In this document: one piece after another, positions 1-64,000 of the stretch | Numbering within the stretch: the first letter of the stretch is position 1 | How the letters are laid out: each line of letters starts with the position of its first letter | Origin: Lytechinus pictus | Lineage: Eukaryota | DNA length: 64,000 nucleotides | Direction of reading: 5' to 3' | Assembly: GCF_037042905.1 (NCBI RefSeq) | Contig: NC_087251.1 | Coordinates: 39,992,001 to 40,056,000, forward strand | Position numbers and translations under genes: made by a program | Notes under the pieces: model-generated | Seen by the model: the letters and a program-made list of their open reading frames with translations, nothing else | Told to the model about the DNA's origin: nothing | Database searches by the model: none

Positions 1-502
1 AATAAGAAAGTTATGACATTTTAAAGTTTCGCTTATTTTTCACAAAACAGTTCTATGCTCAACTCAGTAATATGCAAATGAGAGAGTCGATGATGTCACT
101 CACTCACTATTTCTTTTGCTTTTTATTGTTTGAATAATACAATATTTCAATTTTTACGAATTCGACAATTAGGATCCCCTTGCTTGAACCACAAAATGTT
201 AAAATAATGGAAGTTCAGGGAGGAATGAGACTTTGTTTTACTTGACAATGACGATAAAATAAAAATATTTCATATTTCATATAATAAAATACAAAAGAAA
301 TAGTGAGTGGATGATGTCATTGGTCCCCTCATTTGCATGCCGACCAGGATGTGCATACAACTGTTTTGAAAAATTAAGCGAAACTTTAAAATGTTATAAC
401 TTTCTTATTTTACATCCGATTTTGATGAAATTTTCAGTGTTATGTTTGTTTGATTTTTCTCTTTCTATTCCAATCAGCTTTTTGTTGGGGTGGACTTGTC
501 CT
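1..502. mobile_element. Kolobok-like MITE, truncated by the window start
   Basis: Right terminus GGGGTGGACTTGTCCT-TTAA; internal match to 19020-19622. Further fragments at about 3716-3832, 6905-7326 and 30087-30280. Confidence 0.7.
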
Positions 503-1372
503 TTAAATTATAAGGCCAAATCTACTGAAAATAATAAAATACTTCTTTTATGTATGATAGAATAATTTTGATTGGCGCATATACTATTTTTGTGAGCGCT
601 GCTAAAAACCAAACAACAACATCTTGACTTTAACAGTGAAAATAGTAATTGTGACGATGGTACAACGTTGGAATGTAGTTTGTTCCTGGGTTGTTCGAAC
701 AATTACGTTATGCCAACGTTGGCATGGTTGGGAAACATTCAACGTTGGGAAAACGTTTGGCCATCTGGACATATTCATTAGCCAGAGAATGACCAAAATT
801 TCAGCTTATATATACGTGACTATGTTTACGTACCTGTTAAAAGTTTCACAAAAGTATGGAGCCTGATTAACATATCATTAATTCATTAAATAGATCATTC
901 ATAGGTGAAATTTTAAGGTATATATATATAGAAAAATTGTTATTAAATGTATTCTGCCAGGTATCGGAGAGTCGTCTCATATATAGGAATCAATGGCAGG
1001 TTTCAGTGGATAGGTGTAGATATAGAACGATAGGTTGAGATAAGGATAGGATTAGAATATTTTTATGGGATAAAGTTGTAGAGATGAACTTCACCTTGAA
1101 AGCACATTAAAATTTTGAAAACAGTCACTTGTTACATTAGTAAGATACCATTGCAACATTTTCTCAACATTTTTAGAATACTAAACATTAACAAATATAT
1201 TTTCAAATTTTTTTTAAACTGTTACTGTTAGATATACTTGCTAACTTAATATACAATTGTCCGTCAAATTGAATAGCTCAAGGAAGGATGAAGTTTATCA
1301 AATTTGAACACAATTGGTACTTGCCGGAATTTTCATAATTTTCAATTTCTTGATAAAAAACCCATTTGATTT

Positions 1373-2181
1373 GGTCAAGTCCATCCCAACAAAAACTTGA
1401 TTTGAATAAAAAGAGAAAAATCCAACAAGCATGCATAACACTGAAAATTTCATCAAAATCGGATGTGAAATACACTCTTAAAAACGTTGGGCAACATACG
1501 GTCCACACAACAATTGGTTAAAACTTTATCAAATTCTGAGTAGCTTTAAACCAATAATGTGTGCTTTTGGTGAAAACTACACAGTATTGGTTGAAAACTA
1601 CCCAGAGTTGGATAATGTTTTAACCAATTGTTGTGTGGACCGTATGTTGCCCAACGTTTTTAAGAGTGTAAGAAGTTATGACATTTTAAAGTTTCACTTC
1701 ATTTCACAAAACAGTTATATGCCGCACATCTCGGTTGGTATGCAAATGAGGGAACTGATGACATCACTCACTCACTATTTCTATTATATTCTATTATATG
1801 AAATATTTTGATTTTCTCGTCATTGTCATGTGAAATGAAGTTTCATTCCTCCCTCAGCTGAACACGTGGAATTCCATTATTTGAACATTTTGTGGTTCAG
1901 GCATGCAAGGAGGTCATAATTGTCAATTTCGTAAAAAAATGAAATATTGTATAATTCAAACAATAAAAAACAAAAGAAATAGTGAGTGAGTGACATCATC
2001 AACTCTCTCATTTGGATGTAACTGATTCGTTCATATAACTATTTTGTGAAAAATAAGCGAAACTTTTAAATGTCATAACTTTCTTATTTTACATCCGATT
2101 TTGATAAAATTTTCAGCATTGTGCTTGTCTGATTTTTCTCTATTGATTCTAATCATTTTTTTTCTGAGGTGGACTTGACCT
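1373..2181. mobile_element. Kolobok-like MITE with a nested 196-bp TA-flanked MITE (1473-1668)
   Basis: Same family as 19020-19622; inner TIR CACTCTTAAAAACGTTGGGCAACATACGGTCCACAC with a TA duplication. Confidence 0.75.
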
Positions 2182-5100
2182 TTAATTTCCATTTTATTTT
2201 CATTCATTTTGCACAACAAATTAGTCTAATTAGACCAAATGGTAAATGGACTAAATGGCTATTGGCCAACTGGTCATTAGACGGAATGACATTAAACTAA
2301 ATTAGAGTAGACCATGTGGTGAGAGGACGAACTGATGGTAGATCAAGTAGACAGTTTGCAAATGGACGAATTAGCATTAGACGAATTGGAAATAACCCGT
2401 ATAGGAACTCAGTACCCAATTATGGAGTAACAAACTCATCAATACATTTGAAACAACTTAGCTCCATGCATGTATGTATTGCATTACACTGACTGCCCCT
2501 TATCATGGAGGTCAGGAGGTCATTTCATGGAAGCAACAGGGTCCTGGTTTTCGTAGTCTAGTCTTATAAACTGTAATACTTATTCCACGGATGAAATCAT
2601 TGGGTAAGAGAAAAAACATTTCAATAGAATAAAATGTGAATATCAAATTATCATGGTGGTATATGTCTATTCTGTAGAACATCGGTCACATCTGTGTATT
2701 TTCATCGTCCTTGGGGGTAAACTTGTATTTGAGTGGAGGCAAAAGTTTGGTACAAGAGACTAGTCGTACCTGTAGGCCACTGGTCTGGTTTCCCCTGACC
2801 CTCCACTGCCCATTGACCACGATGGGGGTGGGGGCCAGGATCTGTTGATGCTGCCTGAGCCAGAGATGTTTACCAGCTGTTGCCTCCTTGTGACTGGTGT
2901 AGTCTACTTATTCAAACTTTGATACTTGGTTCATGGGTGGAATCATTTGGCGAGAGAGGAAGGCGCTGAATAGATATTTTTGAAGTGCATGAACACGGAG
3001 CCTTATGTTTACAGTGTAAAAAAAACAACACAACTTTGCATTTTTCACCCTGTTAGAGGTGAAGTTGTTTTGGGTAAAATTGTGTCTTGTTTGGTGTGTG
3101 AGACTAGGGCACCTGACCCCCTACCGTGTAACTTGTTTGATTGATGCCTAGCTTTTCCGGTACAGCAAAGTTTTGTACTGGACCTTGTTGGGGAGGGAAG
3201 ATGAGTGGATTGGCGCTGATTAGAGATTGGGAGACATGTGCCCTCTATGTTAGCTTTGGGAAAAAGCACTTCCAAACAACAAGGTCCAATCTGGACTAAG
3301 AGGCAGCCAGCTAGCTCCCTCCAGCTGTTACCTTTGGGGTCTTGAATGATTATAATGTCAGTTCTCCTCAATGGGGGTTCCACTATATGGCTAGATTAGT
3401 ACGGCAGATAGATGAAAGTCATCATTAATTGTTTAAACTGTTCAATTTATTATAAAGTATTATGCGGAGGTAGTTCGTATAGAAGTCACTGTGTTTGTGT
3501 TCTTGAGATATATGCGATTCTCATGTCACAGATCCATAGAGAAAACATAAGTTTTAGTCTTTAGAGAGAATCATTCTGTTTGACCAGATTTTGTTTAAGT
3601 GTTTAAATGCTCTGAGTGCACCTTTCCAATACCTTTATCTTCGTGGTCTTGAATGTTCAATGCCAGTTTTCATCGATTGCGATTTCCACTAGATGGCTTG
3701 ATTGGTAGGTGTTAAAATGTCAGAGCTTTCTTATTTTTCATCCGATTTTGATGAAATTTTCAGCATTATGCTGGTGAGATTTTTCTCTTTTGATTAAAAT
3801 CAACATTTTTCTGGGGTGGACTTGACCTTTAAGATTTCAATGTTGATGCCAAAGAGGCACCAATAATCTCACTTCTGCTATGCATGCAAGACAAAAAATA
3901 ATTATTCATAAATGAACTCTTTTAATTTCTTAACATAACACGATTACACTTGGAACAATATTCAACCGACAAAAGATTTTTAGAAGATTGCTGGCATATA
4001 TAAGTGTATGAGCTATTGCTTTTTTACTTACATGTAGCTTAAAAATCTTTTGATTTTGGGAATATACAAGCATTTGTTATTGACAATCACCTTCTGGACG
4101 GGTCAATATACAACCAAATATACCCTTACCCCAAACAAATTGCAACAAAATGTTTAACTGTTTCTGGAACTACTTGACCTCAGGAATAACATACTAAATA
4201 CATGTATCTACCAAAATCCACATCAGGGGGTGCCAGGTAAAAATGGCTAGGTTAAAATGGCAGAGGTAATAATAGCAGAGGTAAAAATGGCAGAGGTAAA
4301 AATGGCAGAGATAAAAACAGCCGAGGTGATGGCAGAGATAACTAGCACATCAATGATGTGGAGCTCATCCGGCATCTCGCAACAAAAATTAACACAATTT
4401 TAATTTCAGCCCAGTTGACAATGTAGTGAACTATATTGGTGACATAAATTGAGGATATAGAATTGAAATTGATGAAGAAATGACATAGAAGCATGTTTTG
4501 TGATATATGAATAAATTTCATATAAATAATTTTCTAGTCAAAATTTTAAACTCTGTGTAGAACCCTGGTGAACCTCATGTGCTCTCAGATGGAACGAAAA
4601 TAATCAAAATCGATCAACAAATAAATAAGTATTTTTTGTGAGTTTTGAAAATATATGAATAAATAAGCATAATTAATGAGTTTCAAAATTCTGTGTTGAA
4701 ATTTTATATCACCACCTAGTGCTATCACATAAAGCAAAAATTGAAATTGATCAAGAAATGAAGGAGAAAAAACACTTTTTGTGATTTATGAATAAATTTT
4801 GCATAAATTAGCATAAATAATTTTCTAGACAAATTTTCAAAATTTTGCGTACAAGTTTGGTGATCCTCATGCAGCTCTACCAGATGGATGAAAAAAAATC
4901 AAAATTGGTCACAAATAAAGAAGCATTTGTGATTATGAATAAATTTTGAAATTCCCCTTGGATTTTTAGGCAAAATAGACAACAACATATCATTGTAACC
5001 AGTTCAAAAGTATCATTTTAACCTTGAAATCATTGTGTGGACACCAAAATCATATCTTCTTGGTGGACTTTAATGAAGTAACAGCAGTCATTTTAGACTA

Positions 5101-7442
5101 TATATTGTAGAAGCCATCTTGGATTTTTGTACATACTGGATTACTGATCGTCTTGAAGCTTGTTCCAGTGTATTTTCTGACCCTTACAACCATGGTTTGA
5201 TGGCTAACCCTATGGCAGAAACACCTTTTGCCTCAATGGGGGCTATAAATTGGCGATTTTCCCACAAATAGGCAAAATACGTAAAAATGGGTGGGTGACT
5301 ACGGCAGCCTCCTGAGGGGGTAGGCTTCGCTGTGCCAGCACTTTGGGATCCAAAATGGCGAATAATCCAAGAAATTGGCGAAATATGAAAAAAGGGTGGT
5401 GTGACTTCAGAAGCCCCCTGAGGGGGTAGGTTTTTCTGTACCAACACTTCTGAACTTGATTATGTAGCTGATAGAAAAAAGTCTACTCTCTGGTCTCCGA
5501 GTGATTTCAAGAAAATAAGTGATTTTTCTACATAGCCGTAACACCGTTTTTTGCCACATTGGGGGCTCCAAAAAGCATGATAATTTTTAAGGGTCAAGCT
5601 ACGGATAAGGGTGGGGTATTGTTTAACTTTGTGAGCAGCCGATTTTAAAAAATTCTCAAACCAAGATGAAACATGTGTACAAGTGTATGTATTAGAACTG
5701 GGCTTCATTTTTGTAACATATATCACAGACACAGGTGACAAGTGTGACCTTCTAGCTCAGATTTTTTAAAAGTCAAACCAATGTTAACCAATCACTTTAA
5801 GGTGCCTGAACGTAATTGCATGCAACATGCAGAGCAATGTCTCCTAAATTTTCCAAGAGGTTTCATTAACATAAATTTGCTTTAACATGTAGAAAACACC
5901 TCTTGCCCTCATACTTATCTGAATACTTTATACCTTTCCATCGCTACGCACATTACACGCATTTCTGCGCGTTAGTCACACCAACAAAGGTGATGCCAGA
6001 GCGATTTAATCTATTCTACTCTCTTGAAAGGCATGCCACCGATCGCATTGTAGTCAGTCTCATTAGTGTGACTATAATAAGACACAGAGGTTGCTTTTTG
6101 GTGTCATTTTATCACAATATCGAGTAATACATTTGGAAGTACTTGTCCTTTATCAAAGCAAATTAAGACATTAATACTAATAATAATAATAGGCATTTAT
6201 ATAGCGCCATCTATCTAGAAATATTCTATTCCGAGGTGCACAAGAAAAGAAAGAAAGTTTGGATGAGTGTCAAAGTGCCAATAACTAATACTGTTAGAAA
6301 AGATTTACCGGTAATACTGTCATGAAGCATATCAATTTTCTCGTTAGTATATCCTCTTTCGTGTCTAATGCTGTTGATATTTTGCATTAGTTGTTGATAT
6401 TTATGATGGAACAGAATGATATCAATGCCAATGCAAATTTTTGACCAAAAACATGAAAATTTTGGCTTAAGTTCTCATTTTTTTCAAAAAATAATAACTG
6501 AATTGTCAAGAAAACGATTGCAATTGATTTTCACTATTTAAACCATAATGAAATGCATATTCAATTAAGATTTTCCCATTGTCTGTAGAAAAAATATGAA
6601 AACAAATGATTTTCAAAAAGAATCCAAGATGGCCGCCAAAATTGCCAATTTTGAACCCCATGGGACATGATGATTTGGCAAAGGGAACATCAAGATTCAT
6701 TAACTAGACACTTCAGGCAATACAAAAAAGGCGTTTGAAAAATATACCACGATGGTGCACGGGAACCCCCATTACCGACTCAACTTACCCATTATGTCCA
6801 CGTTTCATGAACTAGGCACATATAATTTCTAAGTTATGACATTTTAAAAACTTAACATTTGGTTACGATTTGATGTTGACGACGCTATGCAGGCGAGACA
6901 AAAATATTGATGAGGGTTTGAGGGAAATCCATTAAAGAATTAAAAAAATTATTAGAATTTTAAGTTTTGGGGTAATTTGTAACATCATAAATGAGCAGCT
7001 TTCCCATATGTTATGTAAATAAAGTGTATAAATTTCAATTTTTAATGGTTCATGATTTACTTATTTTTTTTTTCTTTATAGGTATGGGTGTGAAATGATT
7101 TGCCTATTGATCATACTGAAGGTTCAGTAAAAACCATCTTAATTTTTCTGAGAAAATGACATTCCATTGATTTTTTTCCATACGATAGGAAAGCTGCTCG
7201 CGTATAAAATTCTACTAAGCTTTTTTATTCTTTGATAGATTTTTCTCAAAGCTTCAGCAATATTTTTTTTATTTTTTTTTTACCATTTGAACAATAAACT
7301 TTTTGTCAGGGTAGACTTCCCCTTTAACTTGTCCACAAGCTCAGAGGCAATTTGTTTCTTGTGGTCCATGTCCTTGAAGTTCCTGTATGTTATTGATGAA
7401 GATGACTCCAGATGACTCTTTCCAACAGCAGCACATACTATA

Positions 7443-8981
7443 CAGTGTGTATCCAAAAAAAAGTTTACACTTTGAAAAAGCCCTGGGAATTAAAAAATAT
7501 ACAACATGTGGCTAATTTTTCACATATTCTTGGGTCTGGGTCTCATCTATCCAATGAAAGTAAAAATTTTGACAGAATATATGTTACACTTGAGTGAGTA
7601 CTTTTGTAAAGCTCGCAGAAATGCTTGTTTTCACGCTGTGTCAAGGGGAAAGGGTGAAATCAAACCTACTCTGTGAAACATTTCTCATATTTCCCTTGCA
7701 CTTTTAGTCAATTGAAATAAAACGGATACATTCAGGCATCTTGTAACAATGTTGCCACCCAAATTGAAATTTCAACACTTAGTAAGCACAACCTTTACCC
7801 TTTTTGTGCCGGCTGGATCTGAGCTAGGACATAAATGAATCCAAACAAAAGTTTATATCAGACATCTCCAGCATTTTTATCATTTAAAGTGGGTTTACAT
7901 TTCATTTTTAATTTAATACTTGTTTCTCCACACTTTTCCCAAGCTAGACAATGATTACCAAAATAAAAATCAAGCCTAAGCCATTTCAGGTAAATCACAG
8001 CTCGGTGTAAAGCAAATATCGACACGATGGCCTAGGAGTGTGGGGGAGTGGGGTGGGGCACTATGCACTCTTCGAAGTGTTTTGGGCAAGGAAACAAGTT
8101 AAAAACGGTGAAAGATATCTCCAAATCAATTTTACTAGCTAAATTCCATGTGTTCTTCATTATTAAAGGAGAATGAAACTCTTGGAGCAAGTTAGCTTTT
8201 GTGAAAGCAGAAAAATCAAAGAATAAGATCAACAAAAGTTTGAGTAAAATAGAACTAGCAATAGAAGAGTTGTGAGCATTTGAATGTCGAGATCACTAAT
8301 GCTATGGAGATCCTCCTATTGGCAATGCGACCAAGATCTATGATGTCACAGATGAACAACTCTCCCCTTTTGGACACTGAAAATATACCCCAAAACATCT
8401 CTTTTTGCTCATTCTAATCATATGACAAACGATTCATCAATGATATAATGTTGTGAAACCTCTGTACTTGTCCTCTCATAAAGAGAACACATCACCTTGT
8501 GATAGACTCTATAAAAGTGAGAATATAAGTGAAATAAGTACTAAAGTAATGAGGGAGTTGTACGTGTGTGACATCACAGATCTTGGTCGCATTGCCAATG
8601 GGAGGATCTACATGGCATTAGTGATCTCAATATTCAAATGCTCATAACTTTCTTATTATTCATTCAATCTTCCTCAAACTTTCAACAATATGTTTCTTTG
8701 ATTTTTCTCTTTGATATAGATTCAGCTGGTTTCAAGGGTTTCATTTTCCTTTAAGGTCTACTTTTATTTGCATAACTATCTAAAAGTTCTGCGCAAATCA
8801 TTTTCACTAACTTTTCAAAAGTAAGTGGTGCTCACTCAAGCTGAAATATTTTTTGACAGTTATATCGTCATTTGCTTAAAATGGATCTGTACTGTGTTAA
8901 GATGTGGAAAAATCTTTAGGATATTACAAATGTCTAATTTTACAGGATTTTCTAAGTGTAAACTTTTTTTTATAAGCACTG
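7443..8981. mobile_element. Tc1/mariner-type MITE with a nested Kolobok-like MITE (8167-8750)
   Basis: TA-CAGTG...CACTG-TA with AAAAAAAAGTTTACACTT in both TIRs; inner TTAA-AGGAGAATGAAAC...GTTTCATTTTCCT-TTAA. Confidence 0.75.
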
Positions 8982-11435
8982 TATAGTGATCAGAAATATG
9001 GTTGTCATTAACTATACAGCTGATCAAGCTTCAACCATCCAGATGAGCTATAATCCAGTTGTGTGCCCCAGCCTGTGAATCGGGTCTGAAACATTCTAGA
9101 TTATGTGAATATGTGTATTCCTTAAAACATGATGTGGAAGATATGTTTTCAGTGATTTTATGAACTGGCTCAAACCTCAGCTGGTCTCCAAAATATGATT
9201 TCGAGATAATCGCGTTCACAAGTTTGGATGTTTTTCAGACGCTTATAACTTCGCGCTTCGTATTCATTCTTCAATACTTGAAATAAAGGACATGTATGCA
9301 TTTCAGAATCTGCTGATTTTTACCCAAAACAGGGGGTTTGAGCAAATTCGTAAAAAAAATCACGCGTACCATGCGCACTGTTTTCTAGCGGCAAAAACCA
9401 CGGTTTTGAGCAAGTTGTAAAATCATTAATGCCATGCGCACAAACCCTGCGCCAACCACATACGCGCAGCATCTAGGTCGGGTCTTTGACCTGAGTGCAC
9501 CATCCCAGAGACTTAATAGTACACAAAGTATGGTTTGAGTCAGTTTGTAAAATCAAAGGAGGGGGGTTGAGCTGGTTCGTAAAAAAAATAAATAATACGA
9601 AATTTGATCTCAAATATGGCAAATTGATAGAGTGAATCACAGGCTTTCAGAATATGCAAAAAAATAAATTTCGAAAATTTGATTTTGATTTGAAAATTAG
9701 TTTTGAGCTGGTTTGTAAAATCACTTGACGATGTAATACAAATGTTTTACAAGATGAATTTTGCGATTTCATATGAAAAATACAATTTGATGGAATGCCC
9801 GATCAAAATACAAATCTGTGTGGTTTTTCATATGATATAAAACCTATTCCACAGCATGGACTGGGCTAATAATTTCAGGATAAAATCTTTATAACTTTGT
9901 GATATCCAATGATCAATCCCTATATCTGTCAGATAAATGCCGTATATAGCCTTTTAAAGGAAAATAAAACTGTTGACGAGAGAGGGTGCTTAATATGTTA
10001 ATCATAAATTAGCGAGAAAATAAAGTTTGCAAACTTGGAAAAAAATCAGATTTCTTCATTTCTATTGCATTTTCGGGGACCCCGCTTCCTGAATCTGAAC
10101 AAATCCATCGCGTGCTTTGGAAATATGGCGCAGATAAATCAATTTTAATGACGTAATTTGTATTTGGTGAGTGATAGCGCCTACTTCGGTGTGTGTTGCG
10201 GAGATTGACTGTGCTTGTGACTGTGTTGGGTGTGCATGCATGTGCTGCAGTGATGTGATTGACTGCTGGCGAGACATGTGAATTTGTGAAATGAATAATT
10301 TTCTGGCGAGTTTTATAACGTTAGCTTTCCGGCGGCAATGCATTGAATATTCCAAAAAAAGTATTTCTAAGTGAGCTATTTATTATCTAGAAATTGAAAA
10401 TTATAAAAAGGATTCTGGAAAGTACCAATTCTGTTCAAATTTGGTAAACTGCATCCTTCCTTGAGCTATTCAATTTGATGGACAATTGTAAGTTAGTAAA
10501 TAGATGTAACAGTTACAAATATTGACATAATAAACGTTCAGTGAACAATTCATAAATCATTTAACAATTGATATCAATAAAACAAGTGGAACGCCTCTGG
10601 CAGTCTTGCCTGCATTATGCAAATTCGATATAGCAGCAGTGCTCCCTTTGAAAACAGCTAATGAATAATTATTCACAGAAGAAAACACTAATGTGATAAT
10701 AAAATATGTCCATTGACCCAAAATGACCTCTATAACCATGATCATGTGCCTTAAGACATATGCAAAACAATCATTCATACTTGATTATACTTACAGTATG
10801 TCAATGTTTCATGAGCTAGATCCATAAACTTTTAAATTTAAGATGACAATTCCACAAATACCCAATTCAACACATACTCCCAACACGGCCAGAGTTCATT
10901 GACCTTTAAATGACTTTTGACCTTGTTCCTGAAACGTGCACAGGGTATCATTCAGGGATACATTACGTCCAAGTTTCGTGAACTAGAACTTTTAAATTTA
11001 CGATGACAATTTCACAAATACCCCCAATATTACCAAAGTTTGTGGACTATAAATGACCTTTGACCTGGTCATGTAAACTCGCACAGGATGTTCAAGGATA
11101 CTTGATTGCTCTTATGTCCAAGTTTCATATATATATATAATTATATATATATTTATAAATATATATATATATATACACAGTATATATTTAATATGCATAT
11201 GTTTCTACTCATATTACTAATATTGAGCATGCATTGATGTCAAAAAACGGGCCGAGAAAATGACTCCTTGTTTAAAAAAAATTAAGAGCAATTAGTAAGG
11301 ACCTCCCTCATCACTGCTCTCAAAAAACCTGGACGATCAACTCCTTTCTTTTTTTACTTGGCCTAAGTTGAGTATAATTTACATTAGTAACCCTTTACCG
11401 AAGCTATAGACAGGCTTTACAAGCTCCCTGAAATT

Positions 11436-12445
11436 TTATTCTGTTTGTGTACCCTGTGTACATATCTTTGGCTGTCTGTAATGAGTTTTCAACGAAACGC
11501 TCTGATGAGGTAGACCCATTTTAGCGGTAACTCGATCTTCTAGGGCTGCATGAATGACCTTCTCCACAGTATGGAGGTCTTCAACATTCTCACACTGTAG
11601 TATGATACACATATCATTGGTCTCTCTATCCTCTGCAATCTGTCCATCTATTGTAAGTACTTCAGTAGAACTATTAGAGATGTCCCCTTTGCCACCTTCA
11701 TCATCATCACCATCATCATCATCATCTGTCTGTTCAACAGTATTCACTGACTCTAGATCAACAAAACATGGCAGAATCACATCCCCTAGCTGAGGATCCT
11801 TTTTAGTATAAAGGACATCATAATCCTTTTCATCTAGTGGAGTTATGTTTGGAGTTAAACTTCTAAATTTCACACCCTCTGTAGATGACACTGCTTCTGA
11901 TTCATGTTTCCTTTCAACTTTCCAATTTCGACGTCTTTTCAACACTTTTGCACGAAACTTCCGCAAGCTGCCCTCCGTTTTCATTTCCCCTTTGCGTATG
12001 ACGCTTATAAGGACGGCAAGATATGCAAGCCCGAGAATATTCCACAATGTAACAATGAAATCGTACAACCAATGTTCCAACCTAGGGCCATCTACAGTTG
12101 CAATGTAGTCCCCGAATCCTACAGTTGTGAGCGTAATAAATGTGTAATAATGGGCAATATGAAAAGACCAATGCTCTAGAAACATGAAAATCACCGCTGG
12201 GATGATGAGGAATATCGTATAGCTGACAGCAGCAACAACAATACCCAAGAAGATTTTACGAATTTTATTTTTCCTGACCATCATCTTGAGAGCTTGGTCG
12301 GCTTTCCCGATATGACCTTTCATAGCCTTTTCGTAGAACGAACCAACACTGGCCAATATCCAAGCAGTAAAGGGTATCCCCAAGGCTGCATATACCATAC
12401 AGAATAGTTGGCCACCATATGTCCTTGGAGCAATAGCGCCATAAC
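11436..12445 (-). CDS. K2P channel coding exon 2 (rest of P1, TM2-TM4, P2, acidic C-tail)
   Basis: Polypyrimidine tract plus TAG| acceptor at 12447-12446. Splicing restores TIGYGAIAP; second pore FITLTTVGFGDY; stop at 11436. Spliced CDS is 304+1010 nt = 437 aa, with an intron of about 11 kb. Confidence 0.93.
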
Positions 12446-12995
12446 CTACAGAAAAACCATAGCCAACAAAAGACAAAAGAGGAAAGGCGATATCAGTTTC
12501 CAGTCTTCCTCTTTCTTCCCTTCATTATGAAAATAATGTTGCTTACATTGTCATATCAGAATAAAAATATTTCTAAGGTTAATATTAAATAAATCTCCAA
12601 GTGCATATGCAGTAATGATCGGACATGATTTTGTGCAGATGGATTAAACCTCACATCGAAAAACCAACCATTGAGAAATTAGTATACAGGTGTACCACAG
12701 AAGGGGTGGGGGTGTTAATGTTCATGGCCATATGCAGCGGGAGCAGGGGGCAGTTGCCCTGCCCCCTTACCCATAAATTTTGAAAACTTCCATTTGTTTC
12801 ATGAAAATTTTAACAAAATTCACCCAAAGTATGCACAGAATATCCTTCAATTTCATTTTTACAAAATACAAAGCGCCCCAATGACAAGCTTGGTCGCTTC
12901 ACTCCCAATTTTTTTTGGAAAATATTCATCATGTTTCCTGCCCCCTCCCAAGCAAAACATGTTTGTGTAAGACCATGGTTATGTTAAGAAGGTGT

Positions 12996-13224
12996 ATTAT
13001 CTTCTAAGCGCTGCCTACTATTACCCCGGCTTTAGCACGGCTACCCTGATCAGGCGCTCGAGCATTCAATTCCTTCCTACCTGGTACCCATTTACTACAC
13101 CTGGGTCGAGAGTGGCAAATGTAGATAAACGCCTTGCCAAAGGACGCTAGTGCTGCGGTGGGATTTGAACCCCGGACCTTGTGGTTCAAAGTCCGAAGAC
13201 TTATCCACTGAGCCACAACACCTC
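12996..13224 (-). mobile_element. tRNA-derived SINE
   Basis: A box TGGCTCAGTGG, B box GGTTCAAATCC, core TCCTTTGGCAAGGCG...GCCACTCTCGACCCAGGTG...AAATGGGTACC. Confidence 0.75.
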
Positions 13225-14335
13225 TACAATAAAATAATGTTGAGAACATCAATGTCTTCCAACACCACATACATAACCGTGCATCATGCTAAACATATGA
13301 TTTCACAGCACAAAAGTAAAAGAAACTGTCCATCATACTTCCGGGTGCCAACAAATTAGAGCATTAGTGTGCTGAGTTGAAGTGTTAAAGGAGTCTCAAA
13401 TTAAGAAATATCAGACAGGTTCCTTGTATCGTATTTCATTATTAGTGTCATCTAGTTTCCATTCCCTTATACAGTTTGGTCGATCATATCAGATCATGAT
13501 CAAGCATTGTTCAGGATGCTTAACAAGACATCCATACCCCCCCCAAAAAAAAGGGCCAGAATATTGAATTATTAAGAATTATCATAATCATTAACAATTA
13601 CCTTTCATGAATTATGATAACACCACCTTAGCCTATCCAAAAAAAGAAGATTTTTAAAATCCATTTTGTGGTCGACGAGAAGTACATGAACCAAGTGTTG
13701 GCTATATATAGTAAGCGTCTGCTGAATATAATTGAGATGCGAGGCTGGACGCTACTTTTGGTAATTCAGGAAGGAAATATAATCCTAGAAAATGATATCA
13801 TGTATGTGTCAGGTATATTACCAGCATTTTTACATATCGGTAAACTATTAATTTCACAGTTAAAGGATCAAAATTGAGCACTAAAACTGAACAATGGTCA
13901 TTGCAAGGAGAAAAGGTACGTGGAATATTACCACCCGACACCAGTATGGGACTAGATAATCCCATCCGACACACTCGGGGATCAGCCCGTCAGCGCACGA
14001 TAAAATTTATCATTCTACGGCTCGTGTGCTAAGAATGAATTTGATTTTTCTATTCATTACAAAACTCATCGTGGGAAAGGTTACCCAACAAGGATTGCTA
14101 CACTCCTAAGATTTATTTGTATCACGTAGACAACAATATGAGAAAATAACCCTTCTCCGGGAGAACAATTAGTAAGCTGTTCAAATCTAACAATTTTCTT
14201 TTAGAAATATAACAAAAATTTACCGGATTTCAAATGCCTGCCATTTCCTAAAAAAACTAGAATCAATAATCCACCAACATTATCAGTTAGGGAAAATTCT
14301 AGCAAATGTACTAAGATGCTTGAATTCCAAAATAT

Positions 14336-15241
14336 AAACAAGTGGAATGCCTCTGGCCGTCTCACCTGCATCACGCGATTCAATATAGCAGCAGTGCTGA
14401 TTTTGAAAACTACTATAACTCGCACAAGATGTTCAGTGATACTTGGTTACTCTTATTTCCACGTTTTATGAACTAGACCAATACACTTATAGAGATATGA
14501 TGGCAATTCAACAAATACCCCCAACGTGGCCAAAGTTCTTTGACCTTACATGACCTTTGACCTTGATCATGTGACCTGAAACTCGCACAGGATGTTCAGT
14601 GATACTTGATTACTATTATGTCCAAGTTTTATGAACTAGACCAACACACTTTCAAATTTATGGCTGTAATTCAACAAATACCCCAATTTGGCCAAAGTTC
14701 ATTGACCCTAAATGACCTTTGACCTTGATCATGTGACCTGAAACTTGCACAGGATGTTCAGTAATACTTGATTACTATTATGTCCAAGTTTCATGAATCA
14801 GATCCATAAACTTTCAAAGTTATGATGGTAATTCAACAGATAACCCCAATTCGGCCAAAGTTCATTGACCCTAAATGACCTTTGACCTTGGTCATGTGAT
14901 GTGAAACTCATGCAGGATGTTCAGTGATACTTGATTAACCTTATGTATAAGTTTCATGAACTAGGTCCATATATTTTCTAAGTTATGATGACATTTCAAA
15001 AACTTAACCTTAGGTTAAGATTTTGATGTTGATTCCCCCAACATGGTCTAAGTTCATTGACCCTAAATGACCTTTGACCTTGGTCATGTGACATGAAACT
15101 CAGGCAGGATGTTCAGTAATACTTGATTAACCTTATGGCCAAGTTTCATGAACTAGGTCCATATACTTTCTAAGTTATGCTGTCATTTCAAAAACTTAAC
15201 CTCAGGTTAAGATTTGGTGTTGACGCCGCCGCCGCCGTCGC

Positions 15242-15273
<32 letters not shown>

Positions 15274-15324
15274 TCGGAAAAGCGGCGCCTATAGTCTCAC
15301 TCTGCTATGCAGGTGAGACAAAAA
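14336..15324 (+). mobile_element. Helentron-associated (HINE/DINE-1/pearl-like) element, family C, full length
   Basis: 5' AAACAAG, sub-terminal GTCTCACCTGCAT, about 160-bp tandem core repeats, (GCC/GTC)n microsatellite, 3' hairpin GTCTCACTCTGCTATGCAGGTGAGAC followed by an A-run. Confidence 0.75.
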
Positions 15325-18300
15325 TTTACTAGATATTGAAAAAAGGATTTGCAACGTAATATCAAATTTCTGCCATATTTTGGGGATTTTGTATCACTCA
15401 TCGAAATGACTGATAATTCGAAGTCTTAACCACACTTGCTTATAAATTTGGTATATGTTGGTACACTGATAGTCAATGTAAATGATAATACAGTTATCAC
15501 CTTACTAAACTTCAACGATTCTATTGGTAGGATTTTAATAGAGTGAGCAAGGCGATGCTAACAAGCATCGCTAACAATTGCTAGGCGAGAAGGCCTTCCA
15601 ATGGCACGCTCCGCTGAGTTGAGGTGGTTAACATACATGTGTAGCGAGAGTTTTTTATTTGTCAATTTCACTTTTAGCTCTGGCCTGGGTCTTTATTAGT
15701 GACTGAAGGTAAGATAGGCATAAACGAAATCCATGCATCAATAAAATCAATATTTTGTTATAAGCACTCCACAGATCAATAAAGACTGGTACCTGAAACC
15801 ATACCATTGGGAGAGAAGGGGATATATATGTATAGATATATATTCAGTATACAGTTATAGTATGCACTGCAATTACATTGCTATCATCTCATAGAGACAG
15901 ATTATTTACAATATATATATATCACAAACTCTTCAAACAGAGAAAACCAAAAAGCATGAAGTATATATATACCACATAAAATGGTTATTGACAGGCACGA
16001 AAAATCCATTCAGTCAAAATAAAAGCTAACACAGTGGAGTGATTACTAGCAACGAGGACTACATGTAATAACCTACTAAATATCCACATACATATATATA
16101 TGTACACTGACGGCAAGAACAGAAATCCTGCTACACCAAACTTCCAATAAAACCCACAAATTATATGAACACATTTTCAGATAACAAATGAGCTGAGACT
16201 GGTAGGACTGCAAAAGAGCTAATCTCATCAATCTCCTAAGAGTAGACATGTACCCCAAAAACAGGCTTTTCACACGCATCAGACCAAGAGTGAAAGGCAA
16301 AACACACTAAGCAGTTAAAATCTTTATATAAGGCTCATTTTTCATGGGTTCTTAGTGTCTTTTTATTTTGAAAAGTCTCTATCTAAGAAGTCCTTATCGG
16401 TTAGATAAAAAGGTGTCAAATTAGCTCATTTAGGAATTAAGTACATAAACAGAGATAGATGTCAAATACATCTAGTGTGGTATCATGGTATTGCAGGAAT
16501 ACCTAACATCCAGCATGGTTAGCCTATTGTCATGATTGTCTCTGCACTGTTTTTGGGGGAACCTGAAATGCTTGTTTTTCATCGACTCATCAAATTGGTA
16601 GAAATATATTTTCAGACAATTTTTTCCGAACATGCAACCGCGTCATTCAAATTTTATGCATAAAATGTCTCATATGGAGAGGAAAAGATGAATATATATT
16701 CAAGTTATGAAATTTGTTTACTGAATAGATAGCTGTAAAAGCCAGAGAAACTCACTCAAAATTGTAATTTGCTTGTGCAAATGAAAATTTGGTAGCACCA
16801 CTTTCCATTGTTCTAACTGTCATGTGTGCATTATGAACGTTGAGCTGGATCTCAAATGAAAGAGAAGAAGCATATCTTTCCAATCATGTACATGTACATT
16901 TCATGAAGCAAATTTATGATCATGATCTTTCTTAGGAAAAGATTGCACCGAATCAATCACGGTTTCCTTTTTCTGGGACGCACTGTACATCGGGGTGTAG
17001 GGGTAATACCATGTTAACACAATAAACACATCAGTTGATCAGTGCTCCCTGCTCCATCCCAGGAAAGATGCATAATTGGATTGACTGATGATTAAAATAA
17101 TGAGGTTAAGTATGTGAGTATGATATGATAAGTTGGGCTCCTTTTAAAATGTGACGGTTACCAATTATTTCTGACAAAGAGGCATCATGCAGCCAGGCTC
17201 ATTTTAGTCATGGTTGTCCATCATACAGTACTAATGTGATATATTCTGACCTTTATCTTCTGGAGCGAAGAAGGACTACACATTTCTGAGTATGTGCTGT
17301 CATTAACACAACTTGTGGTAATTCATCAAGCACTTTTTCCAGAGCATAACTGAAACTACCGTACATGTAAACTTAATACCAGTTCTCTCTAGGTAGTGAT
17401 TGATGGTGGAAATATTTTTTTTTTGTCTTTGGTCTATCTTGGTTTCTTCCTACTTGCTGAACTGCCTGGATGTTGCTAGAAAGAATCACATGTCATTGAA
17501 GTAAACCATGACCATACACAGGCGCGGGGGGGGGGGGGGGGGGTGACAGAGGGAAAAATTTGAAAACTTGCTTTTTTTTAAATTAAAATTTACAAAAAAT
17601 TCACTTAAAGTATGCGTGTAATCTTTCAATTAAATACAAAAAGGCCCCAATAATAAGCTTGTTCCTTCACTCCCTCACTTTCAAGTTTGTTTTGTTTTTT
17701 TTTCGAAAAAGTTTTTGCATCCTGCAGACCTGCACCCCCCTCCCAGCATAAAATTCAGTGAACATCTATGAAGTAAAAGCAAGGAGATATCATATCTCCT
17801 TGGTAAAAGTAAGACAGTGGAGCATTTTTTAGCATACTCAATCCATGTACCAGTCCAGACAGAGGCATTGATTCTGGGGGATGGGGGAGGGGGGCGATCA
17901 CCCCACCAATGAAAAGAGGGGAGCGCGCGGAGTAATAATAATTCTGTACTGTTCTATTGTTGTAAAAAACAAATTTTATATTGTGTTTAATTTGCCGATT
18001 GCTGTGTAACATTACAATTCAATTTTATTTTTGCACTACCAGAATTATTGGGGGGGGGGGGAATATTTTCATTGGTGGGGCGATCACCCCCTTGCCCCCC
18101 CCCTTCCACCAGGATCGACACCTCTGCGTGGTGCGCACATACACTTAACGCGTAAAAAGCTTGCGCTTGGTTGCGCTTGGGTTTGAATAGCTGGAAATGC
18201 GTATGCAATGGCTGCGCCACGCATTATCTACAATGCGTTGGTTCACAAACTGGTTTCGACCAGATTTCGCAAATACTGAAATTATAATCGGCTTCTACTG

Positions 18301-18460
18301 GGAAATGCACTAGCAGAAATATGGCCAAAATTGCACTCTGTTTTTGAACAGTAATCATATAGGCAAAGAGAGAACAACTTCTGATCTTGGCCGCGGTTCA
18401 CGCATTTGCGTCGAAATTTGGAACGCACATTCTTTCCCACATAAACTACAAGTCAGTATA

Positions 18461-19820
18461 AACTAGAAATTTGACGTGTCCAAAGGACACAGATGCCCCC
18501 GCTAAACGCGATGAGAAATTCATTCAATATGATTAAACTTAATATCGTGCAGAAACCAATGTAATTCAGACCTTTGAACCAACTCGCATATTTAATGAGT
18601 TGTGACCTTTGACCTGCGGACTCCGAATTTGTACTTAGCCTTTATTTTGGTGTCATCTACCTACACACCAACATTTTTAAAAATCCATTAAATATTTTTC
18701 GAGTTATTGCGCGGAAACCAACTCGCATATTCAATGAGCTGTGACCTTTGACCCGTGGACTCCGTATTAAAAATAGCCTGTATTTTGGTGTCATCTACCT
18801 ACACACCAAAATTTTTTAAAATCCATTAAATATTTTTCGAGTTATTGCGCGGAAACCAACTCGCATATTTAATGAGCTGTGACCTTTGACCTGTGGACTC
18901 CGAATTCGAACATACAGTGTAGCCTGTATTTTGGTGTCATCTACCTACACATTGAATTTTTTTTTAATCCATTAAATATTTTTTGGGGTTATTGTGCGGA
19001 AACCAACTCGCATATTTAAAGGACAAGTCCACCCCAACAAAATCTTGATTTGAATAAAAAGAGAAAAATTCAACAAGCATAACACTGAAAATTTCATCAA
19101 AATCGGATGTAAAATTAGAAAGTTATGGCATTTTAAAGTTTCGCTTCATTTCACAAAACAATTATATGCACATCTCGGTCGGTATGCAAATGAGGAACTG
19201 ATTCTGACATCACTCACTCACTATTTCTTTTGTATTTTATTATATGAAATATGAAATATTTTAATTTTCTTGTCAGTCATGTGAAAGGAAGTTTCATTCC
19301 TCCCTCAACACATGGAATTCCATTATTTTAACATTTTGTGCTTCAGGCAAGGAGGTCCTAATCGTCAAATTCATAAAAATTTAAATATTGTATAATTCAA
19401 ACAATAAAAAACAAAAGAAATAGTGAGTGAGTGACATCATCGACTCTCTCATTTGGATGTAACTGGCTCGTTCATATAACTATTTTGTTAAAAATAAGCG
19501 AAACTTTGAAATGTCATAACTTTCTTATTTTACATCCGATTTTGATGAAATTTTCAGCATTGTGCTTGTCTGATTTTTCTCTATTGATTCAAATCAACAT
19601 TTTTCTGAGGTGGACTTGACCTTTAATGAGTTGTGAGTTGTGACCTTTGACCTGCGGACTCCGAATTCGAACTTAGCCTGTATTTTGGTGTTATCTACCT
19701 ACTCACCAAATTTTTTTTAAATCCATTAAATATTTTTTGAGTTATTGCGCGGAAACAAAGTGGGGGGACGGACAGGGGCAACGCTTAATGCTCTGGACTT
19801 CGTCTGCGGGGGCATAAAAA
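18461..19820 (+). mobile_element. HINE-like family E with about 140-bp core repeats
   Basis: AACTAG start; sub-TIR ATGCCCCCGC / GCGGGGGCAT followed by an A-run; GGACGGACA microsatellite remnant. Confidence 0.65.
19020..19622. mobile_element. Kolobok-like MITE, complete
   Basis: TTAA duplication; the empty site CATATTTAATGAG is seen in neighbouring core repeats; termini AGGACAAGTCCACC...GGTGGACTTGACCT (RR...YY). Confidence 0.8.
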
Positions 19821-21898
19821 AATGAAAATAATTTTATTTATTATGAATAAAATATGTAAATATACTAGTGAAAAACATTATGTGCATATTTTATTTTCAT
19901 ACTATTCACTTCATTCATCCTAGCTACTACATTCTTAGCAATAGATACAATGTATGCATTTTAAAGAAATTTTTTAAACTTCACTTTACGACATCGCTTA
20001 TAAACATAAAGGGCCAAAGGGCGATTCCATATGTGTTGTACAGGACATTTTTACAATAATTTCTAGTCTCTCTAGCTGATTGCTTGAGCAATAAAAATGT
20101 ATTTTTGGTCAATAATAAAGTTTTAGTGGGTACATGTATATGTGAAAAGCTGATTACCAACAAAGAATGTTTGATTATTGTAAAGATAAAGATGTTGTGA
20201 GTCATAAAGGACTCTAAAATGTCCTGAACAGCACGCAAGATTTTCAACTCTAATTCACCCATTGACAACACATTTTTGTTGGTTGTCATTTTTTCACATG
20301 ACTACCCAGTAGAACTTTATTGTTACCACAAAACAAATTGAAAATCCTTGTTTGTTTGGACAGGCGGTTGAAAGATGTTGGGAAAATGGCTGATTGTTCT
20401 GCATGAAATCACCCCATAAAGACATAGCTTTCACTATGCATGAACACCATATCCTACAGAGATTTAAGCTTGCATTCTACTAGGAACAGGCAGTAATACT
20501 GTAATAGTAATGTACCATACATATATGTATTAGTAATGAGAAAACATGGAGGTGACAGTTAAAAATAATTTCTTTCTAATATAAGCTCATGCAAATTAGT
20601 TTCACATAAAAACAAGATTATAAAATATTAATTTCCACAGATCTGGCCATTAACGTTGGGGCATGGAAGGAGCCCGGCTTTCGAGCGGTATCCATTGCTG
20701 ACACCAAAGGGCGCTCTCGATCTAGTCTCTGAATAATTTGCGCGCGCTAATCGAAGTTGTTTACATTTCGTTACACTCGTCGGCTGCGCTACACAGAAAT
20801 GACAGGGTACGTGGGACATGTGCCGATCATTTCCAGAGAGAGTCGAAACGACTGTTTACCTTTACCTTTACCCGAGATTCTGGAAGAATGCTGATGATCC
20901 CAGCAGTCGTTGAAGATATGATCGACTTGAAAAGGATACTTTTAAAATGCTTCCTTCTTTCCACTCAAATCAAAGACTTTATCAATCACAATTCACATGT
21001 CGCATGCCGCAAAACATTTGAAGAACGACGGGGCTGGGGAGGGGATAGCGCGCGCTATGACGTAATTTGACAGCTGGCGAACAGACCGCGACAGGTTCGA
21101 AAGCTTGTGTGCGTTTACATCTACGAATCGGTGGACCGGGGCCGGCCCGATACCTACCCGAGACTACCTCTGGATGTGGTCTCGGGTAGGTTCGCTAAAA
21201 GGTGGCCCGAGGTAGGTTTGGGATGTTTACATCTGATTTCTTTCCGACTCGAGGTACATGTAGGCCCCGGGCCGACCCGAGGTAGGGAATCTCTCAGATG
21301 TAACAGGGGTCTTAGTTAGATTATTTGGGAATAAATATGCGCTCAGTTCACGTATGGAAGTAAATTGTCACATTATCTTGCTGTTAATCATATTTCCATG
21401 ACATAGCAGCTTCCAATTATTGCTATTTTAGCTCTCATCCCAGACCGGCTTGGCATGGGGAAATCCCCCCCCCCCCCAACTCGCCGGGCTCCGAGTTCCA
21501 GCCCGGCATGGCTCTCAACATTAATGGCCATCACACATGCATGAAAGGAAGTTAGAAGGATTGTGCTTCAGTTAAAAATGAAAAAAAGAAGAAATTTTAA
21601 ATGTTAGTCAGTACCATATCATGTCAAGGATTGAAAACTTCCACATTTATACAGACATGAAGTAATTTGTTCTTTTCATTGTTTGGTATTTTGGGGGATA
21701 CCTAACTTTCACAAATAAAGCGTAAATTTTAGGACCAATTTTCAATTGAATTTCCCTGTGAGGAAATTCATTCAGTAGGCCTATCTGGCATGACAATCAT
21801 AAAAGGATATTAACACTACATGTAATTAAACATCTTTTAATCTGTTCATTTCTTCTGTATATCTCGTTTTTACAAAGCTACTGTAGCTACAGTCTTAA

Positions 21899-23177
21899 AG
21901 GTCAAGTCCACCCTAGGAAAATGCTGACTTGAATAAATAGAGAACTAGCACATCAATGATGTGGAGCTCATCCGGCATCTCGCAACGAAATTTAATACAA
22001 TTTTAATTTCAGTCCAGTTGACACTGTAGTGAATTATATTGGTGACATAAATTGAGGATATAGAATTGAAATTGAAGAAATTAAATAGAAGCATTTTTTG
22101 TGATCTACGAATAAATTTCATATAAATTAAGCATAAATAATTTTCTAGTCAAAATTTCTAAACTCTGTGTAGAACCTTGGTGAACCTCATGAAGCTCTCA
22201 GATGGAAGAAAAAAAAATCAAAATCGGTCAACTATTATAGAAGAAGAAGCATTTTATGTGAAGTTTTAAATTATGCATAAATTAGCATATTTAATGAGTT
22301 TCAACATTCTGTGTAGAAATTTTGAATCCCCCACCTAATGCTATCATATAAAGCAAACAAAATTGAAATCAGACTTGAAATGACGAAGAAGAAGCATTTT
22401 GAAATTCAGTCAACAAATAAAGAAGAGGCATATTTTCTGTGATTTATGAAAAATGCACATAAATTAGCATATTTAATGAGTTTCAAAATTCTGTGTAAAG
22501 TTTTGAATCCCCCACCTAGTGCTATCATATAAAGCAAACAGAATTGAAATCAGACTTGAAATGGCGAAGAAGAAGTATTTTGAAATTGTGGACAGACGAC
22601 AGACGACAGTGACGGACGACAGACACCACGTACGCCACGGCATAAGGGCCAGATGGGCTAAAAATCAAACTAGCATAGTGCTGAAAATTTCATCAAAATC
22701 AGATGTAAAATATGAAAATTATGACATTTTAAAGTTTCGCTTATTTTTCACAAAACAGTGATATGCACAACTAGGTGAGTCAGTCGATGATGTCCATCAC
22801 TCACTATTTCTTTTGTTTTTTATTGTTTGAATAATACAATATTTCATTTTTTATAGATTTGACAGTAAGGACTAACTTGACTGAACCATATAGTATCAAA
22901 CAATGATAATTCCACAAGTTTAGGGAGGAATTAATCGTTGTATCACTTGACAATGAGAAAATTAGAATATTTCATATAATAAAATACAAAAGAAATATTG
23001 TGTGGATGACGCCATCAGTCTGCTCATTTGATTAGCGACCAGGATGTACATACATGTATAACTGTTTGTGAAATTAAACAAAATTTTAAAAATGTCATAA
23101 CTTTCTTATTTTAAATCCGATTTTGATGAAATTCTCCTTTTATTCAAATTAACTTTTTGCTTGGGTGGACTTGTCCT
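21899..23177. mobile_element. Kolobok-like MITE with a nested HINE-like family B element (about 21944-22665)
   Basis: TTAA-AGG...CCT-TTAA. The insert has sub-TIR AGCTCATCCGGC/GCCAGATGGGCT and a GACA/GACG microsatellite. A second family B copy is at about 4341-4960. Confidence 0.75.
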
Positions 23178-23479
23178 TTAAAAACAACTAATAAATATCA
23201 TGTGAAAGGAAAGGATGGGAATTTCAAGTTCCATTATGTTGCTGGTGTTGGTGTTGGAATCACCATTTCAATTGCTATTCCTAGCTCCAAAACTAATCTG
23301 ATATTACAAAGATAATCCAAATCACACAACCAATAGTTCAACACCCAGTGGGACTTGTCCCACTCTTGTTGTTGCTTTGGTGCAATGCTGATGTAAAAAT
23401 GGTCCCTTCACCAATACTAAAAGCAGAACATAAAATCACCTATTGCATATTTGAAGAAAAAAAATCGTCTTCAGCTTAC

Positions 23480-23783
23480 CAATAGTGGTGACGACAGTCC
23501 CCGAGAAGAAGAAGGCACTACTGAAATCCCAGTTTGACGGACTGGTCCTGTTGCCATCCATGGTGACACCACTGCTCCTAGCCTGGAGCAAAATACTGGT
23601 GAAGTTCATCAGAACGTCTTCAGTAAGGCAGGAAAAGGTCTCCAGAAACTCGCTACGGATGGCCACGAGATCAAGCCGTACATTGTCTTCATGTTCTTGT
23701 TCCAGGAAATGGAACACGACAGCACCGAGGAGGAGGTAGACGAAGAGGAGGAATGTGAGGATGGAAAGTCGAAGTCCATTCAT
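23480..23783 (-). CDS. Two-pore domain K+ channel (K2P/KCNK, TALK/TREK-like), coding exon 1
   Basis: ATG at 23783 with an in-frame TGA upstream. Encodes TM1 (LTFLLFVYLLLGAVVF), a cap with Cys (FSCLT) and pore helix 1 (SNWDFSSAFFFSGTVVTTIG). Phase-1 donor G|GTAAG at 23479 splits the TIG^YG filter. Confidence 0.93.
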
Positions 23784-24745
23784 CGTAATTTCTGGAATGT
23801 ATCACTATACTCTGCACAATCAAAGTCTTTGAACTTTTCTTGATCGAGTCCACAAATTGGGTGAGTCTGAATTGGTTTCAGAAAAACTGATCAAAGTGCA
23901 CATTGAACATCTAACATCCAGGTTGCTCATGAAGTCGTTGCATCTCCCTATATAGATTTAATGAAGAAAAACTTAAATCAGTATGCCTGCTGGTTATATC
24001 TTGTCAAATATTATTAGATTAGATGCAAAAATTAAGCTATACCACTTTTCATATTTCTCCTTTCTCCTCTTCTTTTCTTTCTATTCTAAATTTTCAGATT
24101 CTATAAGTCTATTAGCATTTGTGTGCTTTGTCTGCATGTTGCATTTTTACTTTTACATCTTTTTTAATATGTACTTTAGTGCTGTAGCCCAAACCGCCGA
24201 ATTAAACGGAAGTTCACCGAACATAAAGGCCTGGGGCGGTATTCTGAGGTCATTTTATTTTATCTCTTAAAATGAAATTGGTATTCTGAGATGACATTTT
24301 ATCTCTCAGATAAAATTTTAGATTTTATCTTGCGTATAAATTTTTTCTTGCGTATCTTTAGATGATACGCAACAGAGCAGTGCCTGCGTAGACATACCCA
24401 TCGCGTATCTGGCCATTGCAACGCGGATGATGTGCTTGCGCCCATATTACTTTGAAGCCAGATAAAACGAACTTAAAAGAGGGTAGGGGCTGTTTTATCT
24501 CCGCGACGTTGATTTCATCATTATTTCTAGGTGAATTAACTCCAAATGTTGACATGAAAATGAAGAAAAATTATATATTTATTGAGAATAACACCTTAAC
24601 ATTATTCCTGTACAATCAGGAATTATTTCATAAGACTTTTCTTGACTAATATTGTCTTTGAAATGATGCTTGAAAAGATGCGGTTTAGACTTCGAAAAAA
24701 ATATTAGAGTATTGTCATTTTTTAAAACAGAAATCTAAAATGGCT

Positions 24746-25130
24746 AAAAAATCAATGACCTTAAATAACCTTTGACTTTGGTCATGTGACCTGTTACTCG
24801 CATGAGATGTTCAGTGATATTTGATGACTTTTATGTCCAAATTTTATACAATACACTTACAGAGATATGATGGTAATTCAACAGATACCCCCAATTTGGC
24901 CAAAGTTCATTGACCCTAAATGACCTTTGACCTTGGTCATGTGACCTGAAACTCAGGCAGGATGTTCAGTAATACTTGATTAACCTTATGGCCAAGTTTC
25001 ATGAACTAGGTCCATATACTTTCTAAGTTATGCTGTCATTTCAAAAACTCAACCTTTGGTTAAGATTTGGTGTTGACGCTGCCGCCGCCGTCAGAAAAGC
25101 AGCGCCTATAGTCTCACTCTGCTATGCATA
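24746..25130 (+). mobile_element. HINE-like family C, partial
   Basis: Core repeat, GCC tract and 3' hairpin. Other + strand fragments at about 3840-3897, 6795-6905, 10580-11127 and 27932-28135. Confidence 0.65.
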
Positions 25131-25653
25131 TGAGAGAACAATTGGAGAACAGTTAGTAGCTGTTCGAATCCAATGATTTTCTTTTAAAAATATAACAAAA
25201 CTTTACCTGATTTCAAATGCCTGTCATTTTTCTAAAAAAGTGGAATTAATAATTCACCACCGTTATCAGTTAGGAAAAATCCTAGGAAATGTACTAAGAT
25301 GTTTTTTAAAAAAAAATTAAAATTATTAAAGTGGATACGAAAATAAGGATTTTGCAATGTTATATCAAATTTCTGTTATATTTTCATCAATTTTGGGATT
25401 GCTTCAAAATCTTATCCACACTTGCTTGTAAATTTGGTATATGTTGGTACACTGATAGTCAATGTAAATGATAAACATTCTTAGCCTTACTAATCTACGA
25501 TTCCATTGTTTTAGGATTTTAATATCGCAGGTCTACATTTTGGAAAGTGAGCAAAGTGATGCTAAAAATGTCGCTAACGATATTGCTCGGCGAGAAGGCC
25601 TTTCAATGGCGCGCTCCGCTGAGTTGAGGCCTCGAACATACGTGAAGTCCTCA

Positions 25654-26875
25654 TAGTATTCTAAGAATCGATCAAGAATACCAATCACCAAATACTCGGT
25701 AATGATTTTATAGGTGTGGCAAGAGCGAACAAAAAGTTAGGAGTTAACAAAGTGAAAGAAGTGGTCATGCCCAACATGTTTAAACACCAAATAGATATAG
25801 ATTGCCATTTGGTGAACCAGCCATTGGAAGTTATCACAAAAGAGCAGACATTACCATAATCAAGCATTTTTTTTTTACAAAGAGTTGATTATTCAACTGG
25901 AAATCGATAGTAAAATAGACGAATGTTGAATAATGATGCAAGCATGCTTGGCATGATCAAGAGCTAATAACACGGATCTTTACTCATTTTTATAATTGGG
26001 TTATGTTAATGTTACAAGAATAAAGGAGTAGGTCAAGCATGGCAATCAAAACTGAAGACATTTGTAGTTAATGATTTGCATATCTTTACACTCTTTTATC
26101 ATAATAACCTCCAAGATACTAAAACATGTGAGGGATATGGCATGCGTGGCATGATAAGTGAACATATTTGAGCACAAGTCCTATTAGTATTCTAAGAATC
26201 GATCAAGAATACCAATCACCAAATACTCGGTAATGATTTTATAGGTGTGGCAAGAGCAATGAATTGAAAGAAGGGGCCATGCCAAACATGTTGAAATATC
26301 AAATGGATAATAGAAAAGGAAGATTACCATTTTGGTGAAACCAGCCATTGAAAGTTATTATCACCACAAGGCAGAAATTGCCTTTTCAAGCAAATTGTTT
26401 TAACAAAATGTTGATTATTCAACTTAAAATCCATAGTAAAAATGACAATAAAAAGTGATGCAAGCATGCTTGGCATGATCAAGAGCAAATAAGCACATAT
26501 CTTTTTTATAATTGGGTAATGTTAATGTTCCAAGAATAAAGGAGTAGGTCAAGCATGGCAATCGAAACTGAAGACATTTGTAGTTAATGATTTGCATATC
26601 TTTGGCACTATTTTATGATCTCGCAAGATAATAAAACATGTGAGGGATATGACATGCATGGCTTGATAAGTTAAAGTAATTAAGCACAGGACCTTTTTGT
26701 ATTCTGATAAACAAACAGGAATACCAATCACCAAATTCACAGTTGGCCTAATTATTTTATAGGTGTGGCAAGAGCGAACAAAAAGTAGGAGTTAACGAAT
26801 TGAAAGAAGTGGTCATAGATTGCCATTTGGTGAAGCCAGCCATTGGAAGTTATCACAAAAGGGCAGACATTACCC
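25654..26875 (+). repeat. Diverged tandem repeat, period about 520-530 bp, about 2.3 copies
   Basis: GAATACCAATCACCAAAT...TTTTATAGGTGTGGCAAGAGC recurs at about 25676, 26206 and 26719. Confidence 0.8.
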
Positions 26876-29199
26876 CATTTCCCTGCTATAACTATAGATA
26901 AAACGAATGAAAACTTGTTTTATAGCCGAGGAAATTTATTCTTCATATTGAAGCCAAGGAGATCTCAGTGTGTCAACATTTCACAACTCATGGGGAAATA
27001 ATATAATAATCATTTTTGATGATTGAAAAAAAAATGTGCCCAGTTCCCACTGTCACAATTTTTTTTTGGTGGGGGTGCTGAAGTAAATTTGATAAAGCAA
27101 AAGAAAAAAAAAGGCTCCAATACAAAGTGTTGGTCATTTTCCATACATTTCTCAAATTTTACACACCTACCAGAATTCCAGGGGGAGCTGGGTATGGAAA
27201 ATAATACATGCAGCACCCCCTTGTAAAATCCTGGGGGTGCTTCAGCACCCCCAGCTTCCCAAGGTCACATAATCACAGAGTAATTAATCGTATCAGATCA
27301 GTCGAGGCGATCGTAAAACTATCCAACTATTCTCGCAATCAGTTATAAAAAGCCAGTCATGGCGTTCATGATGGATTGCATTACTGTGGTAACAAGAATA
27401 TTTTTGGGCGGGGAAAGTAGCCTACTTCCCAAAGTGGTGATGACTTTCGAAACAAAAAAATGAAATTTGTGTTTGAAATTTTTGGGCAAACCCCTTCTGG
27501 CGAGGTTTAATGGGTATATGCTATTTCTGATGTACTTAATTTATGGTTATGTGATGCACATGAAAATATAATATAACTCCAGGGGGGCCAAGGAGAATAC
27601 AGTAATAGTTCTGAATCCTCACTGAGAGACACTTCGATCTGCAAAAGTGAAGGCAAAGCAGTCATGGGGCAAGCAAAAAGTAATACTTCCTTGAATAGGC
27701 ATACCATAATAAAGTTGGAGAGAATATTGAAAGAAAGAGAAATATAACATTGAAAATGCGAACATAAGGAATACACACGACCTAGGAATTGTATAATGAA
27801 CAAAAAATACAGAAAGATGTTAATATGAACAATACTAAAACTATGAACATATAAAATAGACAAAATACAATGATTAACGGAAAATGTTTTAAGTTGAATT
27901 TAATTTCAACCAGTGGCGTGAATAATGAATATAACAAGTGGAGCGCCTCTGGCAGTCTCACCTGCATTACGCGATTCAATATTAGCAGCTGTGCTGACTT
28001 TGAAAACTACTATAAAATAATTATTCACAAAAAACACCATTCATATAATAAACAATACTACGTTCATTGACCCTAAATTATATTTGACTTTGACCATGTG
28101 ACCTAAGGCTTGGCAGTGATACTTGATTACCCTATGTCGAAGTGAAACACAATGTTCTTGCAATCTAAAAGAAGTAGTTTTATTTTACAGCAGAAATTTG
28201 AAGAGTAACACCTGTTAAAGGCATTTATGTTTACGTAAGAATTTAGGAATCTCTAAGAATTCTTATGGTTATGCGGAGTAATCTTGATTTTTAAGGAGAT
28301 TATCGAGAGGGAATTATTCACTTGTCATCCTGTGTACACTACGAATCTCATATCTTGCTTTGTGTGCCATGACGTCATGCTTCGCAACTTGTAGCGTTTG
28401 TTCTTAGCTGAGTAGTTTCAGGTGAAGGGGTTTTCAGCAGCAATTCAGCTGAAAACTAGGGTACATTGCTAGTTTTTGTTTTGTGAAATTAAATCAAATT
28501 GGAGAAAAACACTTTGTTATTTTCGGCCATTGTCAATATTATACTAGTGTATTCTAAAAGCAAATGCACAATAAATTCAGTGTGGAGCTGTACTTATGCC
28601 CACATAAATAATGAGGGTTTATCCGTCGAGTCGGGTCTTTTACATATAGACCAAGTAATGATCGGCTCAGTATGCCATTACGAGTTTGAGATATTATAAT
28701 TTCCAATTTAAATCAAAGAAATGATTAAAACATGAATATATGTAAAGAGATGCACGTTTTGGGTGTTTAGGCTTATACATCTGCTGGGTGTGTAGTGTAT
28801 TGTAGCCATTCAAATATGGCGCGCCCATGTACTTCGGGATTTAATGTTTGAATTTCAAAGATGTGAAGATTTAATTGAGGATTATATTCAATAAAAATTG
28901 CTATGAAATTTTTAATGAAATTTATACTTCAGATACAGTATGAAGTGACATGAGGTTTAATCGCCATTTAGACTCAGATTTTTCATTATACATGTACAAT
29001 GTGAATACTTCCTTATATTCTATGTATATTTGAGATTTGTTTTAAGAAAGCAAGGTACTTTATAAGCATGTGTTTTAATAAGTGACTTTGGAGTTATAGT
29101 CAGAGCAATGGTTGATTGAATAACTTAACTGGGTTATTAATGTAATGATATTGGAGTTACAAGATAGTATTAATTAGTTACTTGATTCTTTGAAATTAA

Positions 29200-29774
29200 A
29201 GGGGAATGAAACCTTTGGAACAAGTAGGCTTGTGTCGAAACAGAAAAATCAAAGAATAAGAACAAAGAAAGTTTGAGAAAAGTCGGACAAATAATGAGGA
29301 AGTTATGAGTATTTGAATATTGCAATCACTAATGCTATGGAGATCCTCCTATTGGCAATGCGACAATGATGTGTGATGTCACATGTGAACAACTTTCCCT
29401 TTGATGGACTATAAAATACCCTCAAAATGTCTCTATTTGCTTTTTCTTATGGTGATACAAACTCTTTATCCATGGTGTATTCTTTAAAAGGCTGTATTAT
29501 ATGCCCTCCTATAGAAAGAACACATGATCTACTGATAGATGTGATAAAAGAGGCAATTTAAGTGAAATATATACTAAAGTAATGGGGAGAGTTGTTCACA
29601 AGTGACATCACACATCTTTGTCACATTGCCAATCTATAACATTAGTGATCGCAATATTCAAATGCTCATAACTTTATCATTATTTGTCCGATTTTGCTCA
29701 AACTTTCGTTTATCTGTTTCTTTGATTTTTCTATTTTCACACAAGCTATCTAGTTCCAAAGGTTTCATTCTCCT
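29200..29774. mobile_element. Kolobok-like MITE related to 8167-8750
   Basis: TTAA-AGGGGAATGAAACCTTTGGAAC...GTTCCAAAGGTTTCATTCTCCT-TTAA; palindromic interior. Confidence 0.75.
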
Positions 29775-30386
29775 TTAAGCTGGCAACCCTGATAGTTTCT
29801 CAATGTCCTGCCAGTGTTTTCCCTGTAGTGATGTTGGTGTCCTTTCTTTGTTGACGCTGGGTAAGCATGCTATACATCTTGAGGGGTAATTGTATTTTAA
29901 GTCCTGAAGTTATTTGAACTTTTGATTTATGTACAAAAGATATTGTTTTGGGTCATATAAAGTTGTTGCAGTGGAAATTGAAGTTATTACATAACTGACT
30001 GAACTTTCTGTGATTCATGCGTAGAAGTTATATTTGGTCACTGTAAACTTGAGTTTTAGTATCCTTTTCTGCATTTTGCCTTGTTATTAAAGGACAAGTC
30101 CACCCCAACAAAAAGTTGGTTCAAATGAAACGAAAAAAATCAACAAGCATAACACTGAAAATTTCATCAAAATCGGATGTAAAATAAGAAAGTTATGACA
30201 TTTTAAAGTTTCGCTTAATTTCACAATTTAACAGTTATATTCACATCCTTGTCGGTATGCAAATGAGGAGACTGCTGATTCTTCAATTCTTTATTCCATT
30301 TCCATTCAAAACAAAATACAAAGTAATATAAAGTAATACAAATCAAGTACAATTTAACAGACGAGCATTCTTACTTCGTAAAACAA

Positions 30387-31895
30387 AACAAGTGGAATGC
30401 CTCTGGCGGTCTCACCTGCATCACGCGATTCAATATACATGTAGCAGCAGTGCTGACTTTGAAAACTACTATAAAATAATTATTCACAAAAAACACCATT
30501 CATATAATGATACAGTACTACATTCATGACATTTGACCTTGATCATGTGACCTAAAACTTGTCAGTGATATTTGATTACCCCTATATCCACATTTTATAC
30601 ACTATTATCTATAAACTTTGAAAGTTATGACAGCAATCTAATAATTACCTCTAAAATGGCCAAAGTTCAATGACCTTAAATAAACTTTGACTTTGGTCAT
30701 GTGACCTGAACTCGCATGAGATGTTTAGTGATATTTGATGACTCTTATGTCCAAATTTTATACAATACACTTACAGAGATATGATGGTAATTCAACAGAT
30801 ACCCCCAACATGGCCAAAGTTCATTGACCTTAAATGACCTTTGACCTTGGTCATGTGACCTGAAACTCGGACGGGATCTTCAAAGATACTTGATTACTCT
30901 TATGTCCAAGTTTCATGAATCAGACCCATAAACTTTCAAAGTTATGATGGTAATTCAACAGATACCCCCAATTTGGCCAAAGTTCATTGACCCTAAATGA
31001 CCTTTGACCTTGGTCATGTGACCTGAAACTCAGGCAGGATGTTCAGTAATACTTGATTTACCTTATGGCCAAGTTTCATGAACTAGGTCCATATACTTTC
31101 TAAGTTATGCTGTCATTTCAAAAACTTAACCTTTGGTTAAGATTTGGTGTTGACGCTGCCGCCGCCGTCGGAAAAGCAGCGCCTATAGTCTCACTCTCCC
31201 GGGGGGGGGGGCCACTTCCATTGACGAGTGGATACCATGCGCGACCACGGGGTCTTGAATAGCATCCTAAACACGTATTTTCCATATTCTAAAAATGCAC
31301 CCCTTAACAAGTATTGGCATGTGAAACCCTACCCTTAACAAGTATTGGAAACAAATACTATTGGCAAGTATTCCCAGAACTGAGCCCCTAAACAAGTACA
31401 GCAATGTATTTTCCATATTCTGAAAATGCACCCCTTAACAAGTATTGGAAACAAAACGATACTCTTAGCAAGTATTCCCTGAAATGAACCCCTAAACAAG
31501 CACAGAGATATTTTATTGTTATGTCACGCGTCCGTCGGTCGTCGGTTTTACCTTTAGACACCATTATTTTGGTTTAGTACGGCCCCACCTTCCACACCTC
31601 GCGCAAATCGGACTCTAAACACGTAGTGTTGGGGCAAAAAGGACATCCTTTATAAAACATTTTGATTTTGTTTTATCATCCCCGCATATTTGACCCTAAA
31701 CACGTATATTTTTTAGAGCGAAATAGATACCCTTTTTTCAATATTTTTGTGTTTTTGACACCCTTATCACGTTACGTACGTAACGTGCCCTATCTTGAAA
31801 AAGACATCCTTTTTACGTGTTTTTTTGGTCGCGCATGGTATCCACTCGTCAATGTAAGTGGCCCCCCCGGGCTCACTCTGCTATGCAGGTGAGAG
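30387..31895 (+). mobile_element. HINE-like family C copy interrupted in its 3' hairpin
   Basis: Same 5' end, core repeats and GCC tract; insertion at 31198-31871. Confidence 0.7.
31198..31871. mobile_element. MITE with 8-bp TSD and CCCGGG(G)n termini
   Basis: TSD CTCACTCT at 31190-97 and 31872-79; TIR GCCACTT(C/A)CATTGACGAGTGGATACCATGCGCGACCA; partial copy at about 34080-34212. Confidence 0.8.
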
Positions 31896-33534
31896 AACAA
31901 TTGGAGAACAGTTAGTAGCTGTTCGAATCCAACGATTTTCTTTTAAAAATATAACAAAACTGGTTGTTTTTTGTTTTGTTTTGAAAGAAATAGACCACTC
32001 TTTTCCTTTTCTTTTTGCTTTAACTAATAATTTGGTGCCTTTCAAGTCTTATCCATGGGGAGATTTTCTACAAAATCTTGCTAATTTTTTTTTTTTCATA
32101 ATAATATGGAAGTATGTGTAAAAAATTGTGTACATTTATGTGCAGTGATTTCACTCTAGAATCTGAATTTATTTCTTTTTCTTAAAAAGAGAGCTCAAAC
32201 AGGGCCTTTGCTATACAATGCATGTATACAAATCTAAGAAATGCATTGAAAACTGATAGAATATATTAAAGCTTAATTTCTATACTTCTTGATACTTGTT
32301 ATAAATTGCATACAATGCTACATGCATACATATATTTAACACTCAGTTGCTCATCCCTCCGAAAAAATTGTAATAAAATGTCCAATGTCTCTGAAATCAA
32401 AAGCTACATATTATACATGTATAACAAATTGTTGAAACAATAGAATACATAATGAATTTGTGAAACAATCAAATACATCAGAAAATAGCACACTCATATT
32501 TTTATTTGTTCATATAAAGTACAAAAGGAATGATAACTTTCATATGTAAAAAAAGACCCCCGTACATACATGTATACAATACTAAAGTTGAAAAAGAGCT
32601 TGTAATTTATTTCAGAAAAACAAAGAAATAAATTAGAAATTACAAAAACAATACTTTAAACAAATTCATTTAGGAAATCATCTACATGATGCTGTTTTGA
32701 TGCCAACTAAATTATATAAATTATCTATCATGATCACCTTCATTTGGCAAAAAAAATATTTTGCATATTAAATTTGCATAATTAATTAAAATTAATTAGA
32801 AGAAACTATTTTACACATATTAAGAAGAAAAATTACAAAGTGACATGATTACACATCAATTGAGCTTTCTTTCACCTTTCCATTGATACCTGAATTACTT
32901 CAAAGGGCTCAAAAACAAAGAAGTTAGAGCCTGTTGAAGACTTGGGTTCAAAATGGTCACAAAAATCAGTTTTGTATTCCATTGACTTTTAATACATTAA
33001 GACAATGACCACAAATTTGGATAAATATGCACAAATTAAACTGGAATAACTTTATAATTTCTTGATGAAAATTAGATTTCTTGGTATCAAAGGTTTTTTA
33101 AGAGCTTTCAAATGATACCAAATTTATTGATATTTGATGATTTTCATTTTTTTGTCACATACCTACTTACTCATAATAATATAAGAAACATTTAATTTAT
33201 CTGAAAGATTTTGTGAAATAAAAAAAAATCATGTTAAATCTTAACTCAAATTGTTAGGTGTGCAGACTTGGGGACCACGACCATACTTTTACGTGATGTA
33301 AAAGTACCGTATATGTAAAAACATTTTTTTTTATCGGAGTCAAGGCTATATATTATAGGCCTATCGCACCGGGGTGTGTAGCGGCGTGTAGCACGGGGGG
33401 AATGATCTCGCATATTATTAATTAGTCGCAACAGGTGCATCAACGTTTATTCGTTCCTTAGCACGCATTTAGCCATGGATACACAAATGGTTCACATAAA
33501 TTTCTATAAATAATTAAAAAATTCAAACAAATAC

Positions 33535-33910
33535 CTGCTATACTGTAGTACGGTTAGAGGTTCCCCTTCATCATAATAATTCAACCTGATGCAGCACCAA
33601 GTTCCCAGTAATCGCTGGTCCGAAGCGTATGGTCTATGGGTCTCGTTGTATAGTGGAGGTAATCAATTGCCCCGCTCGAGTACCCGTAGCATGGTTAAGT
33701 TAGTACGTGGAGTCTTTCGCCTTGGAAACTTTCCCAGATTGAGCCGCAGCGATCGGATTAGCCGGCTGCTTATATACGGTACGTTAACGGAGCGCCACAC
33801 CTAGCAGCAATCTTGCTAGCAACGCAACGCTAAGCGCATAACTTTACGCTGACACATTTTTTATTCCACTTTCCGTGCGTACAGGATCGAGCATTGGCTC
33901 TTTGGATTGG
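33535..33910 (-). promoter_or_regulatory. Candidate promoter and non-coding first exon of the K2P gene
   Basis: On the minus strand: TATATAAG at 33776-33769, two CCAAT boxes (33897, 33910), CpG-rich sequence with no repeat match noticed, and CAG|GTATT donor at 33534. Possible partner acceptor TATAG| at 23949-23948 upstream of the ATG. No transcript evidence. Confidence 0.4.
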
Positions 33911-35501
33911 ATTTGCTTGTTAGTGTTACACCAACTATCAGTATGTGTGCTTTCTAAATCATCTTGAGTACTTGACAAATATGAATATTGTACACGGTGG
34001 AAAAGGGAAATGAGGCGTAGCTCTTTATCTCCGCAAAAGTGTTATTACTTCATATACCCTGAAATAAGGCCACAGAGGCCCGGAGGGGGGGGGGGGGGGT
34101 GCGGCCAGGGGGGGGGGGGGGCACTTCATTGACGAGTGGATACCATGCGTGAACATGGGGTTTCGAAAAGCAAACTATAAACAAGTATTTTCCATCTTCT
34201 AAAAATGCACCAATATCATCCACATCATGACTGTTTTAGGACATACACATTCATATATAATATACAAATTAATTAGAATGGTGACAGGCCGATTTTGAGG
34301 AATTACCAAAACTGACCCTATTTAACCCTAAACACAAACGGTGTAGCCAAGCTTTATCCTTAATACCATTTAATTTAAAAATCATTAAATTTGATTAATA
34401 CAAGAAAACATATAGTAAAATTATATATCAAACAAAAGATCAAATTCTAAATTTTCTTTATATTTCATTGTTTTTGTCCAAATGTCACTTTCAATTAAGG
34501 GCAAATAATTTGGGTTATGCATTTGCATAAAACAAAGAAAATAATCTCTATTTTTTTTCATTGAATTTGAGAAGGTTACACGCAAAAATACTTTCTTATT
34601 CACTTAAATTGCAAGCCTATAGTATAAATGAGACAAAAGAAACGATAAAATTCATAAAAAATTTCCTTTCTGATATATCTTTTTTGATATTTTATTGTAA
34701 TTTTGTAAATTTCACATTTTTCACACAAATCACAGGATTAGCATTGAATTTAGCAAATTGTAATGCAATTAAACATTTTACAAAGTAAGTGGTATATTCA
34801 TCCTTTAAAATTTTCATAAAAACATTCATATGTGGTTGAATTCTTATGCAAGCTAATATATGACATAATTTGCATAATTCAATAGAAATAGTTAACAAAA
34901 AATGATTTCTTTAAAATTTCAAGCCATAAACAGCAATTTTCTCGCATTTTTGTGTTTAGTATTTCTTATGAAAGAAAACAGTTTACACATTCACATTATA
35001 CAGACACATCACATTATAATGTACCACTAATTACACAAATTATACATGTATATACTAAAAAGAATTCTCTAAAGATTAAAAAAAATGATTTTGAACCGAT
35101 GTTATTTGGTATATAGAAGGAACTGTCCTGGGGTGCTGAAAGCATGACAATGTCTATTGCATGTCAGAATTCTCTGGCAAGCAAAAAAAAATCAGCAATT
35201 TTCGGCAATGACTCTTCACTCTTCCTCTGAATTCACGATTGTCCTGAAAACAGATAATGTCGCGTTTATCAGCAACTTTGGGGGCAGTTTTGGGTCTGAA
35301 ACGGTCACTCTTTTAGGCTACTATGTTTTATATATCTTTTACATGTTTTAGCTAGTAGCCCCAAAAATATAATCACACTGAGTTCCGCTATCTGGACACA
35401 TCAATTGGCGGATGTACCATGTATACTGTTGGTGACGAATTGTGTCCAGCCTGGCGTTCCACAATATTAGCGCCGCGTTATGTTCGCAATGAATGGTGTA
35501 G

Positions 35502-35710
35502 GATCTTGTCAACTGATCATCTCTTCTACAAGATGTCGACATGATGAGATCAGAGATCTTGTCATCTGATCATCTCTTCAAAAGGATGTCGACATGACGA
35601 GATCCGGGATCTTGTCATCTCATCATCTCTTCTAAAAGATGTTGACATGATGAGATCCGGGATCTCGTCATCTGATCTTTTGCTATCATGATGTCGACGA
35701 TGTCAACATC
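35502..35710 (+). repeat. Minisatellite, unit about 53 bp
   Basis: GATCTTGTCATCTGATCATCTCTTC...GATGTCGACATGA repeated about 4 times. Confidence 0.75.
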
Positions 35711-36101
35711 TCGGTGGCACTTTTAAGCTTCCATACTATGGGGTTCGCCAGTCATAATATTAGAAGAGGTCGAGGGTCGCCAGTCAAAATAGCAAAAGAG
35801 GTTCGCCAGTCATAATAGTAGATGGGGTTCGCCAGTCATAATACACTACTCAAAAAAAGTTAAGGACCACTTTTTAAAACGTACATAAAGATTTTATACA
35901 AGGTGTTTTATTTCTGGAAATACCTCAGTACAACTGTCCTAAATGTCCTTAAACACGCTGTAATCAATTTCACGCATGGGTGGTTTCAGTTGTTGCACAA
36001 TGTCTCTCGCATCACTGCACATCCTGAAAAGTGGGCCCCGAGGGGTATCAGCTACCGACATGAAGTGGTAAAAACGAATGTCTGAGTGTCTTTCAGGCAG
36101 T

Positions 36102-36965
36102 TCAGTAACGAGTGTGACCACCTCCTGCAGCAATAACGGCTTCACAGCGCTGTCTCATGGAGCTGATGAGGCGATTGATGTCTCTGACGTCCAGTGCATC
36201 CCATGCAGCCTCCAGAGCCACACCCAGCTGCTGCAGTCCAAGTGGATGGGCTTTGAGCTGCTCGAGACTCCTCCCCATCATGTCCCAGACGTGCTCTATC
36301 GGGTTTAAGTCCGGGGACCTCGCTGGCCACTCCATACGCTCAATCCCCTGGCCCTCAAGGAACTCGGTCACCACCCTAGCTCGGTGGGCACGGGCATTGT
36401 CATCCATGAAAATGATGTTTTGTCCCACATTTTCTGCAAATGGCACCACTATAGGTTCAAGGACCTCATCCCTGTACCTCACTCCTGTCATTGCTCCCCC
36501 TGGGACCACGTAGAGACGAGTACGGTTGGCGTAGGTGATGCCTCCCCACACCATGACGCTGCCTCCCCCATAACGGTCATGTTCTGCAATACAGGGGTCT
36601 GCAAATCTCTCTCCTGGTCGCCTCCAGACTCTCGAACGTCCATCATTGTGGTCAAGGGAAAATCTGCTCTCATCTGTGAACAGAACTCTACGCCATTGCT
36701 GTCTGGTCCATCTGACATGCTCCCAGGCCCAGTTGAGACGAATTCTTCTGTGAGCAGGGGTGAGTGGGACACACTGAGCTGGCCGTCTGGCATGCATATT
36801 GGCTCTGTGAAGTCGGTTACGGATTGTTTGAGTGGAAACAATCACTCCAGTTGCTGCAGCGAAGTCATTGTTGAGGCGGCGTGCACTATCTCTACAATCA
36901 ACAACTTGCTGACAATAGCAATGCCAAGATACAGCTGTCCAGAATGCCATCAAACACAATGACAT
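36102..36965 (-). pseudogene. Inverted, N-terminally truncated copy of the Tc1 transposase (frame still open)
   Basis: Matches the + ORF from SARRLNN to the stop except V/M and N/K. The frame stays open into the spacer, with an ATG at 36965. Confidence 0.8.
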
Positions 36966-37089
36966 CAATTTCACACATGCAGTTCTTTCATGATGTCTCT
37001 GGCATCATTGCAGTGGGCCATAAGACAAGTGTCTTCCAAAGCATTTTCCGTCTTTAGTCTGTACAATCAACAACTTGCCTACAACAGCA

Positions 37090-38118
37090 ATGCCAAGACA
37101 CCACCTAAGTGAAACAGATGTAGCCAGAGCCCTAGGGATGCTGGAAGCTGGCCTCAGTCAGCGAAGAGTAGCCAGAATGATGGGCGTGTCACACAGTGTC
37201 ATTAGCAGAGCAAATCAAAGACACCGAGAGACAGGGCTATACTCCGAGAGACCCCGCAGTGGCCGACCAGTTTCGACAACCCCTAGAGATGATCGCTACT
37301 TGACGAATCTCAGCCTCCGCAACCGCTTTCACAGTGCACGCCGCCTCAACAATGACTTCGCTGCAGCAACTGGAATGATTGTTTCCACTCAAACAATCCG
37401 TAACCGACTTCACAGAGCCAATATGCATGCCAGACGGCCAGCTCAGTGTGTCCCACTCACCCCTGCTCACAGAAGAATTCGTCTCAACTGGGCCTGGGAG
37501 CATGTCAGATGGACCAGACAGCAATGGCGTAGAGTTCTGTTCACAGATGAGAGCAGATTTTCCCTTGACCACAATGATGGACGTTCGAGAGTCTGGAGGC
37601 GACCAGGAGAGAGATTTGCAGACCCCTGTATTGCAGAACATGACCGTTATGGGGGAGGCAGTGTCATGGTGTGGGGAGGCATCACCTACGCCAAACGTAC
37701 TCGTCTCTACGTGGTCCCAGGGGGAGCAATGACAGGAGTGAGGTACAGGGATGAGGTCCTTGAACCTATAGTGGTGCCATTTGCAGAAAATGTGGGACAA
37801 AACATCATTTTCATGGATGACAATGCCCGTGCCCACCGAGCTAGGGTGGTGACCGAGTTCCTTGAGGGCCAGGGGATTGAGCGTATGGAGTGGCCAGCGA
37901 GGTCCCCGGACTTAAACCCGATAGAGCACGTCTGGGACATGATGGGGAGGAGTCTCGAGCAGCTCAAAGCCCATCCACTTGGACTGCAGCAGCTGGGTGT
38001 GGCTCTGGAGGCTGCATGGGATGCACTGGACGTCAGAGACATCAATCGCCTCATCAGCTCCATGAGACAGCGCTGTGAAGCCGTTATTGCTGCAGGAGGT
38101 GGTCACACTCGTTACTGA
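37090..38118 (+). CDS. Tc1-family DD34E transposase, intact, 342 aa
   Basis: N-terminal HTH, RSGRP linker, WRRVLFTDESRF, MVWGGI, FMDDNARAH and WPARSPDLNPIEHVW; 34 residues lie between the second D and the E. Confidence 0.95.
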   Translation: MPRHHLSETDVARALGMLEAGLSQRRVARMMGVSHSVISRANQRHRETGLYSERPRSGRPVSTTPRDDRYLTNLSLRNRFHSARRLNNDFAAATGMIVSTQTIRNRLHRANMHARRPAQCVPLTPAHRRIRLNWAWEHVRWTRQQWRRVLFTDESRFSLDHNDGRSRVWRRPGERFADPCIAEHDRYGGGSVMVWGGITYAKRTRLYVVPGGAMTGVRYRDEVLEPIVVPFAENVGQNIIFMDDNARAHRARVVTEFLEGQGIERMEWPARSPDLNPIEHVWDMMGRSLEQLKAHPLGLQQLGVALEAAWDALDVRDINRLISSMRQRCEAVIAAGGGHTRY

Positions 38119-40274
38119 ACTGCCTGAAAGACACTCAGACATTCGTTTTTACCACTTCATGTCGGTAGCTGATACCCCTCGGGGCCCACTTTTCAGGATG
38201 TGCAGTGATGCGAGAGACATTGTGCAACAACTGAAACCACCCATGCGTGAAATTGATTACAGCGTGTTTAAGGACATTTAGGACAGTTGTACTGAGGTAT
38301 TTCCAGAAATAAAACACCTTGTATAAAATCTTTATGTACGTTTTAAAAAGTGGTCCTTAACTTTTTTTGAGTAGTGTATTAGAAGAGGTCGAGGGTCGCC
38401 AGTCATATTAGCAGAAGAGGTTCACCAGTCATAATAGTAGATGGGGTTCGCCAGTCATAATATTAGAAGAGGTCGAGGGTCGCCAGTCAAAATAGCAGAA
38501 GAGGTTCGCCAGTCATAATTAATAGTATAGATGGGGGTCGCTAGTCATAATATTAGAAGAGATCGAGGGTCGCCAGTCAAAATAGCAGAAGAGGTTCGCC
38601 GGTCATAATAGTAGATGAGGGTCGCTAGTCATGAACAAGATGCGTATGTAGCTGAATAAGCACTGCAAGCGCGAAGAGCGAGCAAAATTTTCTAATCTAC
38701 ATTAATTTCTAGCCTGATCGAAAAGGGACCTGTTAAGAACTGTTTGCAGTTAGCCATGAAGACGATAAATATTTCAAATAATGCGACCGTGGATCACGAG
38801 CTGAAAATTTTAGTAATTACGACCTAAAAAATGACATTCTAAGCACTTTTTGTATTCGTGAACAGGAAAGGTAGTATCACAAAACAATGCGAGCGCGAAA
38901 CACCAGCAGAAAAAAAAATTGAGGTTTATAGACTTAAAAATGATATACGCTATTCATGTTTTGTAAATCATGAAAAATAATGATTGGTATAATTGGTTAT
39001 ATTTTTACCATAGTAAAACGAGAGCGAAACGCGAGCAAATTTTTTTTTGATATTCTGATATGAAAATTTGATAATTTACGCATGTTTTGAATAAAGAACC
39101 AGCTGCGTATTAGAACATCAGCGTGATTTATATTTAGACCTAGTATATGGGCATTCTAAATACATTTTTTATCATGAAAATGAATAATGCGAGCGCGAAG
39201 TGCAAGCTGAAAACGTTTAATATTCCAAACTGAAAAAAGGGTCAATTTAAGCATTATTTCAAGCACCGCATAGGAAAAATAATTGTAAAGTGAATATGGA
39301 TCGCAGTTAATAAATGAGGCGAGCGCGGAGCACGAGCTGATGTTTGTTGGTTATTATTTTGACCAAGGACCGGAACATATAAGGACAGTTTGTCATCATG
39401 ACTGTCTTCATATTCCTCTACCTAAGCGTGAGATGAAACTTGTCCATATATCCTGAAAAAGGGACAATTTAATTATATGGAATTCATGAAAAATTAATCT
39501 TATATATTAATCTAATGAGCCTAATGATATCGAGCGCGAAATTTGTTGATATATTAAGGTCTGAAATTGGACATTCTAAGAAATTCGTAATCCTGAATAC
39601 TATAGGATGCATGGGTGAATATATTTTCAATAATATTAATGCAAGCGCAAATCGCGAGCCGAATGTCATTAAAATGGGATTTTGAGTATATAATAAAAAT
39701 ACAGAGGTATACATATCTCACCATTTAAAATACGAGCGCGCAGTGCTAGCTGATAGGTTTTGACAATCAGACCTGAAAAGGGAAAGGCATTTTGAGAACT
39801 TTATGGAATACACTTATTAGATAATAGCTACTTAACTAACCAAATAATACGAGCGCCCAGCGTGAGCTGAAAATGTTGACACTCAGACTATAACGGACGT
39901 TTTACACAACACTTTTTTAAAATCAATTCGTAAGTCCAAAAAAAATGAAAGCTCGTTGTCCGAGCTGAAATACATTTTGTATATTGACTGCAAAAAATAA
40001 TAAGCAGCCTATTGAGCAAGATTATGTATCTCATCACATGCAATGCGAACGCGAAACGCGAGCAATGAAAAATTTTCCATACTTTTTCATTAAATTTTCC
40101 AAGGCATCCCCTCACCTTATTTTATTCACTCGTTTCCTCCTCTTTTTTTCCTCTTCCTTTTTCTCCTCTCTTCCCCCCTTTTTTGCTCCACCCCCTGGAT
40201 CGGCCTATAAATGGCAACCCTCTGCTAATATTATGGCTGGCAATCTTCTTTTCCCGATATGACTGGTGACCCTA

Positions 40275-40526
40275 CACTGTTAAAAAAATTATCCTTGAAA
40301 TAAAAGAAGTTCCTGCAGCAGAGCCGCGAGAACACCTGTAATCTTACCAGATTGCGTAATCTTACAGGAAATTGGTATTTGGTGTATGGCCTTTTCCCCT
40401 TTTTAAACAGACCTGTTCTGTTAAATTGCAGAAAAATTCCTGTTTATGAATTTAAAGAATGATTCTGTTATTGCTTTCTGCAAAATCTTCTTTTTTTCCC
40501 TGTAAAATCTGGGTTTTTTAATAGTG
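40275..40526. mobile_element. Small TA-flanked MITE
   Basis: TA-CACTGTTAAAAAA...TTTTTTAATAGTG-TA. Confidence 0.55.
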
Positions 40527-41379
40527 TATATTCTTATTATATTGTAGGGTCAATTGGTCTCAATTGGGCAAACTGGCCCCAAATTCAATGGGGGACCAAT
40601 TGATGTCTAATGAGGCCAATTGGTCCCAATGTGTCTTGGTCCCCAATGGAATTAAAATGGGACCCTGCAAATGCCCAATTGGTTTCTGACTCGTTTTAAG
40701 TGGACCCACTCACTGGGCCACTTGGTCCCGAATCGGTTTTAGTTGATGGGAACGATAGCCAATTGGTTTCAATTGGGACAACTAACCAATTGGTCCCAAT
40801 GGGTACCCATAGTTTCATTTTTCATGCTTCCAAATTCAAACCAATTGCCAATTGATATTCAATTGGTATTTAATTTGGATATTCAATTGGACAATTTTGT
40901 CCTGGGATGGTAGTAAACGTTCGACCCTCTTATTTTATGTTTATTTTTTTAATGAATTTAAAATAAATGCCATTTTAACACACAAGTCTATGGTGAATGT
41001 TTTACGTGCTTGGCACCTATATGTAATATAGGGGAATCCCCTAGTGGATGGAATACCTGCCCAAACTCTTCAGTAGCAAACAATTTCTCACTTATATCAA
41101 TATGCTCAGTCCTCAAGTGGTGCAAAAAAATTGATTTAATGGCTTAGCAAGGCTCTATTGGGTAAAGTAAGTAGGTCTGTGCATAATTATGTAAACTACA
41201 AGAATCATGATTACTTTTTGTCTTTAATTTTATTTTAAATACAAAATACTTCAATAATATTATTTAACATATTTTCTTGGAGGTTAAATTATCCATAAAA
41301 AATAGCAAAATTGAACAAACGAAGAAAAACCAACTCTACAATCTTTAAAAAAAAGTGCTCTGGGAGAAAATGGTCACAA

Positions 41380-41797
41380 AATCTGAGCGAAGTGTACCAG
41401 TGTTGCTTCCCTCTACGTTCGTTGGATGGAACTTGCATACCGGTACGGTACACATGTGAGTTGGGTACTAAGACAATCGAGACCGTGCAATCTTTGTTGA
41501 CATTATTTGTTTGTTTATTTGTTCTAACAATTACCGGTTACACACATCATCTCATCTGTAATCTTCAGCACGCAACGTCCAAAATAATTATATCGCAAGA
41601 GTTACTATTTTAGACGTTCATCAAATTTCTCGAAATCGACTCAATCGGGCACACAAGTCAACGTACGGTACGGTACTTCGATCGACGCCAGCAGTTCCGG
41701 GGTGGTTGATTATCCGTTAATCGGCGCTATTCATCCTGTGTTTCATTTCCTGGAGTGCAGTGTTACTGTTACTTGTTAATGTTACTTATAGAGAGAC
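41380..41797 (+). promoter_or_regulatory. Candidate DPP3 promoter, non-coding exon and short first intron
   Basis: CpG-enriched stretch; donor GTGAGT at 41456; acceptor TTATAG| at 41790-41791, six nt before the ATG. Confidence 0.45.
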
Positions 41798-42067
41798 ATG
41801 GCAACCTCCCAGTTCATCATTCCAAACGAAGTACCTTTTGTGAATCTAGAATGCAAGACGGCATTCGAGTGTCTGTCGAGCAAGGAAAAAAAATATGCTC
41901 ACTACATTGGGAAAGCGGCATGGAGTGGTGGCCTTATCTGTCTTTTCCAAACCAGTCCAGAGTCTCCATTGATATTTCTGCTATTGCAGAAACTGTTTAA
42001 AGGGCAACCAGTAAATGAATTGAAGTCAGCTGCCATAGAGAAAGGGATCATAAAAGATGAAGTAGAG
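41798..42067 (+). CDS. DPP3: Dipeptidyl peptidase 3, coding exon 1
   Basis: MATSQFIIPNE...LECKTAFECL...AAWSGGLICLFQTSPESP matches the DPP3 N-terminus; donor GTACAG at 42068, phase 0. Confidence 0.93.
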
Positions 42068-42759
42068 GTACAGTATTCAGCCATTTGCATGATTAGTGTC
42101 AGTGATATTAACTTTACTCTTTAGTTAAATAAGGGCAGTTCTCCAACTTCCAGGGTAAACTGAGTGACATTCAGAAACAAATTTTTGCATTCAAACAAAG
42201 ATATCACCAAAATTTGAATAGTTATTGGCAAAGAAATTGTAAATGACATTAGTTGCTGAAACCTACTTTTCAAAATAATAGCATTTGTTATTTTGATCCA
42301 CTGAATTAATGAGATGAATATTCATAAACATGGTTACGGAGTGACGCAAAATGGACATGGATATTTGAGGAGAAAACATATTGCTCAAACTCTGAACTTT
42401 AAATTGCTATCACAATTTTGATTTATTGATTGGATTCTATGTTGTTCTAGCTTTAATATGCTGCATTACTTTTAAAAAAGTGTGTTGGTGTGTTATTTCA
42501 TTAATTACGACTTAAAATGTAAACCCTTACCCGGTCATGGAGTGACGGTTACAGAGTGACATCAGAAATATCCACACACAGGCAACTTAAAATGGCTAAA
42601 GTGGCTAATTATGTTCCCCTTTTGTATTTATGAAATTCCATATGAGTTTTGATAGAAAAATTTGATCCAGATTTGAAATAGAGCCAATATAATTTTTTGG
42701 AAAATGTCCACTTTTGCTTGGAATTGCCCTTAAATTACTTGCAAAGTGCAACCACCTTT

Positions 42760-44908
42760 CAGATCACATGATCAAGATCAAGGGTCATTTAGGGTCCATG
42801 AACTTTATTCACGTTTTGGTATTGGAACTGAAATCGTGACCAGGGTTAAGTTTTTGAAATGTTAGATCTTTGATTGTAAATGGATATTGCATGTGCTACC
42901 GCTCATCAAGTATCAATCATTTTGCATGAGTTTTAGGTCACATGATCTAGGTCATAGGTCATTTAGGGTCAATGAACTCAGTTAAGGCGCCGCTTTTCGA
43001 CGGCAGAATGGCGGCATCAACATTAAAATCTTAACCAAGATTAAGTTTTTTAAATGTCATCATAAGTTAGAAAACATATGGACTTAGTTCATGAGACTTA
43101 GACATAAGGGTAATTAAATATTGCTAAACATCCTGCCCGACTTTCGGGTCACCTGACCAAGGTCAAAGGTCATTTATTTAGCGTCAATTATCTTAGACCA
43201 TGTCGGGGGAATCAATATCGAAATTTTAAACAAGGTTAAGTTTTTGAAATGTCATGATAACTTAGAAAGTGTATGGACCTAGTTCATGAAACTTAGACAC
43301 AAATTGTCAACTTAATTTTTATGGATCTATAATAATAATGCAGTTCTTGTATAGCACATATCACATGTCATAACGTCCCAATGCGCTTTCAAACGACTTA
43401 GATATTATCTAGTCCATGAACTTTGGACATAAGAGCAATCAGTTATCCCTGAACTTCCAGTGAGTGTTTCAGGTCACATGACTAAGGTCAAAGATCATTA
43501 AGAGTCAACAAACTGGTAATGGGGATATTTGTGGAATTGTCATAACTTTAATGGATGTACATGTAGTTCATGAAACTTGGACATTAGATCAACCATGTAT
43601 CCGTGAATATCGTGTGCGCATTTCAGATCACATGACCAAGATTAAAGGTAATTTTAAGGTCAATGAACTTTGGCCGTGTTGGGGGTATTGAATTTGCATC
43701 ATACATGTATTTAAAAAGTTTATGGATCTAATTCATAAAACAAACATTTTTAAGTGTGGATGATTGTTTTGCACACGTCGCAGGTCACATGACATGGCAC
43801 TAGGAAGCGGGGGTTTTCCCCAGGGGTGCTGTCGCCTGCGTGTATTATTTTCCATTGGCTGCACCCTTGGAATTCTTGTAGGTGTGTCAAATTAGAGAAA
43901 TGTATTGAAAATGACCACCATTTTGTTTTGTTTTTGTTGAGGTTGAAACCCTTTATATTTGTCAAATTGTCAAATTTCTTGGACCAAAATGACCTTAAGG
44001 GGATGATCCAGGCTGGAGATATCTATATCTCAATAAATGCTGAAAAGTTGATTAAAATCCGATAACAAATAACAAAGTTATTGAATTTTAAAGAAATATA
44101 TGCATAATTCCGGTGAAACAGTTCTAGGCATGTCTGCATGAATATTCATTAGATGGGCTGATGATGTCATATCCCCACGTGTTCTTTTGTATTTTATTAT
44201 ATGAAATTAGGTTTATTCAAAATTTTTCTATCAAGAACTAAAACAATTGGATTGACAGCTGATTAAGTGCATTAGTTGTTTATTGCCGTAACTTATTTCA
44301 TCATAATGGAGACACATCATTTACACATGTATGAAAAAATGAAACAATTATGATTTCATGTAATAATATAAGAAAAAGGAAAGTGTGGCTATGACATCAC
44401 ATCAGTCCACCTAATGAATATTCATGATGATGTGCATAAACTGTTTTCACAAAATATTAATTAACTTTAAAATTCAATAACTTTGTTATTTGTTATCCAA
44501 TTTTGATGAAATTTTCAGCATTTTGCTCTGTGAACTTTACTCTATTTATTTAGGTTAAAAATATTTTCAGCCCGAACCATCCTTTTAATTTCTTAGTGAA
44601 ACTCTTTATTTTATTTTTCTTTTTGCTTGTCAAATTTCTTTGGACCAAAAAAAATCCTCATTGTATAGTGAAAACCTTTTTTTTGTCAAATTTACTTCAG
44701 CACCCCCAGCAAAAAAATAGTTCTCAGGGCCCTGTCACATGATCAAGGTCAAAGGTCATTTTGGGTCAATGGACATACATGTGTAGTATTTTATTATCAT
44801 ATGAATGTGTTTTTTAAAATAATTATTCAATAGCAGTTTTCAAAGTCAGCACTGCTGCTGTATCAAATTGCGTACTGCAGGCGAGACTGCCAGACGCATT
44901 CCATTTGT
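42760..44908 (-). mobile_element. Degenerate HINE-like family C copy carrying nested insertions
   Basis: Reverse core repeats at 42760-43792 and 44735-44908, ending in CCATTTGTTT; another minus copy at 55273-55692. Confidence 0.6.
43793..44734. mobile_element. hAT-like MITE (8-bp TSD) containing a Kolobok-like MITE at 43999-44584
   Basis: TSD TCACATGA at 43785-92 and 44735-42; CA...TG termini; inner element flanked by TTAA. Confidence 0.65.
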
Positions 44909-45746
44909 TTTTATAATTGTCACTTCTGTTTACCAATTATGCCACTTACATGTAGGTGCCTCAAATAAGCATAAATTTGCACATCATTCAATTTTTCTTA
45001 ATGGGATTTTAAATTTCAATTTGGGCTTTCTTATCCTAGCAAAGATTACTTCATGAGTTGAAGGGGAAGATCACCCTAACGAAAAGTTTATTGTAAAATA
45101 ACAGAAAAAGTGATATAAAATATTGGTGAAGGTTTGAGAAAAATCCATCAAAGAATAAAAGTTTCGCCTACATTACAAAATCTTGAAATCAATCAAAACA
45201 CATGACCTGAAAGAATGATTCTTCTTCTTTACAATGATACCAAAACTTGAAATTTGATGAATATTTAGAGCAGCAATGACTGAATTTAAAGAGGTGTTTT
45301 GGTCCGCATCAAGCTCATTAAATATGCAAAATCTCTCTAGTCATGAATATCACTTGTCCCATAGACTTTGTTTACAAGTACTGCTTCCCCCTCCGCTCTC
45401 CCGGCACCCCTCCCACCACCCTTGCCGTTTTTTATTCTATCAAATTGTATTTCATGACAATATCTGCCCATTCAACCGAGAAATTGTATGTTAAACGGAA
45501 TGAAAATTGAAAAAGCGTAACAACACCGCCTTTTTGTGGGATGAATTCAAGACTCGTGGCTGTATAAATGGAATTACTTTGCTCCTTGCACACGATGCAA
45601 AGTTGTCTTCGGAAAATACAAAAGGTAGTTTACTAATGTTGGTTTTTAGGTAGATGTCCCAGATAGTATGACTATGATATTCACAATAGAAGGGAATTAT
45701 GATTATAATCTATCTAACACTGATAACCTGTCTTATTTTTTAATAG

Positions 45747-45836
45747 GCTGTCCTGACATTTGCTGCAGCCTTTTACTCTAATCTTGGAAACTACAAGTCA
45801 TTTGGAGACACCAAGTTTGTTCCTAATCTTCCTCAG
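45747..45836 (+). CDS. DPP3: DPP3 exon 2
   Basis: AG|AVLTFAAAFYSNLGNYKSFGDTKFVPNLPQ|GT; contains the hallmark GNYKSFGDTKF. Confidence 0.95.
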
Positions 45837-47290
45837 GTATGATCGAAATATGACAATTACTAGATGAGTTTTATTGTAACAATTTTTAACCACAAGAAAA
45901 TGAATAAAAAGAAAACTAGCGTTTTCATATTAAAATTGGCAATTGAAGTACATGTACACTCCTTATTGAATATCAAGTTCATCTTGAGTGCAGATCTGTA
46001 CTGCAAATTTACCCACCTATTTAGGCAAAATGCGTTTTCTTTGTCACACTCTTGTTACTGGTCCTTTATTTGATTTGAATTGATTTCATTTTCACATTCT
46101 AATGACAAAGGTATGTACAAGTATAATAACTTTTAACAAGCATAATTGATATAAATAACATAATTATTAACATAATAAACATAAATAATGATTTACATAA
46201 ATAACATAACCTATTAATTACAATAGAATATATATTTTTTTGAATTCTTGAAACATGTATATAATCTACAGGTTGCATGGGCCTATTACTAACGGGAAAC
46301 AAAAGGATATTCATTCAAGCCAATCCATTCTCATTTTTTGGGAAGTGGTGGATTAAGAAAATCAGAAATTGTAATATATTATTTCTCTGAGAGTCATAAT
46401 TAAAGTATTTCTATGATTTTGATCGAATATTTTTGTTGAACCACAAAGACTGACATGAGCCCAGTTCAGAAAATAGAAGATCAACAATATCCAAAGTAGC
46501 ATATTCTCGATACATAAACCTAACAGGCAAACAATCTGCTGAAGAGTGTCGAGTTTAAATAGCAACTTCATCTTATAGATTCTGAATGTCAAATCTCATT
46601 GTATCATGCTCCTCTTTGCAGCTAGCACATTCTGCGTTGATAGCTTCCAGTTGTGCGTTTTCAAGATTAGATTCAAAGATGATGAAATGGCTTTCAAAAG
46701 CCGCAAAATGCTTGTCAAAGGCACTAAACCATGCAGATGGGGCTCGGCTCTGCGGCTCACTCGAGGCTGCATTGCGATTGCCAGATCGATGGCAGTCCTC
46801 ACCAGGAATCACTCTCGTCAGGATGAAGTAGAGCGGCGAAATCTTTCAGAGCTTCAAAGCGATTTTTTGTCTTTCTTATGAAGAGAGGTCAACCAATCAC
46901 TCACTGAATCTGACTCTCCCATATTTTTCACACATTTCATGATCAGCGAGTCACTAAAAACGGGATATGATTGCAAAATTTATTTCTTTTAATCATTACG
47001 CTGACGACTTACACGTGAATGTTAAACTGGATACCGCCATCTTGAGTCTCCATCAGTTTTTGTTTCTGACGAGTAATTAAGCTAGTTCTTTTTTTTTGTA
47101 TTGGAGACAACAGAGAGACTTGCTGAATGAAGATTGTTTTGTTTTATTGTTTATTTCCCATTTGAAATAGACTAGGAAGTTAAAATGAAAAAAAAGTAAG
47201 AAAAACTGGACTATACTTGTACCTTATACTATAGCATGGTTACAGATTATTCATTTTGAATGTTACATCTACTACTTCTTGATTTTCCAG

Positions 47291-47428
47291 GATAAGTTTG
47301 AAGCTGTTATTCATGCCAGCAAGGCCTATGCTGAGGATCCTAAAAGTATGCAGACACAATGGGATCGTTGTAAGCATTCATTGTACTCCGTAGAGAAAAG
47401 AGAACAACAACTAGGTCTTGGTGATGAG
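47291..47428 (+). CDS. DPP3: DPP3 exon 3
   Basis: CAG|DKFEAVIHASKAY...QQLGLGDE|GTAAG, 138 nt. Confidence 0.9.
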
Positions 47429-47659
47429 GTAAGTTTTAGATTATCTATTCTATCAGTAACTACAATAACAATTTAAATTCCAACACCTAATTTTATCTAT
47501 AGAAACCTTGATCAAATCACAGTGATAAAATTATTAAATTACAGGAAAGTGATCTGATTGATATATAGCATCAATTCCAGTCACCTTTTAGCAAGAGCAG
47601 TGTCTGCATCGGGGGGGGGGGGGGGGGGGGGGGCCATATCCCGAGATATGGGTCTTGCT

Positions 47660-48070
47660 ATAGACCAGTTCGTAGTTACTCATGGACAATTTTCGGTCTA
47701 ATGACCTTTCATTTCTTTCATTAAGATAGGCAGATTTCAAAGCAAGATATTACGTATGCATGCCTTACATAGCAGGATAAAGAAATTGAATAGATCAGGT
47801 GACTAGAATTGCACATCAATGAACACTCTTTGAAGGTATTTATTGCATTTCTACTTTGAATGAATGCATATTAGAGGATATTGTACAATTTACTTGGCAA
47901 ACTGTGAAATATACCAGTCATTTGTGGATGTGAATGAAAAACACAATTCAAAAGAATATATGAATAATCAAGACATCGAAGTTGGTGCTTATCTCATTAA
48001 ATTTTAAACCACTTAAGTACAAATGACCTTCCTCTGATCATGCGCAGAGTGGAACTACGAACTGGCTTAT
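47660..48070. mobile_element. MITE between two copies of a local duplication of about 75 bp
   Basis: TIR CCAGTTCGTAGTT / AACTACGAACTGG. Confidence 0.5.
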
Positions 48071-48739
48071 TACAGGAAAGTGATCTGATTAATAGCCTAA
48101 ATTCCAGTCACATTTAGCAAGAGCAGTGTCTGCATCCGAGGGGGGGGGGGGGGTACTCGTGTGCATAACGCATACGGGGAAGTGTCGCTCGAGTGGGTCG
48201 TTTTTTGACAAAATATCCCTCGACATGGATCTTGCTATTGCAAGAAATCCTTAGCCATGGGTCCTATTTTGGGGCTACTGTATGTTCAACTGATAATCCT
48301 TAGACATGGGTCCGTTTCTGAAAAAAAAAATACTTATAAGAAACCCCAGGAAAAGCCCTGGAGATGTCTGTGTTAGTGGCCGCCGAATGTTTAGCACATA
48401 TACAAAAGGAAAAACAACATGTCATACATGTAGATATTGGCTTGGCATGCAACATATGTATTTAAATGAAATGTGTTTCATGCAATTACAGACTTCATAT
48501 TTCATAATGTATATTTCTTTTTTAATGTGATGGTCTCATTGCTAAAAAAAGCAGAATTAATCTGGAATATACATGTATATGGGTCGATATCTTTTTTGGG
48601 AAATCCTTAGGCATTGGTCTCTATTTTGAGAAAAATCCTTTGACATGGGTACCTGTTCACAGTCAAATGACCCTTTGAAATGGGTAAGGGTTTCAAGCCC
48701 CGAGCCTCATTCAGGGACAAATTTGCTTTTAGCCCCCAT

Positions 48740-49160
48740 CAGGGTGCTACATAACTTTTTAGAAGCACTTGCCCTATTGGGCAAGTGAATTTTTATATAA
48801 TTGGAATATACTTGCCCGAAAACCTCTTTCACTTGCCTGAAAAAATCCTTGTAAAAAAAAAGTTTTACCTCTTAAAAGAAAGTTTTGTGGGATTACAAAC
48901 CATTGACCTTTTTTTTTTCTGTTATGACATGAACTGATGTACCTTGTTATGCATTTCTTTTTCCAAAGTGATTTTATCTTGCCCGCCATGACCAAATTTA
49001 GGGTTGATAAATCTTATCGACCCTAATTTTGGTCATTCTACTCTGAGAATTTTGCTTGCCCAATTCGGGCAAGTAGTGGTGTTCTTTACTTCAAAACACT
49101 TGCCCGACTCTAACTTTTACTTGCCCCGGGCAATCGGGCAAGTGCTTATGTAGCACCCTG
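48740..49160. mobile_element. MITE with CAGGG termini and an apparent 5-bp TSD
   Basis: TIR CAGGGTGCTACATAA; CCCAT on both flanks; repeated internal CTTGCCC motifs. Confidence 0.65.
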
Positions 49161-49213
49161 CCCATTCCCTCTGATTCTGCCTAGGAAGGTGATTATGAAG
49201 GTGAAGTGTAGAA

Positions 49214-49558
49214 GAGCCATGGTGTAGTGGTTCTGACTCTCGCCTTGTAAACAGAGGGTCATGTGTTCGAATCCCACCGCAGTCTAGCATCCTTTGGCAA
49301 GGCGTTAATCCACACTTTGCCACTCTCGACCCAGGTGCTAAATGGGTACCCGGTAGGGTGCGAAAGATATTGTATGTTTGAATTTGCCAGCGCCATAATG
49401 AGGCTGCGATGAATGCAAGGAATGCTCCCCAGGGAGTGGAAATTGTGCACTTTTTGTGCGGGTTTGAAATGAATTCAATGAAAGGGGTAATAATATGCTG
49501 TAAAGCGCTTTGAGCCGTTCTGGGAAAAGCGCTATATAAAAATTGGCTATTATCATCA
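49214..49558 (+). mobile_element. tRNA-derived SINE
   Basis: A box TGGTGTAGTGG, B box GTTCGAATCC, same central core as the 13-kb SINE, tail AAGCGCTATATAAA...TATTAT. Confidence 0.75.
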
Positions 49559-49818
49559 ATACATGTAGGTAGTGGTCGAAGTGGCTAGTGTAAATGTCAT
49601 GATTGGTGTTTGATAAACACACTTTTGTTAATGGAATTATCATAATTACTAAAGAAGTTGAAGGGTTTTCTTTCACTATTCAAGATACAAGTGGGTATTC
49701 GATGAAGAACCCCTTCAACATATATTCAATACATTTAAAACTCCCTAGACATCTATTATGATTTTTATAAATCACAACAGTTTTATTTCCTTAAATTCAT
49801 TATTTTTTTTCATTTTAG

Positions 49819-49893
49819 GGTATTACTACATACTTCTCAGACAACTGCACTCAGTCGGATGCAGAACTTGCAAAGAAGTTCATGATTTCAGAG
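49819..49893 (+). CDS. DPP3: DPP3 exon 4
   Basis: TAG|GITTYFSDNCTQSDAELAKKFMISE|GTATG. Confidence 0.93.
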
Positions 49894-51189
49894 GTATGTA
49901 TGACTTCAATGATGGTTATGACATTGATTCCATAGTTCAATAGCATTCCTTTGTTATTTTCACTTGATTTTGGTACTACTCAGTATTACATTTCCTTCTA
50001 GAAATTCTTTCACTACTAAACTTGTCAATTCATTTGAGAGACAGGATTTTTTTAATGGCACCTTTTATATACTGTATTTTTGTGTGACAATATGTAATAT
50101 TAGGAAGGAAGAAAATATTTCAAAATGCAAGGCTCAACAGTTTATAGTGGTTGCCCAGTGGCCCAGGGCCACCAGAAATTCACCAACCGTTATTGAAAAA
50201 TGCCATGTTTTGGTGTCCCAAATTTCTCCCAATGTTGCACACATTTCATCAACACAGAGTTGGCACACTATGATATTTCAGGTGGTCGAGGGTAGTCTGC
50301 AGGCACAGACCCTGATTGAACTTTGATTAACAAGTGTGTCTCCACGCAAAGACTAGCACATACAAAACTTGCTGTTCAGTACACAAGGCATGGTTAGGCT
50401 GCAATCCAGACCCTTTACTCGAGTGAAAGGTTTGCACAGCAGACTAGGTCTAGGGCGTCTTCAAGTCATAAGAGCAGCATGCGCAGCCGGATAGGCTATG
50501 GGCAAGCAAAGCCCGCGCAGTGCAGTAAGCAACTCCAGGACCATGGAGCTGGGATGCAAAATCCCATAGAACTTTGAAAATCTATGTAAAATTTAAAATT
50601 TGCACCATTGAAATGCCCGTCTAAAGTCCATATTTGCTAAAATGTAGTGTATCCTGGTCATTTGCAAGCAATAAAAGGAGGAATTATCGCCTCTTGTTTG
50701 ACTAAAAAAGATCAAGTTTCAAAGAATCATTACACATTCATTGCCTCATGTGCATTTCAGCCATTCCATTGTGACTCGCGTGATATTTACACAAAATTTC
50801 AACTTTAAAGGTTAATTACTTGAAAATCATATATTGTAGACTTGTTTTTCAAATTTATTTCAATCAAAGTATTGATAATAGACATTGTCCGACAAAAAAA
50901 TTGAATTTACAGTGGTTTTTTATGAGATATTTCAATTCGTTTGTTTTGACTCGCCCGACGCCACACTATTGAAGAATCCTGACCTTCCTGTGTTTGTCTG
51001 TAATTTTCTCAGAAGTTACCCGTCAGAATTTCATAAAATATTCTGGAGAGTATTTTGAAACATTTGGAAATATGATGTTAAAGATCTATTAACGCCTGAC
51101 TTTTTTATTTGAGTCGATTGCCATTTGAATATGTGACTCGCGTGACACAAGAGTGTGACTTGCGTGACAAGTATCATATTGGACTATAA

Positions 51190-51716
51190 CGTCGCCTTCC
51201 TGCAGAAAGGCCGTTAACGTATATTGGCGCCAAAAAATATCAAATTTTGTTTTATTGCTGAAATGGAAAAAGCATGTCATGAACTTTCTTCTGGTACCAT
51301 TCTCGAACCTAAATGTGACGTCATTATGACATAATAAGCAAAAACATTCCCACATGCTTTAGCACATAGACGAGTCCTTAGTCTGGGAACAAGACGCTTC
51401 TCGTTCAACGTGCATGTGCGCATAGACCAATTTGCGTTAGCGGCCTTTCTGCCGTCACTGGATCAGCGGCTTGCGTATTTTTCTACCCGGAAAAAGGGCG
51501 TAAGGTATTTCTTCTTAAGATTAGAAAGCGTTTAGAGTGTTATGAAAATAAAAACAAACGAAATATCAATGAAGAAAACATCTTGCTTTGTCAGAAACTA
51601 TGAGAATTAGGACAGACAATAATACACAAAATAAGGTCAAAACATAATTTTCATTTTCTCTAAAATGTACTTTTTGTGCATGCGCGCTTTAACAGCCTTT
51701 CTGTGGGAAGGTGACG
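51190..51716. mobile_element. MITE with 26-bp imperfect TIRs
   Basis: CGTCGCCTTCCTGCAGAAAGGCCGTT / AACAGCCTTTCTGTGGGAAGGTGACG; ATAA on both flanks. Confidence 0.6.
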
Positions 51717-52564
51717 ATAAGTTGAACAAATTATCATGATTTTATACAGTAAAATTGGCCAAATTTCATTCCAACAGAAAATGGTCGTTTGCATCCCATT
51801 TATCTTTAAAATAAAGGAATTTTAAAGTTAAGCTCTGATACATCTACTTACATGAAAGTTCACTTGTGGGACTAGATATGGTTTTCCCATATGTGTTATT
51901 AATAGCATTTAATGACATTTTTCTGAATAAAAATAATTATTCAGGCCTAAAAAATTGGCAACTGCCAAAAAATCCCAATCATTATCCTTCTAAAAATATC
52001 ACTTGTTTTGTGATATGTGACTCGTATGACATACCCTAAATAAACCTTAATGTAACTCATGTGACAGCACTTTAGGGTCATTTTTTTCATAATTAAGGGG
52101 TTTACAGTTGGCAATCTTGTTTGCTGGTTTGATTTAGGACCTTATGCTCCTTTCTTTTTATCAACTACAAACTATACTTCCTAACACTTTTTAGTAAACT
52201 AAAATATGGATGTATTTTTGTAAGTCGTGTGACACACTTCGAGGGTGTTTTTAACTTGAAATATTTTCAAGCTGGGTAAAAAAAGTGCAAAAAACAATAA
52301 TAGGTTGAAATGGCTATAAGATTAGACAGAATACAGGTATGTTTACAGACAACAGAACTCATTTTCATTGGTAGATGTTTTGGTGGCCCGGTTGCACCAT
52401 CACCAAAAAGGTTAAATGTGGAGCCTTGTATACTGAAATTTAAATTTATGGAGTGCATAAAAGCTATTTTCCTAGGAATGTAGTTGATTTTAGGACATAG
52501 ATATGTCACTTTTTGTTGTTGTAAAATTCAATTATTAAGGATTATTATGTATTGTTTGGAATAG

Positions 52565-52664
52565 GATATCAGTGCCTACAACACCCGTCTGATGAAAACT
52601 GTAGATGACACACAAAGAGTTACTTATGAAGTTAGGCTAGCCTCTGCACTAACCACGTCTGAAG
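52565..52664 (+). CDS. DPP3: DPP3 exon 5
   Basis: TAG|DISAYNTRLMK...YEVRLASALTTSE|GTGAG, ending in phase 1. Confidence 0.93.
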
Positions 52665-53162
52665 GTGAGTAGCAGTTTTCATTTTTTTATTGAGGAAAAA
52701 TGTATTTTGCTTTTGTCTTTTTTGTTATTATTTATGTATTTATTTATCAATTAACTAATCAATTAATTTATTTACTAAAATTTTAGTATTTATACAGGAT
52801 AAAAACAATCACCACTTAGGCTGTTTTACATTATTGTCGTGTGACATAGTACCAGGGTTGAAAATACACGGGAGCGACGAGCGATTCCGCCCTCGTGTGC
52901 TTTGAAATCGCTCTCGCTCGCAACTGCCTGTAACTGCCAAGTACCTTATAAGTGATGTTTGAAAATATTGAGTGAAATTTTTGGGAAATTTTGGAGTATG
53001 GAAACTGCGTGCTTCAAAATAACCTGGTCTTGGACACGGACTCGTCATCGTGTCCGAGACCGAGTCATTCCAAGTCCGAGACCGGATGAGAGTCACACAT
53101 CACTGTTAGAAACTGAGAAGTATCCTTTTTTTATTTCTTTTATTTTTTTGTTTATTTATCAG

Positions 53163-53281
53163 ATGGAGAATGTGATATCAAGTTAGGCTCTTATGACTTT
53201 CAAGGAACAACCTTTAATGTCACAAGGGGCGATTATAGTCCCCTCATGGCTCGTGTTGCAGACAACCTCAATAGAGCAAAG
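53163..53281 (+). CDS. DPP3: DPP3 exon 6
   Basis: CAG|(D)GECDIKLGSYDFQGTTFNVTRGDYSPLMARVADNLNRAK|GTAAG. Confidence 0.92.
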
Positions 53282-54045
53282 GTAAGGTGAATTAAATATT
53301 TAGTTTAGTTGTAATTTAAATGAAGGATAGTGTTTTTAATATCAACATTTGTTTTTGGACGAGTTTTCAGATTTAACAATTTTCCTTGATTTTGATTGGC
53401 TGAGAAGCACAAATTCTATGGTGTCAGATAAATCATTCTTTGTTGAATAAAATCCGACAAGTCCTTTTTTTTAAGCGCTACCCAACCTCAACATACAAAT
53501 TACAAAGTTGTCTTTGTCTTTGCCTGTTATTACACATGTTATTGTGAATACTGATATCTATAGAACAGAGAGAAGAGAACTAGCAAACAAATATACCAGG
53601 TATTCATTAAAAAGTTTAGGTGGAAATTATTTATCAGACGATGGAAAAGCAATCACTTATTTTTTTGCCGAGATCCAGAGGAAAAGTTTCAATTGCCATT
53701 CTATCCAAAGGTAGATATTTTCCACTGTTATATGACACAAACACCTATAAAAATGTAAAAAACTCCTCTTTGATCTATACTTCTAAATGATTTGGACCCA
53801 GTTTTGATGACCAAGTGCCAGAAGAATTCTTACCAATTACTGATTACCGTATTTACCGAAAAATAAACAGTGGCCGTGAATGAACCGCATCCTCAAATCA
53901 GGAAATGAAAAAAAAAAGAATTAGCAAATCAAAGTTAACAGCGATTTGAATAAGCCAATTCAACTGAATAATCATTGAAAGATCAGAAGATATTCTACTA
54001 CTTTTTGAATTCTTAAAAAATGGTTACTATATTCTTTAACTTCAT

Positions 54046-55003
54046 TTTTTGTCTCACCTGCATAGCAGAGTGAGACTATAGGCGCCGCTTTTCCGACGGC
54101 GACGGCGGCGGCGGCGTCAACACCAAATCTTAACCTGAGGTTAAGTTTTTTAAATGACAGCATAACTTAGAAAGTATATGGACCTAGTTCATGAAACTAG
54201 GCCATAAGGTTAATCAAGTATTACTGAACATCCTGCCTGAGTTTCATGTCACATGACCAAGGTCAAAGGTCATTTAGGGTCAATGAACTTAGACCATGTT
54301 GGGGGAATCAACATCAAAATCTTAACCTAAGGTTAAGTTTTTGAAATGTCATCATAACTTAGAAAATATATGGACCTAGTTCATGAAACTTATACATAAG
54401 GTTAATCAAGTATCACTGAACATCCTGCATGAGTTTCACATCACATGACCAAGGTCAAAGGTCATTTAGGGTCAATGAACTTTGGCCGAATTGGGGTATT
54501 TGTTGAATTACCATCATAACTTTGAAAGTTTATGGATCTGATTCATGAAACTTGGACATAATAGTAATCAAGTATTACTGAACATCCTGTGCAAGTTTCA
54601 GGTCACATGATCAAGGTCAAAGGTCATTTAGGGTCAATGAACTTTGGCCAAATTGGGGTATTTGTTGAATTACAGCCATAAATTTGAAAGTGTGTTGGTC
54701 TAGTTCATAAAACTTGGACATAATAGTAATCAAGTATCACTGAACATCCTGTGCGAGTTTCAGGTCACATGATCAAGGTCAAAGGTCATGTAAGGTCAAA
54801 GAACTTTGGCCACGTTGGGGGTATTTGTTGAATTGCCATCATATCTCTATAAGTGTATTGGTCTAGTTCATAAAACGTGGAAATAAGAGTAACCAAGTAT
54901 CACTGAACATCTTGTGCGAGTTATAGTAGTTTTCAAAATCAGCACTGCTGCTATATTGAATCGCGTGATGCAGGTGAGACGGCCAGAGGCATTCCACTTG
55001 TTT
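54046..55003 (-). mobile_element. HINE-like family C, full length, nearly identical to 14336-15324
   Basis: Reverse complement of the 14.3-kb copy; differs mainly by a shorter GCC microsatellite. Confidence 0.8.
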
Positions 55004-55692
55004 TAAATATAAATCATTTTTTGTAGAATAAAGAAAAAAACCATGAAATGGTAGTATTGAATATCAAAGTTATAGTATAAATAGGGAAAAGTAAATAGTT
55101 CAACATTGAGAGAAAAAGGAGGAAAATCAATGAAGAATAAAGGACATTTTTATTGCCTATTTAAATTTATAAACGATTACGATAACGATCAATTACGATA
55201 ACATGCAATCGTAGAGCATTTTCCATGCATATTTAGCTGTGAAAATGACAAGTTTTCATCACAAAACAACTATTTTTGTCTCGCCTGCATGGCAGAGCGA
55301 GAATATAGGCGCTGCTTTTCTAACAGCAGCTTGTCGTCAACATCAAATCTTAACCTAAGGTTAAGTTTTTGAAATGACATCATAACTTTCAAAGTATATG
55401 GACCTAGTTCATGAAACTTACTCATAAGTGTAATGAAGTATTACTGAACATCCTGCCTGAGTTTCAGGTCACATGACCAAGGTCAAAGGTCATTTAGGGT
55501 CAATGAACTTTGGCCATGTTTTGGGGGGTATTTGTTGAATTACCATCATAATTTTTAATGTTTATGGAGCTACATGTAGTGAATAAAACTCGGACATAAG
55601 AGTAATCAAGTATCACTGCACATCATGTGCAAGTTTCTGGTCACATTTAGGGTCAATGAACTTTGGCTATGTTGGGGGTATTTGTTGAATTA

Positions 55693-58210
55693 CACAATTT
55701 GGAAAAAGTCTTGCAGACAATATACCATTAACACAAAAGAAATTTACGGATTTCATTCACCAACCAAACGCTAATTCTTTATTTTTAGTGCCAGTACATA
55801 GGAATGATATAATAGAAATAATGAACAACTTAAAAAAATATAAAAAAGCCGTTGTCACGATGCACAGTGGGCCAGAATGAGTTGAAAGTGCGCCAAAATT
55901 ATATTCCGTGTTATATTTTTACTTTAACATGTTGATTAAGGGTAATTTTGGGCGTAGAATCGACTGAACATAATTTAAAGCCGATATAACGTCACTTTGA
56001 TACCAAATTTTGATTGGCTACTTAAAACCTATCTGTGAAAAGACAAATTACGCTAAACAATGTGTAGTATATAAACTTTGTATTATGTGTTACTTTAAGA
56101 TTGACCAGAGTGAATGTTGCTTTATGCTTCTCACATGCCTAAAAAGTGTGGATGAGATCCTCAAAATAATGTTATGGCATCAAAATGATCATTAGATTAA
56201 AAAAATACTTTAAAATCTGAAAAATGTTAACCGTGCTTTATCAAGCGGCGTAGACTTGGGTAAAACGCAGAGTATATAACACCACGAATGTTTTACTATG
56301 AGGAGGGTTTTTGGCTGAAATGATTCTACAAGTAACTTTTATCTCTGGAAGAGGGGGGGGGGGTAGCCCTAATATGCGTGATCAACCTTTATTTTGTTTG
56401 CATTAAGCCCGGAATTCATGTCATTTTCATGAAATGGAAGGGGAATCGTCCTCGCCGTGCAAAAAGTAACGGCAATGTACACCCCACACGGTGCGCTGCA
56501 ATGACTGCGCGGTATAAAAATGACCGTTTTTGAACAGGTTTTGGGGGTGTTGTGTCAAGTAAAATCGGCTCTAACATGAAAACGGTCAAAAACGGGCAGC
56601 TAAATTTGGTATCGCCTTAAAGCTTAGACATCTAGCAAAATGATGATGATAGAATTTAAACGGAAATCCACGGAAATCCAAACGTTTCTAATGTAAATGC
56701 AAAAAACATGGATTATCATCCTATTTCGAGGAACAATTATCCTATAAACCTCCTGAAATGTGTCTTTTATCTAATTTGAACCCTTTCACACGAAAAAAAG
56801 AATATATCACGATTATGTGGGTGCCATTTCAGATTCCTACATGAAAAACCCCCTGTGAAATGGCCTGTTTTTCAACTAGGTTGTCATATGCATGGCATTT
56901 CGCAAAATGTCACATTTTACGATTTGAGGTAGAAAATTAACAACCTTTATGCAAATTCCCGAATGAAATATTTTGCTGAAGTATTCTTCAAAGTGTTGTC
57001 TTTCAGCTGGGCATGACAAAAATTAAAAATCTGAAATTGCCCAAAATGACTTTTGGCGCACTTTTGTTTCGCCCCGGCCCACTGTGCGATGGTATTGACA
57101 ATATTTTATTAAAGAATGTTACAGAATATATTGTTGATCCATTAGTATACATGTACATATTTAATCTGTCTTCAAGAAATGGTGTCGTGCCTGACAATAT
57201 GAAAATATCTAAGATAATACCAGTGCACAAAAAAAGAGAGAAGATTAATGTATGTAGCTATAGACCGATAGCTTTATTGCCCACTTTGTCTAAAGTTACG
57301 GAAAGGGTGATCTATCCAAGATTATTAAAATTTTTGAATGAATATAAAGTAATTTCTGATTTTCAAATTGGATTTCGCAAAAAATGTAGTACATCTCATG
57401 CCACACTCGCATTTATTGACAAAATATCTAAAGCTATTAATAACTTTGAACATACAATAGGTGTTTTTTTGGACCTCTTCAAGGCCTTAAAATCATGAAA
57501 TACTTCTCTACAAACTTGAAAATTACGGAGTTCGTGGGAAGGCCTTGGAGTGGTTCAGAAACTACGTCACAAATCGTAAGCATAAATGAAAAAAATTATT
57601 CTCTACAAAATGTTAACTAGGTTGTTCCCCAAGGCAGCGTCCTGGACCCACTTTTATTTATAATCTATATTAATGACAGCTAGAACTCTTCTGAAATATT
57701 ATCTTATGTCCTTTTTGCTGATGATTCAAATGTGCTCTAATCTCATCGTAACCCCGATATTTTACTTAATGTACTGAACACGGAGCTGGGTAAGTTGGTA
57801 CAATGGATTAGGGCTAACAAATTTTGCGATGAATGTACAAAAAAACTAAATGCATGCTTTTTAGCAATTCTTTAGAAAAATTGCCATTTACTATTAAACT
57901 GGACAATATAGACATTGAAGTTATTACTACAACAAAATTTTTAGGTCTCATAATAGACAAATTATCTTGGAATACACACATTGACTTTATATGTCGTACA
58001 TGCTTTATTCAACATTAATTTTACCATATCTAAATTATAGGACGGTTGTCTTTGGAAATACACACTCAACCTGCCTTGATAGAATAATTGCATTTACAAA
58101 AGAAGGCGCTGCGTGTTATTTTGAACTTGTCCTAGAGATCCCATACATATCACTTGTCTTTCAAAAATAAAATTCTAAAAATTAAAACTCTGTACCAATA
58201 TAACCTAGGT
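55693..58210 (+). pseudogene. Decayed CR1/L2-group LINE reverse transcriptase, split by the Transib element
   Basis: YRPIALLPTLSKVTER, QIGFRKKCST, VFLDLFKA, VPQGSVLGPLLFIIYIND and LFADD motifs with stops and frameshifts. HD^GID is rejoined when the Transib is removed. Confidence 0.85.
55863..57086. mobile_element. Non-autonomous Transib-type transposon with RSS-like ends
   Basis: CACAGTGGGCC...GGCCCACTGTG termini; 5-bp TSD CGATG (55858-62, 57087-91); AAAGTGCGCCAAAA at equal distance from both ends; no transposase ORF. Confidence 0.85.
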
Positions 58211-59098
58211 CATGGAGCTATTAGCACATGGAGATCTGGCTCTCTTGTACACTTTGCCCCTTTCGCATCGCTAATCCCCTCACAGCAGGGTGGTCCATCA
58301 GGGCACTTTCAAATCATGATAATGGTAATTTTTGGTCAAAACATTGTGATTTGGCAAATGAAACCACTTTATCTGGAATCTGGGTGATTTTTACTTAGGA
58401 TCGACCCATTTAATTTGATGTGGTTACAAAAGCATTCTGTTAAGGGACCATTTTCCAAAGAGTGGTCAAAATAGGCATTTTGGTCAAAAATTGGCCAAAA
58501 TGGCCAAAACGGCGCAAGGACGGTCAATAAGAGTCACATTTTCTGAATCAGCACACAATTTTACCTGGATAAGCTTGTCAAACCTTCCCCACCAAAAATT
58601 CTGAATAAAGCCCCCTACATATACATGTATCTCCTAGACTATAACTTCATCTATATTTGTAGTGTTCACATACATGCTGGTGTTTTTCTCCCAAATACGG
58701 GTACTTGGCTTCAAAATCTCGTGTGATAACGATTGAGGAAATATAAAATAAAATGGTTAGATTTAAAGGGAATTTACTGTTTGAAGTTTGATCTTTATTT
58801 TATGCATATTTAGGAGGAAGTTATTATATGCCCTCCTCAACCACCCAAACTTCATTCTCGAGTGTAAGTTCTCTTTCTTACTAATGTTCGTAGCCACGTC
58901 TGGAGCTTTGAATATTGACTGCGCATGCGCAGGCGGGATCTCACGTAATAAATTCCTCTTAAATATTCATAAAATAAAGATCAAACTTTGAATGGTAAGT
59001 TCTCGTTTAATCTTACTATTATATGACATCATTTTAAGCATGGTAAATTCAATGTGCCCGATCATCTTACAACATGTGTTTTCTAAATGTTTGAACAG

Positions 59099-59229
59099 GA
59101 TTTTGCAGCCAATGGTAACGAGAGTGGGATGATGGCTAACTATGTCAAGAGTTTCAGCAATGGTTCTATAGAAGCACACAAAGAAGGATCACGATATTGG
59201 ATTAGAGACAAAGGACCTATTGTGGAAAC
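59099..59229 (+). CDS. DPP3: DPP3 exon 7
   Basis: [11 protein letters not shown]...[22 protein letters not shown](T)|GTAAG. Confidence 0.95.
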
Positions 59230-59338
59230 GTAAGCTACAGAGACATACGATTGAGATATTATATTGATGTATTACTTTTTTGCAATGATATTGATCAATG
59301 TTTTTTTTTGTCTTGCCTGAACGAAGTTCAGCAGAGAC

Positions 59339-59502
59339 CCGGGGAGCGTTTCATGAAAGGAGTTGTCGGACGTTTTATCCGACAAGTCCTATTTTATCCG
59401 ACAGTTACCATAGTAACACTGCTTCTTAGCCAATCAAAATCAAGGAAAGTTGTCGGATCTGACATCTTGTCGGACAAAAATGTTGATGAAACGCTCCCCT
59501 GG
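59339..59502. mobile_element. Small MITE
   Basis: TIR GGGGAGCGTTTCAT / ATGAAACGCTCCCC. Confidence 0.55.
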
Positions 59503-60657
59503 TAATCACTTATCCTGTTAGTCTGTTGTTCTGTTGGTCTGTCAAAAAGGAATAAAGGTTAAAATATATGTTTTGGGCTTCTTACAGCCGACATATCTTT
59601 TAACTTGACTAAGCACACAATATGGGCGTCTTACAGCCGACATATCTTTTAACTTGACTAAGCACTCAATATATCATATTTTATATATTTGAGAAAATCA
59701 TTCTTGAAATCAAACGAGTGCTATGATCTTAGGTGAAGCTGTATATATGCTGCCTACCTGAATACTCTGCCTATATTGATAAAGGCTTAACATTGATGCA
59801 AAACAGTACTTTAAATGTGGACTGTATCCAACTGAGTTCCAATTTTAACTGAGGCCAAAATGCACTGTCACTGAGTTTAAACCTGATCGTTGATCTAGAA
59901 AGTTCCACAGATCAATTGAGTTTAAACTTCCAGTTCATGTTCATTCATGACATAGATTTATTTCATTCCTTGCTGGGCTGCACTAGGCTGGTCCAGAGGA
60001 GTACTGGGCTGGGCAGTACTCTAGTCTAGGCATGGGTGTGTTATAGCACTCTCTGAACTGCAAACTTCCAGATCATCTCTCTGACATGGGCTTGGCTAAA
60101 TTGTTCTTGTCAATTATAGATCTAGTCTATAAAACCTGGGTTGGACTTGGCTTGTTCCAGCTAGGACTAGGTTCTCCACTTTGTCTTGCATTGCCGCTGG
60201 GCTGGGCTGGCTTGGAGACAAATTCTCCGTCTGACTGGTGGCTGTGACAGTCCAATCACAATACTGCTGTCTTGCAGTGTGTCCTTGCAATACCCTTTCT
60301 GTAGGCTGTGTGACAGTGGTAGATTGGCACCCTTTTCCGCGCTGTAGATCTCATACGCTGTGCTTAGCGGCTTAATAATAATAAAGATTGATTTATTACG
60401 TGCATCATGGAAAAAGCTCTCTCTATGCGCTTCACTTTGTAATATTATGTCTTACAATGCAAAGTGCATAGAGAGAGATTTTCTATTAATAACATAGTAT
60501 AAAACATAAGAATGCAAACTAGCTAACTAGGGCATTCTGCCTGTTCATACAGTTCCTTACATTTCAAATGGGAATTGGAGGCAGACAAGCTAATTTTGTT
60601 ATAAAAAAATTACACACGTAAATGTCCTTGTTTTATCTTTTTCCTTGTTTTATCTAG

Positions 60658-60716
60658 ATACATTGGTTTTATTGAGAGTTATCGTGATCCCTTTGGCGTA
60701 AGAGGAGAGTGGGAAG
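60658..60716 (+). CDS. DPP3: DPP3 exon 8
   Basis: TAG|YIGFIESYRDPFGVRGEWE(G)|GTAAA. Confidence 0.95.
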
Positions 60717-60792
60717 GTAAATTAGGTGTCATATTTTAATTATTATTTTTTGTTTAGTGTCGGGCATGGTAGGCTTTATTTCAGTGATTTGT

Positions 60793-61182
60793 ACCGTTTT
60801 TACACACGACTCGGTTCGATTGTTGAATCCTCAAGCAGGGTCGAACGCTGCGAAGAGGGCAACTGTGATCACGTATTCTGAAACAAAAAAGGTGAGTTTG
60901 ACACGGCCCGCGGATCACGAACGAAAGTAGAATAGACATCACAAATATATATATGCTGTGTAGAGGTCATGCGGATTCGACACGGCATTCTGTTCACACA
61001 CATAAAAATAGGCGAGTCTGACTCGGGTCGCGGTTTGAAACCTAAGATTTTTGCGGATCGTAAGAGCCGTGTTCAACACGGCTTGCGGATCACACTGATC
61101 GCGTTTACACAATATAAATTTGCTGTGTTGAGCATGGCTCGCGTGTCGAACCCCCGAGCCGAGTCACTGTGTAAACACGGTA
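60793..61182. mobile_element. CpG-rich MITE
   Basis: TACCGTTTTTACACACGACTCGG / CCGAGTCACTGTGTAAACACGGTA. Confidence 0.55.
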
Positions 61183-63597
61183 CAATGACTCTTAAATCAA
61201 CAAAGTGACCCCAGTCTTAGAAATGAATATTGAGATCAATATACACTTTTCATTTTACATCACATCTGCCCCTTCCTTTGTTATTCCTAAGTCCAGAAAA
61301 CAGACCGGCATTAATTCTTTCCAATCTCTTGCCCCCCCCCCCCTTCCGTCTTTCGAACAAACTCCCATCATCTCTCCAAAACCTCTATTCTGTCGACCTT
61401 ATGCCATTAACAGCGCTTTGCATCCTCTGAAAAAAGCGCTATATAAATCCAATTATTATTGTTAATACAGTCTTTTGTTATGTGTTATCATAGTCATAGG
61501 GAACAAGATGAACAACAGTCAGACTGCAGGTCCCAAGAAAGTGGCTTATTTCATCCAAGTGATATTCATGACTTGAGATGTTTTGCATATTTAATGAGCT
61601 TGATGCGGACCAAAACACCTCTTTTCATTCGGTCATTGCTGCTCTAATTGTGCATCGAATTTCATGAATTTGGTACCATTGTAAAGAAGAAGAATCATTC
61701 TTTCAGGTCATATGTTTGGATTTATTCAAAGATTTTGTAATATAGGTTAACATTTTGATCTAAAATATGCTACAAAATAAATATTTTCACCTGACAAAAG
61801 CTGCTATTTTCACACTTTATTTTTGTTTGAGCCCAAATGATTTTTATATCATGATAAAGCTGAATATATATGCTTTGAAATGATATAGGTTTCAAAATAA
61901 GAATTGGTTTAATCGGGTCAAGATCACACTTTTCATTTGCCAAGTACATAAAACAGTTTGAAAACAAGAATACTGCACTCTGATTGGTCAAAGAGACCAC
62001 ACAATGGCAAATTCCAACGGTCCCAGTGCCTGGGTTCGTGGGAAGGCCACACTTCCCATGTGGTAATCTCCTCAAATACCCCGCGCCTGTTGTTCTGTGA
62101 ACCTTATCCAGCCAATCAGAACTCTGGATTTCTTGCAAGTACAAAATTTCAGAAATCTCGTCTTGTACCTTGGTGGGAAAAGTGTGATCTTGACCCGATT
62201 AAAAGGTGCCGCATATCAAGAGTGGCATTGTGAGAAAGTACAGAAGTTCAGCTTTATGATGATATAGATATCATTGAGGCTCAAAATAAAAAGTTTTGCA
62301 CAATTTGCAAAAGAAAACAGAGGAAGAAAATTCAGTTTTGAGGCACATTTTCAGGCCAGAAATTTACTTATTTAACAAAACGTTGTATACAAAATAAATG
62401 ACCAATATGAAAGAGTAACTTTTACTCTACCTGATGGTGCAATAATATTTCATTTAACTTGAGGTTAAAACAGGTAAATTCTTAGAGAAAGAAAATCTCA
62501 CGAATCATGAGATTTTGCAAGGAGGAGGATTCAGCCGCGAGATGATTTGGATGAATCTGGCCTTTTTGCTCATTAGCATAGGGACCTGCGGTCTGACTGA
62601 CAATAGACATAACACATTACCTTTACATACGAGCTCGTTTGAATACATTAACCTTTTGACCTTGAATTCAACCTTTTGTGTCCAATTATTTTTGGCTGAT
62701 ACGCCACATTCATAACAACCACTACCTTCTCAACAAAATATTACAAATCTGGATTTCTTGTTTGGTTTCTAGCTGTTCTAAAAGCTGGCATACATGATGC
62801 TTCCAGAAAATAATACAGTTCTACACATAAGATATGAATGATGGATGTTGCTTTGACAATTGCTGTGACAATTTTTGAAGAAAATTTCTTTCTATGCAAT
62901 GCAGTGTTACTGGTGCCAGATATTACTGAATAAAGCTCACAATTTAGAAAGTAGAATTGTTTTCAACACTTATCTTTTACATTCTGATCCACAAATTTAC
63001 ATTATCAATATTCAACTCGGTCACGAATCTTTATATGAGGCCGCCATCAATTTCAAGCTTAACCGCTCACGATGGCTGTCTCCTGCGTTCATTAAGTATT
63101 ATCATTGGTATGATTAAGTTAGGATTATGCTCACATCATTATTTTGTATATTCATCATGTATTATGATGACTATCTTGTTTATTTTATGGATTATTTTGT
63201 ATGTTGCATATAATTATGTCACATTGATATTGTATTAGTTGAATGCAGAAATAAAAGCAAACAAACAATATTGAGGATTCTTTTAAGAATCTTATTTCTA
63301 ATTTTAATCATTTCTATGAACACTTGTATACTTGTACATTGTATACAAACATATCTGTTGTTAATTTTGGGGGAACATTAGGAACTATTGTCACAAAAAA
63401 TTGTGTGTCATTGGATGAGAACCGTGAGGTGCACAGCACTTTATGAAAATTTAGCTTTTTATGATGTCAATTACCCTATGTACCAAATATGAGCAAATTT
63501 TAGGATTTAGCCCAGTTGGATGAATTGACATGGAATGACCCTTTACCTTTCTGAGTGGATCATGGTTTTTGCAATCTTTTTTGTTTTGATAATTTAG

Positions 63598-63792
63598 GCT
63601 TTGTTGCTATGGTAAACAAAGAGATGAGTGCCAAGTTCACTGACCTGGTAGCGAATGCTGAGAATCTTCTTCCTCTTCTTCCATGGCCCAATGAATACGA
63701 GAAAGATACATTCCTACGACCTGACTTCACCTCCCTTGATGTATTGAGCTTTGCATCTTCAGGAATACCAGCAGGCATCAACATTCCAAATT
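63598..63792 (+). CDS. DPP3: DPP3 exon 9 (gene continues beyond the window; the HELLGH zinc motif is not reached)
   Basis: [10 protein letters not shown]...[36 protein letters not shown]. Confidence 0.95.
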
Positions 63793-64000
63793 GTGAGCGA
63801 GAATTTATTGTTAAAAACCAACATCTTAATGGGGCAATTCCCGTGAAATAATACTCTTTTTTTTCTCCAGTAGGCATTAACATTCCAAATTTTGAGCATT
63901 TATTTAATTACACATAAACATGTTAAAAGGGTGAATTCCATGAAATAATTTGCTTTTTTTCACCGGCAGGCATCAGCTTGCCAAATTGTGAGCATTTATG
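63768..64000 (+). repeat. Tandem repeat (96-99 bp) containing the end of DPP3 exon 9 and its donor
   Basis: CCAGCAGGCATCAACATTCCAAATTGTGAGC recurs in diverged form at 63867 and 63963. Confidence 0.8.

Follow-up and report, generated by a model that had tools for sequence, protein, structure and literature searches.

The window, i.e., the whole 64,000-nucleotide stretch of Lytechinus pictus DNA that was analysed, contains a Tc1 element of 2,533 bp, which lies within a host minisatellite between the K2P and DPP3 genes (Table 1). K2P is on the minus strand (ATG at 23783, 12.1 kb from the element) and DPP3 on the plus strand (ATG at 41798, 3.4 kb from the element). A candidate first exon of K2P is marked by a patch rich in CpG and, at 33537, a splice donor on the minus strand, and the K2P promoter is likely to lie ~1.8 kb from the element. 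The left arm of the element is the reverse complement of its right arm over 1,044 bp (99.7% identity), with three mismatches in the arm-to-arm alignment (36525/37695, 36558/37662 and 36845/37375) and a spacer of 445 bp (36888-37332) between the arms. Each arm begins at base 244 (codon 82) of the transposase CDS and holds 76% of it. The element is inserted at a palindromic target (TAA-TA-TTA), and joining its flanks over a single TA gives an empty-site string which, when 40 bases long, has an exact match at two other places in the window (35740 and 38443) and, when 48 bases long, at one other place (38439); the minisatellite is therefore in register and in one orientation on both sides. These results agree with the initial annotation, which had described the two arms with their three mismatches and spacer, placed about three quarters of the CDS in the arms, recognised a clean TA duplication in a co-oriented minisatellite, and taken the 5′ ends of K2P and DPP3 to be divergent; both genes indeed point away from the element.

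Table 1. Positions of the element, its parts and the surrounding minisatellite in the window.
Feature	Position	Strand	Remarks
Host minisatellite, left part	35740..35843	+	
TA target-site duplication, left copy	35842..35843	.	From the sequence; empty-site string matches intact minisatellite units
Left arm: inverted last 1,044 bp (right terminus, 3′ UTR, codons 82-342)	35844..36887	-	
Outermost 34 bp of the terminus, likely the true short TIR	35844..35877	.	Suggested by contig ends
287-aa left-arm frame	36102..36965	-	26 chance spacer residues followed by transposase residues 82-342; predicted frame only
Fold-back junction	36887..36889	.	One non-matching base at 36888; microhomology ≤1-2 bp
Retained 169-bp 5′ unit of the ordinary left end	36889..37057	+	
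Open Tc1 transposase ORF, 342 aa	37090..38118	+	HTH, HTH_Tnp_Tc3_2 and DDE_3; DD34E
Right arm, the element's own right part	37333..38376	+	Derived letter at 3/3 arm mismatches
Candidate poly(A) signal, the sole plus-strand AATAAA/ATTAAA in the element	38308..38313	+	Putative function
TA target-site duplication, right copy	38377..38378	.	From the sequence and the empty-site match
Host minisatellite, right part	38377..38632	+	Orientation and register as in the left part

The transposase matches the Pfam family DDE_3 (E=2.5e-19), with a spacing of 34 residues between the catalytic D244 and E279, and its N-terminal DNA-binding region consists of HTH_38 (residues 3-40) and HTH_Tnp_Tc3_2 (residues 68-139). 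Its best solved relative is Sleeping Beauty (E=5.9e-28). The DD34E spacing, the paired-like N-terminal HTH and the TA target-site duplication are those of a Tc1 (DD34E) element, whereas the distinct left and right ends of such elements, with TIRs outside the CDS, are replaced here by two right ends. Four residues (V96M, R136W, N202K and E293K) differ from the closest database relative (P0123), and among 120 relatives M96 and K202 occur in none and W136 in two. Given these four changes and the lost 5′ part, the copy may or may not encode an active enzyme. The second frame, in the left arm, is open from an in-frame ATG at 36965; it lacks the first HTH and has a complete DDE domain. Truncated transposases act as repressors in other families, and outward transcription from the spacer might yield the 287-aa product, which, with DDE_3 retained, could poison transposase complexes. 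However, the ATG of this frame is the antisense of the ordinary 5′ unit and occurs there by chance, and we consider a repressor acting at the protein level to be extremely unlikely.

We compared four public runs, each consisting of contigs, with positions 35300-37332, low-share and RNA-labelled runs having been left out; the four may come from other species. The family in these contigs is near-identical to the element but of ordinary structure. In 4/4 runs a contig reads from 37332 directly into 37333, which is the normal join, and in two of the runs (X1 and X2) a 1,498-letter contig comprises the right part and the spacer, with no differences from the element at 36889-37332; upstream of 36889 its next 14 letters prolong the 5′ direct repeat, and the arm is absent. 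The fold-back junction and the insertion site were crossed by no contig of the four runs, contigs from which rare variants are lost. Since the contigs of all four runs carry the normal join and lack the fold-back junction, the comparison shows that the 5′ end of the ordinary family is a different one and that a left end of ~240-410 bp is replaced in this copy, which is longer than its parent form. This supports the view of the initial annotation that the structure is a rearranged one and not that of a normal Tc1 element. One-kilobase TIRs were also considered as the normal structure of the family and were rejected, as the run contigs pass through the ordinary join.

The spacer corresponds to the inner portion of the ordinary left end, which this copy has retained; the initial annotation had noted neither this nor the four residue differences from P0123 nor the left-arm frame. 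Its first 44 positions (36889-36932) are repeated at 37058-37101, across the transposase start codon, and 36930-37012 resembles the inner right end (72%; alignment score 62, the best of 300 shuffles giving 30). The run contigs branch at the outermost 34 bp (joint 35877-35965 in X1 and X13), which likely represent the part common to both ends of the ordinary element. The left arm differs from the contigs of the four runs at only two letters (36254 and 36725). The letters found there encode K293 and W136, respectively, and are present in both arms, while all of the depth in 4/4 runs, a measure of neither copy number nor expression, carries the other letter. At the three arm mismatches, the left arm agrees with the run contigs, so that none of the derived letters is on the left arm and all three are on the right. 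Outside these runs, protein-seeded scans gave 14 loci of 28-44% identity among metagenome contigs and nine weak partial matches among prokaryote genomes, neither of which included a copy of the element's family, and no matches among viral contigs. An inverted-repeat scan of 10 of the 14 metagenome loci, distant relatives that form a weak control, gave a longest arm of 145 nt.

Long inverted repeats are a familiar artefact of long-read assembly, and the inverted arm could in principle stem from a chimeric fold-back read or from the collapse of a repeat, as the junction and the insertion site are absent from the contigs of the four runs. However, removal of the element restores a minisatellite junction that occurs at two places nearby, evidence against an assembly chimera, and the flanks are distinct, in register and of a single orientation. 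Furthermore, the inversion stops at the precise end of the transposon, three sites distinguish the arms, and a simple fold-back read would not remove part of the left end, as the junction does. An artefact is hence very unlikely.

We propose that the element is a young DD34E Tc1 copy whose left end was replaced by an inverted right end through a template switch during gap repair, and which is likely mobile and probably no dedicated silencer; we give this reading a probability of about 0.7. Excision would have left a break, during repair of which the newly made strand would have folded back and served as its own template at the 36888 junction; alternatively, synthesis would have jumped from the left terminus to the right one by way of the 34 bp that they have in common. 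By either path, one arm would have been copied from the other and ~240-410 bp of the left end lost. The two letters shared by both arms and missing from the contigs of the runs, together with the lack of derived letters on the left arm at the three mismatches, fit such a copying of one arm from the other. The letters behind W136 and K293 may also be the norm of the family in this host and not private to the copy, which would weaken the case for self-copying, and a single junction does not uniquely fix the mechanism. The junction was also considered as the insertion site of a transposon end and rejected, as a terminus lies on neither side of it.

The same structure might have arisen from two separate head-to-head copies that were joined by deletion or aberrant transposition, the composite then having moved into the minisatellite. 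This is the origin proposed for Rpmar49 and Rpmar17 (PMC4678618); moreover, given the youth of the family, two copies might show differences at just 3/1,044 sites, and all three differences are confined to one arm. However, a 3:0 split arises by chance with a probability of 0.25, the two letters common to both arms were unseen in 4/4 runs, and with no transposon end on either side the junction is not an insertion junction. We therefore regard an origin from two copies as unlikely, though it deserves some weight beside a template switch.

One end of the element is an inverted copy of the other end together with the adjoining internal sequence, and the element is thus a right-right derivative of a known kind; what is unusual is that the whole ORF is kept and that the arms are of kilobase length. 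In the mariner elements Rpmar49 and Rpmar17 of Rhodnius prolixus, the 5′ part is reported to be replaced by the inverted 3′ part, with 13 transposed copies of Rpmar49 and 227 rearranged copies of Rpmar17 with varied breakpoints (PMC4678618). Like the present element, they have long TIRs that contain transposase sequence; as described there, they are non-autonomous and nearly all shorter than 1 kb (one exceeds 1,700 bp), whereas the sea urchin element is a Tc1 DD34E element of 2,533 bp with 1,044-bp arms and a whole ORF. For Goblin, a MITE derived from Ozma in Aedes aegypti, a template switch in gap repair was proposed (PMC3814204). There, too, right subterminal sequence was copied in inverted orientation to the left with a one-base junction scar, but Goblin is described as having 213 bp, 54-bp TIRs, no ORF and a microhomology of 6 bp, compared to ≤2 bp here. 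End replacement also gave unusually long TIRs to the Drosophila mariner MITEs Dromar7, 11, 28 and 36, which are reported to have transposed afterwards (PMC4161770); in these, the direction was the opposite one, the 3′ part being replaced by the 5′ part, and the ORF was lost. Small non-autonomous elements are already known to arise by end replacement. The present element, in contrast to a short MITE without a whole ORF, has grown longer and keeps an open 342-aa transposase, three quarters of which now lie in a near-perfect inverted repeat, and it would represent an early stage that precedes shortening.

We also considered the suggestion of the initial annotation that the element acts as a killer locus, where a transcript across both arms would yield ~1 kb of transposase dsRNA, the dicing of which would silence the family in trans. 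The computed arm-to-arm fold of either strand has 1,041 and 1,042 of 1,044 pairs (about -2,400 kcal/mol), the longest perfect stretch of the hairpin being 681 bp, and inward transcription has been reported from the ends of Sleeping Beauty (PMC3343047). A transcript entering from either side would meet no AATAAA or ATTAAA until near the end of the second arm, where the plus-strand hexamer is mirrored on the minus strand at 35907-35912; this scarcity lends weak support, because chance alone should give about one such hexamer per 2.5 kb (estimate). The element is a long inverted transposon duplication, and as such has precedents in maize, Mu killer (PMC3440606) and the Ac composite insertions (10.1101/2020.01.07.897926), which likewise are described as inverted transposase duplications of ~1-1.3 kb with one end present twice. 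However, Mu killer is described as having the mudrA promoter end duplicated and the transposase internally deleted, and was defined by its transcripts and dominant silencing, whereas here, in a copy known from its sequence alone, the 3′ end is duplicated and the ORF is whole; the long-hairpin model of Mu killer has itself been questioned (PMC3440606). Moreover, the 5′ promoter region is missing from the arms, a promoter of the element itself would lie in the spacer and read one arm only, and both K2P and DPP3 are transcribed away from the element. Because the neighbours are divergent, a transcript across both arms is unlikely at this site, and hairpin RNA would be a mere side effect if some transcript did cross them. 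In amphioxus, another deuterostome, siRNA-like small RNAs are reported not to have been found (PMC6396948), and our literature search yielded no report of silencing by siRNAs from hairpins in sea urchins. We thus consider a killer locus to be quite improbable.

A broader possibility, which we find improbable, is that the family builds its own silencers. Excision repair would yield mobile right-right copies with kilobase transposase hairpins, some of which would be transcribed, perhaps by promoters in their own inward-facing ends and hence at any site, including this one, and would give small RNAs that shut the young family down. Such a system, if real, would parallel Mu killer in an animal, with the silenced enzyme still encoded by the silencer. 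If such copies were common, this young family of a laboratory sea urchin would lend itself to asking whether self-made hairpins are what first reveals a new DNA transposon to an animal host; the present copy, which lies at an intergenic site flanked by divergent genes, is not the most suitable one for this purpose.

A mobile element with two right ends, the alternative named in the initial annotation, is the better reading compared to a killer locus, given its two full right ends, the clean TA duplication and the right-right mariner lineages reported to have transposed (PMC4678618). The transposase of the family may still be able to bring the two identical right ends together. Two right ends are not always better, as Mboumar-9 was reported to perform about three times worse with them than with the natural pair; Mos1 with two right ends transposed in vitro at a level 26-fold above that of the natural pair (PMC4505599).

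The initial annotation described two 1,044-bp arms at the ends of the element, the left one the reverse complement of the right one apart from three mismatches, separated by a 445-bp spacer, and the alignment agrees in each respect. The TA on either side also stands as a clean target duplication, and the minisatellite proves unbroken across the site: the flanks, joined over one TA, match intact sequence elsewhere in the window (a 40-base empty-site string exactly at 35740 and 38443, a 48-base string exactly at 38439), which shows that the element inserted cleanly into the repeat. The arms start at codon 82 and contain 76% of the transposase CDS, close to the three quarters proposed. Sleeping Beauty is the nearest solved relative of this transposase. 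The coordinates of the element, its frames and its neighbours are collected in the table.

Coordinates of the fold-back element, its reading frames and the adjoining host genes
Feature	Position	Strand	Description
Fold-back Tc1 element	35844-38376		2,533 bp
Open transposase ORF	37090-38118	+	342 aa; two HTH regions, DDE_3 domain, DD34E spacing
Second frame	left arm	-	287 aa: 26 spacer residues + transposase residues 82-342
K2P start	23783	-	
CpG-rich patch	33,250-34,000		minus-strand splice donor at 33537
DPP3 start	41798	+	CpG-rich patch just before start

At least half of the sampled words of 35300-37332 occurred in 16 of the 24 listed public runs (five coded organism labels and metagenomes), and the ordinary form of the family was judged from four of the 24, all of them contigs, which drop rare variants. 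The ordinary join from 37332 to 37333 was crossed directly by a contig in all four; the fold-back junction from 36887 to 36888 was crossed by none in the same four runs, whose contigs lose rare variants, and the boundary between left flank and element was likewise crossed by none, in runs that may come from other species. Three runs share the same differences from the window in the flank (35300-35575). In two runs, X1 and X2, a single 1,498-letter contig spans the spacer and the right part; it matches the window throughout the spacer, shows two differences from it in the arm, and before 36889 goes on for 14 letters as an extension of the 5′ direct repeat. Three runs also contain a second contig, of 193-196 letters, that starts and ends with this same 5′ repeat and can be taken as one more 5′ unit of about 166 bp. 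The ordinary left end may be represented by a contig of X1 and by pieces in run X13, which follow the outer terminus to 35877, then depart from it over 86 bases and afterwards again resemble 35965-36038. Pieced together from the ends and lengths of several contigs, the parent element would measure about 1.7-1.9 kb and would combine a shared 34-bp terminus with an imperfect inner repeat; about 240-410 bp of the left end would be missing from the window copy. The family 5′ region (36889-37101) seems to be a tandem array whose units, about 166-169 bp long, each resemble the inner right end and close with a copy of the start-codon context; their number may differ between copies, and the decoy ATG at 36921 starts a frame of 13 codons.

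At 36254 and 36725, the window letters, which encode K293 and W136, are present on both arms, while all depth in the four runs is another letter. The left arm carries the runs' letter at each of the three positions where the arms mismatch. The simplest account is that two changes arose first, that one arm then served as the template for the other, and that three further changes came later; the K293 and W136 letters could also be the norm in this host rather than private to the copy. A repair strand that folded back once on itself and then annealed through the terminus would give the two-right-ended product, and switching from one terminus to the other, the route proposed for Goblin (PMC3814204), would give it too. 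A fusion of two head-to-head copies, the route proposed for Rpmar17 and Rpmar49 (PMC4678618), is another possible origin. The junction at 36887/36889 has one foreign base and microhomology of at most 2 bp. The sequence at 36883-36892 is almost that of the nine bases with which the element begins, a likeness that could be due to a third, short-lived template switch or simply to chance.

End replacement giving long TIRs has already been published for Tc1/mariner elements (PMC4678618, PMC3814204), and the element works like those derivatives but without their short, non-coding feature. In the main texts of openly licensed papers and preprints, no description of a Tc1 that combines kilobase arms with a whole ORF was found. 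The element, which has a full right end on each side and a clean TA duplication, is probably still mobile as a unit, and rearranged mariner lineages are known to have transposed (PMC4678618). Two right ends are favoured 26-fold in Mos1 but are about three times worse in Mboumar-9 (PMC4505599), so that their effect here could go either way. Transposase relatives at 98-99% identity are present in ENA and Logan records, the closest, P0123, differing at four residues. Across 337 residues, the product of 37090-38115 shares 89% identity with a transposase from the sea spider Nymphon striatum, and runs from five coded organisms contain 0.64-0.75 of the sampled words of 35300-37332, which hints at recent horizontal spread among marine invertebrates, or at contamination.

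Either strand was computed to fold arm to arm as a duplex about 1 kb long, and neither has AATAAA or ATTAAA before the end of the second arm (first at 38308, plus; 35912, minus), features that would give the element potential only as a silencing locus of the Mu killer type. It shares just the structural feature with such loci: in Mu killer both ends are promoter-side, the transposase is internally deleted and silencing has been demonstrated, although its long-hairpin model is disputed (PMC3440606), and dsRNA and siRNA are demonstrated for Ac composite insertions (10.1101/2020.01.07.897926). The K2P and DPP3 5′ ends do diverge around the element, as first described; the K2P neighbour marks the host as L. 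pictus or a species very close to it, with 98% identity to an L. pictus record against 88% for L. variegatus. Judged from its sequence, the CpG-rich patch with its splice donor is likely a non-coding first exon of K2P, 10 kb above the ATG. Transcription of both genes would run away from the element, and transcripts from the element's own promoter would begin between the arms. Hairpin RNA would depend on several-kb upstream antisense transcripts, or on a right end that drives transcription inward, which has been reported for Sleeping Beauty ends (PMC3343047). Piwi and Dicer are mentioned for sea urchins (PMC10742642); a search of openly licensed papers and preprints found none on hairpin-derived siRNAs in sea urchins, and no siRNA-like class is reported in amphioxus (PMC6396948).

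Other repeats were also observed. Near-identical copies in opposite orientation, 39 kb apart (14336-15324 and 54046-55003; three mismatches and two gaps in 989 columns; internal 163- and 192-bp units), bracket the 5′ portions of both K2P and DPP3, and older copies of this repeat lie at about 24.9, 30.4-31.2 and 55.3 kb. In a distant Tc1 on a metagenome contig (L003), 145 nt of the CDS recur in inverted orientation immediately beyond the element's left end (1999-2143 / 2778-2922, 94% complementary). Finally, a 172-aa frame at 56980-57498 resembles a fragment of a LINE reverse transcriptase.

Follow-up and report, generated by a model that had tools for sequence, protein, structure and literature searches.

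The closest described relatives of the element reported here are Transib transposons, whose published ends have a heptamer separated by a 23-bp spacer from an A-rich block that resembles a nonamer, whose target-site duplications are 5 bp long and GC-rich, and whose resemblance to recombination signal sequences (RSSs) was already a result of 2005 (PMC1131882). A DDE enzyme that resembles the RAG1 core serves as the Transib transposase; it binds the ends, uses a nick-hairpin route of cleavage and, with a preference for GC-rich targets, leaves a 5-bp duplication upon insertion (PMC1131882, PMC4840297). For the moth Transib transposase, the nick-hairpin route and 5-bp duplications are described together with ends that are heptamer-like and have little or no nonamer likeness (PMC4840297). 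Among sea-urchin members, Transib1_SP is autonomous, being 4,132 bp long, encoding a transposase of 676 aa and having CGGCG as its duplication (PMC1131882), and TransibN1_SP is a non-autonomous Transib of Strongylocentrotus purpuratus described by Kapitonov and Jurka in 2005 (PMC1131882, Fig. S4g). Across the 11 TransibN1_SP copies printed there, CGNCG is found in 10/11 left and 10/11 right flanks, and 8 copies have identical 5-mers on both sides (flanks read by eye; PMC1131882). In the insect families Transib5, Transib2_AG and TransibN1-N3_AG, the 5' and 3' ends are reported to be of unequal length and similar to RSS12 and RSS23 (PMC1131882). Additionally, RAG-like transposons carry an A-rich block, TR2, directly after the heptamer, at positions 8-10 (PMC7204232, PMC10629977), and the bat-star TransibSU end is printed with an A-rich block in the same place (PMC4411706 supplement). 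The ends of RAGL-A show a 10-bp asymmetry in spacer length (PMC10629977), and echinoderm RAG-like ends are described as having no nonamer equivalent (bioRxiv 10.1101/100735).

Within the window, by which we mean the whole 64-kb stretch of Lytechinus pictus DNA that was analysed, we observe an insert of 1,224 bp at 55863-57086 which reads CACAGTG inward from both termini and lies between two direct copies of the 5-mer CGATG on the plus strand, at 55858-55862 and 57087-57091. The insert, its terminal heptamers and its 5-bp target-site duplication, all of which had been given in a preliminary description of this DNA, were reproduced at 55858-57091. Upon trying duplication lengths from 2 to 11, we found a direct repeat at 5 only. 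The target, measured on this one copy, has 3/5 G+C in a window of 36% G+C and is in this sense GC-rich. The observation is real and cleanly bounded, and it appears rightly placed in the Transib superfamily, a placement made from the ends and the duplication only. The ratio of observed to expected CpG reaches 0.93 within the element, compared with 0.63 for the window and 0.67 for the flanking LINE, and the higher value in the element is in line with a younger insertion.

Next, we compared the two 36-bp terminal inverted repeats, the left at 55863-55898 on the plus strand and the right at 57051-57086 on the minus strand. Both consist of block 1 (positions 1-11, CACAGTGGGCC), an 11-bp linker and block 2 (positions 23-36, AAAGTGCGCCAAAA), and both blocks are the same at the two ends, with GGCC at positions 8-11 and AAAA at positions 33-36. 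The ends align without gaps at an inverted identity of 28/36, and all 8 differences fall in positions 12-22, so that the linkers are unlike at 8/11 positions. With inverted repeats that start with CAC and an A-rich second block that has A at both critical nonamer positions, the element conforms to the published Transib end design. A motif around AAATTTGGTATC is found twice in the element in inverted orientation, at 55996-56010 and at about 56595-56625, and could possibly be a conserved internal binding site.

The ends of the element come close to identity with those of TransibN1_SP. The 36-bp end of TransibN1_SP agrees with the right end of the element at 32/36 positions and with the left end at 28/36 (compared by eye; PMC1131882), and the element is identical to it at positions 1-11 and 23-36, that is at 25 fixed positions. 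The target is also similar, since CGATG is one letter off CGACG (4/5, by eye). There are two differences, in that the published TransibN1_SP consensus has perfectly symmetric ends whereas the linkers of the element are unlike, and in that the element, at 1.22 kb, is longer than most published copies, which span about 0.9 kb (their coordinates give 0.56-0.99 kb; PMC1131882). Because the linkers differ at 8/11 positions and the published consensus is symmetric, we file the family of the element as a putative sister of TransibN1_SP and not as TransibN1_SP itself, a comparison made by ends and duplication only. That the RSS resemblance would be a new feature is not supported, as the conserved end blocks are letter for letter those of TransibN1_SP, published in 2005. 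The related concern that the element might turn out to be a known ordinary Transib family is borne out largely for the end blocks and not for the symmetry of the linkers. In our survey of the literature, no description of the 1.2-kb family was found, the only match to the ends being that in the supplement of PMC1131882; the papers listed on Transib, Lytechinus and transposable elements do not describe the family in their titles or abstracts, and the full-text matches to the first 11 letters of the end were, among the matches listed, unrelated by title.

Transib1_SP belongs to the same superfamily and has the same duplication type, but encodes a 676-aa transposase where the element encodes none. 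The insect families Transib5, Transib2_AG and TransibN1-N3_AG resemble the element in a heptamer-like start followed by GGGC, a 5-bp duplication and an A-rich second block, but their ends are reported to be of unequal length, in contrast to the equal spacing in the element (PMC1131882).

The element interrupts ORF2 of a decayed LINE (non-LTR retrotransposon) on the plus strand, at 55700-58200 with approximate limits, which we recognise by translation, by a match to RVT_1 and from contigs of public sequencing runs. This ORF2 holds several stops and frameshifts and is split by the element, and the host LINE is dead. Upon removing the element together with one copy of the duplication, the codons H-D-G-I-D, which the preliminary description had taken to fix the boundaries, are restored in the same frame as the downstream LINE frame, and the frame continues into the part that matches Pfam RVT_1 (E 5e-8). 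In the public-run comparison, which covered the region 55560-57400 at a threshold of 85% and drew on contigs of the DNA runs X1, X4 and X13 and on reads of the RNA run X23, one contig in each DNA run (3/3) joins 55837 directly to 57087, with 18 different letters in place of the 20-nt left flank of the window. These contigs represent LINE relatives without the insert, in which the duplicated 5-mer is present once, and they support the boundaries independently. They are probably other copies of the LINE rather than an empty allele, because the long uninterrupted contig of X13 differs at 25 positions and has 6 gaps within about 310 bp.

The interior of the element, at 55899-57050 with no strand assigned, is non-coding. 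Across the whole element, the longest stop-free frame has 66 codons, an Rfam search gave no match, and a blastn search within the window found no second copy. Parts of the element are present in public runs of three organisms, at no more than 0.31 of the sampled words, and in the DNA runs X1, X4 and X13 all 30 bins are covered. Diverged relatives are numerous, internally deleted ones among them, with joints such as 56063-57011 and 56526-57044 (among the 15 of 120 joints listed). In X13, seven contigs align gaplessly to a total of 906 bp of the element, differing at 32 positions (3.5%), and an X13 contig over 55862-55995 shows a single difference, at 55988, which makes the left end including its linker a family trait in X13. 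Among the 40 of 231 rows of differences listed, 18 of the 29 in the element have the other letter at a depth of at least 90% in X1, X4 and X13, which points to changes private to the copy in the window. No RNA run was among the main runs listed as holding words of the element; the RNA run X23 gives thin coverage of the element, mostly on one strand, with reads mostly 90-95% alike, and these reads stem from other copies of a different sample and are not taken as evidence of function. The loose contig ends all derive from a neighbouring satellite-like repeat (among the 24 of 793 listed).

We also scanned viral and metagenome contigs with the end pattern, and obtained 0 loci in the former and 2 in the latter, L001 and L002, each a single end. 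Both keep the two blocks, which follows by construction of the pattern, and vary in the linker, and AAAA again stands at positions 33-36; the flank is CGACG in L002 and CGGCC in L001. In these short single-end contigs, we found no frame of more than 90 codons. L002 matches the interior of the element in one 66-bp patch at 73% and is otherwise unlike it, and the AAATTTGGTATC-type motif is also found within this patch, at 2-67 of L002. The two loci have subterminal sequence in common with each other that is unlike the element of the window, and they carry ends that belong to another family in which both terminal blocks are the same. L001 additionally contains a nested tandem palindromic repeat at about 420-1240.

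Taken together, the element is very probably a non-coding copy of a multi-copy Transib family near TransibN1_SP, which a Transib transposase from elsewhere in the genome likely inserted into the dead LINE. The earlier proposal of a non-autonomous element of the Transib superfamily, one that made a 5-bp duplication in a LINE and belongs to a multi-copy family, is supported by the geometry of the ends, the lack of coding capacity and the contigs of the public runs. A Transib transposase, an enzyme of about 700 aa, from an autonomous copy elsewhere would bind blocks 1 and 2 at both ends, reading positions 1-11 and 23-36 of each and tolerating change in the 11-bp linker. A family member would have been excised and then inserted at a near-consensus, CG-rich site in the LINE, with gap repair making the 5-bp duplication. 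Judged by the common duplication type, the enzyme may be a relative of Transib1_SP, a likely kind of partner. The copy in the window would now be passive, having diverged by about 3.5% from the family contigs in one run. One observation counts against this explanation, namely the difference between the left and right linkers at 8/11 positions, given the symmetric consensus of TransibN1_SP. The element is ordinary, being a gene-less copy with the known hallmark ends of Transib, and the contribution is small, in that it adds a sister family of TransibN1_SP. What it illustrates is that a two-block end and a target of the CGNCG type persist as linker and interior turn over, and the kept positions mark bases that a sea-urchin Transib transposase probably reads.

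Next, we examined the spacing of the RSS-like ends. The counts reported earlier were recovered: read inward, the right end is the heptamer, 12 nt and ACAAAAGTG, a match of 6/9 to the nonamer, and CCAAAA follows after exactly 23 nt at both ends, where the nonamer score is 5/9 on the left and 6/9 on the right. At spacer 12, the left end scores 3/9. The better match of the right end at spacer 12 had been read as a hint of asymmetry between the ends, a reading that does not hold for the spacing, as the ends are ungapped over 36 bp with equal spacing, where the spacers of a 12/23-type pair would be unequal by about one helical turn. The A-tracts in the 12 and 23 registers are indeed present at both ends, but they are the edges of one 14-bp block and express no 12/23 difference: on the left as on the right, the first A-run of this conserved block falls in the 12-spacer register and its last A-run in the 23-spacer register. 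The difference between the ends is one of linker sequence and not of spacer length, and as a sequence asymmetry it is real. Furthermore, positions 20-22, the first three letters of the supposed 12-spacer nonamer, are TTG, ACA, GCA and GTA among the element, L001 and L002 (four ends) and ACC in TransibN1_SP, and since they differ in all five ends compared, these letters are not conserved. At spacer 12, both ends of TransibN1_SP reach 5/9 (by eye; PMC1131882), which places the 6/9 of the right end one substitution away. A match of 6/9 to the nonamer is reached by 1.8% of the 9-mers of the window, and it is expected in 7% of cases for 4 tries and in 20% for 12, so that on its own it is weak evidence. 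Compared with the vertebrate 12RSS and 23RSS, the element has the exact heptamer and A at nonamer positions 5 and 6 in both registers at both ends, but lacks a full nonamer (6/9 at best) and a pairing of 12 versus 23, and its conserved unit is instead the 14-bp block that straddles both registers. As part of the explanation preferred above, and with the same high confidence in it as a whole, the RSS look would reflect the ancestral design of Transib ends, out of which RSSs arose, and not a 12/23 system.

These ends also bear on whether the element could be a deletion derivative of a RAG-like transposon (RAG1L-RAG2L; TransibSU/ProtoRAG), or be cross-mobilised by one, with the right end serving as the 12-spacer and the left as the 23-spacer end, a reading that we regard as very unlikely. 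In favour of this reading, both ends have the exact heptamer; at spacer 12, the first six letters of the nonamer are matched by the right end (6/9), while the left has 3/9 there but 5/9 in the 23 register; the left linker behaves as a family trait in X13 at least; and echinoderms have RAG-like transposons with 5-bp duplications (PMC10629977, PMC4411706, bioRxiv 10.1101/100735). TransibSU, ProtoRAG/RAGL-B and RAGL-A moreover share with the element heptamer-like termini starting with CAC, GC-rich 5-bp duplications, occurrence in echinoderms and non-autonomous derivatives (PMC4411706, PMC7204232, PMC10629977). However, the A-rich block that follows the heptamer in these transposons is replaced in the element by GGCC at positions 8-11. 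The 10-bp difference in spacer length of RAGL-A has no counterpart in the ungapped ends, the right end scores 6/9 at spacer 23 too, and positions 20-22 vary across the five ends, with TransibN1_SP at 5/9 on both sides for spacer 12. Additionally, a 6/9 match is expected by chance in 7-20% of such looks. The RAG-like transposons carry convergent RAG1L and RAG2L genes whereas the element has no frame beyond 66 codons, although the absence of genes is by itself compatible with a gene-less RAG-like derivative. As to the suggestion that the family is mobilised by a Transib or RAG-like transposase, a Transib enzyme is likely, given the ends and the duplication, and a RAG-like enzyme is disfavoured, because positions 8-11 are GGCC and not A-rich.

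A further version concerns the ends rather than the parentage of the element, and it proposes that the family turned a symmetric end of the TransibN1_SP type into two fixed and unlike ends, a right one that would act as a 12-spacer signal through its perfect heptamer and the first six nonamer letters and a left one that would act in the 23 register only, which would be paired by a Transib or RAG-like enzyme of this sea urchin. We give this only a very small chance, and we keep it in view because the linkers are asymmetric against the symmetric TransibN1_SP and because the left version recurs in another sample. If true, the family would be a living single-family model of the 12/23 rule arising from one block that straddles both registers. 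Were the linker difference functional, the element would be a natural substrate for how symmetric Transib ends became a 12/23 pair, and no measurement points there.

An origin in another superfamily with CA or CAC ends (Chapaev, EnSpm/CACTA) or in the hAT group, with a convergent likeness to Transib, is less likely still; Chapaev duplications are 3-4 bp long, and in the element duplication lengths of 2, 3 and 4 give no direct repeat. The CMCT clade has CA..TG ends with duplications of 2-5 bp and hAT5 has 5-bp duplications, which would suit such an origin, and the duplication of EnSpm is 3 bp (PMC12730594). The element itself encodes no transposase that would speak against it. The third terminal base is C in the element, and hAT ends have G at this position (PMC1131882, Fig. 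S7 legend). The 25 fixed positions and the target type shared with TransibN1_SP go far beyond a common CAC. On these grounds, Chapaev and EnSpm (CACTA) are rejected for the lack of a direct repeat of 2-4 bp, and hAT5 for a third terminal base of C instead of G.

As a chance control independent of the motif of the element, we collected CAC...GTG pairs at most 10 kb apart with a 5-bp direct repeat and an inverted identity of at least 22/36. The sole qualifying pair in the 64-kb window is the element (28/36), and among 40 dinucleotide shuffles, 3 gave one pair each at 22/36 and none was higher. An earlier test with random inverted 36-mers (14 of 2,000,000 at 28/36 or more) was set aside as contaminated by the real inverted repeats of the window, and a shuffle test of the end pattern (0/100) was circular, the pattern having been derived from the element itself. 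That the element is a chance inverted repeat or an assembly artefact is hardly credible and is refuted by this control, in which it stands above the shuffled pairs (28/36 against 22/36), and by the independent runs, which contain many contigs of the family and relatives of the LINE without an interruption, with the same ends also present in unrelated metagenome contigs.

The window contains further repeats and genes. At 35839-38381 lies a young Tc1/mariner-type element with terminal inverted repeats of 1,049 bp that are 99.7% identical, and its transposase frame of 364 stop-free codons (37024-38118, plus strand; Pfam DDE_3 and HTH_Tnp_Tc3_2) is mostly inside the right repeat, so that the gene is present a second time, inverted and 5'-truncated, at about 36102-36887 on the minus strand. 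Such a foldback layout could yield hairpin RNA. Two long frames on the minus strand, at 11436-12521 and 23436-23801, match Pfam Ion_trans_2 and probably represent exons of a gene for a two-pore potassium channel, the nearer of them at a distance of about 32 kb from the Transib copy. Finally, a tandem and dispersed repeat with units of 162-192 bp occupies 54046-55693 and recurs at 14336-15324 (96.6% over 989 bp) and 30525-31197. A piece of this repeat (55560-55745) greatly exceeds the element in abundance in X1, X4 and X13, and it is represented by thousands of strongly one-stranded reads in the RNA run X23.
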